NCBI GenBank assembly: GCA_013166775.1
Contig: JABLTJ010000014.1
Coordinates: forward strand, 1 to 64,000
Direction of reading: 5' to 3'
Length of the DNA stretch: 64,000 bases
From: Promethearchaeati archaeon
GTDB taxonomy: Archaea > Asgardarchaeota > Heimdallarchaeia > Heimdallarchaeales > Heimdallarchaeaceae
Below, piece after piece: positions 1-64,000 of this stretch. Below the pieces are notes generated by a model that had not been told where the DNA came from, made no database searches, and was given only the letters and a program-made list of their open reading frames with translations. The position numbers and the translations under genes were made by a program. Position 1 is the stretch's first letter. Every line of letters starts with the position of its first letter.

Positions 1-108
1 AATAGTAACATAAAACCAATTTTCTTGCTCTTTTGGCACAAACTTTAGTTTGCAAGAAAACATTCTATAAATCAAGAATCCGGCTTGTCCGGGTTAGGGT
101 ATATCATT

Positions 109-744
109 ATGTCAAACTCAGATGTTATCATATTTGAGGATGTTTCATTCTCATACAACGGTTTCATTGCGCTTGAAGATGTGAACTTCAGGGTTAAAAA
201 AGGTGATTTTGTCTCCATCGTGGGTCCCAACGGCGGAGGAAAAACAACACTGATCAAGTTAATGCTGGGACTTCTCAAGCCGGCCCGCGGTAAAATACAT
301 GTTTTCGGGGAATCTCCCGAGCAAGTCCGTACACGGATAGGCTATATGCCGCAATACGCTCAACTGGACCCTGATTTTCCTATTTCAGCTGTTAACGTAG
401 CTCTCATGGGATGCCTCCATAAAAAGATCAGCGGAAATTACTCAAAACCGGAAAAACAGGCCGCTCAGGCAGCACTCGAAGAGGTAGGGCTCCTCAATCT
501 CGCCGGACACCCATTTTCCGAGCTGTCCGGCGGGCAGCGTCAGCGTGTCCTGATAGCTCGGGCCCTCGTGTGTAAACCGGACATCCTGCTGCTCGATGAA
601 CCTACGGCCAATGTCGATGCCGAAGTCGAGGAAAAACTTCACCAGATCCTCCGTAAACTGAATGAACGTATGACCATAATTGTTGCGACCCACGATCTTG
701 GATTTGTATCCATGCTGGGAACTATCGTAATGGTATACAAATGA
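109..744 (+). pseudogene. znuC: Zn/Mn ABC transporter ATP-binding subunit (ZnuC-like), 3'-truncated at a compositional junction near 711
   Basis: Walker A GPNGGGKTT, RIGYMPQ, LSGGQRQR signature, LLLDEPT Walker B, THDLGFVS H-loop. Family-like sequence stops right after the H-loop. GC-richer than the rest of the window. ATG at 109 preferred over TTG at 85. Confidence 0.85.
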
Positions 745-1157
745 CTTATAGCAACTATTTCAGCATTCACTCCAATCTTTTCTTCAAAAACAAGGAATAC
801 GGTATCAAGATAAATGGAGGTTCGTGGTATAATATTCTTCATCACAATAACTTTACTGATAATAACACTCCTGGTAATTCACAAGCGTATGACGGTGGGA
901 AAGAAACTCTCTGGTATGAGAAAGAAACAAAAGAAGGGAATTATTGGTCAGATTGGAAAGGAAGAGGAAAATACCGTATTGATGGTTCTGCGAACTCTAA
1001 AGACCCTTATCCTTTAGATATAAATTTACATCCTTTTAGGTCTAAGGTACCTTACATAGTTCTCCCTTCTTGTCTTTTACTACTCGTTATAGGGGTACTA
1101 CTCTATGGTTTTGTTATTCGTAAAAGGAGAAAAAAAAATTCTTTTCCAGATAATTGA
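717..1157 (+). pseudogene. C-terminal fragment of a NosD/right-handed beta-helix surface protein with TM+basic tail
   Basis: Frame is open upstream of ATG741 (GNYRNGIQMTYSNY, beta-helix-like). QAYDGG..GNYWSDW..Y.I....D.YPL motif shared with 1354-2739 and 4548-6245. No N-terminus or signal peptide. Confidence 0.75.
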
Positions 1158-1353
1158 GACCAAGACATAGATTTTGCAGGTTTTCCTGGACGTCCTCTCT
1201 TTCCACTTTTTCCTGGACGTCCCTGTCTACCTGGTTTTGCAGGAGAAGACTGTTATTAATCATAATATTATATTAGAAGACTTAGTATAAGGAACAAATA
1301 AGAGAAAACTTTATTAAATGTGTAACATATCAATATATTGATATGTGTTTGAA

Positions 1354-2739
1354 ATGAAACGTAAAATCAAGCTTTTATTAGTTTTTGGAATCATCTTTCT
1401 AGTTGTGGGAGGTGGTTTTTTAAGTATTTATCTTATGTTATATTTTGGTCAAAGGCCTGAAGATGCAGAAATTGAGATTTGGGGTCACAAAGGAGATTTT
1501 GAGAAATACGATTTTATTTCTGGTGCTGGATCTGAAGACGATCCATATATAATTAGAAACTTAGTTGTTGTAACAAACAAGAATTATGCTCTCGCAATTT
1601 ACTGTGAATCAGAGGTAATCTATATTATTAATTGTACAATTACTAATAATTACAACAAGAGAAGAAATGCGAATATTGGTATTAGTCTGAATTTTCAAGG
1701 AAAAACAATTATCGAAAATAATACAATTCAATCATATGGAGGAGGAATAGTTGTCGACAGACATTCACATCAAGAAGCAACGACTAATGAAAAATATGTA
1801 ACAGTCAAAAATAACCATGTTTATGATGTTAGTAATCATCTCTATATTAATTCTCAAAATGCGGAAGTTATGAATAATACTTTAATACGAGATACAGAGC
1901 CAAAAGAAAGATGGATTTATGGTTCCTATATATCCATTGAGAATAATCTATCTATCATAAACAACACATTGGTTAAAACAGGTTTTGATTTTAATATGGG
2001 TACTTTCAGTCTAAATTTCTCAACAATCAAGATTGAAGGAAACCAGATAAATGGATTACCACTTCTAGTGGTATTGAATGAGGAAGATCTTTTTATTGAA
2101 AATATAAGTATTGGTCAAGTTGCTGTCATAGCATCTGAAAATATTACGTTATCTAAACTCATTCTTCAATATACTAGCAATGGAATCAGCATATTGCTAT
2201 CAAACAATTGTACTATTGAAAATAACAAGCTATCAGATAACATTATGGGTATTAGAATTTTCAATTGTAAATTGCTTTCAATCAGGAGAAATATTATTCA
2301 AAATCATTACAATATAGCTATAAACACATATTATATGATGGATTCTGATATCTTTGAAAACACATGTACAACTAGTTGGAGAGGAATCGATTTAACTTCT
2401 TCATCAAACAATAATGTTTCAAATAATACAGTATCAGAATGTAATGGAGGAATTACTGTTTTCAGAAATAGTTATAATAATACTATTAAAGATAACTTAC
2501 TACAGAACAATAGAGGAGATTGGGGAATCTTTATTGTTGGAGATAATTGCTCAATTTATAATAATACATTAATAGACAATAACACAGATAGAGATGGTAA
2601 ACAAGGCTACGATAGTGGCACAGGAAATAAATGGTTTGATGGAACTACTGGGAATAAATGGTCTGATTGGTCTGGATCGGGATATTACTACTTAGATGGG
2701 AATGCAGGAAATTATGATCCTTATCCAAGTTTTCCTTAA
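1354..2739 (+). CDS. Membrane-anchored right-handed parallel beta-helix (NosD/CASH-like) protein
   Basis: N-terminal TM, G.GS.DDPYII motif, repeated N.I..N...GI units, GNKWSDW end motif. Confidence 0.85.
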   Translation: MKRKIKLLLVFGIIFLVVGGGFLSIYLMLYFGQRPEDAEIEIWGHKGDFEKYDFISGAGSEDDPYIIRNLVVVTNKNYALAIYCESEVIYIINCTITNNYNKRRNANIGISLNFQGKTIIENNTIQSYGGGIVVDRHSHQEATTNEKYVTVKNNHVYDVSNHLYINSQNAEVMNNTLIRDTEPKERWIYGSYISIENNLSIINNTLVKTGFDFNMGTFSLNFSTIKIEGNQINGLPLLVVLNEEDLFIENISIGQVAVIASENITLSKLILQYTSNGISILLSNNCTIENNKLSDNIMGIRIFNCKLLSIRRNIIQNHYNIAINTYYMMDSDIFENTCTTSWRGIDLTSSSNNNVSNNTVSECNGGITVFRNSYNNTIKDNLLQNNRGDWGIFIVGDNCSIYNNTLIDNNTDRDGKQGYDSGTGNKWFDGTTGNKWSDWSGSGYYYLDGNAGNYDPYPSFP

Positions 2740-2814
2740 TCTTTTGCATATTGAATGCGATATTTACTCAATTAAATAATGCAGTAAGATATCATCTGAA
2801 TGCTTAAGAATAGA

Positions 2815-2909
2815 AAATAACCTTGTTGCAAGGTTTAAGTTTTTTTTTACAACCTACCTTCTTGTCAAGAGGTCTATCATAAGAAGGTGGGTTGACAACA
2901 AGGTTATTT
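2815..2909. repeat. 95-bp element with nested inverted repeats (MITE-like or attC-like)
   Basis: Perfect 14-bp outer IR AAATAACCTTGTTG (2815-2828) / CAACAAGGTTATTT (2896-2909). Inner IR CAACCTACCTTCTT (2850-2863) / AAGAAGGTGGGTTG (2881-2894), 13/14. Confidence 0.85.
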
Positions 2910-2935
2910 GGAAAGAAAACTTGAAGTCTTTTTTC

Positions 2936-3784
2936 TCACTCATCCAAAGAATCTAAGCCATATGCTTTACTTAATCGCACTCGATAATCTGCAATAAACC
3001 TAGTTGTAGGACCACCATCTACAGTAGTGTGATCAATATTGAAAGTAATCCATAGATAATCACGAGGTTCTATTTTATCTAGATTAAGTGACCCATCTTC
3101 ATTAATAGGATATCCTGGTTTTTTATCAATACCTCCAGCATTAATAGAGATATTCTCTGTTGCGATTGGAATTGCTGTTCCTCCCCCTTTAGCATACACA
3201 CCTACTGAGGTAATACCAGCTGTCCCTAGAAAGTTTCTTCGTGAAAAGGGATTTTTGTATATTCGATTCATCAAGAAACGTCTAAGGAATCCTGGTAACT
3301 TAAGTAATAAATCTCTTCCAGATTCTTCGTCTTTATCTAATATACTGTCATCTTTCTTTGATACACCAGACCTGAATACTTCAGTTATCTCCAAAATAGA
3401 TTTTTCATTAGCTTTTCTGATCAATACTTGCGAAGGTACTTTCTTTCCTTTAATTTCCTTCTCTACAATACAAGTAAGATCTACATCCTCGAATATAACC
3501 ATACGTCTTCGTCCCCATTTTATAGCTTGCATACTCGGATGATCTACAAGGGTTTGAGCAAAAATGTAAGATAGATATGCTGTAAAGGAAATTTTTATTC
3601 CTTTTTCTTTGTATTCAGCAATTTTCTTGAGAGGAAGAGTGACATCTATTTCTCCTATTGCATAAACCTTCATAGTTTTTTTACCAATAGAGATGAAATC
3701 AACAACAATATCTCGGCTATGAGTAAAAGGCACAGTATAGTATCTACCATGTTTCGAGTTTTTCATGATTTTCTCTTTTTTCAT
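2936..3784 (-). CDS. 2-oxoacid dehydrogenase acyltransferase (E2) catalytic-domain-only protein
   Basis: GTAGITSVG and DHTTVDGG catalytic motif. No lipoyl or E3-binding domain. Confidence 0.85.
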   Translation of the reverse strand: MKKEKIMKNSKHGRYYTVPFTHSRDIVVDFISIGKKTMKVYAIGEIDVTLPLKKIAEYKEKGIKISFTAYLSYIFAQTLVDHPSMQAIKWGRRRMVIFEDVDLTCIVEKEIKGKKVPSQVLIRKANEKSILEITEVFRSGVSKKDDSILDKDEESGRDLLLKLPGFLRRFLMNRIYKNPFSRRNFLGTAGITSVGVYAKGGGTAIPIATENISINAGGIDKKPGYPINEDGSLNLDKIEPRDYLWITFNIDHTTVDGGPTTRFIADYRVRLSKAYGLDSLDE

Positions 3785-3920
3785 TATTGATAAGATAAAT
3801 AGGTTGTAAGATAAATATTTTGGAAAATCAATAAAAACAACAAGTAGAATAATTTCTGATAGAGTTGATTTAAAAAAATGTTCAAAGGAAAAAAATGATT
3901 TCTTCCTAGTTTTAGGAAAA

Positions 3921-4418
3921 CTAGGAGAATTTCTTCTTTAGATTCTCTCCAAAAATTCTTGCATTCTGAAGATCTTCCTTTGAGGGATAACCTTCATTAT
4001 CGACTATTTTTCCCATCATTCGGATAGCACCTTTACAATAGAAACGTTCTTCCAAAACAGTGATGTTGCCATTTTTATTAATGATGTTCTCCATAGTTTC
4101 AAATACCATCTCTTTAATCTTCTTGGGATTATCTTCCGATTTTGGCATATTTTCATCTGGTCCTCCACTTGTAAAAAATAGAGCAACTGCTTTTCCATCA
4201 ATATTCTTTTTACTAAGTTTCTTCAACCATCTTTTTCCTGTAGATGTGACTCTGAACATCATTGGCCATGTACCAAGTACCAGTAAATCATAGTCTTCTA
4301 TATCTTTTGGTATGCTCTTCTGATTTATAGCTTCTACTCCTAATCCTTCAGCTATTTTCTCTGCTACTTGTTTGGTGTTACCACCTCTAGAATTGTAAAT
4401 TACTATTGCTTTGGTCAT
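3921..4418 (-). CDS. Flavodoxin family protein
   Basis: YNSRGGNTKQVAEKIAEGL FMN loop, YDLLVLGT, VALFFTSGG. Confidence 0.85.
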   Translation of the reverse strand: MTKAIVIYNSRGGNTKQVAEKIAEGLGVEAINQKSIPKDIEDYDLLVLGTWPMMFRVTSTGKRWLKKLSKKNIDGKAVALFFTSGGPDENMPKSEDNPKKIKEMVFETMENIINKNGNITVLEERFYCKGAIRMMGKIVDNEGYPSKEDLQNARIFGENLKKKFS

Positions 4419-4489
4419 GAGTATCCAGAATTATGAATAAAATCAGCTATTTATATTTTTACAACTAGATATATGAGTCTACAAATATA

Positions 4490-4501
4490 ACTACAAGGTT
4501 A
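4490..4501 (+). repeat. Partial copy of dispersed intergenic repeat (ACTACAAGGTTA)
   Basis: 12/12 identical to the 3' end of the 8411-8437 copy, intergenic, same orientation. Confidence 0.5.
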
Positions 4502-4547
4502 CTGAATCAAGATAAATTAAACATTTTTAGAAAAAAAGAAGAAGAGT

Positions 4548-6245
4548 CTATCTCCTTCTGCAAGCTATGAAAACAAGTGATAATAGAGATATGAATCCAA
4601 TTATTAAAACTAAGGATAGATTTTGATTTAGTTCAGGTACAAAGGGGACAGATAACGGATATTCATCCACTACATATCCATTGCTAGAGATTTCATAATT
4701 TCCTACTCCTAACCAATCAGACCAGTAGTTTCCTTCTTGAAGAGTTATGTTATACCAGTAATTTGCGTAACCAGAACTGTCAAGTGCTTGAGAATAAGTC
4801 CCATCACCATTGTCAATAAAATCATTATGGTAAATAGTAGTAAATTTACTTTCAACAAGAACAATTGCATACATTGTATTAGATTGGAATTTATTCGTTT
4901 TTATCAAACAACCATTTGATTTATAGTGAACTAGTCCCATATAGTTTTCAATGAATAAGTTATCTGTAATATCAATTAATATTGATTGAGATGTTGCAAA
5001 ACCATTTTCATTTCTTTCGAAAAAACAATTCTTAAGACTTATTCCAATACTATCATAAATTCTAATTCCGTTAACACAATCTAATATATCAACAGAGTCA
5101 ATTATAATATCTGAACAATTAAACATTGTAATTGCTTGCGAAGTCTGATCGATTAAAATATTATTTATATTTATTATTGAACAGTTCATAAAGAATATTT
5201 GTCCATAATTGCTTGTAATTGTTAAAGAATCTATATTTTTAAATAATTTCACTAGCTTTCCATTAACATAATTATTAGTATTATTGATTGTTAAAGTAAA
5301 CAGTCTTGTAAAATTGTCATCACTAAGTACAAAACCATCACCATCTAGTCTATTGTTTGCAAAATCTAGATATTCATTATAATTAGATTCAATTCCTTTC
5401 TCTACATTCAAGGAACAATTGTTACCAAATACAAGACATTCTTTACAATACCATAGACATAATCCTCTATCATTTTTATTCAATACATTAGAATTGATGG
5501 TGCAATTATACAAATAACTAAGGAAAATCCCAGCATTAGTACAATTAGTTAAGATATTTTCTTCAATCTCCACTAGACTAACATTTTTAACATGAATACC
5601 AACATCAGAATTTGAAATCTTGTTTTCCATAATATAGCTATTATTAGATTTTTCCACAGCAATTCCATTCGAATCACAGAATTCAATTGTATTGTTATAA
5701 ATTATCATATTCGAACCACCAGTATAGCAACTAATCCCATGATAATGACAATCTGAAATAAAATTGGATTCTATTTTCTGATTAGGAGAATCAAGAATTC
5801 GTATACCATAACCATTGCTAATTATTTTGTTATTGTATATTTTAGCTGTATTAGGTGCTATTTCCTGAAAAGATATTCCACACCACCCACCAGATATGAT
5901 ACAATTTCTAATTTCGAAATAATGTGTTGTCCAAAATATGGAAATACCAATAAGTGGAGGATATCCACTTGCATTAATTGCGTAATTCTCAATAATGAAA
6001 GGATTATTTAGAGATCCATCACCTTTAGAGCTGTAAGTTTGGAAACCAGATAGACTATTTATCGAAAATGGGGAATCAGGAAGCGGAGGAAGAAATTTCG
6101 GAGTTTTAACTTCTGAAATTTGTGCTTTTATCAGTTCTTCAAATTTATATGATTGGTTTAATGTAGAAGAAGAGAGAAGAATTAAACAAATTAAAAAACC
6201 AATTAAAAATATTCTTTTCAAATTACTTTTTCCTTGAAATATCAT
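4548..6245 (-). CDS. Secreted NosD/right-handed beta-helix protein with VPE-type C-terminal sorting signal
   Basis: Signal peptide, GDGSLNNPFII, many N..GI repeats, EGNYWSDW, then VPEL + TM + RRR. Confidence 0.85.
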   Translation of the reverse strand: MIFQGKSNLKRIFLIGFLICLILLSSSTLNQSYKFEELIKAQISEVKTPKFLPPLPDSPFSINSLSGFQTYSSKGDGSLNNPFIIENYAINASGYPPLIGISIFWTTHYFEIRNCIISGGWCGISFQEIAPNTAKIYNNKIISNGYGIRILDSPNQKIESNFISDCHYHGISCYTGGSNMIIYNNTIEFCDSNGIAVEKSNNSYIMENKISNSDVGIHVKNVSLVEIEENILTNCTNAGIFLSYLYNCTINSNVLNKNDRGLCLWYCKECLVFGNNCSLNVEKGIESNYNEYLDFANNRLDGDGFVLSDDNFTRLFTLTINNTNNYVNGKLVKLFKNIDSLTITSNYGQIFFMNCSIININNILIDQTSQAITMFNCSDIIIDSVDILDCVNGIRIYDSIGISLKNCFFERNENGFATSQSILIDITDNLFIENYMGLVHYKSNGCLIKTNKFQSNTMYAIVLVESKFTTIYHNDFIDNGDGTYSQALDSSGYANYWYNITLQEGNYWSDWLGVGNYEISSNGYVVDEYPLSVPFVPELNQNLSLVLIIGFISLLSLVFIACRRR

Positions 6246-6326
6246 CGTTAAGGAATATATTTTTAATATCTTAAATGTTTTTAAGCTATTTTTTTTCCTT
6301 TGAAAGCTTCATAAAAGTATTCAAAG

Positions 6327-6355
6327 CATAAGAAGGTGGGAAAACAACAAGGTTA
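6327..6355 (+). repeat. Dispersed repeat copy CATAAGAAGGTGGGAAAACAACAAGGTTA
   Basis: 26/29 identical to 2878-2906. Confidence 0.85.
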
Positions 6356-6416
6356 GCTAAAGATATTATCTGTCCTTTTGTAAATAATAAACTTTTATAA
6401 AGTTCTTCAAAACGGA

Positions 6417-6973
6417 TTGAATATGTCTTGTGATGATAATGAGCAAGCATTGGATGTTACTTTAGGAAGTGGTCGTTGGATGGGGATAGGGCCATTTACT
6501 GTTCAAATTAGTCGTATCCTTCTTTATTTAGCCTCTTTCCTAGTCAGAACAGCATTAGGTGGTTATGGCCTTGAAAGAAGTATTCTCAAAAAAGAAAGTT
6601 CACTAGCAAAATACTGGTGGGGATGGACTTTAGTAGGTGTAACTTCAATTATTATTTTCATTCTTAATTCTTCATATTTCCCTCCCATAGATCCTGGAAT
6701 CTTTTTATTGGTCTGTGTATTTGTCTCTGTTGCACTAATAGCAATCTTTCTCCGTTTTATGAAAAAGAAACAAAATTCTAAGTAACTTGGCAGTTAATTC
6801 ATATGGTATCTACATGTCCACTATGTGTTTGTACTTTGGTTACAATATGCGTTTCTTTTTGTTGAAATTCATGCAATTTTGAAAGCATTGATTGTTTTCA
6901 TTGGAGGATTAGGTCTTAGTTGGTGAGTTATTTTTGTTTTCTGAAAATCCCTGGAGTAGCAAAAGTCATCTAG
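6417..6973 (+). pseudogene. Degraded acyltransferase 3 (OpgC-like) membrane protein, 5'-truncated and multiply frameshifted
   Basis: GPFTVQISRILLY..GLE..LAKYWW. After frame changes it continues NSYGIY / VHYVFVLWLQYAF..ILKALIVFIGGLGLSW / LKIPGVAKVI*, the typical family C-terminus. Confidence 0.7.
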
Positions 6974-7197
6974 ATATTTTCTGAGAAAATTCCAGTATGA
7001 TCGCAATTGTTGCTTGGGTTATATTTTGTCTTCATTGAATTATTGCAAAGGGTATAGAACTAATATATTTAGTTGGTATTAAAACTTAAATCGGAAAAAT
7101 TATCGTTTGTATCCTTTTTTAAATTATTATTACAAATAACAAATTACTATAAACAAAACATAGATAATATTTAAATTAATTAAATTATGTGAGAATT

Positions 7198-7812
7198 ATG
7201 GCTCTAGCTGAATCAGCTTCGTTATTAGGTTTTATTGTTGCCTTTTTTGGATCATTTTTAGGCATGATTAATCTTTGGTATACACGTGAAAAAACAAAAG
7301 TTCTTGGACCTAGAATTAATATTCCTTACATTGAATTCGATGAAATTAAAGAAAAAAAGAGTGAAACAGGTGTTAGACTTAATGTTCTCTTTCAGAATGT
7401 TGGAGATAGAATTTCTTTTCTTATAATAAGAAAAATAACTATAAAGAAAACTATGATTGAAGAAGATCAAAAATCAGTCGTTTTTCAACCTTCAATTGAT
7501 GAAGAAGGATTAATGTTTCAACCTCAAGCACAGAAAATTAGAAATTTTGATATTAAGGTTCCATTATCTAGAGATGAATTGGAAAATTCTGAAATTATGA
7601 TTAGTACTATGTACACTGATCATGTTGGTAATCTTATAGAAAAAGGTTGGAAATTTAGAATTGATGATGAATTAGTTGGAAACTTAGTTTCAATCTGGAA
7701 AAATGAAAAAGTTCTACAGAAGGAACAGAGAAGGATAAATTTTGCAGAACATAGAATTGAACAAACCTCGTTTAAGGAAATAGAAGAAAATAAGATTATT
7801 AAAAATGACTGA
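7198..7812 (+). CDS. Hypothetical protein with N-terminal TM and beta-rich soluble domain
   Basis: Long ORF, hydrophobic N-terminus, no recognised motif. Confidence 0.7.
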   Translation: MALAESASLLGFIVAFFGSFLGMINLWYTREKTKVLGPRINIPYIEFDEIKEKKSETGVRLNVLFQNVGDRISFLIIRKITIKKTMIEEDQKSVVFQPSIDEEGLMFQPQAQKIRNFDIKVPLSRDELENSEIMISTMYTDHVGNLIEKGWKFRIDDELVGNLVSIWKNEKVLQKEQRRINFAEHRIEQTSFKEIEENKIIKND

Positions 7813-8020
7813 TTTATTTTTTCTATTTGCATTAACTTTTCAAAGAGTATGGAATTAATAAATTTAGGAAGAAGAAAAAAAAAGAAGAATTAATTTCTTT
7901 TTCTAGACAAATTAACTAGAGAATTTAAGAATAGATTACTTGTTAGAGGACAATTAAGCTAGTTTTCTCTCCTGAACAATGCATATCTTACTTAATTGAG
8001 AGACATAACATTTACTAACA

Positions 8021-8362
8021 TCAAAGGAAATCTAATATCATAGAAGCTTCGTCCTTTTGAGCTCTTGTTCTTCTGATAGCATCTTTAACAGTACCACTAA
8101 TATTGTATTTTGAGAAATCTTCATGACAAGATACACAGAATAGATTTTCTCGATTATTTTCATGCTTACATTTAGGACAAAAGAATGTTACTTGCTTGTT
8201 TTCTCCCTCTTCTTGTGAAGATAAACTTTCATTATACTTTACAGGAATTCGTTTCTGTTTGAATCTTAGAATGGCTTCTTTCAAATCAAAACCACAGTAC
8301 TCACAAAATCGACTTTCAGACTCATGAAGTTTTTCACAATTTGCACAATAAAGTTCAGACAT
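8021..8362 (-). CDS. Double zinc-ribbon protein (paralogue family member 1)
   Basis: CANC..FCEYCG and CPKC..FCVSC. N-terminal module shared with 13112-13753 and 17078-17392. Confidence 0.8.
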   Translation of the reverse strand: MSELYCANCEKLHESESRFCEYCGFDLKEAILRFKQKRIPVKYNESLSSQEEGENKQVTFFCPKCKHENNRENLFCVSCHEDFSKYNISGTVKDAIRRTRAQKDEASMILDFL

Positions 8363-8410
8363 ATCAAAAAAACAAATTTCATCAAGCCTTAAAAGAATTT
8401 CGAATAAAAT

Positions 8411-8437
8411 TAAGGAGGTGGGTTGACTACAAGGTTA
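8411..8437 (+). repeat. Dispersed repeat copy TAAGGAGGTGGGTTGACTACAAGGTTA
   Basis: 25/27 identical to 2880-2906. Its end extends to GTTAGGC. Confidence 0.85.
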
Positions 8438-8626
8438 GGCAAGAGTTAGAATCAAGCATAAGAAATATCTCGAAAGTAAATATTTGTTTACGAATGAAGA
8501 AAAGCTAAGTATGTTTAGTATTTCGTAATTTAAAGGAGGAAGTGATTATACCAATTTAAAGGTTTATGTGTCAAAGTCTGTTCTAAGCACGTTAAAAGGT
8601 TGAATTAAAGGAATGCATTTTCATAG

Positions 8627-9529
8627 TTATATTCCCAGTAGTTTTTTGGCATTATTACCTAAGATTGCTTTTTTTTCCTCCTCAGTAAAAGGTTGAACAC
8701 CCATTTGTTTTAAAGGCTCGGGTACATTTAGATTCTTGATTCCTTGTACCCATTCTGATTGAGATACTATATGGGTGAACAGGGGCCAATCTGAACCGAA
8801 CAATATTTTCTCTATTCCGCACGTCATTCTTGCATTTTGTAACATTTGTACGAAAATTCCTGGAACATGTTTAAACGCAGATTCCCAAGCAGAGATGTCT
8901 AGATACACGTTTGGATTCTTCGCTGCAACTGCAAATGCTTGATCAGTGAATGGATTACCCATATGAGCCATGATGAAATTAATATTTGGAAAATCGACTG
9001 CTACAGTGTCAATATAGATTGGTTGACAGTATTTTAGATAAGTATACCGTGGTCCTAAACCAGTATGTGCTAGTATGGGGACGTTAAATTCTTCAACTTT
9101 CCTGTAAAAATCATAATACTCCTTAGAATCTGGATAAAATCCAGTTAATGTCCAAAATTTTACTCCCTTGAGACCTAATTCCTCAATACATCTTTCAAGC
9201 TCTACGATAGCCTCAATACCTCTTCGAGGATCAATCCCTGCAAATCCGATAATTTTGTCAGAATAGTTCTCAACAATATCTGCAACGTAATCATTATAAA
9301 CTTTAAAATCCAACTTACTTCGGTATTTCAAGTAACCATCTAAAGCAAGAATCACCGTTTTATCGATACCTGCTTCATCCATTTCTTCCACTAAACGCTC
9401 CACAGAGCCATTAAGTACAGATTGAGGATCAGGACATTTAAAATTTCTAATCATGCTTTCCAACAGTTTATTGAAATCTCCATCGATGATGGTTTCATCC
9501 CATATGTGACAATGAATATCAATTATCAT
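8627..9529 (-). CDS. Amidohydrolase family protein (Amidohydro_2)
   Basis: IIDIHCH, GLKGVK, AHTG, MAHMG, NVYLDIS, ILFGSDWP. Confidence 0.9.
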   Translation of the reverse strand: MIIDIHCHIWDETIIDGDFNKLLESMIRNFKCPDPQSVLNGSVERLVEEMDEAGIDKTVILALDGYLKYRSKLDFKVYNDYVADIVENYSDKIIGFAGIDPRRGIEAIVELERCIEELGLKGVKFWTLTGFYPDSKEYYDFYRKVEEFNVPILAHTGLGPRYTYLKYCQPIYIDTVAVDFPNINFIMAHMGNPFTDQAFAVAAKNPNVYLDISAWESAFKHVPGIFVQMLQNARMTCGIEKILFGSDWPLFTHIVSQSEWVQGIKNLNVPEPLKQMGVQPFTEEEKKAILGNNAKKLLGI

Positions 9530-9680
9530 TTTCTTTCCTCAGAATTTTCCAATTAAGATAGTACAAAAATAAATGAATGATACATTTTAAGTATTTCTCT
9601 GATTGGGATTAATCGTTTGATTGGATCCAAACAATCATCCACTCATCATTGTTGAATTTTATAGAAGAACAACTATGATT

Positions 9681-10877
9681 TTATTTATCTCTCTCTTCTG
9701 AAAAATCTAATACAGTTGCAATAGTTGCTTGAGTAACTTTCTTCATGAAATCAAAATCTAGTTTATCAATAGTATCAGCTTCTGTATGGTAGTAAGGATT
9801 TCTAAAATTGGCTGTATCAGTTATCATCAAAGCAGGAATGTTTTCTTTCCAGAAAGGAGCATGATCTGCTCTAAGTGTATCATGTATCCATTTAGCTATT
9901 TTTTCAAATCTTAAAGGTAATTTTCCCCACAGATATGGAAGCTTTATCTCTTCATTTTTACAGCTTTTACAAAACACTTTTCCTAGATTTTTTGAATTCT
10001 TATCACTTACTACAGAAATGAAATTACCTATCTTCTTGAAAGCTTTTACTTTATAAGATGGTAAAGTTAATGGATTCATAAATGGAGGTAAAATTTGAGA
10101 GTTTTTTCTTTTACTAGTATATCCTACTGATTCTAAGTTAATTACTCCTTTGATTTTTTTCTTCTCTTCAATTGCTTTATTAACCCAATTATTGCTCCCT
10201 ATAACTCCTGATTGACCTATCCATGAAGTTCTAGTCATATTAGATCTTAGATCAATAACATATTTGCAGAATTCTTTCTCTAAATCAGTAAGTTCTTCTT
10301 TTATATCATCAAATGCTTTCTCATATGATTCCAATATTGGTTTACCTTTAGAAATTCTTAATCTAACTTTCGAATAGAATTTTTTCAACATCTTTTGAGA
10401 ATGATAAGACTTATACTTATAGTTCCCATCGAATATTCCCAATTCAATTCCTTTTTCTCTGTGCTTCTGAGACAAGGTAGGATTCAATTCTTCTAAAGTA
10501 AAACTTACAAACCGGATACTTCCTGTGTAATCTTCAGCAGCTAACACTCTTGCTATTTCTAACATTGCAGCTACAGCGGATCCATTATCATCAGCTCCTG
10601 GAGCATTTCTAACGGTATCATAATGACTAGTAACCAGAATTTCAGGTTTGGTTTCATCTCCCAACCATCCTTCGATATTTCTAAAAATAATATCTGAACC
10701 TTCAATTTCAAATGAGTGTTCATTTATTTGTAGACCATATTTTTGAAATTCTGACAAAATATAATCTGCTGTTTCATTGAGTTTTCTGAGATCAACAATA
10801 TGATGTTTGACACCTTCAATCTTCAGTACATGTTGATATAATCTTTCTATTTCCACTTTTTGAAGAATACTACACAT
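9681..10877 (-). CDS. Peptidase M28 family
   Basis: SHYDT, PGADDNGSAVA, FTLEE, INLESVGY, ADHAPFW, NPYYHTEADT. Confidence 0.9.
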   Translation of the reverse strand: MCSILQKVEIERLYQHVLKIEGVKHHIVDLRKLNETADYILSEFQKYGLQINEHSFEIEGSDIIFRNIEGWLGDETKPEILVTSHYDTVRNAPGADDNGSAVAAMLEIARVLAAEDYTGSIRFVSFTLEELNPTLSQKHREKGIELGIFDGNYKYKSYHSQKMLKKFYSKVRLRISKGKPILESYEKAFDDIKEELTDLEKEFCKYVIDLRSNMTRTSWIGQSGVIGSNNWVNKAIEEKKKIKGVINLESVGYTSKRKNSQILPPFMNPLTLPSYKVKAFKKIGNFISVVSDKNSKNLGKVFCKSCKNEEIKLPYLWGKLPLRFEKIAKWIHDTLRADHAPFWKENIPALMITDTANFRNPYYHTEADTIDKLDFDFMKKVTQATIATVLDFSEERDK

Positions 10878-10974
10878 TGAGCTTCAATTGATTCTAAAAT
10901 AATAATTTAAAAGAGTTTTGCGAGAGAGGGAAGTATTTTTTAATGTTTTAATTTCACTCTCTCTGAGATAATCT

Positions 10975-11493
10975 ATGAAACGAATCGTTGTGATTGGAAA
11001 TGCAGCAGCTGGTAAGTCTAACTTTTCAATGAGAGTCAATGAAATAACGAATATCCCAGTTTACCACTTAGATAAAATTCTCTGGAAAAAAGATTGGGAA
11101 CGAACGTCTGAAGAAGAATTTACATTTAGACATGATGAGATTCTTAAAGAAGATTCATGGATTATTGATGGTGTTGCATACAAATCTACTTACCCAAAAC
11201 GATTCTCCAGAGCAGATACAATAATTTTTCTTGACACTCCTTTAGAAGAATGTAAAGAACGAGGACTTCAGAGAATGAAAGAGGATATAGAACGTCCTAA
11301 TCCATATGTTACGGAGGGATGTAGATATCCTCTTGAATTTATCAAGGAACAAAATGATGTTATCGAGTTATTTCATAATGAATATAGAAAGTATATTTTA
11401 GAGATGATTGAACAATATAAAAAAGAAAAAACAGTTATTCTCCTTAAAACAAATAAAGATACTCAAAATTTTCTTGAAACTTTGAAAAATTAA
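10975..11493 (+). CDS. P-loop kinase, FlaR/topology modulation protein-like
   Basis: RIVVIGNAAAGKS, HLDKILW, WIIDG, RADTIIFLD. Confidence 0.8.
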   Translation: MKRIVVIGNAAAGKSNFSMRVNEITNIPVYHLDKILWKKDWERTSEEEFTFRHDEILKEDSWIIDGVAYKSTYPKRFSRADTIIFLDTPLEECKERGLQRMKEDIERPNPYVTEGCRYPLEFIKEQNDVIELFHNEYRKYILEMIEQYKKEKTVILLKTNKDTQNFLETLKN

Positions 11494-11717
11494 AAAAAAA
11501 CATTAAAAAAACAATGTAAATAAAGTGAGTATAGTTCTTAGTTTCTTAATTCTGTATCTAATTTCATAAATAGTAATAAGTGGTTTTCCATTTTAAAAGA
11601 TTACTTAAAAATTTACACCCAAAAACACAGCAATCTCGAAAGTACAACAGGAACAAACCAGAACCAAATAATAAAAGACTAGAAACTAAAAAAAAAAAGA
11701 GTTTGTTTTTGTTTATT

Positions 11718-12437
11718 TTAGATATCCTGATTGTCTATGAAGTACAAAGCTAGTATTTCTGCAAATACAACAGCTTTTTGGAACAATGGTCCTAAATTTA
11801 ATGGTCCTACTCCTAACCAATCTAGTGCAAATACTGTGAAGTATCCAAGTAGAATGATTATCACTATTGCTGATAGGATTATATCCCAAATTGTATCTAG
11901 TTTATTTACATCATCAGCTTTGTCTTTTCTTTTCTTGATTAAGCTTGAGATTTGAAGTAAAGCATTGAATGCTGCAAATCCACCAATAAATATACCAGCT
12001 CCAGCAAGATGAAGAATTCTCAACGAGTGATCTAAAGGAATAGCTACTCCTGCAGCTCCTATTGCTAGTGCGACACTTAGAATACCTTTTGGTAACCAAA
12101 GATGTAAATCTCTGTTTACAAAGTAAAGTACACCTACTACTAAAACAAGTAATCCACATACTCCAAATCCTATCATCATTATAAGCATTGAATTAGAATT
12201 GACAGCTCCCAAATTACTGGAAAAGCCACCTAGGTTGCTAATGTGCTCGTCAAAAAATTGATATTTCTCTGGATAATAGGCTATGGCAAGAAATAATGTT
12301 ACAATCAGGAAGTAGGCCATAATTATAAACAAATTTTTTATTGCTATTTGAACCCTTTTTGGAGGATCATATGCTCTCATTCGGAACATGTGATAATTAT
12401 TATTAAAGTCATGTATAAACCTTTCTAGAAAATTCAA
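11718..12437 (-). CDS. Membrane protein, DUF998-like
   Basis: YYP.KY.F....ISNLG, several TMs, LHLAGA, PLFQK. Confidence 0.65.
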   Translation of the reverse strand: MNFLERFIHDFNNNYHMFRMRAYDPPKRVQIAIKNLFIIMAYFLIVTLFLAIAYYPEKYQFFDEHISNLGGFSSNLGAVNSNSMLIMMIGFGVCGLLVLVVGVLYFVNRDLHLWLPKGILSVALAIGAAGVAIPLDHSLRILHLAGAGIFIGGFAAFNALLQISSLIKKRKDKADDVNKLDTIWDIILSAIVIIILLGYFTVFALDWLGVGPLNLGPLFQKAVVFAEILALYFIDNQDI

Positions 12438-12499
12438 TGCACTTATTGCTTTACAGTTACTAACAGATTTATATGTTTCCGATTTTACAAATAGATTAG

Positions 12500-13111
12500 A
12501 TGAGCTTATACTGTAGAATTTGTGAGGAAAGAATAAAGATTAAGAAGAAGAAATCATTTTTTGAACCTCGATTTAATTCCACAACTCATTGATCTTTTAG
12601 GTGTCAATTTGCTAGTTTCAGATTTTTCTTACTACCAGCAGGTATATTCTTTCTTATTGCTTGTTTCGCCATAGCTTATCCTCTATTCAATCGAGACCAA
12701 GATCTATAGTCTTTGTTTTTAGTTATGTTTCCCATAATTTTCTTGGGATTGTTTCTTCTAATAGCAGGTTTAGTCAGTTCAAGCATCTACATGAAAATAA
12801 GAAGGGAAATTAGTAGGAAAAAATATCACTGTTTTTATTGTGGATATGATGTAACTCTTACAAACAAACAGGACTCTCTTCTCTGTAATAGCTGTGGTAA
12901 TAAAGTGCTATTCTGTAATTTGTGCTCAAAATTAATTAATCCAAGTGAGGATATAGCTAGAATAAAACCATGCAACCATATTTTTCACAAAAGTGAGCTT
13001 CTTGATTTTGTAGAAGATGAGAAACACTGTCCTAAATGCAAAGGAAACATCGATGAATTATCCTTCCATATAGATAAAAATGATGAGGAATTTTGGATAA
13101 AAGCTAAGTGA
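12500..13111 (+). pseudogene. Membrane protein with N-terminal Zn finger, two TMs, zinc ribbon and RING-H2-like domain; two in-frame stops (TGA 12590, TAG 12707)
   Basis: ATG12500 is in frame with ORF 12713-13111: MSLYCRIC...TH*SFRC...TM...DL*SL. C-terminal CNLC-x15-CNHIFH-x2-E-x10-CPKC. Confidence 0.7.
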
Positions 13112-13753
13112 TTATTCCTTCTTATTGTTCTTACTGAAAATCAGATGTAGTACTTCGACCAAGAAACCTAATCCACTGTGTGTGCAATCACATCCTCCAC
13201 AATCACCACATCCTCCACAATCACCACAATCTCCACAACCTCCACAATCTCCACAATCTCCACAATCTCCGCAGTCTCCACAGCTAGAGTCTCCACAGCA
13301 TTCATTACAGTCAGATCCTGTGCAATTACAATCACCACAATAGCATGGTCCATAACAACCACTGGTTCTATATCTTCTTCTAGGATTAACTGCAGATGAA
13401 ATTATTGCCAGAACAAGGAAGATAGGTCCAAAAATACCTAATAGGATATAGAATATAATTTCAGAGAGAAAACCAGTGTAGAAATACAAGAAGATCACTA
13501 CACCTGCTGCAATCAAGAAGAATATACTAAAAGCACTTGCAGAATTTGATTTTCTTCCGCGTGGAACTCTTTCTTGTTGACTTACCGGTCCTTGCTGATA
13601 TGTTTGTGTCCGTTCAGCAGCTTGATATCTAATTGGCAGTTGATCTTGTTTAAATTGAAGAATTACTTTCTCAAGATTATTCCCACAGTACTCACAGAAT
13701 TTTCCTTCTGATTTATGAGCTTGACCACAATTGGGACAGAAGATTTCTTTCAT
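13112..13753 (-). CDS. Zinc-ribbon, 2-TM protein with Cys-Gly-Asp repeat tail (paralogue family member 2)
   Basis: CPNC..FCEYCG, two hydrophobic segments, 20 Cys in ~58 aa near the C-terminus. Confidence 0.8.
   Translation of the reverse strand: MKEIFCPNCGQAHKSEGKFCEYCGNNLEKVILQFKQDQLPIRYQAAERTQTYQQGPVSQQERVPRGRKSNSASAFSIFFLIAAGVVIFLYFYTGFLSEIIFYILLGIFGPIFLVLAIISSAVNPRRRYRTSGCYGPCYCGDCNCTGSDCNECCGDSSCGDCGDCGDCGDCGGCGDCGDCGGCGDCGGCDCTHSGLGFLVEVLHLIFSKNNKKE
13184..13283 (-). repeat. 9-bp coding tandem repeat encoding (CG[D/G])x10
   Basis: caatctcca/caatcacca/catcctcca units on the + strand. Confidence 0.9.
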
Positions 13754-13915
13754 TCAAAATCCAAATAATCAGTTATATTATAAAAAGATATTGTGAATTA
13801 TTGATATAATAACATAGGAAATTAAGCTTAGCAAGAACAGCCCTTAAATCTTCTATCAAATATCATTATTCTCATATAAAGTATATTTTTTAATAAAATC
13901 CTTGATACTAGATTT

Positions 13916-14944
13916 ATGAAAATCGGTTTACTAACTGGTGGTGGAGACTGTCCAGGGCTTAATGCAGTTATTAGAGCAGTGGGTAGGAAAGGGATTGATT
14001 ATTATAATGATAAATTCATTGGAATAAAACATGGTTGGGCAGGTTTAATGTCTCTTGACTATGTAGACTTAGAAAGAAAAAACTTTTCTGGAATCCTTCA
14101 TCTGGGAGGAACAATTTTAGGATCTTCTCGAACAAATCCTGCAAAGGAAGAAGGGGGGTTTGATAAAGTATTAAAAAATTTCAAAGAATTAGAATTAGAT
14201 GCTCTTGTAGTAATAGGGGGGAATGATACTCTTGGAGTAGCATTGAAATTATCAGATAAAAGTATACCATTAGTTGGTGTTCCTAAAACTATCGACAATG
14301 ATATTTCTGCAACTGATATGTCTTTTGGATTTGATACAGCTGTTTCTGTTGCAACAGAAGCTATTGACAGATTACATACTACTGCTGAGTCACATCACAG
14401 GTGTATAGTAGTTGAAGTTATGGGTCGTCATGCAGGTTGGATAGCTACACATGCAGGAATAGCAGGAGGAGCAGATATTGTTCTTATACCCGAGGAATCT
14501 TTCAGTATAGATGATGTTATTGATAAGATTCAAAGAAGAATGACTAGAGGAAAATTCTTTTCTATTGTTGTAGTAGCGGAAGGTTTTCAGTTCAAAGAAA
14601 ATAGTTGGAAAGATAGAATTAGAGAAACTGATGATTTTGGTAATGTCCGATTAGGTGGTGTGGGAGAACTAGTTGCTAATGAAATAGAAAAACGTTTAAA
14701 CATAGAATCCAGAGTAGTTGTTCTAGGTCATGTACTAAGAGGAGGAGTACCAACAGCTTTTGATAGAATTTTAGGTACTAAATATGGTATTGCTGCTATA
14801 GATATGGTGCATAAAGAGCAATTTGGTATGATGACAGCACTCCGAGGAACAAAGGTTGTTCCAGTTCCTTTAGTTGAGGGAGTGAAGGAATCTAAAACCG
14901 TAGATAAAGAAACATATGAAATTGCAAAAGTATTCTTTGGATAG
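13916..14944 (+). CDS. pfkA: 6-phosphofructokinase, PfkA superfamily group III (PPi/ATP)
   Basis: LTGGGDCPGLNAVIR, GGTILGSSR, IGGNDT, VPKTIDND, EVMGRHAGW, LGHVLRGG. Confidence 0.95.
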   Translation: MKIGLLTGGGDCPGLNAVIRAVGRKGIDYYNDKFIGIKHGWAGLMSLDYVDLERKNFSGILHLGGTILGSSRTNPAKEEGGFDKVLKNFKELELDALVVIGGNDTLGVALKLSDKSIPLVGVPKTIDNDISATDMSFGFDTAVSVATEAIDRLHTTAESHHRCIVVEVMGRHAGWIATHAGIAGGADIVLIPEESFSIDDVIDKIQRRMTRGKFFSIVVVAEGFQFKENSWKDRIRETDDFGNVRLGGVGELVANEIEKRLNIESRVVVLGHVLRGGVPTAFDRILGTKYGIAAIDMVHKEQFGMMTALRGTKVVPVPLVEGVKESKTVDKETYEIAKVFFG

Positions 14945-14986
14945 AAAAAAAGAAATCAGCAATAATAATTGTACTAGAAACTATAT

Positions 14987-15967
14987 TTATATGAATTGTC
15001 TAGATTTTTCATCTATCTCTTTTAATTCATTCTTAGATAATTGTATCCTCATAGCTCTACTGTTAGATTCAGCTTGATTTGCTTTCGTTGCACCTGGTAT
15101 TGCTACGACGATTTTCCCGTGGAAATTAACTAACCAATTAAGAGCAACTTGTGTTATAGTTGCTTTGTGATTTGCTGCTATATTTTCTAGAACGTCGATT
15201 AAATTCTGACTCTCTTTGATTTGATTTCTACTTCGTAGTCTTCTTACTGCCGGTTGATTCTTAAACATTTCTTTGTCTTTATGAAACTTACCAGATAATA
15301 TTCCACTTTGTAGAGGAGACCAGCTAATGATTGTGATTCCTAATTCTTTAGCAGCATCTAGTACTCCATTTGATTCGATATTTCTTTTGATAAGACTATA
15401 GTTGACTTGATTGGAAGCAAGAACTAAATCCTTCTCTTCTAAAATCTCATGAGCTTTTCTCATCTGTTTCGCTGAGAAATTACTAATTCCTATTGATTTG
15501 ATATGACCTTCTTCAAAAATGTCTGCCATTGCATCAAATTGCTTTTGAAATGATGAAAGTGAATAAGGCATATGTATTTGATGTAAGTCTATTGAATAAG
15601 GATGGAGATGTTTTAATCGATTAGCAATGGTTTTTCTTATCGATTCTGCTCTTCTCATCATGGGCATCCACTTTGTTGCAATTACAACTTCTTCATCTTC
15701 AATTCCAGCTGCTTGTAAACCTTTAGACAGCTTCTCTTCCGATAACCCAAAACCATAAGCTTCTGCAGTATCGAACCAGTTGATTCCTCCATCTAAAGCT
15801 GTTTTAACTATAGAATTAGATTCTTTGTCAGTAAGAGCGGGATACACAAATTTCATGAAAGTAGTACCACCAGCGAACTGCATAACTCCTTGTCCAATAG
15901 GTGTGATTTTGATCTTAGTTTTTCCTAGATTTCGTAAAACAATTTCACTTGTTGTTCCTTTACTCAT
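14987..15967 (-). CDS. Aldo/keto reductase
   Basis: FDTAEAYG, IATK, IDLHQIH, IGISNFS, SNQVNYSL, WSPL, AIPGA. Confidence 0.93.
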   Translation of the reverse strand: MSKGTTSEIVLRNLGKTKIKITPIGQGVMQFAGGTTFMKFVYPALTDKESNSIVKTALDGGINWFDTAEAYGFGLSEEKLSKGLQAAGIEDEEVVIATKWMPMMRRAESIRKTIANRLKHLHPYSIDLHQIHMPYSLSSFQKQFDAMADIFEEGHIKSIGISNFSAKQMRKAHEILEEKDLVLASNQVNYSLIKRNIESNGVLDAAKELGITIISWSPLQSGILSGKFHKDKEMFKNQPAVRRLRSRNQIKESQNLIDVLENIAANHKATITQVALNWLVNFHGKIVVAIPGATKANQAESNSRAMRIQLSKNELKEIDEKSRQFI

Positions 15968-16132
15968 GCGTTTTCTGAAACCTTACTGTTATTAAAAACT
16001 TGCATTCTTCAAGAAATAAAATAAAAATAAACTGTAGAAGTTTCTATAACTTAGCACTAACTTCCTGAATCCAAAATAATCACACGAAAAAGACTTATTC
16101 TACTTCTGTTTAGTATTACATGGTCAATTAAA

Positions 16133-17071
16133 ATGTACAAGAGAAGGAGGTTTTCTCTAATAGTACTTATTGTGATTCTGATATCATCTCCTCTATGTAC
16201 AGCAAGTGATTTGGATAGCGTATGGGGGGAATACGAAAGTTTCTACAAATTTAGTTATCTAAAGGAATATCAGATCTATGACGCTTCAGAAGAAGTTATC
16301 GACACTGCAATTTATAAAACAGATTATAGTTTCTGGAATTTAACTATTGAGGATAACTGGTTACACTATCGTTGTTCTGAATACATGAAGGTACTTGCAT
16401 TTTTAAAGTGTACAACGGAGAGTTGTTACAATTATACTCTGTTCACTCGTTTCAATTATGACAGATTCACTGAAACAGTGGGGATAGGAATAGCTTTGGA
16501 CTTGGATGAAGGTTTAATTTACACAACTGATGCAAACGGAAAACCATATGGAAATGTTTACGAAATTGCTATTCCACTAAATATAATGCAAGTTTTTTTC
16601 AATAACTATTTCTGGTTTGGTCTTTTTGCTTTATTCTTACCGGTGGAATCTCCTTCTTTCTCTTTTATCACTGATTATTCGGATTATGCGGAATTTCCAA
16701 ACTCCTTTTTTGATTGTAAATATGAAACAGATTTCAAATATAGAGGAGAAAAAATTAATGGTCATTATTTCAAAATAGTTTTCGAAGAGGGAGAAATGTT
16801 TGATTATTCTGTAGTGTTTGAGAATCATGAAATGGAGTTCAAATACTCAGATAAAGGTATTCTTTATAGCTTCTCAGATTCATCAGAAATATATTCTAAT
16901 ATAAGTGGAAATATAAAATTAGAAAAAACACAGATATGGCAAGTTTTTCTTGAAAATGAAGGAAAGACTGTTTATGAAACTAGAAATAATAATCTTCCTT
17001 TTAATCTTATTTTATTTTCAATACTGATAGCAGTAATATTGAGAAAGAAAAGAAAAAGTAATGTTTTCTAA
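16133..17071 (+). CDS. Secreted hypothetical protein with C-terminal TM+basic tail
   Basis: Signal peptide; tail LILFSILIAVILRKKRK. Confidence 0.75.
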   Translation: MYKRRRFSLIVLIVILISSPLCTASDLDSVWGEYESFYKFSYLKEYQIYDASEEVIDTAIYKTDYSFWNLTIEDNWLHYRCSEYMKVLAFLKCTTESCYNYTLFTRFNYDRFTETVGIGIALDLDEGLIYTTDANGKPYGNVYEIAIPLNIMQVFFNNYFWFGLFALFLPVESPSFSFITDYSDYAEFPNSFFDCKYETDFKYRGEKINGHYFKIVFEEGEMFDYSVVFENHEMEFKYSDKGILYSFSDSSEIYSNISGNIKLEKTQIWQVFLENEGKTVYETRNNNLPFNLILFSILIAVILRKKRKSNVF

Positions 17072-17077
17072 AGTATA

Positions 17078-17392
17078 TTATCTGCAATCTGACCCCCCGC
17101 AACACCAAAGAAAGAATAGAATGCTACAAAGAGCATCAAAGAAACTATTTGTTCTTACTTCATCTCTATAACCTCGATCATAATCTGAATGGGAGGATGA
17201 AGAGCTATATGTTCTTTGTTCTGGACCTTGCTGATATGGACCACTATGTATAGGTTCTGTTTGATATTTAACAGGCAACCTATCATTTTTGTAGTCCATT
17301 ATTACTTCTTCCAAATTCGCACCACAAAATTGGCAGAATTTTCCACTCTTTTCGTGTTTGTTCCCACAATTAGGACAGAATACTCCACTCAT
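17078..17392 (-). CDS. Zinc-ribbon protein with C-terminal hydrophobic/Cys tail (paralogue family member 3)
   Basis: Start moved to MSGVFCPNCG by paralogy; ends ALCSILFFLWCCGGSDCR. Confidence 0.8.
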   Translation of the reverse strand: MSGVFCPNCGNKHEKSGKFCQFCGANLEEVIMDYKNDRLPVKYQTEPIHSGPYQQGPEQRTYSSSSSHSDYDRGYRDEVRTNSFFDALCSILFFLWCCGGSDCR

Positions 17393-17453
17393 ACAAGTGA
17401 AATAGTGCAAAACTTCTATATAAATATAGAGATAAAAAAAGAAGAAAAAAGAA

Positions 17454-19151
17454 TTACTCAATGTTTATTTTTTCTGGTAAAATCATCCACATGTGAGTCT
17501 TCTTGTAAGGTTCTAACCATTCATCCATGAATAGATCTATTTGTCCATCTTTATACCATATTGGAACATCTAGCTTAGCTTTGTAGATATCTTCAATTCT
17601 ACAGTTCTCTGGTTTCACTTTTGCTAATTCTGCAGCTTTGTTTATTGCTTGTTTTAAATTCCCTAGTTCATCTATCAAACCAATTTCTAAAGCATCTCTA
17701 CCTGACCAGACTCTACCTCCGCAATGTTTCTCAAATTGCTTTCTTTCCATTTTACGAAATTCTCCTACATGACCAAGAAAAATATCATATAGTGAGTTAA
17801 TTTCATCAAAAACTAGCTTCCTTTCTTCTTCACTGAAAGGTTTGTCAGGACTAAAGAGACCAGCTCTTTCTCCTCTGCGGATATATTCTCTATTAATTCC
17901 TTGTTTTCCTAATCCACCTTGTGTGATTATTTTCATACCTATAACACCAATAGATCCTGTAATGGTCATAGGTTGAGCTATCACCCAATTTGCTGATGTA
18001 GCTATATAGTAACCTCCAGAAGCTGCAACATCATTGAAATAGACAACTAAAGGTTTTTTCTTTACAAGTTCTTTAATTGCAGAGCGCATTGCTTCAGAAG
18101 AAACGATGGTTCCACCGCCTGAATTAACATGAAAAACTACAGCTTTTATTTTCTTATCGCGTTTTGCCCTTCGAATGAGACCAACTATGGTTTGATCTCC
18201 TGCTTGATCATCACCAAAGATTGGTATAGGTATTTTTATTGGTGGTTTTCGACTTTTACCATCAACAATTGTTCCTTCTACTGATATCACAGCTATAGAT
18301 TTTCTAGCTGATTTAGGTCTTGGAATTGTCAATTTCTTGAGCGATCTTTCTACTGTAAGTATTTTGAGTTTCTTACCTTTTGAGTAGGTTTTCCTTGTAT
18401 GTTCTATAAGCTCTTCTTCAGAGATGATTCGGTTAATCAAATCTTTTTCTAAAGCATCCTTTGCTGTATATGGAGCTTTATTTATAATCTCAATAACTTC
18501 TTTTTCCTTTTTATTTAGAGAAGTACTCAAAGCAGAGACTATTGTTTCAAAGATTGTATCTAAAATCGCTGATCTTTGTTCCTTGTCTTCCTTTGAAAAA
18601 TCTGTTCGACGGAACATATCACCAGCTGATTTGTATGGAGAAATTGGTACAACATCTGCTTTATATCCTCTTTTTTCTAAGGCATCTTTTAAGAAAAGTC
18701 GATGCATTTGAACACCAATAATATCAAGACCTCCAGCTCTTTGAAGACAGATTTCATTAGCAGCAGAAGCTACATAGTATTCTAAGAAACCTAAATTGTG
18801 TCCGTATACTATAACCTTCTTTCCTTTTGCTCTAAAGTCTACAATAATATCTCGAAGAGATTGTATTCGTGCTAATCCATCTGGAAGTTTTCTCAAATGT
18901 ATTATTATTCCTTCAAAATTCCTTAATTTGCTTATTCTTTCAAAATAACTATCAAGAAAGGCTAGTGAAAGTAGTTTTGGAGGAAACAATTTTCGTTGAA
19001 TATAATTCTTAGGAGGTGCAGAACGTTCTTTTAAAGGTTCATCAAGATCTAGATAAATCCACCTGAGTTTTCTAGATTTTCTCCTTCTATTTACATTTTT
19101 TATTTCTCTAATTATTGGTTTAATAACCATTGAAATCAATTGATTGAACAA
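17454..19151 (-). CDS. sppA: Signal peptide peptidase SppA, long (two-domain) form
   Basis: YYVASAANEI, PYKSA (Lys), DVAASGGYY (Ser), ITGSIGV, GRVWSG. Confidence 0.9.
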   Translation of the reverse strand: MFNQLISMVIKPIIREIKNVNRRRKSRKLRWIYLDLDEPLKERSAPPKNYIQRKLFPPKLLSLAFLDSYFERISKLRNFEGIIIHLRKLPDGLARIQSLRDIIVDFRAKGKKVIVYGHNLGFLEYYVASAANEICLQRAGGLDIIGVQMHRLFLKDALEKRGYKADVVPISPYKSAGDMFRRTDFSKEDKEQRSAILDTIFETIVSALSTSLNKKEKEVIEIINKAPYTAKDALEKDLINRIISEEELIEHTRKTYSKGKKLKILTVERSLKKLTIPRPKSARKSIAVISVEGTIVDGKSRKPPIKIPIPIFGDDQAGDQTIVGLIRRAKRDKKIKAVVFHVNSGGGTIVSSEAMRSAIKELVKKKPLVVYFNDVAASGGYYIATSANWVIAQPMTITGSIGVIGMKIITQGGLGKQGINREYIRRGERAGLFSPDKPFSEEERKLVFDEINSLYDIFLGHVGEFRKMERKQFEKHCGGRVWSGRDALEIGLIDELGNLKQAINKAAELAKVKPENCRIEDIYKAKLDVPIWYKDGQIDLFMDEWLEPYKKTHMWMILPEKINIE

Positions 19152-19257
19152 CTCCCATTATTTATTTTTTGCTATTTGAAGAAAACTAGTTTTAAACTGT
19201 TCTTATTATTTCTTAACTTGATTTTTGAATTCACTAGGAATATGTTAAGAAATTTAA

Positions 19258-19950
19258 ATGAAAAGATTCAATGTTAATTTGATGGCAGATCAAGATGAGT
19301 TTAAGGAATTAGCAAAAATAGTAGCTAAAGTGCCTATTTCGCTAAATAAAGTAGATTTTGATTTGCTTGATAGAAATCCACTTCTATCACATATTTTTCA
19401 TTACCCCAAAGTTCAGCTTGTCGATTTATACAAATTCATTCTGCAAGGAACTTGTGGTTGGATGCATCTTTCACAAATAGGTAAGAAGAAGAATATAGAA
19501 GATTTTTTGAAAAAGGAACTAAAAGAAGCAGAAGAAACTCATGAAAGTGATGAACTTTTTGAACTTCTTGATATACAAACACGCTTAGGGAGAATCAATC
19601 TTCGATCATGGAAGAAGTATATGGGCAATAACCATGATTTTCTATGGGAACTCATGAATAAGACAAAGCTAAATACAAAAGAATCTTTAAACTTATTCAT
19701 TGAAAGGTGGAAGGGATTAATGGACTGGTTTAGTGAGAAAATACTTTCCTACAGCAAATCTTCAGAAACCACTGTAAAAGAATGGTTGAAACTAGTATTG
19801 AATATGGCTGAAGAAAGTAAAGATTCCACAGAGCTACCTTTAGTATCACACTCTGATATCTTTAGAAAAGAATACAAACCAAGTTATAGAATAATGAAAG
19901 ATATAGATATTTTCCAAGAGATTAAAGTGGTCAGTATAAATACGGAATGA
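19258..19950 (+). CDS. Conserved hypothetical protein
   Basis: DLYK..LQG..G..H and SHS..FR..Y.PSYR motifs look like a conserved family of unknown function. Confidence 0.65.
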   Translation: MKRFNVNLMADQDEFKELAKIVAKVPISLNKVDFDLLDRNPLLSHIFHYPKVQLVDLYKFILQGTCGWMHLSQIGKKKNIEDFLKKELKEAEETHESDELFELLDIQTRLGRINLRSWKKYMGNNHDFLWELMNKTKLNTKESLNLFIERWKGLMDWFSEKILSYSKSSETTVKEWLKLVLNMAEESKDSTELPLVSHSDIFRKEYKPSYRIMKDIDIFQEIKVVSINTE

Positions 19951-20731
19951 GTGCTTTTCTTTCTTTTGGATAATCTGGGAATGTTTCTTTGTACCATTTA
20001 TGATGTGATGCACTTCTAGGAAGCAAGTTAGCTAAAGTCCAGAATGCAAATAAGAAACCAGGCCAAGACCAGATTGCTAAAGCCCATCCAACCCAGATAA
20101 CTAACTCACCAAAATAATTTGGACTTGAAACGAATCTAAAGAAACCACCAAATGGGATTTTATATCCTTTCTCACCTGGTTTTCGCAATTTTCGAAGAAC
20201 AAAATCTGAATGACGATTAATTAGATACCCAACAATGAAGAGAATCATACCAATGATGAATCTTGGGTCAGTTAACCAAGCATCTGTGTAGAGTGTTGCA
20301 GGAGAATTTAACCAAGGTAATGAATATGAAACTGTTTTTGATAAAGTAAATATCCAGCGTGCAATAATGTATGTGTTTGATGTTTGAAATATCAGTCCAA
20401 AAGTCAAAATCAGGATTGGCATTCTTCTATTTGTTCGCAGAAAAAATGGATAGATGACATCCCTCTGAACATAATGAGTTAACCAGATAAATAACAGGAT
20501 TATAGGAACTAATTCTCTTCTCCTCTCCCCAATTGCAAACAGAATAACAAAAATAATAACTGCAGGGGATTCCATTATAATCCATCCCCATTTACTATTT
20601 ATTTTTGGTCCCCATCCTCTTCTTACATGTCGTCCATATGGAGCTGAAATAAAAAACAACAAGACGAAAATAGCAACACCGATAAAACCTGAAACAATTA
20701 TCAGTGCGTTGAAGAAGACAAATTCATTCAT
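19931..20731 (-). CDS. 3-oxo-5-alpha-steroid 4-dehydrogenase (steroid 5-alpha-reductase / DUF1295) family protein
   Basis: APYGRH, GWIIMESP, HYVQR, N.HSD..L..LR.PG..GYKIPFGG.F..VSSPNYFGE..W.GWA, HHKWY..FPDYP..RKALIP. Confidence 0.92.
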   Translation of the reverse strand: MNEFVFFNALIIVSGFIGVAIFVLLFFISAPYGRHVRRGWGPKINSKWGWIIMESPAVIIFVILFAIGERRRELVPIILLFIWLTHYVQRDVIYPFFLRTNRRMPILILTFGLIFQTSNTYIIARWIFTLSKTVSYSLPWLNSPATLYTDAWLTDPRFIIGMILFIVGYLINRHSDFVLRKLRKPGEKGYKIPFGGFFRFVSSPNYFGELVIWVGWALAIWSWPGFLFAFWTLANLLPRSASHHKWYKETFPDYPKERKALIPYLY

Positions 20732-20834
20732 AGACAGTGGAATAATGCAGTTATTTTAAAGTCTTTCCCAACTTCATTCTTCTATATCCAACAACAGTTT
20801 TAAAGAGTCATAGATAATTACTCAAGAGAGGATT

Positions 20835-22055
20835 GTGTTGACAAAAACTGAACAAATTAATTCTGAAGTTAAATTGTTTGGAAATGTTCAGTTTATCTAT
20901 GAGTTAGTTCTAGCAAAGATGGAACTAGAAAGTTTCGATATTGAATATTCAGTGAATGAGAGCTTACGATCCTTTGATATTGCAAAACTTCCAAATCAAG
21001 AGAATTTCCTAAGTAGAACAGCATATTTTGAGAACCTCAATAACATTCCTTCTTTATACAAGAAAATCACCTCTAGAAATATTACAAGGTCAATCAATCA
21101 ATATCTAACTCACTGGTTTTATCCATATAAAGGCAAGTTTCATCCTCAAATGATTAGAGCTTTATTTAATTATCTGCAAATCCAGTCAGGTGAAACAATT
21201 CTAGATCCCTTTATTGGAAGTGGAACCACAGCTCTGGAAGCTCAACTCTTGGGTATAAATTGTATAGGGATAGATGTTTCTGAAGTGTGTTATCTAATAT
21301 CAAAGGTAAAAACAAATTCAACTAACTCACATTCTGAAATTAAGAATACTTTCAATTATTTAGAAGAATTGCTGGATGGTAAACATACAGGAGAGAACGA
21401 ACAGCTTCAAAGTGTTTCTAATTTTGTTCAAAATATCAAGAATGAAAATTGTAAGAATTTCTACTGGGTAGCTGAATTAATAACGCATAGTGATAGAGCT
21501 AGAAGAAGGAAGAAAAATCCTATACAACTGTTCTATAATAATTCGAAAAAGATGTTAGAATCCGTTTCAGATTATGTGGAATTGATAAACAAATTCAATT
21601 TGAATTTAGGAGAAACAAGTTTTTACATACAAGATGCTAGAGAACTAAAATTACAATCAAATTCAGTTGATGGCATTATTACATCTCCTCCTTACTCAAT
21701 TGCACTAGATTATGTAGAAAATGATAAACACTCATTTTCTGTTTTAGGCAAGAAAACTGATGAAATTCGAGAGAATTTTATTGGAGTAAGAGGAAAAGGC
21801 AATAGCAAAATCGAAATGTATAATTCAGATATGGTTAAAGCTTATGAGGAAATGGATAGGGTTCTAAAACCAGGAAGAAAATGTGTTATAGTTATTGGAA
21901 ATGCTACTTTGAATAAGCAAGAGATTAAAACTGTTGAAATGACAATTGAAATATTCACTAAAATGGGATATTCTCTTGAGAAGAATTTAGACAAAATAAT
22001 ATTTGGATTGTATAATATAATGCAGAAGGAGAACATACTTATTTTTGCAAAATAA
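20835..22055 (+). CDS. Orphan DNA methyltransferase (N4-cytosine type, SAM motif before SPPY)
   Basis: THWFYPYKGKFHPQ, LDPFIGSGTT, ITSPPY, RVLKPG. Confidence 0.85.
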   Translation: MLTKTEQINSEVKLFGNVQFIYELVLAKMELESFDIEYSVNESLRSFDIAKLPNQENFLSRTAYFENLNNIPSLYKKITSRNITRSINQYLTHWFYPYKGKFHPQMIRALFNYLQIQSGETILDPFIGSGTTALEAQLLGINCIGIDVSEVCYLISKVKTNSTNSHSEIKNTFNYLEELLDGKHTGENEQLQSVSNFVQNIKNENCKNFYWVAELITHSDRARRRKKNPIQLFYNNSKKMLESVSDYVELINKFNLNLGETSFYIQDARELKLQSNSVDGIITSPPYSIALDYVENDKHSFSVLGKKTDEIRENFIGVRGKGNSKIEMYNSDMVKAYEEMDRVLKPGRKCVIVIGNATLNKQEIKTVEMTIEIFTKMGYSLEKNLDKIIFGLYNIMQKENILIFAK

Positions 22056-22070
22056 AATTAGAAATTGCGT

Positions 22071-23162
22071 CTATTTCTTCAATGAATTGTAGGTTACAAG
22101 AATTAAGTCGACAATTTCTTTTTTTGTTATTCCTGGTAAATCAACTTGATATTCTTTGAATATTTCATCAAATTTATCTGAAATTATATCTTCATTTACT
22201 TTTAACATTTTTAATCTTTCTTGTAAAACTGATAGTATGAAAGGAGGAGATATGGAAAAATCACCAGATAAGATTATTTCAACTATGTGATCGTCTTCAA
22301 AGTGTGCAAAGATTTGAAATAAACCTCCTACAAACTTTTTTTCGTTGAAAATAAAATAAGTACCAGATTTGATTTTCTGCTGAAGTATTTCATCACCCTC
22401 ACCTTCTACATAGTATAACCATTGATTCTCTATATACTGACCATCCAATTTTTTAATTTCCTTTTTCTCTTCATCAGATAATTTATCAGGAATTAATTTC
22501 ACATTTAAGATATTCTGGAAATTCTCAACGTATTTTGAAATGACTGCTTGTTTAGATGGGATTTCAGAGAGGAAGAAGTTAAAACTTCCCATCCTTTCTT
22601 CTAATGTATTAGCTATCTTATCTCTAAACTTCTCTTCAGGAACCTTAAGTATTTGAGACATTTCTCTTGCGGGAAAATCAAAAATGAAGTTACCAACAAG
22701 AACTCTAGAATTTCCAAAAGAAACAGCACCATTTCCACTTATTTTTCTTCCCTCGGCTATTATATCATTTACTGGGGAATATTGTGCAGGTATATTGAAA
22801 TCCTGATAGGTTGTTATTACTGGTTGGAGGAAAAATTCATAGAATTCACTCAAATGCTGAGGGTATTCTTTTTGACTACAAATTAATTGATAGAAAACTT
22901 GATTTTGATCCAGATATACGGAACCTCCTCCACAAGCTCTTCTCACTAATGGTAATTCTTGTTCTTTGACATAGGACAACTCTACAGAATTTTCAACAAT
23001 TTGATGCAAACCTAGACACACAAATGGACGATTAGGCCAATTGATAATCAGAGTATTAGGAGTTTGTAATCTATCTTGAATTATAGCTAGAGCATGATAA
23101 ATTGATTGGCTTCTTAACCAAGGTATCTCTCCTAGATTCAATAATCTCCATTCTTTATCCAT
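22071..23162 (-). CDS. lplA: Lipoate-protein ligase A
   Basis: VRRACGGGSVYLD, PVNDI...RKISGNG, C-terminal SGDF domain. Confidence 0.9.
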   Translation of the reverse strand: MDKEWRLLNLGEIPWLRSQSIYHALAIIQDRLQTPNTLIINWPNRPFVCLGLHQIVENSVELSYVKEQELPLVRRACGGGSVYLDQNQVFYQLICSQKEYPQHLSEFYEFFLQPVITTYQDFNIPAQYSPVNDIIAEGRKISGNGAVSFGNSRVLVGNFIFDFPAREMSQILKVPEEKFRDKIANTLEERMGSFNFFLSEIPSKQAVISKYVENFQNILNVKLIPDKLSDEEKKEIKKLDGQYIENQWLYYVEGEGDEILQQKIKSGTYFIFNEKKFVGGLFQIFAHFEDDHIVEIILSGDFSISPPFILSVLQERLKMLKVNEDIISDKFDEIFKEYQVDLPGITKKEIVDLILVTYNSLKK

Positions 23163-23187
23163 TTTATTTCATCACTATGTGATTGGA

Positions 23188-23892
23188 TTAATCATAAGTA
23201 ACCCAGGCATTTTCATTGGTTAAGAAAAAGAAGATTTCTCCTATTCCATTAAGAAGTAATAATCTTGAGAAGCTTAGAGTCATAGGGGTATTGTTGATTT
23301 CTATATCAGCAAAAAAGTCTACTGTAACCATATAATGTATATCAGCTTCAAATCCAGAGTAGAGATTATGTATAGTTTGGTTTACGTCTGGATATCCACC
23401 TTGAAGTACATAGGAAGAATTCCATTCATCAAGATTATACATATATGAAATGAAAGTACCATTGTTATCACCAAACATTTCCATATATTTCTGTTGAGCA
23501 TAAAGGTAGGTACTAGGTTTAGTTGTAATATTCATCTCCAAAATGAATAAATGGACTTTCTTACTAAAACCACTATATTCATCCAGAGATACGTTTTTCA
23601 TGAAATCTTCTTCAGATAAGATTAATTCTGTTATGTTATTAATAAAAATAATATCTTCAAGGGATGATACTTCCTCAAAAAGATAGCTAGTGCTTCCATT
23701 TATCATAGAAGTCTGATTTAGATAATCTGCGCTTTGAGAATCCCCTGGAATGTTGTTTAAGATAATCGAACTCTGGAATCTCGTTATAGGAGGGGGAGCA
23801 GAACTGAGCGAAATAAAGATGATTGGTACACATAGTAAACAGAATCCTAATATTACAATAAAAAAATTGTAACCGAAATTTGATTCAGACAT
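23188..23892 (-). CDS. Hypothetical protein, N-terminal TM anchor
   Basis: ORF with single N-terminal hydrophobic segment. Confidence 0.7.
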   Translation of the reverse strand: MSESNFGYNFFIVILGFCLLCVPIIFISLSSAPPPITRFQSSIILNNIPGDSQSADYLNQTSMINGSTSYLFEEVSSLEDIIFINNITELILSEEDFMKNVSLDEYSGFSKKVHLFILEMNITTKPSTYLYAQQKYMEMFGDNNGTFISYMYNLDEWNSSYVLQGGYPDVNQTIHNLYSGFEADIHYMVTVDFFADIEINNTPMTLSFSRLLLLNGIGEIFFFLTNENAWVTYD

Positions 23893-23963
23893 AGTAAGAA
23901 AATAATCAGAGACTTATAAAAAACTATTCTTTTTAAAATGAAAATAAAAGAAGGGAAGTTAAT

Positions 23964-25247
23964 CTATTTCCCTTTTTTATAACGATTGTAGAAGTAATAG
24001 GATGGCAGCACTATTGCAAAGCAGCCTACTACTGCGAATGCAAAATATACTCCAGGATTCAAGAAGAAACTGAATTGTCCCATATATTGAGAAGTCCATA
24101 CATCTCCGTCAGTTGAAAATATAAAATCTACGTTGGGTCTACCTCCTCCAAATCTGACTCCTTCCCCAGCAAGGTATGCAATAAAGATATTTTCCTCATA
24201 AACAGTAACACTTGGTAACATTCTATAATAACCATCAGGTTCATCGTTACCTTTGATAACAGTTATGTAAGATGGATTAGTATCAGCCATATCATCAATT
24301 AGAACTCCCCAAAGATAAAATTCTTCAAATTCTATACCTTGTTCTGCATCATAAACGTCTAGCAAACGATCTTGAGCAACAATAAGAAATTGATTATCCC
24401 AAAAAGTTAGGGAAGGATAATAAAGATCAGTACGTTGATCTGGTGCTTCAATAACTATTTCACCAAAATAGAGAGAGTCTGTTTCAAATAAGTAAGTAAA
24501 TCTGATTTCTGTTGCGTTGAAAAGTGGTATATTGCTTAATTTTGTCGAAACAAGATAAACAAGATCGTCATGCCTAAATATATCAAAATCGTCTCCAAAA
24601 TAATTGTTAGCTAATTCTTCAGTGTCTACCTCTAGAGTAACAGGATCTATATACAACAAATAAGTATTATCTCCAGTATAACTACAAGCTAGATACAACT
24701 TCTCCTGAAATTCATGTTCAACTACTGTAACATCAAACCAAATGTAACGAGAGAATAATATCTGAGTATAATTTAGAAAAACAAGATCTGACCACGTTTC
24801 ACCATTATCTTCTGAATAAAGCAGGAAAAATTCAAGATAATGGGAGGTAAGATTTTCTGAAGCAATGAAAAGATATGAGATTTCATTGTAGTAAATAAAA
24901 GCTGTTTGAGTAGTATTATGAGTGTAATCAATAACAGGATTCTCTCTCTCAGGGAATTTGTACTCTGGAGTGAATTGCCAATTCATAATGCTAGCATCAT
25001 CTTCTTCGATTGTTTTGAATTCTGTAGGTGTTCTTTCACATATTCTAGCTTTTATTTCAGCATTAGCGATTCTCTCATTTCTGATAAGATTATGTTTGTA
25101 CAACATAAGATAATCTCCATCACTAACAGGAGACAAGAGAACATTTGTTGTGGAAAATGTATCAACTGCTTGAGTAGTTTGAGGATTAATGCAGGTAACA
25201 AAAAAACTCCCTACTACGAGAAATACTAAGATTTTTTTCAGTTTCAT
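23964..25247 (-). CDS. Secreted BNR/Asp-box (sialidase-like beta-propeller) protein with C-terminal TM
   Basis: Signal peptide, Asp-boxes SEDNGETWS and STDGDVWT, C-terminal TM. Confidence 0.7.
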   Translation of the reverse strand: MKLKKILVFLVVGSFFVTCINPQTTQAVDTFSTTNVLLSPVSDGDYLMLYKHNLIRNERIANAEIKARICERTPTEFKTIEEDDASIMNWQFTPEYKFPERENPVIDYTHNTTQTAFIYYNEISYLFIASENLTSHYLEFFLLYSEDNGETWSDLVFLNYTQILFSRYIWFDVTVVEHEFQEKLYLACSYTGDNTYLLYIDPVTLEVDTEELANNYFGDDFDIFRHDDLVYLVSTKLSNIPLFNATEIRFTYLFETDSLYFGEIVIEAPDQRTDLYYPSLTFWDNQFLIVAQDRLLDVYDAEQGIEFEEFYLWGVLIDDMADTNPSYITVIKGNDEPDGYYRMLPSVTVYEENIFIAYLAGEGVRFGGGRPNVDFIFSTDGDVWTSQYMGQFSFFLNPGVYFAFAVVGCFAIVLPSYYFYNRYKKGK

Positions 25248-25330
25248 ATTATGACCTTTATTTTTCCTTTTGCGAATCTTTGTTGAAGAATATATAAATT
25301 TTATTAAGAAAATGCATTTTTCTCTTTTTT

Positions 25331-25822
25331 TTAACTAAGTTTGAAAGTTGACCTAATATTCATTAATTCCTGTAATGATTCACTGTTAGAACCTCTATCT
25401 GTAGTTGATATATCAAATAAAACAAGAAATTCATTATGTTTTAACGCCATTAATTCATATATTCCTTTCATTCTAATTTTTGAATTTTCCCAAAAACCAT
25501 ATAGAAAATGTGCTTCCTTACTATTAAATTCCAGAATCTTATAATCTTTTACACTCATTAAATCCCCAGTGTAATATTTATGAATCAATCTTGTTCTGAG
25601 ATCTGAAAGATAGTCCAGTGTTAAGCTGTTTTCTGTATATGGTTGCCAATAAACAAAGAATAACCTTTGTGGTTTCAATCTGATGAATGGGATAAATGTA
25701 GTATAATCTAGACCCCTCAGTAAATGAGCGAAATACCCTGATGGAAAAGTAACTGTACCTATAAAATCTATATGAGTAACTTTCCTTTTATTTATTAAAT
25801 CTAGATCAATACTAATCATCAT
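25331..25822 (-). CDS. Hypothetical protein
   Basis: 163-aa ORF co-oriented with neighbours. Confidence 0.6.
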   Translation of the reverse strand: MMISIDLDLINKRKVTHIDFIGTVTFPSGYFAHLLRGLDYTTFIPFIRLKPQRLFFVYWQPYTENSLTLDYLSDLRTRLIHKYYTGDLMSVKDYKILEFNSKEAHFLYGFWENSKIRMKGIYELMALKHNEFLVLFDISTTDRGSNSESLQELMNIRSTFKLS

Positions 25823-26053
25823 TTAAACGATGGTTCAAACACTCATATAGATTGCTAATCAATAGTACAAAAACCAGAGAAGAATTTGAAAAAATTAATA
25901 AGTGTTTAACAAAATTGCAACTTTTTTTCCTTTTAGAAAGGATTTTCTTCATTTTACTGATTTCTTTTTTCATTAATTATAAAAATACTTCATTAATAAA
26001 AAAAACTTATAAATTAATTTAAAGCTTATTATTACTTGAATGGAGAGATAGCA

Positions 26054-28651
26054 ATGCAAAGAAAAGGAAAAGTGATTTTTATTATTTTGTTGCTAATTAT
26101 TTTAAGTTCCACAATCACTTTTTCATCAGATTTCAATTCAAAACTAAAAGTCTATGATAACTATTTTCTAAAAGTTAAGACCGGAGAAAATTCTATAATA
26201 TTTGATGTATCTAGAAATTTTAGTGGAAATTCTTTATTAGAAATAAGAATTGGATTTTATGATGAAATCCGAGATAAATACGGAGTAGTTTTTTATTTAT
26301 TCGAAATTGATTATTATAGCTACAAGGAAATAGATTATGATACTATCATTTCTATTTTTACATCTGAAAATTTTACAGTTACTAATCTAGTTCTTATTCC
26401 AATTTCTGAAGCATTTAATCAATATTTGTTAGATCAAGGATATTTAGTAGAAGAAAGTAAGAGTCAAACAATTATATCAAAACATGATTATTATTTTAGA
26501 TACAACTCAAAAGGATTATTAATTGAATATACACAGAAAGTAGGAGATTCTTACATCTCAATGAGCAAAGCATTAACTCCCATTACTTTTTCTACATTGT
26601 TTACTCTTATACCTCTATTGACACTTGTAGGGTTTTCATTAATCGTATTTCTTAGAAGTAGAAAGGAAGAAAAAGTATTTTCAATTTCAAGATGGAAATT
26701 TGAAGAAAAAAGAAATATCCCAATTTTGATCTTGTCTGCAATAGTCTTTCTAATATTTACAATAGAAAACAAATCATTTTCAAACTTAACATTCTTAGGA
26801 AAACTAGGAGCACATAATATTTATAGAGGGGGTTCGTTTTATGCAGGTTATTTAGTTTTTAGTTCTACTATAAAATACGAAATACCTTTTAGTTCTAATT
26901 TTTTCTATTTTGTATTTCTAGCAATATTATCTTTTTTCATATTGAAGCAGAAGAATGATAACAAATATAAAACGAAATTCGTGTGGACTCTTCTTGGAAG
27001 CTTTTCAGCATTAATTTCGTTTTTATTGTTTTATGTTTTTTATTTTAAAGGGGAAATGTTCATCAATATATCTATTGTTTTTGAGACAATAACTAATGTA
27101 AGCATTATTTCATATCTAGTTACTTCAAACAATCAAAGAGTATCTGAACAGAGAAACAGAACAAGACATACGAACAAAAAAATTCTATTTTCCATTTTAG
27201 GTTTTTCTATATTATCAGGAATTACTTCTTTACTCCTAGTGTTGCTTTCCCAATTTTTAAGACTAGAAATAAGACCATTAACTATAGTTTTAGAAGGAGT
27301 ACATTTTACTGGCAGGTTCTTCAGTATTCTTGTTACAATTTTATTTTTCCTGTATTTAGTTAGGTTGATAGACAATGAAAAAGAGAGGAAGGAAAATACA
27401 TTTAATCAGGTAATTTCAAGACCTCTTTTTTATATAGTATTAATGATAATAGTAACTACCTCAATCCTCTCTTATGTTTTCAATTTAAATCTAAATTGGA
27501 GAGAAAGTGATCATCTTTACAATAGTCAGTACATAATGTCATTCATCTATTTAAGCTGTTATACATTAATATATCTCATTTTATTCAGCTTAATTACAAA
27601 TGATATATTCCGGAAAATTCTATCTGCAATTAAAGAAAAGCGAAAGAAAATAACTCTAAAAAGCAGATATGATAATTATAGCAAAAAGACAATTCCTCTT
27701 ATCTCAGGATTAGCTATCGCTTGTTTATTCTTTATTTTTAAGAATGATCAGCTTGTACGGATTGCTTTTGAGAGAAATTATGATTTTTATGATGCAGGAT
27801 ATTGGTTTAGAGTAGAGACTTGGTCAGCTAATATACCGTTATCTGAAGGAACAACATATATCTTTTACTTTTGGTTATTAATATTCATTGGTTTATTATT
27901 AATAAGCTCTTTAAAGGAAAATAAGAAAAAATCTATTAGAGATTCAACTAAATTCTTTGTTTATACACTAACCACTTTGTTATTCACCAATTATGTTTTG
28001 ACTGGTTTCGTATATATGCGAGAAGTTGGATGGAATCGTAATAATTTTCTCTGGTTTGCGTTTGCAATTCTAATAATAGATATTATCATAATGAGTTTTC
28101 TTATTTTAATCATAATCAAAATATGGAAAAGAAGAAGCCAATATTACATCTTTCAAGAAAATAAGATTCTTCTAATCAGTTTAATATCAAGCTTATTACT
28201 AACAATCTTACTTGATTTTGTTGGTCTTGGGATAAACACCATCGCAATCATTAATAGTATGGAACAATTGGCTTCAAGATTGTTCAAAACAGGAGTAGCA
28301 ATGACACCATTAATAAGTTTTCTAGTTTTATGGGGCGTTTTATACACTATGAACAAACAGATGAAAACAGAAGAAAATACGAAAACAAAAAAGTATATTA
28401 GAATTCTCTCCATTGTGATGTTGGTTCTATTCATTATTGCGAAAATTGTAAATGTAATTCTCATTTTTGATGTAACAGCTTTTAATTTAGATCAGACATA
28501 TATTATCAGTTATACTACAAATCTAATAATTGACTTCTGTAGATTTTTGTTCATAGTAACACTATTCATAATTAGTTATGTATTTCTTAAGCAACATTTT
28601 CTTCGAGAAATTATCAATAAGAAAAATGAAGCAACAACGAATCTATCTTGA
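26054..28651 (+). CDS. Large polytopic membrane protein with N-terminal extracellular domain and internally duplicated TM region
   Basis: Signal peptide, then many TMs. NIPILILSAIVFLIFTIENK..EIPFS is echoed by TIPLISGLAIACLFFIFKND..NIPLS. Confidence 0.7.
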   Translation: MQRKGKVIFIILLLIILSSTITFSSDFNSKLKVYDNYFLKVKTGENSIIFDVSRNFSGNSLLEIRIGFYDEIRDKYGVVFYLFEIDYYSYKEIDYDTIISIFTSENFTVTNLVLIPISEAFNQYLLDQGYLVEESKSQTIISKHDYYFRYNSKGLLIEYTQKVGDSYISMSKALTPITFSTLFTLIPLLTLVGFSLIVFLRSRKEEKVFSISRWKFEEKRNIPILILSAIVFLIFTIENKSFSNLTFLGKLGAHNIYRGGSFYAGYLVFSSTIKYEIPFSSNFFYFVFLAILSFFILKQKNDNKYKTKFVWTLLGSFSALISFLLFYVFYFKGEMFINISIVFETITNVSIISYLVTSNNQRVSEQRNRTRHTNKKILFSILGFSILSGITSLLLVLLSQFLRLEIRPLTIVLEGVHFTGRFFSILVTILFFLYLVRLIDNEKERKENTFNQVISRPLFYIVLMIIVTTSILSYVFNLNLNWRESDHLYNSQYIMSFIYLSCYTLIYLILFSLITNDIFRKILSAIKEKRKKITLKSRYDNYSKKTIPLISGLAIACLFFIFKNDQLVRIAFERNYDFYDAGYWFRVETWSANIPLSEGTTYIFYFWLLIFIGLLLISSLKENKKKSIRDSTKFFVYTLTTLLFTNYVLTGFVYMREVGWNRNNFLWFAFAILIIDIIIMSFLILIIIKIWKRRSQYYIFQENKILLISLISSLLLTILLDFVGLGINTIAIINSMEQLASRLFKTGVAMTPLISFLVLWGVLYTMNKQMKTEENTKTKKYIRILSIVMLVLFIIAKIVNVILIFDVTAFNLDQTYIISYTTNLIIDFCRFLFIVTLFIISYVFLKQHFLREIINKKNEATTNLS

Positions 28652-30955
28652 ATAGAAGGGATTTTTGTAACGTTTTAGTAATAAAGCATTTAGAACCACA
28701 GAAACTGATGAAAGCGCCATTGCTAGACCTGCTATCTCTGCAGGAAGGAGAAAACCAAATGGAATGAATAGAATTCCTGCAGCAATAGGGATTCCAATAA
28801 CATTGTAAATTAGAGCCCAGAAAAGACCTAATTTGACTTTTCTTATTGTTTTTTTACTTAAATCTATAGCAGTTACAGCATCTTTCAAATCATCCTTTAT
28901 TAGAACTATATCCCCTGCCTCAATAGCTACATCTGAACCTGATCCAATAGCAATTCCTACATCAGATTGTGCTAAAGCGGGACTATCATTAACACCATCC
29001 CCCACAAACAGAACTTTTTGATTCTTTGCTTGATATTTCTTGACTACATCAACCTTTTCACTAGGAACAACTTCAGCATGAATTTCTTCAATGCCAACTT
29101 CCTTTGCGATCGAGGTAGCCGATCTGATATTATCACCGCTAACCATTACTACTGAAAGACCCAGTTTTAATAATTCCTGAATTGCTTCTTTCGAAGTTTG
29201 TTTGATTGTATCAGCAATCGCGATTAAACCAAGTATACTATCTTTACTAAAAAGAATCATTACAGTTTTCCCGTCATTTTCTAGCTTTTCCATTTTTGAT
29301 GAAATTTCTTCTGAAATTGAAACATTGGAATCTTCTGCTATTTTTCTATTTCCGAAATAATATAATGTACCTTCGACTGAAGATTCTATTCCTTTTCCTG
29401 GATGTGCTATAAAATTGTCTATATCTTTTAGCTCAATTTGCAGCTCCTCAGACTTACTTACTATTGCCTTTGCAATTGAATGTTCAGAACCTTTTTCCAT
29501 TGAACTAGCAATCTGAAGAAGTTGATTGTTCTGAAAATCATTGAAAGATACAATATCAGTGACTACAGGTTTACCTTCTGTAATTGTTCCTGTTTTATCT
29601 AAAAGAACAACATCTACTTGTCTTGCTACTTCGAGAGCTGTTCCAGATCTAATTAATATCCCATCTGATGCTCCTAAACCTGTACCAACCATAATAGCAG
29701 TTGGTGTAGCTAAGCCTAAAGCACAAGGACATGAAATAACAAGAACAGTTATTCCTGTAAGAAAAGCAAAAAGAAACATAGATACTCCATCAGGTAAGAT
29801 AGTACTACTTATAACTCCTGTTTGAAATAAAGCAAACCAAATTGTAAATGTTAAAATCGAAGCTAAAACCACAACTGGTACAAAAATTGCGGAAATCTTG
29901 TCAGCAAGCTTCTGAATTGGTAATTTAGAAGTCTGTGCTTCTTCAACCATTTTGATTATCTGATTAAGAGTTGTATCCTTTCCAATTCTTGTTGCTTTCA
30001 TTTTGAGAAAACCATTTTCGTTTATAGTTCCTCCAATTAATTCAGAATCTTTTTCTTTGAAAACAGCAATACTTTCTCCAGTTATCATAGCTTCATTAAC
30101 ATAACTCTGACCCTCTGTAACAATACCATCTACAGGTACACTATCACCTGGATGGATTAGGCAAATATCGTCATTCTTAACATCATCAATAGGGATTTCT
30201 ACTTCCTTATTTTCTCGAATGACAGTAGCAGTATTAGGTCTGAGTTCTATCAGTTTCTTTATCGCCTCAGAGGTTCTTCCTTTTGTTACTTCTTCTAGAT
30301 ATTTTCCTAGAAAAATAAAAGTTAGAAGAATTGCAGAAGTCTCAAAAAAGACTTCACCATGGTATGAAGTGTTTATGTAAGGATAGATCAGAGAAAATAA
30401 ACTGTAAAAATAAGCTGCTGAAGTTCCAAGAACGACAAGAACATCCATTGAAGCACTTTTAGCTTTTAGACTTTTCCAAGCATCTCTATAGAATGGAAAT
30501 GCTATGATAAATTGTATTGGTGTTGTTAGTATAAGTTGGATAAAATTCGAAAATGTCATTCCTCTAAAAATGAAGAAAGTTTGTTGCCAATTCGCAAATC
30601 CATCAAACCATAGTCTGAAAGGTAGCATATGGCCCATTGCAAAAACAAATACAGGTAAAGCTAATCCAAGACTCCAGAGAAACCTTTTTCTCATATCAAT
30701 GAGTTGAGTGTTCTTCATGTAAGAGAGTTCAACATTATCGAAAGAGACTTTGTAGCCTGCTGACTCAACAGCTTTCTTTATTTGTTTATCTTTCACAATA
30801 GAGGGATCAAAAAAGATTTGAGCACTATTACTGAGCAAATTGACAGCAGCAGAATTAATTCCTTCAACAGAAGAAAGAGCCTTTTCTACTCTGGTTACAC
30901 ATGCAGCACAGTGCATCCCTTCAACACTAACTGTTTTTTTTTCTATGTTGCTCAA
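28643..30955 (-). CDS. copA: Copper-translocating P1B-type ATPase
   Basis: GMHCAAC HMA, TGES, CPCALGLATP, DKTGT, SEHS, GDGVND, YN..GIP, MALSS. Confidence 0.97.
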   Translation of the reverse strand: MSNIEKKTVSVEGMHCAACVTRVEKALSSVEGINSAAVNLLSNSAQIFFDPSIVKDKQIKKAVESAGYKVSFDNVELSYMKNTQLIDMRKRFLWSLGLALPVFVFAMGHMLPFRLWFDGFANWQQTFFIFRGMTFSNFIQLILTTPIQFIIAFPFYRDAWKSLKAKSASMDVLVVLGTSAAYFYSLFSLIYPYINTSYHGEVFFETSAILLTFIFLGKYLEEVTKGRTSEAIKKLIELRPNTATVIRENKEVEIPIDDVKNDDICLIHPGDSVPVDGIVTEGQSYVNEAMITGESIAVFKEKDSELIGGTINENGFLKMKATRIGKDTTLNQIIKMVEEAQTSKLPIQKLADKISAIFVPVVVLASILTFTIWFALFQTGVISSTILPDGVSMFLFAFLTGITVLVISCPCALGLATPTAIMVGTGLGASDGILIRSGTALEVARQVDVVLLDKTGTITEGKPVVTDIVSFNDFQNNQLLQIASSMEKGSEHSIAKAIVSKSEELQIELKDIDNFIAHPGKGIESSVEGTLYYFGNRKIAEDSNVSISEEISSKMEKLENDGKTVMILFSKDSILGLIAIADTIKQTSKEAIQELLKLGLSVVMVSGDNIRSATSIAKEVGIEEIHAEVVPSEKVDVVKKYQAKNQKVLFVGDGVNDSPALAQSDVGIAIGSGSDVAIEAGDIVLIKDDLKDAVTAIDLSKKTIRKVKLGLFWALIYNVIGIPIAAGILFIPFGFLLPAEIAGLAMALSSVSVVLNALLLKRYKNPFYSR

Positions 30956-31012
30956 TTCAATCTAACTCTTTCAAATTTCCTTAAAAATCTGTTTACTTTG
31001 GTGTTTCAGTTT

Positions 31013-31222
31013 TCATGAAGATGCTTTATAACCCACAGATTCAACAGCTTCAATCAGTTTTTCAAGTTTAACTTTTCCCTTTTTCGCAGTGATTTCAGCT
31101 GAATCTTTCTCATGACTAACATCGACATCTTTGACTCCAGAAACAGATCTAAGTGCTTTTGAGACAGTCATTTCGCAATGACTACAAGTCATTCCTTCAA
31201 CTTTTAATGTTAGAGTTTCCAT
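31013..31222 (-). CDS. copZ: Copper chaperone
   Basis: VEGMTCSHC HMA fold, directly upstream of copA. Confidence 0.92.
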   Translation of the reverse strand: METLTLKVEGMTCSHCEMTVSKALRSVSGVKDVDVSHEKDSAEITAKKGKVKLEKLIEAVESVGYKASS

Positions 31223-31276
31223 AATTCTCATTTAAATTATGTTGAAAAAGCTTTATGAATAAAACTGTTTGACAAA

Positions 31277-31289
31277 ATACTCTAGGTAT
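31277..31289. promoter_or_regulatory. Possible metal-regulator operator (ATAC-tctag-GTAT)
   Basis: Short palindrome upstream of copZ resembling CsoR-type ATAC...GTAT boxes. No regulator gene adjacent. Confidence 0.3.
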
Positions 31290-31312
31290 AAATTGAAGTG
31301 TTTTTTTTGAAA

Positions 31313-31528
31313 TTAAAGAAGCATAGCTGTGAATCCAAGTGCAACAATCATTGTCTTTATCTTATAACTAGATATAACCAAGTTTTCAATTTTGACAGTA
31401 GCTTGTTTTTCACCATAGTCAACTTCAGAGCATTCAATACCTGCAGTTTGCTCTAAAGCAAGCGCTATTATTTTAGCACATTTACTGCAATGTATGTCCG
31501 AAATTTCTAGCGAAATTGTCTGTTTCAT
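31313..31528 (-). CDS. Heavy-metal-associated (HMA) domain protein
   Basis: ISDIHCSKC, HMA length and pattern. Confidence 0.8.
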   Translation of the reverse strand: MKQTISLEISDIHCSKCAKIIALALEQTAGIECSEVDYGEKQATVKIENLVISSYKIKTMIVALGFTAMLL

Positions 31529-31711
31529 GGGCCTAAGATAACGATAGAGTTGATGCCTTTTTAAAGTGACTATTAAACCAATTTTTGATGTTTAAGTAGT
31601 TTTTTCACTTTTCTTTTTTCAAAAATTATTTTTAATCAAATTGGATGGTTCGCTAGATTTAAAATTTGTAGACAAAACATATTCAAACCTTACATCTATC
31701 AACTATGAAAG

Positions 31712-33640
31712 TTATACTAATTTCTTTCTCTTCAAAATGAGAAATATGTTTGTTAGTGAAATGCAGGAAATAGATATTATTATGATTATATTTCGAGTTA
31801 AGGGATTCCTCACTTTAATAAGATAGTCGACTTTAATAGAGTTGAAGAAATGGTCCTCGGCTGACACAGAGAAAAGCCAATTTCCAGCATCTAGTGTTGA
31901 TAAATCAAAATCAAAAGTCACATTTGGTGCAAATACACTTTCATTGGACGCTAGATGGTTCTGATTTAGTGTTATTCTAAAATCCTTTAGGTTCATGTCA
32001 AATATCTCAATGGTTAGATTGTTTTTCTCACCCAATTTCAACTTTTGTTCATATGTAGGAATTATAGATATCTGAGGAGGGAGAGAGTCTCTTTGTGGTG
32101 TTATGTGCATAGTGATATCTAGGGTATCTTCTACTCCAGTTGCATCTATTAGTTCAACTGTAAAATAATGCCAACCAGCTGTTAGATTTGTTAAAGTAAG
32201 AGCCTTGATTTGAAAAAATGCTCCCCAGTGTCCACCACATAAATTGTATTCGTCGAATTGTTTCTTGTATATATATGTTGTCCAGTTTGTGTCAGAGTAG
32301 ACTGAATAAGATAGAAACATATAGTATCCCTCTGCAAATCTATAAAATCTACAACCTGATAAGTAAGAATCCCATGCCGGAGGAGAAATAACTCTCCTAT
32401 CAGTGATAGAGGCAAACCAAGCGGAATAGTGATTGAATGTATCAAATATAACTAAAGTGATTATGATATAGTATTCTTCTTTATGAAGAGATGAATGATT
32501 AATCTGAAGATTAAGAATACCAGAAGTAAGATTTGAAAATGATGAATAGAGTTCATTATTTACGTAACACTGGATAGTTATATTATCTGAAGAATCATGA
32601 AGAGATATAGGAATGTTTATTGAATCGTTTCCGTCATATAGATTCATATCTGTTTCTAAAAAGATAGCTAATGGAAGATCAGCATCTTCTGTTGAATTAT
32701 AGCCTGAATTGCATTCAAATAATGTGTAAGACGAATTACGAATCCTGTTTACGAAACGGTAACCTTCAACATCACAACCAAAATCCTCACTATATTGAGT
32801 CCAATTATCCCAATTGCATATGTCTGAGTGAATGAGATTATACTTAAGTAAGAAACCAGATGAACTATCAACAAAATACTGCCTAGTTATTGTAGAATGA
32901 GTAGTATATTCGAAGTATATATCATGAATCTGGTTTGAAACAACTCCTGTACGTGAAGAAATACTCTCGTATAAATCCACATCTATTAGATGGTTTTTCC
33001 CATTTATGAAAAAATGGTCTTGAAAAGATAATTTATAATCAGTATAGGAAAAATAACGGTCACCACTTGATGAGATGTCAAGATTAATTACTTCATCATA
33101 ATAATCAAGGCATATTCTTTCATTATATTCATTCCAGAAATTCTTTTCAGGAACATCACTTATGTTTACATCTTCTATTAAATTCCAATCCTGGATATCA
33201 TAATCATAATGCCATTCTCTTTCTGTTCGATGAAAATCAGTAATATTTATAGAAATAATTTCATCAAGAAAAACTTGTTCAGGAGTATTGAAGCTAATCT
33301 GATAATTCTCAAAATACTCTGTACATTTACTATAATTTATGAATTGTTTAAAAGATCGAATAGCAGAATCTGTAGGGATAGGATTGTTTTCAAAGAATCG
33401 CATTTGTTTGACAATAAATTGATCAGTATGGTTTTGCTTGTAAATTAGACTATCGTTTTGATCTAACTTATAAAATCCATTTTCTATATCAACATTCTGT
33501 TGTGAAATACCTTTTGACAAACTAGATTTATTATAATCTATATTAGCAGTTCTTATTGATTCCGTAGTGATTAGATAACATGAACTTAGAGTAAGATAGA
33601 AAATAATTAGAATAATAATATCTCTATTCTCATGTTTCAT
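31712..33640 (-). CDS. Secreted/surface protein with C-terminal Ig-like domains and TM+basic tail
   Basis: Signal peptide, LTAGWHYFTVELID and LDAGNWLFSVSAED Ig-like motifs, tail IFLILKRKK. Confidence 0.7.
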   Translation of the reverse strand: MKHENRDIIILIIFYLTLSSCYLITTESIRTANIDYNKSSLSKGISQQNVDIENGFYKLDQNDSLIYKQNHTDQFIVKQMRFFENNPIPTDSAIRSFKQFINYSKCTEYFENYQISFNTPEQVFLDEIISINITDFHRTEREWHYDYDIQDWNLIEDVNISDVPEKNFWNEYNERICLDYYDEVINLDISSSGDRYFSYTDYKLSFQDHFFINGKNHLIDVDLYESISSRTGVVSNQIHDIYFEYTTHSTITRQYFVDSSSGFLLKYNLIHSDICNWDNWTQYSEDFGCDVEGYRFVNRIRNSSYTLFECNSGYNSTEDADLPLAIFLETDMNLYDGNDSINIPISLHDSSDNITIQCYVNNELYSSFSNLTSGILNLQINHSSLHKEEYYIIITLVIFDTFNHYSAWFASITDRRVISPPAWDSYLSGCRFYRFAEGYYMFLSYSVYSDTNWTTYIYKKQFDEYNLCGGHWGAFFQIKALTLTNLTAGWHYFTVELIDATGVEDTLDITMHITPQRDSLPPQISIIPTYEQKLKLGEKNNLTIEIFDMNLKDFRITLNQNHLASNESVFAPNVTFDFDLSTLDAGNWLFSVSAEDHFFNSIKVDYLIKVRNPLTRNIIIIISISCISLTNIFLILKRKKLV

Positions 33641-33766
33641 CTAATCGACCACATTCTTATAAAACTAAGGTAAAAACACCTATAAACATCTTGGTGACGT
33701 GTAGAAAAATCTTTGAAAAAATTGAAAATACATTAGATTTAAATTTTGGAACGATATATGCATGTT

Positions 33767-34897
33767 ATGTCATCTGAAAAATCTTTTCAGTATTTGAAGA
33801 AATTTTGGAAACTTGAAATGGTAGCTTCTTCTTTATATGATTTTCTTGCAAAAAGGACTACAAAAAAAAGAAAAAGAGGTATAGAGAAAATAGCGAAAAT
33901 GGAGAGAGGACATGCAAATGTTTGGAACAATATCTCTCAGAAGGGTTTTGACTATTCATTCCAACCAAATATCACATTAAAAATCCGAATCTTAATCATG
34001 AAATTTATTTCTTTCCTCTTTCCGAAAACAATATTTATTCATTATATGGAATTGGGAGAACGTAATGCTATTATAGAATACACAAAAATTCGTGAAGCAT
34101 TTCGAGAAGATAAGAAAGCACTAGAAATGATTGAGAATATAATAAGAGATGAAGTTCGTCATGAATGGGAAATGATGGAACTAGTAGCCGACAAATCTGG
34201 TTACATAAGAAAAGCAAAGGAAGCTGTTCATGGACTAATAGCAGGAATTCTAGAAACTATAGCAGTCTTAGTAGGTTTTATTGCTGCAGATCTAGATATT
34301 CTATTTGTAGGTCTCGCAACTCTAATTGCAACAATTACAGGATTGATAACAATATTGACAATATCATATTTATCTGTAAAAAGTGAATATGATATACACG
34401 TGGGTGAAATTGCAACAATAGAGGCAAAGCATGGTATAGAACCTAGAGCACTAAGAACTGATTTAGAACATCTTTTAGTTGATCACGGAATAGCATTTGA
34501 AATGGCACAAGAAGTTGTAGAAGTTATTGGTGATGATCCAGACGTTTTAAGAAATCTAGTTAGAACAATGAAACTTCTAGAAGTTGGACATATAACACCA
34601 AGAGAAGCTTTAATTACAACAGGGTTATTCTTTCTACTAGGAACATTACCTACCGTTATACCATTCTTCATATATGCTTTTCTTGGATATGAAAACCTCC
34701 TTTATCCAGCAATCATAGCTACTGTTCTTGCAGTGATTGTCATTGCTGTAGCAGGTGTTTATAAGGGTGTACTCTCAAATAAAAGACCAATCTTTGAAAT
34801 TTTAAAATTTCTAGGAGTGATGATAGGTACTTCTGCTATTACTTATTTGATAGGTTTCCTAGCACGTCTTGTTTTAGGAACAGGCATTCTACATTAG
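33767..34897 (+). CDS. Rubrerythrin-like (ferritin fold) - VIT1/CCC1 fusion, putative iron exporter
   Basis: EMVASSLY, MERGH, ELGE, DEVRHE diiron motifs followed by a VIT1-type TM region. Confidence 0.8.
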   Translation: MSSEKSFQYLKKFWKLEMVASSLYDFLAKRTTKKRKRGIEKIAKMERGHANVWNNISQKGFDYSFQPNITLKIRILIMKFISFLFPKTIFIHYMELGERNAIIEYTKIREAFREDKKALEMIENIIRDEVRHEWEMMELVADKSGYIRKAKEAVHGLIAGILETIAVLVGFIAADLDILFVGLATLIATITGLITILTISYLSVKSEYDIHVGEIATIEAKHGIEPRALRTDLEHLLVDHGIAFEMAQEVVEVIGDDPDVLRNLVRTMKLLEVGHITPREALITTGLFFLLGTLPTVIPFFIYAFLGYENLLYPAIIATVLAVIVIAVAGVYKGVLSNKRPIFEILKFLGVMIGTSAITYLIGFLARLVLGTGILH

Positions 34898-34916
34898 AAA
34901 TGAAGACAACAATGAT

Positions 34917-35690
34917 TTAATCTTGTATCTCATAGGAGACGTCAAGATTTCCAGTGAAGATATTCAAAAATTGCGTACTTCGTTTCTCTTCAGGAACGTT
35001 TTCTTTATTCATTTCTTCTTCTATTTCTTTCTTCAATTCATCAATATTCCTTATAAATTTGAAAATAATATCGTTTATTTTAAACAAATGTTTCCATTTA
35101 CTAAGCTTAATATGATTAACGTAAATACTGATATCCATTGGAGATATCTTTATTTTGTCTATTACATTTTCTCTTCCTTTTTTTTCAATGACATCAGTAA
35201 TATCGTCTATTTTGCTTATAACCTCATTAATCATAACATTCTGAAGATTGGTAACGAAATTAAAGTAGTGTCTTGTCAAAGGAATTTCTTCTAATTTATC
35301 TGCGGAAAGAATTTCACCAGCAATATATCTATTCAATTCTTCTTCTGAGTATTTCTCGATATCTCGAAGATCATCTGTGATTCTATCAGTTCGATCAGCC
35401 ATGGCTTGCATATGATCATCATATAATTTTTTTGTAATAGATGAAAGTTTGTAGAATTTACCCCAACTATCCTCTGATTTCTTACTATCAAAAGCAATTA
35501 TTCCATCATTTTTTAGTTTCCTGATATACCTCAGGGTTGTACTTTCAGGTTTATTTATCATAATGGCGATTTTCTTAAGATTGAGTGATTCATACCAATT
35601 AAGAGCAGTTACTATCCCAAACTCAATTTCATCATCAACTAGAGTTAAGTACTTGTTCTTAGTTTTTTTATTTTCTTTATTTTTACTCAT
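34917..35690 (-). CDS. Winged HTH (ArsR-like) transcriptional regulator
   Basis: LNLKKIAIMINKPESTTLRYIRKLKNDGII..KFYKLS. Divergent from the MFS genes. Confidence 0.8.
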   Translation of the reverse strand: MSKNKENKKTKNKYLTLVDDEIEFGIVTALNWYESLNLKKIAIMINKPESTTLRYIRKLKNDGIIAFDSKKSEDSWGKFYKLSSITKKLYDDHMQAMADRTDRITDDLRDIEKYSEEELNRYIAGEILSADKLEEIPLTRHYFNFVTNLQNVMINEVISKIDDITDVIEKKGRENVIDKIKISPMDISIYVNHIKLSKWKHLFKINDIIFKFIRNIDELKKEIEEEMNKENVPEEKRSTQFLNIFTGNLDVSYEIQD

Positions 35691-35716
35691 TCTTATTCAC
35701 AAATACACATATACTT

Positions 35717-35841
35717 GTTCGTTTTAAAAGTTTTTCCATTTTGAAATAAATTTCACAATGAGAGAAATGTTTATAAAACTTATGTCACAAAGTATTTCAA
35801 ATAGGAATTTCTTTTATTTTGGAAGAAGTTCTAAAACGGAA
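35717..35841. promoter_or_regulatory. Divergent promoter with 3+3 array of TTTCA-N3-TGAAA-like palindromes at 17-bp period
   Basis: Copies start at 35717 (weak), 35734, 35751 and 35795, 35812, 35829. TATA-like boxes at 35722-35729 and 35770-35777. Confidence 0.7.
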
Positions 35842-35850
35842 GTAATAAAA

Positions 35851-37248
35851 ATGGATGAAAAACAATCGGAAATTTTGGTTGAAGGCGAAAAGAAGAAACC
35901 TAATGCTATTGTCTTGTTAAGGAATAGAGATTTTTCAGCTTTATTCTTTGGAGGATTCATTTCCAACATTGGATCTTGGTTCACAATGGTTGCAATATTC
36001 TTTTTAGCGCTTCAATTCACAGAACATTTAACACCAACTGAATCAACTCAAGCTGTAGCACTATTAACAACCTGTTCTTTAATACCTATGTTAGCTCTTG
36101 GTCCATTGGCTGGGGCTTTAGTTGATAAATTTGATAGAAAGAAAGTAATGGTTCTCGCCGACTTTCTAGGAGCTGGAGCTGCGATAGCTTTATTCTTCTC
36201 AACTCAAATGTGGCACCTATATTTGTTTATGATATTTAACAGCAGCGTTAGGCAGTTCTTTTATCCTGCAAGAATGGCAAGTATCCCTAGAATTGCTAAA
36301 CAAGATCAGCTATTAACAGCTAATGGGATTATCCAGACAACTAACCAAATAGCAAGAATGTTAGGACCATTGATAGCAGGATTTATAGCAGCAAGTCTTG
36401 GATTAAAAATTGCATTTCTCTTTGATGCTGGAACCTACATTGCTTCAGCAATTCTTATAGTAATTATTAAAACTGATCTCAAGCCAGCTAAAAATAGTGA
36501 AGGAGTAAATGTGAAAAGCGTCCTTATAGGAATGAGAGATGGATTTAGGATAACATTTAGGGATAAAATCATTAGATTTGTAGTTATAACATTTGGTATT
36601 ACAATCTTAGCAATAGGCGCAATAGATCCAGTAGGAATCCCATATTTGAACTTCGAGTTTGGTTTAGGAGAAAAGGATTTTGGATTAATGATGAGTTTCT
36701 CAGCTATAAGTGGAGTAATAGCTGCAGTAATCCTATCAGTTAAAGGACAGCTGAAGAACAAGCTTACTTTCATGTCAATTGCAATTGTTGCCTTAGGAGT
36801 TTCAGTAGCTATACTTTCATTCTCCCCATTTGTAGTAAGTCCAGTTGTTTGGTTATATTTAGGGATGTGTTTGATAGGATTTACAAATGTAGGTTTCAGC
36901 ATACCATTCTCAACATTATTGCAAACAATAGTAAAAAATGAAAACTTGGGAAAAGTAAGTGGAGTTATAGATACAATTATGACTGCTTCATCTTTGATCG
37001 CATCCTTATTAGCAGTTGCACTCACTGGTTATATCTCAATAAGCTTACTATTAGGTATTGTAGCTGCAGTAGTTTTAATGGCAGGCATAGTATCACTTGT
37101 TATAATCAAAGCGAAAGGCCTTGAGGAACTAACTCAAAGAAAAGAAGAAAAGATGAAATCCGATCTAAAAGATATAGAAGAAGAATTTGCAGAAATATCT
37201 TTAGAAGAACAAAAATCTAAAGAGATACGCGCTGCAATTCTCCTCTGA
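35851..37248 (+). CDS. MFS transporter (DHA3/MefA-like exporter), paralogue 1
   Basis: AGALVDKFDRKKVM motif A, FFYPA, ~12 TMs. Start MDEKQ chosen by paralogy. Confidence 0.92.
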   Translation: MDEKQSEILVEGEKKKPNAIVLLRNRDFSALFFGGFISNIGSWFTMVAIFFLALQFTEHLTPTESTQAVALLTTCSLIPMLALGPLAGALVDKFDRKKVMVLADFLGAGAAIALFFSTQMWHLYLFMIFNSSVRQFFYPARMASIPRIAKQDQLLTANGIIQTTNQIARMLGPLIAGFIAASLGLKIAFLFDAGTYIASAILIVIIKTDLKPAKNSEGVNVKSVLIGMRDGFRITFRDKIIRFVVITFGITILAIGAIDPVGIPYLNFEFGLGEKDFGLMMSFSAISGVIAAVILSVKGQLKNKLTFMSIAIVALGVSVAILSFSPFVVSPVVWLYLGMCLIGFTNVGFSIPFSTLLQTIVKNENLGKVSGVIDTIMTASSLIASLLAVALTGYISISLLLGIVAAVVLMAGIVSLVIIKAKGLEELTQRKEEKMKSDLKDIEEEFAEISLEEQKSKEIRAAILL

Positions 37249-37563
37249 TTAAACTTTTTTTTTTATTTTTCAAATTTTTATTAGTTAAAATAATAACCAA
37301 AGTATACACTATATATCGCGTTTTAGATCATTATCTAAAAATAAATACAACGAAAATTTAGAAGTTTCTATTCATGATTAGCTAATGAGTTTGATAATTA
37401 ATCCATTCAATTTACTACGTAAAATTTTCAGTTTTTTCCCTTGACTAATTAGTTTAATAATTTAGTTGATTGTATTAAAATATTCTTAAATAAAACGATA
37501 AGAGAGAGTTGTTTGATTGTAAAATTGATTGGAATTGAAAAAAAATCTGATAAGAAAAAACTG

Positions 37564-37614
37564 TTGGTCACTTAGTGGACACAGTTGTTCAGTGTTTTCT
37601 TAAAGGGTGACCAA
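37564..37614. promoter_or_regulatory. Inverted repeat / structured leader upstream of small ORF
   Basis: TTGGTCAC (37564-37571) ... GTGACCAA (37607-37614), GC-richer than the flanks. Confidence 0.5.
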
Positions 37615-37642
37615 TCAAAATAGTATTAGAAAAACTAAGGTG

Positions 37643-37783
37643 ATGTTAATGAAAGGAAATGCAGACAAATCAAGAAGAAAAATAGAAATGGAAGGAGCAT
37701 ACTGGTTGTTATTTGGGCAAGCATGTTCAGTATTACCACAAAGGGAAAATTCCCTAAGAAAGTATAGAGTAAGCAAAGTGTGA
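37643..37783 (+). CDS. Unannotated 46-aa small protein MLMKGNADKSRRKIEMEGAYWLLFGQACSVLPQRENSLRKYRVSKV
   Basis: AGGTGA SD-like motif at the start (better spaced for the third-codon ATG); stop is 6 bp before the MFS2 start. Confidence 0.55.
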   Translation: MLMKGNADKSRRKIEMEGAYWLLFGQACSVLPQRENSLRKYRVSKV

Positions 37784-37789
37784 TCTAAT

Positions 37790-39238
37790 ATGAATGATCA
37801 ATACGAGGATCTCACAACACTTTCTCAAATTGAGGGAAAGAAACCTAATGTTTTGTCCTTATTGAAAAGCTGGGATTTTTCTGCATTATTTCTTGGAGGT
37901 TTAATAAGTAACATAGGATCATATTTCACAACTATTGCAATCTTTTTCTTTGCATTGCAATTAACAGAAAATCTAGGACCAGCTGAAGCAACAAGGTTAA
38001 TTGCTTTAGTGACTACTTTCTCATTAATTCCAATTCTTGTTTTAGGACCTATAGCAGGAGTCTTGGTTGATAAATTTGATAGAAAAAAAGTTATGATTTT
38101 TGCAGATTTATTTGCAGCAGTAGCTGTAATATCACTTATTTTTTCATCAAAGATGTGGCATTTATATTTAATTTTCTTCTTAAACTCATCAGTGAGACAA
38201 TTCTTCTATCCTGCAAAAACTGCTTCAATTCCAAGAATTGTTAAACAAGAGCAATTACTCTCAGCTAATGGGTTTATTCAAACCTCATCAAATATTTCAA
38301 GATTGATTGGACCTTTATTAGCAGGATTTCTAATAGAATTCTTTGGATTAAGAGCAGCTTTTATTGTGGATGCAAGTACATTCGTCTTCTCAGCGATTAT
38401 GATTCTTGTTATAAGAAGAGATTTGAAACCAAAAGATGATGGAGAAAAGATTTCCATAAGAAACGTAACTACAGGCCTCAGAGAAGGATTTAAGATATCT
38501 TTTGGGGACAAGATTATTTCTTATGTATTGATATTATTTTCCTTTACTATCCTATTGATAGGAATGGTAGATCCTCTTATTGTTCCGTATATGAGTTTCG
38601 AATTTGGTTTAGGAGAAAGAGAATTTGGTATGTTAATGAGCTTTTCAGCGATAAGTGGGATAATCGCTGCAGTAATTTTATCAATAAAGGGACAACTCAA
38701 GAAGAAACTTACATTTATGACTGCAAGTATATTGGTTGCTAGCTTTTGTCTAGCATTTATAGCAGCTGCTACAATTCTTCCAAGAGGATTCATTTGGCTT
38801 TATGTTGGATTTGCATTAATCGGAATGATTAATGTTGGATTTAGTATCCCATTTTCTACATTGCTTCAATCTACAATAAAGAATGAGAATTTGGGTAAAG
38901 TAAGCGGTGTTGTTGATACAGTAATTACTGGTGCTTCTCTTATTGCAGCAACTCTTGCTGCAGCCTTAGCTGGATTTGCTTCAATAAGCTTAATTTTCGG
39001 AATAATAGCGGTTTTGATTGCAGTTGCAGGGATTTTGGGACTTCTTTACATTAAAGCGACAAAGTTAGATAAACAAGCTCAAATCCGCGAAGAAGAGATG
39101 AAACATCTCAAAGAGCTTGAAGAGATAGAGCAAAAATCTGCTAAAAAAATAGTCGATTTTGATGAAATCGCTGAGATCACCTTAAAGCAGATTGAAGTTG
39201 AGGAGAATATTATTTCTCCTCAATCCTCTATCGATTAA
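37790..39238 (+). CDS. MFS transporter (DHA3/MefA-like exporter), paralogue 2
   Basis: Strongly similar to 35851-37248 along its length. Confidence 0.92.
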   Translation: MNDQYEDLTTLSQIEGKKPNVLSLLKSWDFSALFLGGLISNIGSYFTTIAIFFFALQLTENLGPAEATRLIALVTTFSLIPILVLGPIAGVLVDKFDRKKVMIFADLFAAVAVISLIFSSKMWHLYLIFFLNSSVRQFFYPAKTASIPRIVKQEQLLSANGFIQTSSNISRLIGPLLAGFLIEFFGLRAAFIVDASTFVFSAIMILVIRRDLKPKDDGEKISIRNVTTGLREGFKISFGDKIISYVLILFSFTILLIGMVDPLIVPYMSFEFGLGEREFGMLMSFSAISGIIAAVILSIKGQLKKKLTFMTASILVASFCLAFIAAATILPRGFIWLYVGFALIGMINVGFSIPFSTLLQSTIKNENLGKVSGVVDTVITGASLIAATLAAALAGFASISLIFGIIAVLIAVAGILGLLYIKATKLDKQAQIREEEMKHLKELEEIEQKSAKKIVDFDEIAEITLKQIEVEENIISPQSSID

Positions 39239-39257
39239 GAATGCTATCTCTTTTTTT

Positions 39258-40688
39258 TTATTCTTCTGCTTTTTCGGTAGTTACCTTGTGCATTAAATGT
39301 CTTTCCCAATCAAGAGTAATTTGACCGTCACTATGCTTAGTAAATGGAACGTTCATAGTCCCAGAATCTTCCATAATGTAGAAATCCATTACTTCTGGAT
39401 CATCATTCCTAGGAATTAAAGGAGTAGTAAACTTGGAAAACCAATTATCTGAGGTCAGATATAGAAGAGAATCCTTTTGTATAATTTCCATTGAAATTGT
39501 TTTTTTGTAAGCTTCATATTTACCGCAAAGAGATTTGTAGTGTTTACGTCGTTTATAATAAGGCATTACTTCTTCAGGATCTTCTCCTATAAGTAAAGCG
39601 AATGCGGTTAACATTAGATGTGATGGAGTCCAGTTAACATTTTGTAATTGAGCATAAGTTATATTCAGTTCAGGAGCAAAGCCGATATAACCTCCTGAAA
39701 CACCAGATTGACCGCCATGAGTTATTAAACGGTGTCCAAAGAAATTGTCATAGATTCTCCATCCATACCCATATGATGCTGAGACATTAGGACAAAATTC
39801 ATCATATGTTCTTGCAAAATTAGTATTATGTTCTTTCCACATTTCTTTTGTTAGTGTCTCATCTAAAACTCTTGTACCTTTGAACTCACCCCCATTCAAA
39901 TTACAGAGAAGATAATTAGTTATTTCTTTTACGCTAGATATTAACCCTCCAGAACCAGCAATAAATGGCCCAGTCAATAAATCTCTTTCTTGTCTTTCAA
40001 ATTCCTCGTTTCTTACACTAGTATTGTACCCTCTAGAAACATCTTGATCATCCTTTAAATCTTTAAGGAAGAACGTGCTTCTGTTCATATTAAGAGGTTT
40101 AAGAATATTCTCTGTAATATAATCTTCGAATTTCTTACCACTAATTTTCTCTATTATTTGCCCAAGAAGAGAAAAACCTGCATTCCAATAATAATACTTA
40201 GTTTTAGGAGGTCTTAAAACTTCACTCTGAGCATTGTTGATGTGAAAATAAAAATCATCCCAATTCCCCATTGGAAATGTGGGAGCTTTAGCTTTGTATA
40301 GCTGCTGATTCATTTGAGAGAAATAAAAAGTCATAAGTGAGGGGATTCCTGATGAATGACTCATGAGATGATGAATCCTTATAGGATCATCTTCTAGACC
40401 TAAACTGAAAGGAATATACTTTGAAACCGGATCGTTAATGTTTAGTTTTCCTTCCTGATGTAGCTGTAAAATCCCCATACAAGTTACTGATTTTGTTATT
40501 GAAGAAACTCCATACAGAGTATCTGCTGTTGCAGGTTTAACATCAACTTTTTTTACTATCCCAAAAGACCTTTGATAGAGTGTTTTTCCGTCCTTTGTTA
40601 TGAGCACAGATATCCCAGGTATTTTAAGATCTCTCATAATTTTAACTGCTTCATGCTCAAATTTGCTCTTGAAATTTTTTAAATCCAT
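39258..40688 (-). CDS. Serine hydrolase, beta-lactamase/AmpC family (cytoplasmic)
   Basis: SITK (SxxK), LMSHSSG, YWN (YxN), HGG. No signal peptide. Confidence 0.9.
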   Translation of the reverse strand: MDLKNFKSKFEHEAVKIMRDLKIPGISVLITKDGKTLYQRSFGIVKKVDVKPATADTLYGVSSITKSVTCMGILQLHQEGKLNINDPVSKYIPFSLGLEDDPIRIHHLMSHSSGIPSLMTFYFSQMNQQLYKAKAPTFPMGNWDDFYFHINNAQSEVLRPPKTKYYYWNAGFSLLGQIIEKISGKKFEDYITENILKPLNMNRSTFFLKDLKDDQDVSRGYNTSVRNEEFERQERDLLTGPFIAGSGGLISSVKEITNYLLCNLNGGEFKGTRVLDETLTKEMWKEHNTNFARTYDEFCPNVSASYGYGWRIYDNFFGHRLITHGGQSGVSGGYIGFAPELNITYAQLQNVNWTPSHLMLTAFALLIGEDPEEVMPYYKRRKHYKSLCGKYEAYKKTISMEIIQKDSLLYLTSDNWFSKFTTPLIPRNDDPEVMDFYIMEDSGTMNVPFTKHSDGQITLDWERHLMHKVTTEKAEE

Positions 40689-40809
40689 ATAATCACAGTT
40701 TTTTTTGGATAAACACTTATAATTATTATGTATAGTTTATAATGATTTTGCTAAACATTAATTTTTTTCCCGAAAATCTTATATATATTTGAGGAATCAT
40801 AAATATAAT

Positions 40810-40830
40810 CTTTGACTTTTTCAGTCAAAG
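40810..40830. promoter_or_regulatory. Palindromic operator at predicted TSS of the peptide ABC operon
   Basis: CTTTGACT-N5-AGTCAAAG perfect 8-bp IR, ~25 bp downstream of TTATATAT (40779-40786). Confidence 0.6.
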
Positions 40831-40854
40831 GAAAAAAAAAAGGAATGATAAAAT

Positions 40855-42585
40855 TTGAATAAAAAATTGTTAATAAGTGCAACAATTTTAATGTTAGTTT
40901 TAATGGGAATGTCTCCTAGCTTAATGGTTATGGGACAAGAACCTATTTACGGAGGAATAATGCACACTCCACTCTCAGCAGATGCACACGCATTAAATCC
41001 TTTCTCGTGGACAACAACATACGAAGCATATGTTATATGGCACATCTATGACCCCTTAGTACGACTGGATTTAGAGAATCAAGCATACGCATGTATTGCT
41101 GAAAGCTGGTCTCATAGCACCGATTTTTCTGAATGGACTTTTGTAATAAGAGATGACGTATATTGGCATGACGGTGAAAAATTAACCATTGACGACGTTT
41201 TCTACACATACAATTTGAATTGGAACGATCCTGATATTCCACGTAGAAGCTGGCTTTTTGATGAGATTACTGAACTAGAAGTAGTAGATAACACAATTGT
41301 TATTACTTTTGGTTGGGGACCAAAACCCGCAGATGTTCTATATGATTTAGCAACTACTCTAATAGTTCCAGAACACATATGGGCAGACATAGATCTCCAT
41401 GACTATGCTAATGATGTAAATCCAATCGGAAGTGGACCTTTCAAATTTGTAGAATGGGAAAGAGCACAATTCTTTAGATTGGAAAAACATGATCAATACC
41501 AATTCCCAATTTATATTGATGGTAAAACAATACCTATTATTAGCGAAGTAGAAGCCGCGTTTTACGCTCTAGCTGGTGGAGATATTGAAGTTATGGCTAA
41601 TCCTCCACCTGAATTAGAAAGTGCAGCAGAGTTCTATAATGCTTCAGTACACACTTCTCTTAATGACTACTGGGTTTACTTAGGAATGAATCAAAGACGC
41701 TATCCAAATAACGTTACAGAATTCAGACAAGCAATAATGTATGGTATAGACCGTCAAGAAATTGTAGATGTTATCAAATATGGACGTGGTGCAATAATGC
41801 CAGCATCCTGCAATCTTCCTTGGGGAACATACTACAACGAAGAAGCTAAAACATATGACTACAATATAACCAAGACAATCGAGATGCTAGATGATTTAGG
41901 ATGGGTAGATACAGATGAAGACGATATCCGTGAAGATGGACTTGGTAATCCATTAGAATTTGATGTAATTGTAAGTGCTGATGCTCAAGAATCTGTTGAC
42001 ACAGTTAAATTCATTAAAACATACCTAGAACCTGCAGGAATACAAGTAAACGTAGTTCCAATAATCTGGGATGTTCTTTGGACAACTGTTGGAGGTACTG
42101 GTGATGAAGCTAATACCTGGGATTACGATTGGGCAGTTCTAGGTTGGGTAGGCTTTTGGAGTGATTTCCATCCAAGCTCATTCTACTGGTTATTAAGTGC
42201 AGATAATTGGTGGGGATCTAATGCAGTCAATATTCCTGGCTGGAACAGTACAGTTCGTACTCAAGTGACCGATCTCTGTGAACTAGTACTCTATGAAACA
42301 GATGAAGCAGTAGTTGCTGATTTGATTGATCAAATTCAAGTACTAGTTGCAGAAGACTTACCTTACTTACCACTACAAGTCAATGGCGGAACTTACCTCT
42401 ACAAAACAGATGAATACAAGGGATGGCAATTAGGTCCAACAGATGGTCCAGATAACTATTTCACTTGGTTAAGCATCCAACTAATATCACCACCAGAAAG
42501 TGGACCAGGATACTTAGCATTAGGTGCAATACTTGCATTAGTCATCACTGTAGGATTAATCAAATTCAGAAGAAGAAGAGATTAA
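40855..42585 (+). CDS. Peptide ABC transporter substrate-binding protein (family 5) with PGY-TM-RRRR tail
   Basis: LNPF, IYDPLV, WHDGEKLTIDDV, PIGSGPFKF, FRQAI, PYLPL. Confidence 0.95.
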   Translation: MNKKLLISATILMLVLMGMSPSLMVMGQEPIYGGIMHTPLSADAHALNPFSWTTTYEAYVIWHIYDPLVRLDLENQAYACIAESWSHSTDFSEWTFVIRDDVYWHDGEKLTIDDVFYTYNLNWNDPDIPRRSWLFDEITELEVVDNTIVITFGWGPKPADVLYDLATTLIVPEHIWADIDLHDYANDVNPIGSGPFKFVEWERAQFFRLEKHDQYQFPIYIDGKTIPIISEVEAAFYALAGGDIEVMANPPPELESAAEFYNASVHTSLNDYWVYLGMNQRRYPNNVTEFRQAIMYGIDRQEIVDVIKYGRGAIMPASCNLPWGTYYNEEAKTYDYNITKTIEMLDDLGWVDTDEDDIREDGLGNPLEFDVIVSADAQESVDTVKFIKTYLEPAGIQVNVVPIIWDVLWTTVGGTGDEANTWDYDWAVLGWVGFWSDFHPSSFYWLLSADNWWGSNAVNIPGWNSTVRTQVTDLCELVLYETDEAVVADLIDQIQVLVAEDLPYLPLQVNGGTYLYKTDEYKGWQLGPTDGPDNYFTWLSIQLISPPESGPGYLALGAILALVITVGLIKFRRRRD

Positions 42586-42616
42586 AAATCTAACATAAAT
42601 ATTAAATCAAAGAAAC

Positions 42617-42653
42617 GAGGGCCCATAAAACCCTCCGATTTTTATTTTTTTTT
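42617..42653 (+). terminator. Hairpin + T-tract after the substrate-binding gene
   Basis: GAGGG-cccataaaa-CCCTC followed by a T-rich run. Confidence 0.55.
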
Positions 42654-42770
42654 ATAAAAAAATAATTATGAATAATGTTTAGTCAGTAATATTTTTTCTA
42701 AACATATAGTTATACCCGAAATATTTAAAAATATTTCAGATTATCAAGTTTCAAGCACGGTGTAAAATCA

Positions 42771-43763
42771 ATGGGTTTGAGAGGATATATAGCTAAAAAA
42801 ATCTTTTTTGCTTTAATTGCATTTGTTATTGCAATTACAGTTGTTTTCTTTCTTTATCATGTGATACCTGGTAATCCAGCGAATATATTTGCTACAGATC
42901 GAACTGTAAATCCTGAACAAAGAGAAAATTTACTTGAAAGATGGGGATTGAATGAACCCTTATGGAAGCAGTATGGTATATTTCTAAGGAATTTATTACA
43001 GGGAGATCTTGGTTTTTCATATCTTCATAAATTACCAGTATCAGAAGTCATTGGAATATCTCTACCTTGGACGCTTCTACTTCTAGGTACTTCATTTGTT
43101 CTAAATGCAGTCATTGGAATCTTTCTAGGAGCCTTTGTAGCTTGGAGAAGAGGATCTAAATTAGATACAGGTTTTGTGTTAACTTACAATTTTTATAACG
43201 CTATTCCTTTATTTTTTGTAGGAATGCTTTTCATTGCGTTATTTAGCTTCTACTCTAGAAAATGGGGATGGCCATTTTATTTTCCAGCGTATGGAGCTCA
43301 AACAGCAGGATCCTCAGAGTGGGGATTCTTTCCTCATTTAGTTGATATTCTCTGGCATTTAGTTCTACCGTTAACGGTACTAACTATAGCAGGGATTTTA
43401 GGATGGTCATGGTTTATGAGAGGAAATCTGATCAATATTCTAACTGAAGATTATATTAAAACAGCAAGAGCTAAAGGATTAAACGAGAATCAAGTTCTAT
43501 ATAGACATGCATTCAGAAATGCAATACTCCCAGTTGTAACTAATATCGGAATGAGTATAGGAGGATTAATAGGAGGAGCTGTTTTAATAGAAACGGTATT
43601 TTCCTATCCAGGTACTGGCAGGATGCTCTATGAAGCACTCATCAGACATGATTATCCACTAGTTCAAGGTGCGTTTATAATCATATCAGGTTTGACTTTG
43701 CTTGGATTATTACTAGCAGAAATTGTCTATGGATTCATTGATCCAAGGATAAGAACATCGTAA
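42771..43763 (+). CDS. dppB: Peptide ABC transporter permease
   Basis: PGNPA, GDLGFS, EDYIKTARAKGL, HAFRNA, ETVFSYPG, DPRIR. Confidence 0.95.
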   Translation: MGLRGYIAKKIFFALIAFVIAITVVFFLYHVIPGNPANIFATDRTVNPEQRENLLERWGLNEPLWKQYGIFLRNLLQGDLGFSYLHKLPVSEVIGISLPWTLLLLGTSFVLNAVIGIFLGAFVAWRRGSKLDTGFVLTYNFYNAIPLFFVGMLFIALFSFYSRKWGWPFYFPAYGAQTAGSSEWGFFPHLVDILWHLVLPLTVLTIAGILGWSWFMRGNLINILTEDYIKTARAKGLNENQVLYRHAFRNAILPVVTNIGMSIGGLIGGAVLIETVFSYPGTGRMLYEALIRHDYPLVQGAFIIISGLTLLGLLLAEIVYGFIDPRIRTS

Positions 43764-43768
43764 GGTGA

Positions 43769-44698
43769 GTGAAGATGGCAGCAATATTTAATAGAGATAA
43801 TATTAAACGTCGATTTAAGAGATTAAATAAGACATGGAAAGTGTACAGAAGCAATTGGATGGGAGTTGTAGGCTTAATCATAATAATAACTCTGGTGACA
43901 CTTGCAATTTTTGCAAAACAAATTTCTAGATACGATCCTGATGACAGAGATAATGATAACATTTTTCAGCCCCCAGTGCCTGGACACATCTTAGGTACAA
44001 ACCGTCATGGTAATGATATATTTTCAATACTTTTGAATAGTCTTGGAATTTCATTAGCAGTAGGTGTAGTTGCAGGGAGTTTAACTGTAATTCTAGGAAC
44101 GACGATAGGTGTAGCTAGTGCATATATCGGTGGAAGAGTTGACACCGTTATTATGCGTATAACTGATGTAGTTCTAGTAATACCTGCATTGCCTTTAATG
44201 CTTCTACTAGCCTCATTAGTTCCCCTGATAGTTGATAAGCTGAATTGGCTTGATACTATTCCTTGGTGGTTTATTATAGCATTTGTTTACGTCGTCGTAT
44301 TCTGGCCAGTTTCAGCAAGATTGATTAGAGGACAGGCTCTTTCGCTCAAACAGAGAGCATTTGTTACTAGTGCAAAATCTGCTGGAGCAGGAAATGGATA
44401 CGTAATAAGAAAACACTTGCTTCCTAATGTTTTTCCATTAATGCTTACAATGATTATAACTTCAATGAGACAAGCAATTCTATATGAAGCTTTCTTGTCA
44501 TTTCTAGGATTAGGTGATCCTAGTAATTGGAGTCTTGGGAAAATGTTAAGCATAGCTCAACAACAAGCATCGCTTGCCACGGGTGCATGGTGGATGTATC
44601 TTCCTGCAGGTATTGCTATTGCACTTACAACCCTTAGTTTCGCTTTCATTGGAATGGCTTTCGACGAGATAGTTAACCCACGTTTAAGGAGGAAATGA
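43769..44698 (+). CDS. dppC: Peptide ABC transporter permease
   Basis: HILGTN..G.DIFS, ARLIRGQ, HLLPNV, EAFLSFLGLG, NPRLR. Confidence 0.95.
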   Translation: MKMAAIFNRDNIKRRFKRLNKTWKVYRSNWMGVVGLIIIITLVTLAIFAKQISRYDPDDRDNDNIFQPPVPGHILGTNRHGNDIFSILLNSLGISLAVGVVAGSLTVILGTTIGVASAYIGGRVDTVIMRITDVVLVIPALPLMLLLASLVPLIVDKLNWLDTIPWWFIIAFVYVVVFWPVSARLIRGQALSLKQRAFVTSAKSAGAGNGYVIRKHLLPNVFPLMLTMIITSMRQAILYEAFLSFLGLGDPSNWSLGKMLSIAQQQASLATGAWWMYLPAGIAIALTTLSFAFIGMAFDEIVNPRLRRK

Positions 44699-44702
44699 TC
44701 AT

Positions 44703-45752
44703 ATGACATTGCTTGAAGTAAAAAATCTTAAAACATACTTCCATACAAAGGGAGGTTCAGTAAAAGCTGTAGATAACGTAAGTTTTAAACTAGGAAAGGG
44801 AGAAGTACTTGGACTTGCAGGTGAATCAGGCTGTGGAAAAACTACAACTTGTTTATCGATTATGCAAATGGTTGACTTTCCAGGTGAAATTATGGAAGGT
44901 CAGATCATGTACGAAAATGCGTTCGAAGTTATCGATGAAGATAGAAAAAAGAGTCTTCGGGACAGAATTCTTAATAGAAATCCTGGTAATGAAAAACGAA
45001 CCAGAAACCTTCTCGAGTTTTCAGAAGCTGAGATGCGAAGGATCAGAGGTAATCATATCTCTATGGTTTTTCAAGGAGCAATGAATGCATTAAATCCAGT
45101 CCATAGAGTAGGTAATCAGATTTTAGAGGTTCTAAATATTCATGAACCTGAATTGGAAAAAGAGGATGCTTGGGATAAAGTGATTGACATTCTTGAAACA
45201 GTAGGAATTGACTCTGCGAGAGCTAGAGATTATCCTCATCAACTCAGTGGAGGTATGAAACAGAGAGCTCTTATAGCAATGGCTTTAGTCAATAATCCTG
45301 ATATTGTTATAGCAGATGAACCTGTAACTGCTTTAGATGTCATAGTACAATCTCAAGTTCTTAAGGCAACTAAGGAACTACAAAGAAAGTTTGATTTATC
45401 AATGATAATGATTACTCATGATTTATCTGTAATAGCGGAAGTATGTGAAACGCTAGCTATAATGTATGCAGGAAAATTAGTTGAATATGGTGATCTCAGA
45501 ACTTTATTTAAAGAACCATTTCATCCTTATACTCAAGCTCTAATCAACGCCTTTCCAAGCATAACGGGTCCTAAGAAAGATTTGTTTGATATCGGAGGTT
45601 CTCCTCCAGATTTGCGTAATCCACCCGAAGGGTGTCGATTCCACCCACGATGTCCTAAAGTTATGCCAATATGTAGTAAAAAAATACCTTCAGAAACTCC
45701 AATAAAGAATGGATTTGTAGCTTGTTGGCTCTATGAAGAGGAGGAGAAGTGA
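44703..45752 (+). CDS. dppD: Peptide ABC transporter ATP-binding protein
   Basis: GESGCGKT, YPHQLSGGMKQR, ADEP, HPYT, GCRFHPRC. Confidence 0.95.
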   Translation: MTLLEVKNLKTYFHTKGGSVKAVDNVSFKLGKGEVLGLAGESGCGKTTTCLSIMQMVDFPGEIMEGQIMYENAFEVIDEDRKKSLRDRILNRNPGNEKRTRNLLEFSEAEMRRIRGNHISMVFQGAMNALNPVHRVGNQILEVLNIHEPELEKEDAWDKVIDILETVGIDSARARDYPHQLSGGMKQRALIAMALVNNPDIVIADEPVTALDVIVQSQVLKATKELQRKFDLSMIMITHDLSVIAEVCETLAIMYAGKLVEYGDLRTLFKEPFHPYTQALINAFPSITGPKKDLFDIGGSPPDLRNPPEGCRFHPRCPKVMPICSKKIPSETPIKNGFVACWLYEEEEK

Positions 45753-45756
45753 TAAT

Positions 45757-47202
45757 ATGATAGAAGATGAAATAACAGTAGAGGCAGTTCATTTACAAAA
45801 ACTTTTCCCAGTTGTATCAGGATTTTTTGAGAGTATTTTTTCAATTGAAACAATGAAAAGAACTGGAAGAGCAACGAAACAATTTTTTTCTAGTGTTTTT
45901 TCTAAAGACCGAAAGAAAACATTTAAAGAACTAACAAAAGAATATTTCGGGGTAGTATTTCAAAGAAGTGAAAAACACTATGTTCATGCTGTAGATGACA
46001 TCTCTTTCAAAATTCATAAAGGAGAAACATTCGGATTAGTTGGAGAAAGTGGTTGTGGAAAATCTACAACAGGAATGCTTTTGCTTAACCTTCTAGAAAC
46101 TACTGGAGGTCATATATACTTTAAATCTCCTGACTCAATTACACTCACTAGAAAACAGATAAGAGGTGTACGAATAAAAAAAGAAAAAGAAAAACTCACT
46201 CTTACAAGAAGACAAAAGAAACTTTTAAGAGGAAAAGAAGAGCGAGAGAATATAATTCTTAATGAAGAGCAAATAAACAATATAATAGCAACAGAAGGAT
46301 TTGATCAACATGAAACTTCTTCTCGTTGGGAAAAAATGCTAGTTCGGATTACAAACTTTTTGAATTCACTCCTTTTGAAGCCGAATAGAATATTTCTCAC
46401 AGAGGAGCAATTACTTTCTATAGGAACTGTAAGTAGAGTGGACATAAGTAATTTCACCAATCGGGAATTGAAAAATCTAAGAAAAGACATACAGATAATT
46501 TTTCAAAACCCATATGAATCCTTAAGTCCTAGATTTAGTATATTAGACATCATTGCAGAACCTCTAAGACTTCTACGTATTTATACTGATGAAGCTACAA
46601 TTGAAAAGAAAGTTAAAGAAGAATTGGAAAGTGTGGGATTGATTCCTGCTGAAGACTTTATCGATAGATATCCACATGAGTTAAGTGGTGGTCAGAGACA
46701 AAGAGTTGGGGTTGCAAGAGCTTTCATTCTTGATCCTGAATTCATTGTTGCTGATGAACCAGTATCTATGCTTGACGTGTCTATCAGAGTTGGAGTTTTG
46801 AAAATTATGCGACAACTAACAATTGAAAGAGGCACAGCATTTCTTTTCATCACACACGACCTTGCACTCGCGAGAGTAATGTGTGATAGAATTGCAGTAA
46901 TGTATCTTGGAAGGATTGTTGAACAAGGTCCAACCGAAGAGCTAATACAGAAACCTCTTCATCCATATGCTAAAGCCCTCATTGCCGGAGTACCTAAACC
47001 TGATCCTGATGCTAGAAGAACAGAGGATTTGCCAATAATAGGCGAAGTACCTAGTGGAATTGATGTCCCTTTTGGGTGCCGATTCAATCCTCGATGTCCT
47101 TATGTGATTGAGAAATGTACGAAGGTTGACCCTCAACTAGAGGAGGTAGGTAATAATCACCTTGTAGCGTGTATAAGGTATAATGAGATTAACAATAAGT
47201 GA
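45757..47202 (+). CDS. dppF: Peptide ABC transporter ATP-binding protein with ~104-aa insertion
   Basis: GESGCGKST, YPHELSGGQRQR, ADEPVSMLDVS, HPYA, GCRFNPRC. Confidence 0.93.
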   Translation: MIEDEITVEAVHLQKLFPVVSGFFESIFSIETMKRTGRATKQFFSSVFSKDRKKTFKELTKEYFGVVFQRSEKHYVHAVDDISFKIHKGETFGLVGESGCGKSTTGMLLLNLLETTGGHIYFKSPDSITLTRKQIRGVRIKKEKEKLTLTRRQKKLLRGKEERENIILNEEQINNIIATEGFDQHETSSRWEKMLVRITNFLNSLLLKPNRIFLTEEQLLSIGTVSRVDISNFTNRELKNLRKDIQIIFQNPYESLSPRFSILDIIAEPLRLLRIYTDEATIEKKVKEELESVGLIPAEDFIDRYPHELSGGQRQRVGVARAFILDPEFIVADEPVSMLDVSIRVGVLKIMRQLTIERGTAFLFITHDLALARVMCDRIAVMYLGRIVEQGPTEELIQKPLHPYAKALIAGVPKPDPDARRTEDLPIIGEVPSGIDVPFGCRFNPRCPYVIEKCTKVDPQLEEVGNNHLVACIRYNEINNK

Positions 47203-47241
47203 TATTCTTCACTTTTTGTTTCTTTAACCAGAGATGATTAT

Positions 47242-49437
47242 ATGGTCAAAATAGTTTTCAAAGAGATTGAAAATCTCATGTTGTTGGGAGATTATGAAGA
47301 AGCTTTAGATGTGATTGCTAAGCATCAATTGAATAAACAATTAACTGATGACGAATTATTTCATCTATTATCCTGCAAATGCATCTCTTTAAACTGCCTA
47401 GGTGATTATGAAGAAACTATTAAAACGGCACAAGGATTTCAAATCGAAGCTAAATCTAAGCAGAGAACGATATTTGAGGTTGATGCAAGATTATTTTCTA
47501 TATTTGCTTTTTACAGGTTAAATAAAATTGAACAAGCTCTAAAAAATGTTGAACAAGCAGAAAAAATAATAGATAGTTGCTCAGAAGAAGAGATAGATCA
47601 AAGAAAATCAAGATTACTTGCAGATAAAGCACTTCTTTACGCAAGTAAAGGAGAAGTTAACCAAGCTTTAGCTTTATCGCAAGAAAACCATATACTATGT
47701 CAAAAAATGAAAGTTCCTCACTTATTAGCAAGAGCTCAATACATTTGTGGTATTGTACATAATGACATGGGAGAAAACGAAGAAGCTATAGATTACTTTG
47801 AAAAAAGCTTGGAAATAAGAGAGAAATTGGAGAATCAATATGATTTAGCACATTCACTATTTCGATTAGGATATTCTTGGAGAAATTTAGGTGTATTTGA
47901 TACTGCTTACGAATATTTTAACAGAAGCTTGAAAATTAGAAAGAAAATAAGAAACCAACAAGATATTTCATGGACTCTTTTGAACATCGGAGATATCCAT
48001 TTTGCAAGAAAAGAACTAAAAAAAGCTCAACAATATTTTGATGAATCACTTTTAATAAACCAAACTAATAATTTCGATTTTGGTACAGTATTCTCTTTAA
48101 GAAGATTAAGTATGATATATGAAGAGATGGGAAATCCACAGTTAGTTATAGATACATTAGAAAAAGCTCTCAATTATGCACAGGTTTTGGAAATGGTTGA
48201 TCCTGAAGCTTATGCTCTGTTCGATATTATTAATTTTATAACATGTTTGAATGATGAATTATCAAAGGATATACAAAACAACAATAAATTGATAGAGAAA
48301 GAAACAAGAGAATACATTAAAGAAAAATATAGTATGTTAGATGTCTATTTAAACAGACTTTCAATCATCAATTATCTTCACAAAACTAAATTATATAATC
48401 AAATTTATCGTCTTGCTCGAGCGTTAATACTTAAATCAAGCGATAAAGCTAAAGATAAGCAAAAAGCTCGAAGGATATTAGAAGAAATTACTGAAGAGGA
48501 TATTATCTATTATATTTATACAATAGTTGCCATGTCAAATTATAGTGATCTACTTGCGGATGAACTAAAAAAACACCTAGGAGAAGAGGGACTTGTCAGT
48601 GAGTTGACAGATCTCTCACATATGCTTTCTCCTGAACAATCTCAAAGAACATATGCAATAGCAGCAGAGAGTTTTCTCCATCAAACTAAAACTGCTCTTG
48701 AAGAAATAGATATAGCTAAAGCGAGAGAATTACTTAGAAGGGCTCAAAATTTAAATAATTTTTTGGTATTGTATAACAAGGGTCCTACACCTTTTAGAAT
48801 CTTATACATTCTTTACATAAAAGAAACCAATCTAAATGAATTAAGTAACAAACTTGGAATAACAAAAGGTGCATTAACGAATCATCTAAAGCTTTTAACG
48901 AGTTTGAATTTAGTAAAAATATCTAAAGAGAAACAAATCCGTTCAGCTACCATGCTTAAAAAATATTATTCCTTGGGAGAAAAAGGAATGGAATTAATCC
49001 AGAGGTTCAACCTGAATATTATAGAATCAATTTCAGAAGGAGAAAAAGAGGGTAAATCCATTCTTGATACTCAAATGACACCCAGACTATTAACTAAAAT
49101 GATAAGAGATGTAACATATCTGATAGATAAAGGACAAAATTTTGTTGAGGAACATATTTTAACACAGTCTTTTGATAATCATTCTGAAAGGATTTATATT
49201 GATAGTTTATTCTTAACAAAAAAACAATATAAAATATACATTAAATTATGGGATGAGTTTAGAGAAAAAGTTCAAAATGAAGTAATCAGTGAAAACACAG
49301 ATTCACCTATGTACCATTCTATTGAAAAACCGACTTATATTGCACATCTAGCTCTACCTCTAAGAGATCTCATAGATCTTGAAAGATTCTTAGAAGAGAG
49401 AAGAAGAAAAAATGAAAAAAACAGAAAGAATATTTAA
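47242..49437 (+). CDS. TPR-repeat protein with C-terminal winged HTH (ArsR-like) domain
   Basis: TPRs (GENEEAIDYFEKSLEIREK, GVFDTAYEYFNRSLKIRKK); HTH NLNELSNKLGITKGALTNHLKLL..KYYSL. Confidence 0.85.
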   Translation: MVKIVFKEIENLMLLGDYEEALDVIAKHQLNKQLTDDELFHLLSCKCISLNCLGDYEETIKTAQGFQIEAKSKQRTIFEVDARLFSIFAFYRLNKIEQALKNVEQAEKIIDSCSEEEIDQRKSRLLADKALLYASKGEVNQALALSQENHILCQKMKVPHLLARAQYICGIVHNDMGENEEAIDYFEKSLEIREKLENQYDLAHSLFRLGYSWRNLGVFDTAYEYFNRSLKIRKKIRNQQDISWTLLNIGDIHFARKELKKAQQYFDESLLINQTNNFDFGTVFSLRRLSMIYEEMGNPQLVIDTLEKALNYAQVLEMVDPEAYALFDIINFITCLNDELSKDIQNNNKLIEKETREYIKEKYSMLDVYLNRLSIINYLHKTKLYNQIYRLARALILKSSDKAKDKQKARRILEEITEEDIIYYIYTIVAMSNYSDLLADELKKHLGEEGLVSELTDLSHMLSPEQSQRTYAIAAESFLHQTKTALEEIDIAKARELLRRAQNLNNFLVLYNKGPTPFRILYILYIKETNLNELSNKLGITKGALTNHLKLLTSLNLVKISKEKQIRSATMLKKYYSLGEKGMELIQRFNLNIIESISEGEKEGKSILDTQMTPRLLTKMIRDVTYLIDKGQNFVEEHILTQSFDNHSERIYIDSLFLTKKQYKIYIKLWDEFREKVQNEVISENTDSPMYHSIEKPTYIAHLALPLRDLIDLERFLEERRRKNEKNRKNI

Positions 49438-50510
49438 TCATTTTCTCTTGTGTTTTTGATGAATTTCCGCTTCCTAAGTTTTACAGTATTTCTTACAGCA
49501 ATAACAACCTCTGAGAATGCGAAAATTCCAAACGAATATACAATGAAAACTATTACAACAATTCTTACAAAAGGAGAAAATGACTTATCAAATCTCAGAT
49601 ATAGATAAATCAAACCAGTGCCAAGTTCATAGAAAGGTTGAAAGATGTCATAAACCAGATTATCCTTATATCTTCCTAGGATTTCAACTCCAAATGAATC
49701 TATAATAAATTCCGTTTTTCCTTCTCTTAATTGATCCATCAATGCTTCTTTAGTGAATTCAGTTACATTGATAGCAGTCCATGCATTAACTTTTCCTCCA
49801 TCGGATCTATCAGGTGAGTGTATATCTGTTCCAGTAATCAGACTTATCGAAACATTATGTTCTAAATAATAATCATATGATAAGTGATCAAAGTCTTGTC
49901 CATTCACTATTTCAAAAAAATCTACTCCCCATGATACTAATTGATTTCTTGAAGGAGTAATATCCCCAAATGATCTTTCACTGTATAATAAATGATTAGC
50001 AGTTACAACCCCTCCTTGATTATGAACTTCATTTATTGCTTCAATAATATCTTCTGTAGTTGGATTTAGAGGTATCTTCAGGTTCCATTCCTCAATACCT
50101 AAAAAATTTAGATGTAATCGTCTAGTTGTCCATTCCATTCCTTGAAGAACTATTATCTCATTTTTGTATTCATTTGCTAAATCAGCGATCTCCTCAGAGT
50201 TTTTTAGTGTGTTATGATCTGTTATAGCGAAAGCATTGAATCCCAAAGCTTTATGCCATTCAATACTCTGTCTTATAGTTAATTTTCCATCACTATATTT
50301 TGTATGTGAATGCTGATCAAATAATATATCATAAGTTACATTTGTATTAGGAACAAACGGCTGAAGATCCTCCCAGCTGTCGTCAAAATAATTTCTTTCA
50401 GCTGGTCCAAATTTCGCTAAAAGTACGCTTATAATCATTATGGAACCTATAATTAGGAAGAACACTAATAGATGTTTTACTATTTTCGGTAACTTCCTAG
50501 GGAGTTTCAT
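49434..50510 (-). CDS. Membrane-anchored PHP-domain phosphoesterase
   Basis: DQHSHTKYSDG, ITDHN, GMEWT, NH, GTDIH; N- and C-terminal TMs. Confidence 0.88.
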   Translation of the reverse strand: MKLPRKLPKIVKHLLVFFLIIGSIMIISVLLAKFGPAERNYFDDSWEDLQPFVPNTNVTYDILFDQHSHTKYSDGKLTIRQSIEWHKALGFNAFAITDHNTLKNSEEIADLANEYKNEIIVLQGMEWTTRRLHLNFLGIEEWNLKIPLNPTTEDIIEAINEVHNQGGVVTANHLLYSERSFGDITPSRNQLVSWGVDFFEIVNGQDFDHLSYDYYLEHNVSISLITGTDIHSPDRSDGGKVNAWTAINVTEFTKEALMDQLREGKTEFIIDSFGVEILGRYKDNLVYDIFQPFYELGTGLIYLYLRFDKSFSPFVRIVVIVFIVYSFGIFAFSEVVIAVRNTVKLRKRKFIKNTREND

Positions 50511-50574
50511 TTTTACTACATCTATGTTTTTTTATAATAGATTTAAATTTCATCTAAGAGTCCTATTACTTTCC

Positions 50575-50976
50575 TCATTTAATTGTATCTGAATTCTTAT
50601 AGTGATCTGCTGATATATCATCAAATAGAGTAGCTACTTCACTGAGAAATGCTATCTTCTTAGCTGCTTCACTGTAAAAATCACCTATTGTTCTTTCTAT
50701 TTTCTTTCCGATTATACTCAATGAAAAGCTTTTCACGTTTTCCTCGATTTGTTGAGCTATTTGATATAGATTTGGACTAAAATCCTTTATGGGTTCGAGG
50801 ATCATTTCAGTAGTATTTTCTCTTCGAACTCTTATCAGCTTTTTGATTCTTTTTTCATACTGAGGAAGCAAGTTCTTGAAATCTTCACAATCTATGTTGT
50901 TTTCATAAAATTCCTTAGCTTGGTCTTCTATTTTCACAGCAAATTTCAATACAGCCCCTAATGTTACTAAACTCAT
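50575..50976 (-). CDS. Ferritin/rubrerythrin-like protein
   Basis: LKFAVKIEDQAKEFY and IERTIGDFYSEAA helices. Confidence 0.7.
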   Translation of the reverse strand: MSLVTLGAVLKFAVKIEDQAKEFYENNIDCEDFKNLLPQYEKRIKKLIRVRRENTTEMILEPIKDFSPNLYQIAQQIEENVKSFSLSIIGKKIERTIGDFYSEAAKKIAFLSEVATLFDDISADHYKNSDTIK

Positions 50977-50987
50977 TAATTCACCTT

Positions 50988-52445
50988 TTAGAACCATCTT
51001 GTAATAACTACTTTCTCTTCAGTGAAGAAATCAACAGCATTTTTCCCTTGACCATGAAGATCTCCTTTGAAGCTGTCTTTCATTCCTGAGAAAGGAAAAG
51101 TAGCAATTGGAGCAGCTACACCTACATTTATTCCAATATTTCCTGCTCTTACATTATATTGATATTCTCTTGCTGTTTTCCCATCAGAAGTGAATATTGA
51201 AGAAGCATTACCATAAGGATTAGCATGAATTATATCTATAGCATTGTTTAGATTTTTAACTTGTATTATAGGTATCACTGGACCAAAAATTTCATCCTTA
51301 GCTATTGTCATTTCAGGAGTAACTTTATCGAAAATTGTAGGACCAATAAAGAATCCTTTTGAAAGCTTATCCTCAACTTCAACATTTCTTCCATCAAGAA
51401 TAAGTTCAGCTCCTTCATCTATACCTGTCTCAATAATTCTAAGAACATTTTTCATCCCAGCTTCTGATGCGAGTGGTCCCAGATGTACGCTTTCATCTAA
51501 TCCATCACCAACTTTAATTTTCTTAGCTGATTCAAGAATTGCATCTTTTAAGGATTCATAGATATCTCCAACAGCTAGAAGAACACCACCCGCAAGACAT
51601 CTTTGACCAGTGTTACCTAAGAAAGATGTTATTAGATTAGGAACTGTTCTTTCGAGGTTTGCATCTGGCATAACTGTGATGAAGTTTTTAGCCCCTCCTT
51701 GTACTTGAACTCTTTTTCCTGCTTCCCCACATTTCTTGTACAAGAGTTTTCCAACTTTTGTTGAACCTACAAAAGACATACCAATTGTATCAGGACTCTC
51801 AATGAGTGTATTGACTGCTTCAGCTCCTCCATGAACTAGATTAATTACCCCTTTAGGTAATCCTATCTCATCTAGAAGCTCGAATTGTTTTACCATAGTT
51901 AAAGGGCATTGATCTGAGGGTTTGACAATATATGTATTTCCTGTTGCAATTGCATAGGGCCAAAACCATGAAGGTACCATTGCAGGAAAATTAAAAGGAG
52001 CTACGCAGAAGAACACACCTAGAGGTTGTTTGATTACCATCTCATCTATACCTGAAGCTACATCCTCAAAATTATACCCCAGTTGAAGAGATGGGATACT
52101 AGTTGCTACTTCAACATTTTCTATAGTTCTACGATATTCTCCTATAGACTCATCTATGATTTTTCCATGCTCGAGAGTAGTAATTTCTGCTAGCTCCTCA
52201 AAGTTCTCTTCCAAAGCATCACGAAAATCAAAAAGATAACGGATTCTAGATTGAGCTGGAGTTGTCCTCCACTTCCAGAAAGCTTCTTTAGCAGCTTCAA
52301 TTGCTTGGTTAACTTCTCGACTTGTACTCATAGGTGTCTTTGCAAGCAATTCTCCAATTGCAGGATTAATAACATCTCTCGTCTTTTCTGATTCTGATTC
52401 AACCCACTTCCCGTTTACATAATTTTTAAGAATTTCTCCTTTCAT
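50988..52445 (-). CDS. mmsA: CoA-acylating (methyl)malonate-semialdehyde dehydrogenase
   Basis: PFNFPAMVP, VKPS, SFVGST, KRVQVQGGAKN, GQRCLA, EIFGPV, PFSG.KDSF.GDLH. Confidence 0.93.
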   Translation of the reverse strand: MKGEILKNYVNGKWVESESEKTRDVINPAIGELLAKTPMSTSREVNQAIEAAKEAFWKWRTTPAQSRIRYLFDFRDALEENFEELAEITTLEHGKIIDESIGEYRRTIENVEVATSIPSLQLGYNFEDVASGIDEMVIKQPLGVFFCVAPFNFPAMVPSWFWPYAIATGNTYIVKPSDQCPLTMVKQFELLDEIGLPKGVINLVHGGAEAVNTLIESPDTIGMSFVGSTKVGKLLYKKCGEAGKRVQVQGGAKNFITVMPDANLERTVPNLITSFLGNTGQRCLAGGVLLAVGDIYESLKDAILESAKKIKVGDGLDESVHLGPLASEAGMKNVLRIIETGIDEGAELILDGRNVEVEDKLSKGFFIGPTIFDKVTPEMTIAKDEIFGPVIPIIQVKNLNNAIDIIHANPYGNASSIFTSDGKTAREYQYNVRAGNIGINVGVAAPIATFPFSGMKDSFKGDLHGQGKNAVDFFTEEKVVITRWF

Positions 52446-52590
52446 ATCATCACTTCAAGATAAAGAACCATTTTTCAACTCTAATCAATGAAAGATTATT
52501 TGCTTATAAGTTTTTTACATTCATAAACTCGAATATTTTAGAGGAGAAATTTTAAATACAATTTATCATATCAAAATCAAATTAAGTGAA

Positions 52591-53892
52591 GTGAACGAAT
52601 TGGATTCTAAAGAAATAATGAAAAAAGACAAAGAATTCTATGTTCAAGGATATAACAGAGTCCCTATAGTCTTAACAGAAGGGAAAGGAGCGATACTCAA
52701 AGATATAGATGGGGAGGAATATATAGATTGTTTTGCTGGAATAGCAGTATCGAATGTTGGACATGCTCACAAAAGATTAGTAAAAGCTGCTTCAGAACAA
52801 ATGTCCAAGCTAATCCACACTTCAGGTCGGTTTTTTAACATACCTCAAACGCTCTTAGTTGAAAAACTTGCTGAAATTACTCCAGAGAATCTGAAGTATA
52901 CATATCTTTGTAACAGTGGTACTGAAGCTGTTGAAAATGCAGTTAAACTTGTGAAGAAGTATGCCTACTCTAAAGGTAAAGCTGGAGCTGAGTTAATAGC
53001 ATTGGAATGTTCTTTCCATGGTAGATTAGGTTATTCATTAAGTCTAACTGGGCAAGCTAAATACAAGAAAGGTTTTGGAACTTATGCTAATGCCCCAGGT
53101 GTTGTTCATGCTCCTGTTCCATATAGTTATCGATCCAAATTACCTGAAGATGAGTTTGGTGTGGAAGTAGCTCTAGCTATAGGAGAAACAATTGATAGGC
53201 ACACTACTGGTGATGTTGCAGCGTTTATTATGGAACCAATCCTAGGAGAAGGAGGGATAATTGTCCCACCAGATTCATATTTCCGAACACTTACTAAAAT
53301 TCTAAAGGAGAGAGAAATTCCATTCATCTTAGATGAAGTCCAAACTGGATTTGGTAGAACAGGAAAATTGTTTGCAAGCAAATACTGGAATCTCAAACCA
53401 GATATAATGACACTTGCAAAAGGAATGGGTGGAGGAATGCCAATTGGAGCTGCAATTGCAACTAGCAAGATTGCTGAAAACGTAGAATCTGGTGATTTCT
53501 TTTCCACATATGGAGGGAATCCTGTTTGTAGTGCAGTTGCTCTTGAGAACATAGCAATCTTACATGAAGAAAATCTTATTCAAAATGCATCAAAAATAGG
53601 AAAAATCTTCTTTGAAGGATTGGAAGATCTACAATCTAAATATCCTGTCATAGGGGATGTGAGGGGTAAAGGATTAATGATAGGAATAGAACTAGTAAAA
53701 GATCTTGGGACTAAAAAACCAGCAACAGATGAAGCAAAGCTAATAGTTTCTTTTCTGAAAAACGAAGGAATTATAATAGGCTTAGGTGGAGTCTTCGGAA
53801 ATGTTTTACGACTTCAACCCCCATTATGTATTAATGAGGAACAAGCAAATCAGGTTCTAAGTAAGATAAGCCAAGGGATGAACATACTCTAA
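52591..53892 (+). CDS. Class III PLP aminotransferase (beta-alanine/GABA/acetylornithine type)
   Basis: NSGTEAVE, FHGR, EPILGEGG, DEVQTGFGRTG, LAKGMGGG, STYGGNP. Confidence 0.92.
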   Translation: MNELDSKEIMKKDKEFYVQGYNRVPIVLTEGKGAILKDIDGEEYIDCFAGIAVSNVGHAHKRLVKAASEQMSKLIHTSGRFFNIPQTLLVEKLAEITPENLKYTYLCNSGTEAVENAVKLVKKYAYSKGKAGAELIALECSFHGRLGYSLSLTGQAKYKKGFGTYANAPGVVHAPVPYSYRSKLPEDEFGVEVALAIGETIDRHTTGDVAAFIMEPILGEGGIIVPPDSYFRTLTKILKEREIPFILDEVQTGFGRTGKLFASKYWNLKPDIMTLAKGMGGGMPIGAAIATSKIAENVESGDFFSTYGGNPVCSAVALENIAILHEENLIQNASKIGKIFFEGLEDLQSKYPVIGDVRGKGLMIGIELVKDLGTKKPATDEAKLIVSFLKNEGIIIGLGGVFGNVLRLQPPLCINEEQANQVLSKISQGMNIL

Positions 53893-53975
53893 TAATAATG
53901 ATGGAATATTGTATTAAAGCTGTATTCCGGAAAGACTTTTTAACTAGTATTTTTCAAATCCACTTGTGATTTTAT

Positions 53976-54875
53976 ATGACAAATGGGAATATTCATCGAA
54001 TAACAATGAAAGATGTAGTTTACAATGCAGATAAGAATAATCCTCCTGTTTTAACTATCGAATCAGGGGAAACAGTTATTTTCGAATGCAAGGATGCTTT
54101 CAATCAAGTTATTCAGAAACCAGAGGATTTACCAATAGATTTTGATATGGAACACATTAATCCTGCAACTGGACCAGTTTTTATTAAAGGAGCTGAACCA
54201 GGAGATACGTTGGAAGTACATATTGAAAAAATCGTTGTTGCTGAGCAAGGATCCTGTTGTATCATTCCAGATTTTGGATACTTAGCTCCAGAGTATACTG
54301 AACCATGGACAAGAATTGTACCAATAAAAAACGGTATAGCAGAATTCAGTGATAAAGTAAAGATACCCATCGATCCTTTTCCAGGAACGTTAATTGTAGC
54401 ACCAACAGAAGTAACTCATGACCATGGGACTCTAATTCCAAAAGAGTATGGTGGAAATATGGATAGCAGAGCATGCACAGAAGGAACAACTGTTTATCTA
54501 CCTATATTTGTAGAAGGAGCTTTATTTGGCGTGGGTGATGTTCATGCTGTTCAAGGCGATGGAGAAGTATGTGGAACTGCTATTGAAGTTGATGCTGATG
54601 TTACAATAAAATTCATTGTTAATAAAACAAAGAAAATTGAAAGACCACAATATGAAACTAAAGAACATTTCATGACTACAGCTTGGGGAGAAACAATTGA
54701 CGAAGCCTGTAAAATAGCGTTAAGAGATATGATAGATTGGATTGTGAAAGAAAAGGGCTTAACTAGAGAAGAAGCATATACGTTGTGTAGTTGTGTTGTT
54801 GATATGCGAATAAGCCAAGTAGTGGATATCACTCCAGGTGTAAGAGCTGTATTACCAAAATCAGTCTTTATCTAA
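53976..54875 (+). CDS. Acetamidase/formamidase family protein
   Basis: NPATGPVFIKGAEPGD, GGNMD, GDVHAVQGDGEVCGTAIE, ISQVVD. Confidence 0.93.
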   Translation: MTNGNIHRITMKDVVYNADKNNPPVLTIESGETVIFECKDAFNQVIQKPEDLPIDFDMEHINPATGPVFIKGAEPGDTLEVHIEKIVVAEQGSCCIIPDFGYLAPEYTEPWTRIVPIKNGIAEFSDKVKIPIDPFPGTLIVAPTEVTHDHGTLIPKEYGGNMDSRACTEGTTVYLPIFVEGALFGVGDVHAVQGDGEVCGTAIEVDADVTIKFIVNKTKKIERPQYETKEHFMTTAWGETIDEACKIALRDMIDWIVKEKGLTREEAYTLCSCVVDMRISQVVDITPGVRAVLPKSVFI

Positions 54876-54945
54876 TTTCAATTACGTCGATTGATATAAA
54901 GAGTAAAGAAGAAGAAAGGAAAAGTGTGAATCTAATGTCTAGATT

Positions 54946-56714
54946 CTATTTTCGCTTTCTATTTTGAAGTCTTTTTCCGCTAGCGAAAATACAGATTACT
55001 ACTAGAACAGCAAGGATTCCAGCAAGATTCATGTATTCGTAAACAGTTGGAACTCCTATCAGATGCACTGTTAACCAGGAATCCCAGCTGTCAGGTCCTT
55101 TAGCATATCCCATTGTCCAATCTTCGAATTCATCAATTCTATAGAGAATTTTTTCTCCTAGAATGTTAATCGGTAAATAAGGAAGATCATTAGCTACTAA
55201 TTCTTGAATAAAATCTAGTTTTTGTTTAATGATTATATCATCTGTTTCATATGATATTTCTTCTGTAAGGTCTGATACTTCGTTTCTAACAATATTATTC
55301 CATCCAGGAATGTTTACGTTATCTGAACCCCACCAAAGATTTTTGCTAAACAACCATTGTGCCCAGTGTGGATGGAAGTCACTCCAAAAACCAACCCATC
55401 CAGCGTAACACCAATCATAATCATACTTTCCTGGGTAATTGTAGTCTCCTCCAACTTGACCAACTCCACCAATTGCTTGCCATAGAACAGAGAATAGAAC
55501 TGGTGAAACAGATACGTTGATTCCCATTTCACTCATAAATCCTTTAATCAAGTTGACTGAATCAACAGATTCTTGTGATTCAGAGCTAACTAGAATTTCA
55601 AAAGATATTTCCGTACCATTAGCTTCTCTCCAACCATCAGCGTCAGAATCTATCACTCCTATACTATCAAGTGTGGAATTAGCTAAAACAGTATTATAAT
55701 TGTAGATTGGGATAGCAGGATTGTAGTAAGGTCCATAAGGAAGACTACATGATGCAAGACAGACTTCACCAATTCCAAATCTTGCAATATCAATAACCTC
55801 AACTTGATTTATTCCATAAAGTATTGCTCTTCTGAATTCAGTAATATTATTCGGATAACGTCGTTGATTCAAAGCTAGGTACATCCAATAATCTTGGTAA
55901 GTTGAATGAACGTTGATATCTGGATCTATATCAGCATAATCTACTTGAGAAGGTGTACATTCTTCCACAACGTCAACAGTACTAGAATTAAGATAATGAA
56001 ATGCCATTGATTGAACAGGGATTATTTTAATGATTTTTTGATTAACCCAAGGACCACTTAAGTGATAGTTTTCATGTCTTGCTAGTTCAATCTCAACTCC
56101 ATTAGTCATGCTTGCAAATTTAAATGGTCCACATCCTACTGGATTATCGTTAGTGAAATCATAGTAGTCGATATTTTTCCAAATATGTTCTGGGAGAATC
56201 CAGTCTGTACCAATATCAACTAGAACATCTACTGCTTTAAATCCATAGTCAAGTACTATTTCAACACTAAATTGACTTAATTTAGTTATTGATACAACGT
56301 TATCATATAACCAGTTTCGTCGAGGAATACCTGGATCATCAGCTAATGTTTGCCAAGTCCAAACCACGTCGTCTGCGTCGACAACCTGTCCATCATGCCA
56401 AAAAGCGTTAGATTTTATAGTAAAGGTATAAGTTGTTAGATCTGTCGAAATTTGCCAATCAGTACACAAAGCAGGTGTAGGTGAATTATTGACATCATAA
56501 CGTACATAGGTTCATAGATGTGATCAATGATATAACCTTCATTAGACATTCCCCAAAACCAAGGATTCAAGGTTAGAATATCAGAATCTATAACTGTTGT
56601 GAGAGTTCCCGCATAATCCATTTTTTGAGCGAGAGTGGATAGTGTTGTAGAAACTGATAAACTTGAAATGATTATTATAGTTATTAGAATATTTTTCCAT
56701 TTTTTCATATTCAT
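54946..56714 (-). pseudogene. Second peptide ABC substrate-binding protein, split by a 1-nt frameshift near 56505
   Basis: ORFs 56436-56714 and 54946-56469 join as HIYEPM/VRYDVNNSPTPALCTDW, matching paralogue HIYDPLVRLD. Long identical blocks (GWVGFWSDFHP, NQRRYPNN). Confidence 0.85.
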
Positions 56715-56807
56715 CTTTCCATCTTTGTAAACTGCAGTTTATTCTTTTATAGATTTAAAAAAATTTCTCGGTTAATATAGATTTCTTCAACTATCACGTT
56801 TTTTTGA

Positions 56808-58022
56808 ATGTTAGGTTTTTTAAGTGTGTATTTCCAAATATACGATAATAATAGGGTATTTGATTTGAAAAGAAGGAAGAATTTACTTGTTATGATTGTT
56901 TTTATTTTTTTAATTTTGTGCAGCTTTTATTCATTTACAATATCACTTTCTAGAGCAATAGAAAGAGATTACTGGCCTACTGAAGAATGGCAGGGTTCTA
57001 CACCTCACAAACAAAAGATGGATGGTACACGACTTGATGAAATGGTTGAATATATTGATGAAAATTCGTTGCCAGTTGATTCAATAACTATTATTAGAAA
57101 TGGATATATAATCTTCGAAGAACACTTTAGAGCTAGTTTCCCCGAGTTTAAACACGTGGTTTGGTCAGTAACAAAGAGCTTTACATCAGCGATATTTGGT
57201 ATAGCTTTTTTTGAAGGTTACATAGAGGATGTAAATTCAAAGGTAGTTGACTACTTTCCTGAGATTGAAATAGATGATTATTCTCTTGGAAAGGAAAATA
57301 TCACTTTAGCCAATTTACTTACAATGACAGCTGGTTTTGATTGGACTGATGATATAAATTGGATGCTTATGGTTAGCTCTGAGAATCAAATTGATTACAT
57401 ACTCAATTTACCTATGATTTTCGAACCTTGGTCAGGTTGGAATTATGATACAGGAGGGACTCATCTGTTGTCTGCAATAATTCAGAAAGCAGTAGGGAAT
57501 ACTACATTAGAATATGCAAAAGAAAAATTGTTTGAACCAATTGGAATTAGTGATTACACTTGGGACCTAGATAATCAAGGATATTACTATGGAGGACACG
57601 GAATTTATATGACACCAAGAGACATGGCAAGATTTGGGTATTTGTATCTCAATAATGGTATGTGGGATGGAGAGATGATAATTCATCCAGATTGGGTAGG
57701 TAATTCTACCCTTCCAGTCATCGATTTCAGTGGTGGAGAAGGTTATGGAGGTCTGTGGTGGATCAGTTATGGAGATGAATACTATGCTGCAAGAGGGAGA
57801 CATGGACAGATGATATATGTAGTTCCTGAGCACGATATTGTTGCTGTAGTTACAGCATATTTTACTCCAACAGAAGGAGGATACATTCCAGATCAACTGT
57901 TTGAAAATTACGTTCTTCAAGCTATAGAAGGTCCAATAGATGAGACATCAATTTCTTTCTTTTTACCTTTGGTAGTTGGTATAGCTTCATTAGTCGTTGC
58001 AGAAAAAAAGAGAAAGAGATGA
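56808..58022 (+). CDS. Secreted serine hydrolase, beta-lactamase/NylB-like family with TM+basic tail
   Basis: WPTEEW, SVTKS, LLTMTAG, NYDT, PRDMARFG, ARG..GQ. True start probably downstream of 56808. Confidence 0.88.
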   Translation: MLGFLSVYFQIYDNNRVFDLKRRKNLLVMIVFIFLILCSFYSFTISLSRAIERDYWPTEEWQGSTPHKQKMDGTRLDEMVEYIDENSLPVDSITIIRNGYIIFEEHFRASFPEFKHVVWSVTKSFTSAIFGIAFFEGYIEDVNSKVVDYFPEIEIDDYSLGKENITLANLLTMTAGFDWTDDINWMLMVSSENQIDYILNLPMIFEPWSGWNYDTGGTHLLSAIIQKAVGNTTLEYAKEKLFEPIGISDYTWDLDNQGYYYGGHGIYMTPRDMARFGYLYLNNGMWDGEMIIHPDWVGNSTLPVIDFSGGEGYGGLWWISYGDEYYAARGRHGQMIYVVPEHDIVAVVTAYFTPTEGGYIPDQLFENYVLQAIEGPIDETSISFFLPLVVGIASLVVAEKKRKR

Positions 58023-58039
58023 AAAGAAAAAAACTAAAA

Positions 58040-59206
58040 CTACATCTTTGTTTTCTTTCTTTTTTTTCTAATAACAACAAAACCAGCTAAAATAATAACA
58101 GCAGTTGTATAGTAAATAAAACTTGTATTTGTTTTATCAGTTTCTACTTCTAATACGGATGGATCTAAAACTGCCATTACTGCTTTTGTAGCGTTCAGAA
58201 GACCATAACCGAAGTAGATGTCTTTTCCCGGGTCACCTATGTCAGTAGCAGATTTTCGTAAAATGTTTCTAATTTCACTTACTGACAAAGAATTATTGAG
58301 TGATTTCATTAAAGCAACAACAGCTGCGACTTGAGGACAAGCATAAGATGTTCCCCAACCCCAACCATATGTATTGTCAAGTGTAGTGCTATCAAGTCTA
58401 TTACCAACAGGAGCGACAATTTCGGTCCAAGGAAGCCCGTAATTACTATATGATGCTTTCAGATTATTAGCAGTTGAAGCTCCTACAGCAATCACTTCAT
58501 CATAACCACCTGGGTAGGTTCGAAATTCTAGGCCACCATCATCTGTATTGCCAGTTATAGCAACAACCACAACATTATTTTCAACAGCATAAAGAATGTC
58601 ATCATGATATATATCATCAGGAGACATGTTGTGAATACTTATGCTTAGCACATCAGCTCCATTGTCAACTGCATATCTAATTGCATCACCAAAACCTAGG
58701 TATGAGACTCCAAGATAGTTATCCGAAGATAAAACTCGAACATCCATTATGGAAACATTCTGTGCTATACCAACTGGACCTTTACCGTTCAAAGGTGCTG
58801 CTATTAATCCTGTGATAAAAGTTCCATGACGATTAATGAGATCACCTGTTTCTGGTCCAGGATTGTTATCATCGTTAACAAAATCCCAACCTCTTATATC
58901 ATCAACATAACCATTTCCATCATCATCTATGGAATTGTTACTTATCTCGTTTTCATTAATCCATGCAACATTTTGCAATTCAGAATGAAAAAAGTCTATT
59001 CCTGAATCTATTACAGCTACTGTTATATCTTTTGTACCATTTGTGATAGCCCAAGCTCCTTGACTTCCTATCAGATTATGATGATATGAATTTTCGAAAT
59101 TTTGAGCTAAACCCAATTCCAATATTGTATTGTTTGAATTGAATAAGCTTAAGGAAAATAATAACAGCATATTCGATGCTATAAAAACGATTTTTCTTCT
59201 TTTCAT
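58040..59206 (-). CDS. Subtilisin-like S8 serine protease with C-terminal anchor, paralogue 1
   Basis: VAVIDSG, DDDGNGYVDDIRGWDF, HGT, GTSYACPQV. Confidence 0.93.
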   Translation of the reverse strand: MKRRKIVFIASNMLLLFSLSLFNSNNTILELGLAQNFENSYHHNLIGSQGAWAITNGTKDITVAVIDSGIDFFHSELQNVAWINENEISNNSIDDDGNGYVDDIRGWDFVNDDNNPGPETGDLINRHGTFITGLIAAPLNGKGPVGIAQNVSIMDVRVLSSDNYLGVSYLGFGDAIRYAVDNGADVLSISIHNMSPDDIYHDDILYAVENNVVVVAITGNTDDGGLEFRTYPGGYDEVIAVGASTANNLKASYSNYGLPWTEIVAPVGNRLDSTTLDNTYGWGWGTSYACPQVAAVVALMKSLNNSLSVSEIRNILRKSATDIGDPGKDIYFGYGLLNATKAVMAVLDPSVLEVETDKTNTSFIYYTTAVIILAGFVVIRKKRKKTKM

Positions 59207-59293
59207 AACAAAAACTAGATTAAGATATTCAAAAACATTACTAATTTCCTAAAATAAAGTGATGATAGTGGAAAATTAGAGGAGGAAAATATA

Positions 59294-60484
59294 TTATTTT
59301 CTACGTTTAAGAAGAATTACTGTTGATGCAATAATTATCAAAGAAACAAATAATGACTTATACTCTAAATCTGTTCCGTTAGTTGATGAATCTGTTGGTT
59401 CTTCTGTTTGCTGAAGTAACATTGCTTCAAGAGCTGCAGAAGCATTAAGAAGTCCATAACCAAAGTAAATATCTTTACCAGGATCACCTAAATCCGTTGC
59501 TGTATTCTGAAGTATTGTTTTCATTTCACTTATTGGCATTGAGTTATTATAAGACTTCATTAAAGCAATTACAGCAGCAACTTGAGGGCAGGCAAAAGAA
59601 GTACCATACCCCCAGCCGTAAAATGAATTATAGGTATAAAAGGGAACTGTACTATAGAGATGAGTTATATCATCTTCACTCCCAACAGGAGCAACAATTT
59701 CAGTCCACTCGCCAAAATTACTATAGTCTGCCAAACCACCTGAGGAATTTGTAGCACCAACTGTAATTACTTCTTCATAACCACCAGGATAGGATTTGTA
59801 TTCCTGACCTCCATCAGGTAAGTAGGTGTTTCCAGTTATTGAGACAACTGCTACATTCTGTGAAACTGCATAGAGAATATCATCATAATAAGTGTCGTTT
59901 GCTGGGTAATAATTGAGACTCAAGTTAATAACATCAGCACCATTGTCAACAGCATAACGAATGGCATTCCCTAAACCTTCGTAGCTAGTTCCTCTAAGGT
60001 TTGAAACATCTAATACCCGAACATCCATAATTGTAACATTAGGAGCTACTCCTACGGGACCTATCGAATTTAGAGGTGCAGCAATGATTCCTGCAATAAA
60101 TGTTGCATGCCAATGAACTTCATCTCCTCCCTCAGGACCTGGATTACTGTCATTAAATACGAAATCCCAACCATTGATGTCATCAACATAGCCATTTCCG
60201 TCATCGTCTATGGCATTATCTGAAATCTCATCTTCATTTTCCCACGCAGTATTTTGCAATTCAGAGTGAGAGAAATCTATACCTGAATCAAGGACTGCAA
60301 CAGTGATATCCTTTGATCCATTAGTTATAGCCCAAGCACCCTTGCTGTGAATTAAGCGGTGATGAAAAGAACTCTCATAATGAGCAAAAACTGTATCTAC
60401 TGAATGATTTGAAGGATCAATTTGACTAAAGATAAGAAAAGATAAAAATAACACTAATATGAATACAGTTTTTCTTTTATGCAT
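59294..60484 (-). CDS. Subtilisin-like S8 serine protease with C-terminal anchor, paralogue 2
   Basis: VAVLDSG, HAT, GTSFACPQV; tandem duplicate of 58040-59206. Confidence 0.93.
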   Translation of the reverse strand: MHKRKTVFILVLFLSFLIFSQIDPSNHSVDTVFAHYESSFHHRLIHSKGAWAITNGSKDITVAVLDSGIDFSHSELQNTAWENEDEISDNAIDDDGNGYVDDINGWDFVFNDSNPGPEGGDEVHWHATFIAGIIAAPLNSIGPVGVAPNVTIMDVRVLDVSNLRGTSYEGLGNAIRYAVDNGADVINLSLNYYPANDTYYDDILYAVSQNVAVVSITGNTYLPDGGQEYKSYPGGYEEVITVGATNSSGGLADYSNFGEWTEIVAPVGSEDDITHLYSTVPFYTYNSFYGWGYGTSFACPQVAAVIALMKSYNNSMPISEMKTILQNTATDLGDPGKDIYFGYGLLNASAALEAMLLQQTEEPTDSSTNGTDLEYKSLFVSLIIIASTVILLKRRK

Positions 60485-60544
60485 AAGAGAGAATATTAGA
60501 GAAATTCATAAAGATTGCTGATTTACTAAAATATTGATGAAAAA

Positions 60545-60970
60545 TCAGATAAACGAACTTATTTTACAACTACCACATTTTGGACAAAAGGAATATTTTT
60601 TGGTGAAACTTTTTCCACAACTTAAACAATAAGAAACAGAATATTCATCAATTTTAATTGATTCTTTAGGTGAAGAAGAAGAGTTGTGGGTGAGGGTAGA
60701 GGGAGCGCTACTAGGATGTGAATTAGTGTTAAGCTTGCTATCCATAAAGTTGTTACGTCTAATGAAAAAAAGGATAATCTGACCCAAGATGATTATAATT
60801 GCAATAATAAGATAAAAAAGATAATTCCGAAGAGAAGAAAATCCTTTACTGAGATAATATGTGAAAATAACCCCTCCTATAAACAACGGAAGAGAAATAA
60901 TTAATACTTTGAATATTTCCAAATAGAGAGTACGTTTCTCTGAGGAGGATATTAGCATTAAACAGAACAT
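60545..60970 (-). CDS. 2-TM protein with C-terminal zinc ribbon
   Basis: Two TMs, CLSCG..FCPKCG. Start shortened because the longer ORF overlaps rubredoxin. Confidence 0.65.
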   Translation of the reverse strand: MFCLMLISSSEKRTLYLEIFKVLIISLPLFIGGVIFTYYLSKGFSSLRNYLFYLIIAIIIILGQIILFFIRRNNFMDSKLNTNSHPSSAPSTLTHNSSSSPKESIKIDEYSVSYCLSCGKSFTKKYSFCPKCGSCKISSFI

Positions 60971-61169
60971 GTAAGAAGCATTTATCTTTCTTTTGCTTAT
61001 TTCAAGGGCATTAGTTTTACTAAAGAAGCTCATTTTTGAAGAGAATTTCAAATGAAAACTGTGTTGCTTACATGTTAGAACTTGGTGATTAAAAATATCA
61101 GAAGAAAATGAAAAATAGATTTCAAAAATAAAAAGAGAATTATGAAATAATAAGAGAATAGTCTTAGGT

Positions 61170-61337
61170 TTAATCTTCGAATGGTTCAAAATCTGCTTTT
61201 TCAGCTCCACATTCAGGGCAAACCCAATCATCTGGGACATCTTCCCAAACTGTTCCTGGTTCAATTCCTGCATCTGGATCCCCTAAAGCTGGATCATATA
61301 CATAACCACACAAAGTGCATATCCATTTTCCGCTCAT
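61170..61337 (-). CDS. Rubredoxin (55 aa, absent from the ORF track)
   Basis: [55 protein letters not shown]. Confidence 0.97.
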
Positions 61338-61405
61338 TGTTTTTCCTCTATTGATTTTAGCTACCTTTTTTTAGTAGCTATTTATGTTTTCCCCCTCTTG
61401 CTAGT

Positions 61406-61744
61406 CTAAGTTAATCCAGATGCTAGAATTTCTCTCAGCTGTTGAATAGTCATATTCTCAAAATTCCAGCTAAAATCATCATCTTCCCTAAAAATATCAA
61501 ATAGATTTCTAATTCCAACTATATTTTCCTTTTTATCCATTAAAACCAATTGATAACTTGTCCAAAAACCACACGCTGAACAAAAATATTCAGGATGTTT
61601 GTTGATATCTTTTCTCACATTTAACAAGAAATCTGCTAAATTATCGATTGTTTGTATATCATACTTTTCCACTTCTTCTTTCCTTTGCTGATTTGTTTTT
61701 GGATCAATGTAATGATCATACTCAACAATCATCATTTGCCACAT
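61406..61744 (-). CDS. Hypothetical protein with a single CxxC
   Basis: YFCSACG; co-oriented, upstream of rubredoxin. Confidence 0.65.
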   Translation of the reverse strand: MWQMMIVEYDHYIDPKTNQQRKEEVEKYDIQTIDNLADFLLNVRKDINKHPEYFCSACGFWTSYQLVLMDKKENIVGIRNLFDIFREDDDFSWNFENMTIQQLREILASGLT

Positions 61745-61865
61745 AATTTCTTACCTTGTACTAGTTGTATGAAATTCCAAATCTACTTTGATTCCTTCTT
61801 ACACAATACTTATCCATAAAACAGTTTATAAAATCGGGAAATTTTCTCAATATTTTCTAGTAAGG

Positions 61866-64000
61866 TCATTCTTCCTTTGATTTATCTTTATGATTTTCCA
61901 AAACATCAAGCACATCCAGAACATCTTCAGAGCTCACTTCTATTTCTGGCATCTCTGTTTTCTTTTTAGCTTTCTTTTCTTCCTTATCTTTTCTAATCGT
62001 TACTGGCTCCAATTCCTTTACAAAATCAGGTTCAGGGATTGTTTCTATTTGCTCCTCTTCTTCTGTTTTCTTTTCTTTTTCTGTGATTACGATTTCTTTT
62101 ATTTCAACATCCGCAGACTCTTCTCCTTCATCTACCATTTTTGGAATTCCATCTCCTAGCTCATCAACTAACTCTGGTTCTGGAATTTCCTCTAGGTCAG
62201 TTTCCTTTGCAGTTTTTTTAATTTCTTCTTCTAGTTCTTCTTCAGGTTCTACTTCTAGTTCCTCTTCAGGTTCTACTTCTAGTTCCTCTTCAGGTTCTAC
62301 TTCTAGTTCCTCTTCAGGTTCTACTTCTAGTTCCTCTTCAGATTCCTCTTCAGGTTTCTTTTCTTCCTCTTCTTCAGGTTCCTTTTCTTCTACTTTAGGT
62401 TCTTCATCTTCAGTTTCAGGTTCTTCTTCGGGTTTTTCGTCCTTCTCTAGGGCTTCTTCAAGTTCTTCTAATTCTTCTTCAATTTCCTCTAATTCTTCAA
62501 CCACATCTTCAACTAAATCTTCAAGTTTTCTAGACTGTATTTTTTCTTCAAGAAGTTCCTCTTCTTGATCTTCTAAAGCTTCTTTTAGTTCATCAAGCTC
62601 CTCAGAAAAATCTTCAACTAAATCTACAAGTTTAGATGCTTTGGGTATCTTTGGAATTTCTGAGATTTCTGAAGTTAACCTATCTGCTTCTTTCTCCTCT
62701 TCTACTGTTTCTTTCTGTTCTTCTTTTTCCTCATCAGTTCCTTCCTCAATAGCTATTAATTCTGCTTCAACATCATCTAATATCCTATCCAAATCTTCTG
62801 GTTTTTCAGGTTCTCCCATAACTGTCTTTACAGGTAATTCAATGATTTTGGATAGATCGTCTTCTAGTAGAAAATCAGAATCAACTGTTATTTCATCTAT
62901 ATCTATAATTTTACTTGGTTCTGGAATAGGTTCTGCAATACCTGCTCGAAAAGTGATATCTTCAAAATATCTTGTTGTGATTTCAGTTAATATTTTATTT
63001 GTTATCTCATCTGTTTTTAGAGGCATCATTTGAGGGAGCTTAAGTTTCAATTCTGCCACATATTTCTCAAATTGCATTTTCATACTGAAAGTCACTTTTT
63101 CAGCAATTGCAACGACAATATGGTCGTTAATTGCTTCAATCAATAATTCAGTACCCTCCTCTTTTACTTCATCAACTATCATAGCTTCTTCTAACACAGT
63201 TTTAGAGAAAAGATTGACAGCTGCGACTATAGAAGGTACTATAGAAGCTGCTTCTTCAACTTCATGTTCAGTAATAAATCTATATTTAATTAGAGCTGTT
63301 TCAGCTTCTACAATTGCAATTCCTTGTAATCTTGTTTCTACTTGTTTAGGTGATTTAATAAATTTGAAACTTTCATATCTCTCCAAAACACCAGCCATTT
63401 TTTCTATATCTTCGAATCCTTTTTCTTCTAATTCTTTTAATTCATCATACTCTGTTTTCTTTTCTTTCTCTACTGCTTTGAGCAGATTGTTAGCTTCTTT
63501 CTGCATATGTTTATAATTGAATTTACTTGCTAAATTATAAGCTTTCAATATATCTTCTATCGCTCTTTCTCTCTTTCCTCCTTGAGCTAGAATCATTCCT
63601 CTTAGCAAGTGCATATCGCACATTAATCGAGGAATAAACTGTTCTTGAGAGATAAAACTTAAGTTATCTAAATATCGCAAAATAGAGGAGTAATCTGCTA
63701 ATTCCTTGGTTTCATTAAAACGTTGCATGAAGATATTCACTAGTTGAAACTGTGTTTTGATTACTAACTCAATATTTCTAAATTCAGTAGCAGTTTTGTA
63801 AGCTTCTTCGAAATAATCTATTGCTGAATCAATATCACCCTTGCGTTTAGAAAGTAATCCCTTAAAGTAATTTATATTTGGTATTTTTCTAGTTTCACCT
63901 GTCTCTTCTAATCTTTTTTCGCTAGTTTTGATAAGTGAATCGGCTTCATCAAGCTCACCTCTTTCAATTGAGATCCAAGCTGATAATAGATAAGGTTCTA
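61866..64000 (-). CDS. Large TPR + longin-like domain protein with long acidic low-complexity tail (start lies beyond the window)
   Basis: Frame is open from 63740 to the window end (KGDIDSAIDYFEEAY TPR). LQGIAIV..SIVAAVNLFSKTV..VDEVK..LLIE..IVVAIA longin-like pattern. ~350-aa E-rich tail. Confidence 0.8.
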   Translation of the reverse strand, partial: EPYLLSAWISIERGELDEADSLIKTSEKRLEETGETRKIPNINYFKGLLSKRKGDIDSAIDYFEEAYKTATEFRNIELVIKTQFQLVNIFMQRFNETKELADYSSILRYLDNLSFISQEQFIPRLMCDMHLLRGMILAQGGKRERAIEDILKAYNLASKFNYKHMQKEANNLLKAVEKEKKTEYDELKELEEKGFEDIEKMAGVLERYESFKFIKSPKQVETRLQGIAIVEAETALIKYRFITEHEVEEAASIVPSIVAAVNLFSKTVLEEAMIVDEVKEEGTELLIEAINDHIVVAIAEKVTFSMKMQFEKYVAELKLKLPQMMPLKTDEITNKILTEITTRYFEDITFRAGIAEPIPEPSKIIDIDEITVDSDFLLEDDLSKIIELPVKTVMGEPEKPEDLDRILDDVEAELIAIEEGTDEEKEEQKETVEEEKEADRLTSEISEIPKIPKASKLVDLVEDFSEELDELKEALEDQEEELLEEKIQSRKLEDLVEDVVEELEEIEEELEELEEALEKDEKPEEEPETEDEEPKVEEKEPEEEEEKKPEEESEEELEVEPEEELEVEPEEELEVEPEEELEVEPEEELEEEIKKTAKETDLEEIPEPELVDELGDGIPKMVDEGEESADVEIKEIVITEKEKKTEEEEQIETIPEPDFVKELEPVTIRKDKEEKKAKKKTEMPEIEVSSEDVLDVLDVLENHKDKSKEE
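62230..62341 (-). repeat. 24-bp coding tandem repeat (~4.7 copies) encoding EEELEVEP
   Basis: tctagttcctcttcaggttctact units at 62230, 62254, 62278, 62302, partial 62326. Confidence 0.95.

Follow-up and report, generated by a model that had tools for sequence, protein, structure and literature searches.

A conserved 88-bp element marks a cassette-type insertion hotspot in two sister genera of Heimdall-group Asgard archaea

The window analyzed here, a 64,000-nt stretch of contig JABLTJ010000014.1 from a Heimdall-group archaeon (genome G000; assembly of 3.85 Mb in 115 contigs, 88.7% complete), carries near its start a run of accessory genes punctuated by a short repeat. A 27-mer found at 2880-2906 recurs at 6329-6355 (3 mismatches) and 8411-8437 (2 mismatches), always on the + strand, whereas no match is expected by chance (100 shuffles). 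With 2 bases added the copies are 29 nt long, copy 1 (defined by the 27-mer and the 29-nt alignment) lying at 2878-2906, copy 2 at 6327-6355 (90% identity to copy 1, 26/29) and copy 3 at 8409-8437 (86%, 25/29). A truncated stump, AACTACAAGGTTA, lies on the same strand at 4489-4501 (0 expected by chance); the partial copy at 4490-4501 reported in the original prediction is thus real, and the sequence shared by all four places, ACNACAAGGTTA, starts at 2895, 4490, 6344 and 8426, throughout on the + strand and with 0 expected. Also borne out are the sharp 3' limit, identity ending directly after GGTTA in each copy, and the description of every copy as intergenic, on the + strand and bounding 1-3 genes. 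The three copies and the 12-mer stump are the sole occurrences in the G000 assembly, as judged by pattern search and, for the copies, by an nhmmer profile.

The repeats delimit three blocks of genes. Block 1 (2907-4488, - strand) consists of a truncated 2-oxoacid acyltransferase-like gene (2936-3784) and a flavodoxin gene (3921-4418), both assigned with Pfam, and its homologues occupy other array positions in G005, G020 and G017. Block 2 (4502-6326, - strand) holds a NosD/beta-helix protein (4548-6245; Pfam), and block 3 (6356-8408) two ORFs of 122 and 207 aa on the + strand followed by a double zinc-ribbon protein on the - strand (8021-8362). Further right, at 9681-10877 on the - strand, lies an M28 peptidase gene which in other species is a cassette directly adjoining the 88-bp element described below, and which in the window is 6.8 kb from it. 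A possible decayed repeat overlaps the stop codon of this gene (~9655-9683), with a similarity too weak to call.

Copy 1 is not free-standing: it forms the 3' end of a conserved, two-armed element of 88 bp (2819-2906, + strand), which we call the Full element and of which the genome has no other complete copy (104.8 bits with covariance model R1). Copies 2 and 3 contain just the right-hand 27-29 nt of this element, hereafter the tail, and are half-sites only; the sequence upstream of copy 2 has neither the left arm nor the central GAGGACT. No complementary arm was found within 110 nt upstream of copies 2 and 3, nor of the partial copies in G001 and G011. A strong R1 match occurs exactly once per genome in 15 genomes (13 of the same genus and 2 of the sister genus), and conservation has sharp edges at both ends of the 88 bp; in genera g11-g13 the element is undetectable even at E = 5. 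Its left end is a 17-bp palindrome, AACCTTG-TTG-CAAGGTT (subsite 1, 2819-2835), kept in all Full copies. A variable spacer follows, which in the window contains a T9 run (2840-2848, + strand) and in most Full copies is T-rich (T4-T9). The core is an imperfect inverted repeat of 35 bp (2855-2889) whose 14-nt arms, TACCTTCTTGTCAA and ATCATAAGAAGGTG, flank a 7-nt centre. This central 7-mer (2869-2875) reads GAGGTCT in the window and GAGGACT in 14/14 other Full copies.

Comparison between the genomes of relatives revealed occupied and empty versions of the site. In G004 and G007 the Full element is directly followed by a 661-aa gene; in G011 the order is Full element, M28 gene, tail and then the orthologous 648-aa gene, and in both layouts the stop codon of this gene overlaps the terminal TTA of the repeat. 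The M28 gene adjoins the Full element in G017, G003 and G041 and sits between Full element and tail in G011 and G001; the junction of its promoter with the tail is kept in G011 and G001 and a decayed version of it is present in G017. G001 has a second array, with a Full element and three tails bounding M28, ADH + DUF6326, and S49 + a 224-aa ORF. The S49 gene stops 37-38 nt from the repeat end both in G013, where it lies beside the Full element, and in G001, where it lies beside a tail. The direct repeat thus corresponds to the 3' part of the target, which is intact again after insertion. Integrase-less modules bounded by site copies are found in the relatives' arrays, the blocks measuring 1.4-3.4 kb and carrying arsenic-resistance genes, a defence-like ATPase and peptidases. 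Cassette order is shuffled between relatives, so that gene order between copies, whose conservation the original prediction had named as evidence against itself, differs among species. These results define the locus as a cassette-type insertion hotspot common to two sister genera, in which the extra copies represent half-sites that mark the distal ends of inserted gene blocks, and each insertion re-creates one intact quasi-palindromic element while displacing a half-copy.

No recombinase was found in or near the cassettes, either in the G000 window or in the relatives' arrays, and ~12 arrays and loci yielded 0 integrase remnants. In G001, G004 and G005 the upstream 10-20 kb contain metabolic genes only. 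No site copies lie next to the relatives' integrases, no IMG/VR viral contig carries the core, and a metagenome scan returned 3 contigs only, 2 from the G016 population and 1 with a chance partial match. Neither circular junctions nor strain-level empty sites were found. Known enzyme classes were also sought genome-wide. Cas1/casposase (PF01867) has no match in G000, and an IS200/605 Y1 transposase is absent. A XerA-type protein (NF040815, 220 bits) is confined to G001, with no orthologue in the other 30 family genomes, and the syntenic slot in G000 is occupied by a GNAT gene; XerA/dif was rejected as the identity of the system.

Duplications of the 5' half, the mirror image of the tail events, are also present in relatives and help to place the point of exchange. 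G016 and two metagenome contigs show the arrangement L-a-GAGGACT-R-c, a cassette encoding the ATPase and a 159-aa protein, and then L-b-GAGGACT-R-a, where L and R denote variants of the left and right halves of the element; G007 and G018 have the same junction types with different cargo. Variation between the halves begins exactly at each edge of GAGGACT, which is the sole segment common to every combination of left (L-a, L-b) and right (R-a, R-c) halves. In the relatives all half-copy junctions map centrally in the 35-bp inverted repeat, either at the 7-mer or immediately right of it, and the best-preserved tails, from two species, start 2-5 nt to its right and within ~5 nt of one another. 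Elsewhere (for example as a free attP with an integrase) the R-c half was not found: a search returned the three known junctions and two chance matches in or near genes. From these junctions we infer that the insertions probably, though by no means securely, arose by conservative site-specific recombination, with strands exchanged in the middle of the inverted repeat, within GAGGACT or immediately to its right. The enzyme would act in trans, since the cassettes carry no recombinase. Since the tails keep neither GAGGACT nor the left arm, a canonical two-strand exchange inside a common overlap did not produce them. An odd 7-nt centre suits tyrosine recombinases, whereas serine recombinases use a 2-bp crossover; despite this centre, G000 has no tyrosine recombinase.

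G000 encodes exactly two Resolvase-domain genes, with intact catalytic motifs. One of them, a small serine recombinase (contig C65, 89633-90349), is conserved across the family: searches with the protein gave matches in 29/31 family genomes, the best match being 77-92% identical in 22 other genomes. Palindromes directly upstream of its start codon are conserved in genera g1, g10, g12 and g13, and subsite 1 of the Full element is identical at 15/17 positions to the palindrome abutting the start codon in g13. Because the same AACCTT...AAGGTT palindromes abut the recombinase start codon, the 88-bp element would be the chromosomal res/dif-like site of this enzyme, exploited by the integrase-less cassettes. 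Clusters of four or more ACCTT/AAGGT half-sites in 90 nt are confined to 4 places in the 3.85 Mb (significant in a cluster test), namely the Full element, its stable paralogue on contig C94, the 45 nt just upstream of the recombinase and one coding site. The cluster upstream of the recombinase recurs in G001, G004, G005, G013, G041 and G042, and in all of these except G041 the Full element was matched in the same search. What the two regions share is an inverted half-site cluster, and their link rests on motif clustering that was first spotted by eye; collinear similarity between them is not significant (nhmmer), and the simple palindrome ACCTT-N3-7-AAGGT is genome-wide no commoner than chance. 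The recombinase is also present in g11-g13, where the element is undetectable, and enzymes of the small resolvase type as a rule delete more readily than they integrate. We name the C65 recombinase as the acting enzyme only tentatively.

The main rival account needs no dedicated recombinase, and no cassette was found to encode one. On this view any conserved anchor could take up DNA, circular or linear, that bears a short stretch matching the anchor's 3' end; integration would proceed by short-homology (Campbell-type) recombination, selection would keep only those events in which the anchor stays intact, and the 88-bp element would be an anchor like others, with a function of its own behind its conservation. 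Other tail arrays in G000, one family with 16 members that end ...GAGTCCTGAGCATC and lie on six small contigs, and another of at least four copies ending ...GATTCTGACTC on C94, likewise have sharp 3' ends and use unrelated tails, which points to a more general mechanism. A motif common to the three tail families was not significant (149-783 of 2000 shuffles score equally), and the genome-wide direct-repeat scan was too noisy except for spotting other arrays. Against short-homology insertion, the L-a/R-c and L-b/R-a chimeras have just 7 bp in common, not enough for homologous exchange; the closely placed 5' limits in two species contrast with 23S-type tails, which are ragged over 26-70 nt; and tails within one genome are not homogenized, the Full tail of G001 differing from its own partial copies at 4-9 positions. 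We judge this account unlikely. It is distinctly less probable that the element is a small structured RNA gene, a tRNA-like attB for integrase-bearing elements that later lost their integrase genes and now persist as decayed tandem islands. The sharp ends, the 5'/3' complementarity with compensatory changes at the outermost pair in 3 sequences, the strong folding (z = -6.0) and the regeneration of the target 3' end, as at tRNA genes, would all suit such a gene. Its covariation, however, is not significant, being limited to one pair that 23-45 of 500 shuffles equal, and variation in the P2 left arm has no compensation in the right arm. No match to an Rfam family, other known RNA or tRNA was found, and no conserved TATA box or promoter lies upstream. 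The T5-T9 run inside the element would be an archaeal oligo-T terminator on the + strand, which disfavours a + strand RNA across the whole element. In the C94 paralogue the central loop is reverse-complemented with its sequence kept, which fits recognition as double-stranded DNA, and no integrase remnant was seen in the ~12 arrays and loci.

Regulation could also place similar half-sites next to genes: a DNA-binding protein recognizing AAGGT half-sites might control the accessory genes, the copies being operators without a role in recombination. The same half-sites do lie right against the start codon of a gene that is conserved, and the intergenic regions with copies 2 and 3 contain promoters. 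Yet distance and orientation to gene starts are inconsistent, copy 1 lying between two gene ends and copy 3 following one gene and preceding another by 47 nt; all copies have one orientation whatever the gene strand, and they coincide with insertion/deletion boundaries between species, which makes this explanation very improbable. The original prediction had offered two identities, sites of a gene-cassette system with the recombinase elsewhere, likened to integron attC, or ends of a TA-targeting mobile element. The former holds in substance, given the occupied and empty sites, the arrays, the shuffled order and the lack of a recombinase in or near the arrays. The integron analogy does not: PF00589 has no match in G000, tblastn with the relatives' integrases finds none there, no IntI was found, and in place of the two-armed imperfect palindrome per cassette that defines attC (R''-L''...L'-R') only copy 1 is two-armed, copies 2 and 3 being single half-sites. 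The GTTA/GTTAGGC endings do resemble GTTRRRY, and the copies are flanked by TA. A MITE or IS630-Tc1 element should be present in many dispersed copies, whereas G000 has three, all within 5.6 kb and without terminal inverted repeats, and relatives have one Full element per genome. Literal attC sites or MITE ends are accordingly the most improbable of the identities considered. The best overall reading is that a recombinase encoded at another locus serves this insertion hotspot, with a probability of about 0.55, both the enzyme and the exchange chemistry being putative.

A hotspot of this kind resembles several known systems without matching any. IMEX that exploit dif/Xer and the pdif modules of Acinetobacter (PMC6449649, PMC13141974, PMC5357621) likewise involve a short palindromic host site bounding integrase-less modules, a host enzyme acting in trans (here a candidate), modules shuffled between replicons or species and one functional site re-created upon insertion; like dif, the element is a single chromosomal site (one strong R1 match in 15/15 genomes). 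In contrast, Xer is absent here, a XerA-type gene occurring in 1/31 family genomes; the site is 88 bp long with several subsites and a 14-7-14 core rather than 11-6-11; leftover copies are mostly single half-sites instead of full pdif sites; and the candidate enzyme is a serine recombinase in an Asgard archaeon. Tandem islands at tRNA/tmRNA genes, including the tycheposons of Prochlorococcus (10.1101/2020.12.28.424599), also pile up at one conserved target, with a direct repeat corresponding to its 3' part, target regeneration and adaptive cargo (sublocation rules: Williams 2002, as cited in PMC8813620). Here, however, the target is no recognizable RNA gene, no block contains an integrase, blocks are just 1.4-3.4 kb and 5'-half duplications occur too. 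Integron arrays and CALINs, including archaeal integrons, share small cassettes split by a recurring recombination site and added beside a primary site, some arrays lacking an adjacent integrase (PMC9668308), but the present arrays have no attC hairpins, IntI or attI-Pc layout, and each of their cassettes contains 1-3 genes, which may lie on either strand and apparently have promoters of their own. Finally, res sites of the Tn3/gamma-delta type are multi-subsite inverted half-site clusters of ~90-120 bp, with the same half-sites placed immediately before the recombinase gene in a layout that recalls autoregulation. Here the Full element, as the candidate site, lies apart from the recombinase gene, which is a vertically inherited core gene outside any transposon and whose C-terminal part, in place of a short helix-turn-helix, shows motifs like those of large serine recombinases (RPPFGY, NPIYRTG).

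The accessory gene pools of Asgard genomes are large, yet little is known of how genes enter them; published work describes transposons and, at tRNA genes, elements that bear an integrase (PMC8813620, PMC11529989). The locus adds an insertion site that is defined at sequence level and exists in nature in both occupied and empty form. Its cassettes carry, among others, arsenic-resistance and defence-like genes, and a candidate enzyme is encoded in nearly every family genome. If the link between recombinase and site is true, the origin of integrase-free cassette arrays in these archaea would be explained, a chromosomal recombination system that may work without Xer would have been identified, and a compact site/enzyme pair would be at hand for reconstitution in E. 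coli. On a broader and rather speculative view, Heimdall-family archaea without a conserved Xer may use a vertically inherited small serine recombinase together with a unique, multi-subsite 88-bp chromosomal site, with the C94 paralogue as the possible site of the second recombinase paralogue, and integrase-less cassettes may hijack this system to enter, leave and reshuffle. Such a serine-recombinase analogue of dif/IMEX or of the integron, if it is real, would have been found in the closest prokaryotic relatives of eukaryotes.

The 27-mer TAAGAAGGTGGGTTGACAACAAGGTTA at 2880-2906 recurs at 6329-6355 with three mismatches and at 8411-8437 with two, on the + strand throughout and with no copies expected from shuffled sequences. 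When two further bases are included, these copies (1-3) measure 29 nt and show 90% and 86% identity. A short copy, or stump, is present at 4490-4501; the sequence ACNACAAGGTTA is found four times, on the + strand only, again with none expected. Copy 1 has a gene end on either side, that of a beta-helix gene (1345-2739, +) and that of a truncated 2-oxoacid acyltransferase-like gene (2936-3784, -). The stump separates a flavodoxin gene (3921-4418, -) from a NosD/beta-helix gene (4548-6245, -), which is followed on its other side by copy 2 and two small + strand ORFs. Copy 3 is flanked by a double zinc-ribbon gene (8021-8362, -) and an amidohydrolase gene (8627-9529, -). As all four sites are intergenic and none is expected by chance, these results confirm the one-stranded repeat of about 28 bp described in the original prediction. 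Just upstream of the 464-aa beta-helix gene at 1345-2739, a 138-aa ORF (741-1157) carries only the C-terminal part of a beta-helix/NosD domain and may represent the remnant of a gene at the island's left margin; the window begins at a contig end, which hides the side upstream of it.

In same-genus relatives, the tail motif occurs once, rarely twice, per genome, and always forms the 3' end of a roughly 88-bp element, which stands out in flank alignments by the abrupt start and stop of its conservation. This Full element occupies 2819-2906 in the window, where copy 1 is its 3' end; copies 2 and 3 consist only of its last 27-29 nt, the left arm being absent upstream. The element begins with a 17-bp palindrome (AACCTTG-yyr-CAAGGTT), followed by a variable, mostly T-rich spacer, a 35-bp inverted repeat (CACCTTCTTGTCAA-GAGGACT-TTCATAAGAAGGTG) and finally GGTTGACAA-CAAGGTTA. 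A covariance model gave exactly one strong match per genome in 13 of the 25 genomes from the genus and in the two genomes of one sister genus; three further genera of the family and the remainder of the order yielded none. We found no description of the element or of its cassette arrays in the literature.

The Full element folds strongly on both strands (z = -6.0 and -5.6), as any palindrome would. It matched neither an Rfam family nor a tRNA, and covariation was limited to the outermost pair, in three sequences and with three mismatches. Variants of the left arm are not accompanied by compensating changes in the right arm, no conserved TATA box lies upstream, and the + strand of the element has an internal run of T5-T9. 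A paralogous family (family 2) is found once per genome; in the genome that contains the window (G000), its copy (C94:56400-56486; L068:4401-4487) is intergenic, in a stable syntenic position and without a cassette array. Its outer layout matches that of the window's family, but it carries the family-1 central loop in reverse-complemented form, with 15 of 19 bases retained. Taken together, the missing Rfam and tRNA matches, the uncompensated arms, the lack of a TATA box, the internal T run and the reverse-complemented loop suggest that a double-stranded DNA recognition site would be a better fit than an RNA gene.

Comparison of relatives points to insertion at this site. In G004 and G007, a gene of 661 or 635 aa directly follows the Full element, whose terminal TTA is the stop codon of the gene. 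G011 has, after the Full element, an M28 peptidase gene, a partial tail and then the orthologous 648-aa gene, with the stop-codon overlap retained; G011 and G004/G007 are an occupied/empty pair. In the 20-contig assembly of G001, the Full element is followed by three tails bounding M28, ADH plus DUF6326, and an S49 peptidase plus a 224-aa ORF. A distance of 37-38 nt separates the S49 gene from the repeat in G013, where the gene adjoins the Full element, and likewise in G001, where it adjoins a tail. The promoter-tail junction of the M28 cassette is kept in G011 and G001 and has a decayed form in G017. M28 adjoins the Full element in G017, G003 and the sister-genus genome G041, and lies 6.8 kb off in the window (9681-10877). 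Given these different M28 and S49 placements, cassette order varies from species to species, contrary to the conserved gene order that the original prediction had named as evidence against itself. The upstream flank varies too: a saccharopine dehydrogenase gene and an ATC-hydrolase-like gene are directly upstream of the element in G041 and 7.6 kb away in G001. The G001 locus (L041) also contains, besides the full M28 gene of the first cassette (382-1590), a 130-aa M28 fragment beside an amidohydrolase gene (8210-8602) and, beyond that gene, another full-length M28-like copy (about 9739-10959); these resemble remnants of cassettes that were duplicated and decayed. In the window, AGAAGAACAACTATGATTTTA at the M28 stop codon (9655-9683) is faintly tail-like, perhaps a decayed tail, with a match too weak to call.

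Junctions of two mirror-image kinds were found at the centre of the element. Copies of a "5' half" in three genomes (G018, G007 and G016) match model positions 2-60, stop at GAGGACT and run on into a different common right half, R-c, with the palindrome ACGGTAATATTACCGT. Conversely, the Full elements of G007, G016 and G041 have a diverged left half, L-b, that meets the normal right half at GAGGACT. In G016 and two metagenome contigs of the same population, both junctions flank a 1.75-kb block encoding a defence-like pair, an AAA_15/AAA_21 ATPase and a 159-aa protein (L051:249-1742, on C200). Behind the R-c-type junction, G018 carries an arsenic module of an ArsR-like protein, an ACR3-like transporter and a flavodoxin-like protein (L048:325-2505, on C276), and G007 carries three small ORFs. 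The 7-mer GAGGACT is the only segment common to all half combinations. Since divergence begins at both its edges and tail copies begin 2-5 nt to its right, all junctions are confined to no more than 12 nt in the middle of the inverted repeat, which favours conservative site-specific recombination. A centre of 7 nt is typical of tyrosine recombinases. The 7-mer is missing from the tails, however, so these are not simple products of exchange in a shared overlap.

The main rival is a general homology-driven mechanism behind tail arrays, of which G000 has others. One array, with a tail unrelated to that of the window, is another cassette-like array: 16 copies of this 23S-type tail, ending in AAGAAGAAGTGTGAGTCCTGAGCATC and spaced 0.5-3 kb apart, are spread over six small contigs (C8, C40, C57, C69, C88 and C89). 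In addition, a repeat ending in CAGGAAGGGGATTCTGACTC, likewise an unrelated tail, has four or more direct copies about 1-2.5 kb apart at C94:41180-46607, on the same contig as the family-2 element. No significant motif is common to the three tail families, as a homology-driven process would allow. However, the two-sided chimeras at the window-type locus have only 7 bp in common, and tail starts there are tightly clustered, whereas 23S-type tails combine a sharp 3' end with ragged 5' limits. The original proposal of a cassette site with its recombinase elsewhere is supported in substance by the occupied/empty pair and the reordered cassettes, the mechanism being in part inferred. Its alternative, ends of a MITE-like, TA-targeting element, was rejected, as a pattern search and an nhmmer profile revealed no further copies in the 3.85-Mb assembly. 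The proposed likeness to integron attC sites was also discarded: archaeal integrons require IntI and attC (PMC9668308), no tyrosine recombinase was found in G000 by PF00589 search or tblastn, and copies 2 and 3 have no left arm. In Heimdallarchaeum, tRNA-adjacent integrations, transposons and site-specific CRISPR-locus swaps have been described (Wu et al. 2022, PMC8813620); in function, the arrays come closest to the dif modules of Acinetobacter (PMC6449649, PMC13141974) and to tycheposons (10.1101/2020.12.28.424599).

Which enzyme could act at the site? Cas1 and Y1 transposase are absent from G000. Within the genus, tyrosine recombinases are sporadic: 12 of 25 genomes have a match above the Pfam cut-off, and none of these genes lies near the site. 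An XerA/dif reading is not supported because the XerA-type protein is confined to G001 (C11:22587-23678; L053:1441-2532), one of 31 family genomes, with no orthologue in the other 30, and in G000 a GNAT acetyltransferase gene stands in the corresponding syntenic position (C75:41484-42443); a conserved Xer seems to be missing from the family, two closed genomes included. Exactly two genes in G000 encode a Resolvase domain, one on C65 (89633-90349, 239 aa, within the slightly longer span 89593-90349; L077:1449-2208) and one on C80 (26355-27059; L078:1489-2238; 249 aa). Their products are small serine recombinase paralogues, 47-48% identical, with intact YxRxSTxxQ and DRLSR catalytic motifs and, in the C-terminal part, the large-serine-recombinase-like motifs RPPFGY and NPIYRTG. 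The C65 protein has matches in 29 of 31 family genomes, the best being 77-92% identical in 22 other genomes, two closed ones included; the two recombinases belong to the core genes of the family as a whole.

In four genera, conserved palindromes immediately precede the C65-type start codon. In g1 and g10, positions -45 to -4 hold two conserved inverted repeats, ACCTT-N6-AAGGT and ACCTTCTTAACAAGGT with T or A after it; in g12 and g13, a single palindrome occupies this place, and that of g13, AACCTTATTGCAAGGTC, is identical at 15 of 17 positions to the first palindrome of the window's Full element. The simple palindrome is not over-represented genome-wide in G000, and collinear profile similarity between the Full element and the recombinase upstream region was not significant. 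When the 3.85 Mb of G000 were searched for at least four ACCTT/AAGGT pentamers within 90 nt, only four places emerged: the Full element (with five such pentamers), the family-2 element, the recombinase upstream region and one intra-coding site. By our own estimate, for a motif first noticed by eye, the chance that one of four clusters lies at most 100 nt upstream of either recombinase gene is about 2 in 10,000. In six further genomes, the recombinase-upstream site was present in all and the Full element was matched in five, the diverged left half of G041 missing the pattern. Autoregulation of resolvases at res offers, by analogy, a model for the C65-type protein and its upstream half-sites: the protein would bind ACCTT/AAGGT half-sites, with the Full element as its cognate multi-subsite target, which makes it a candidate binder or recombinase of the Full element.
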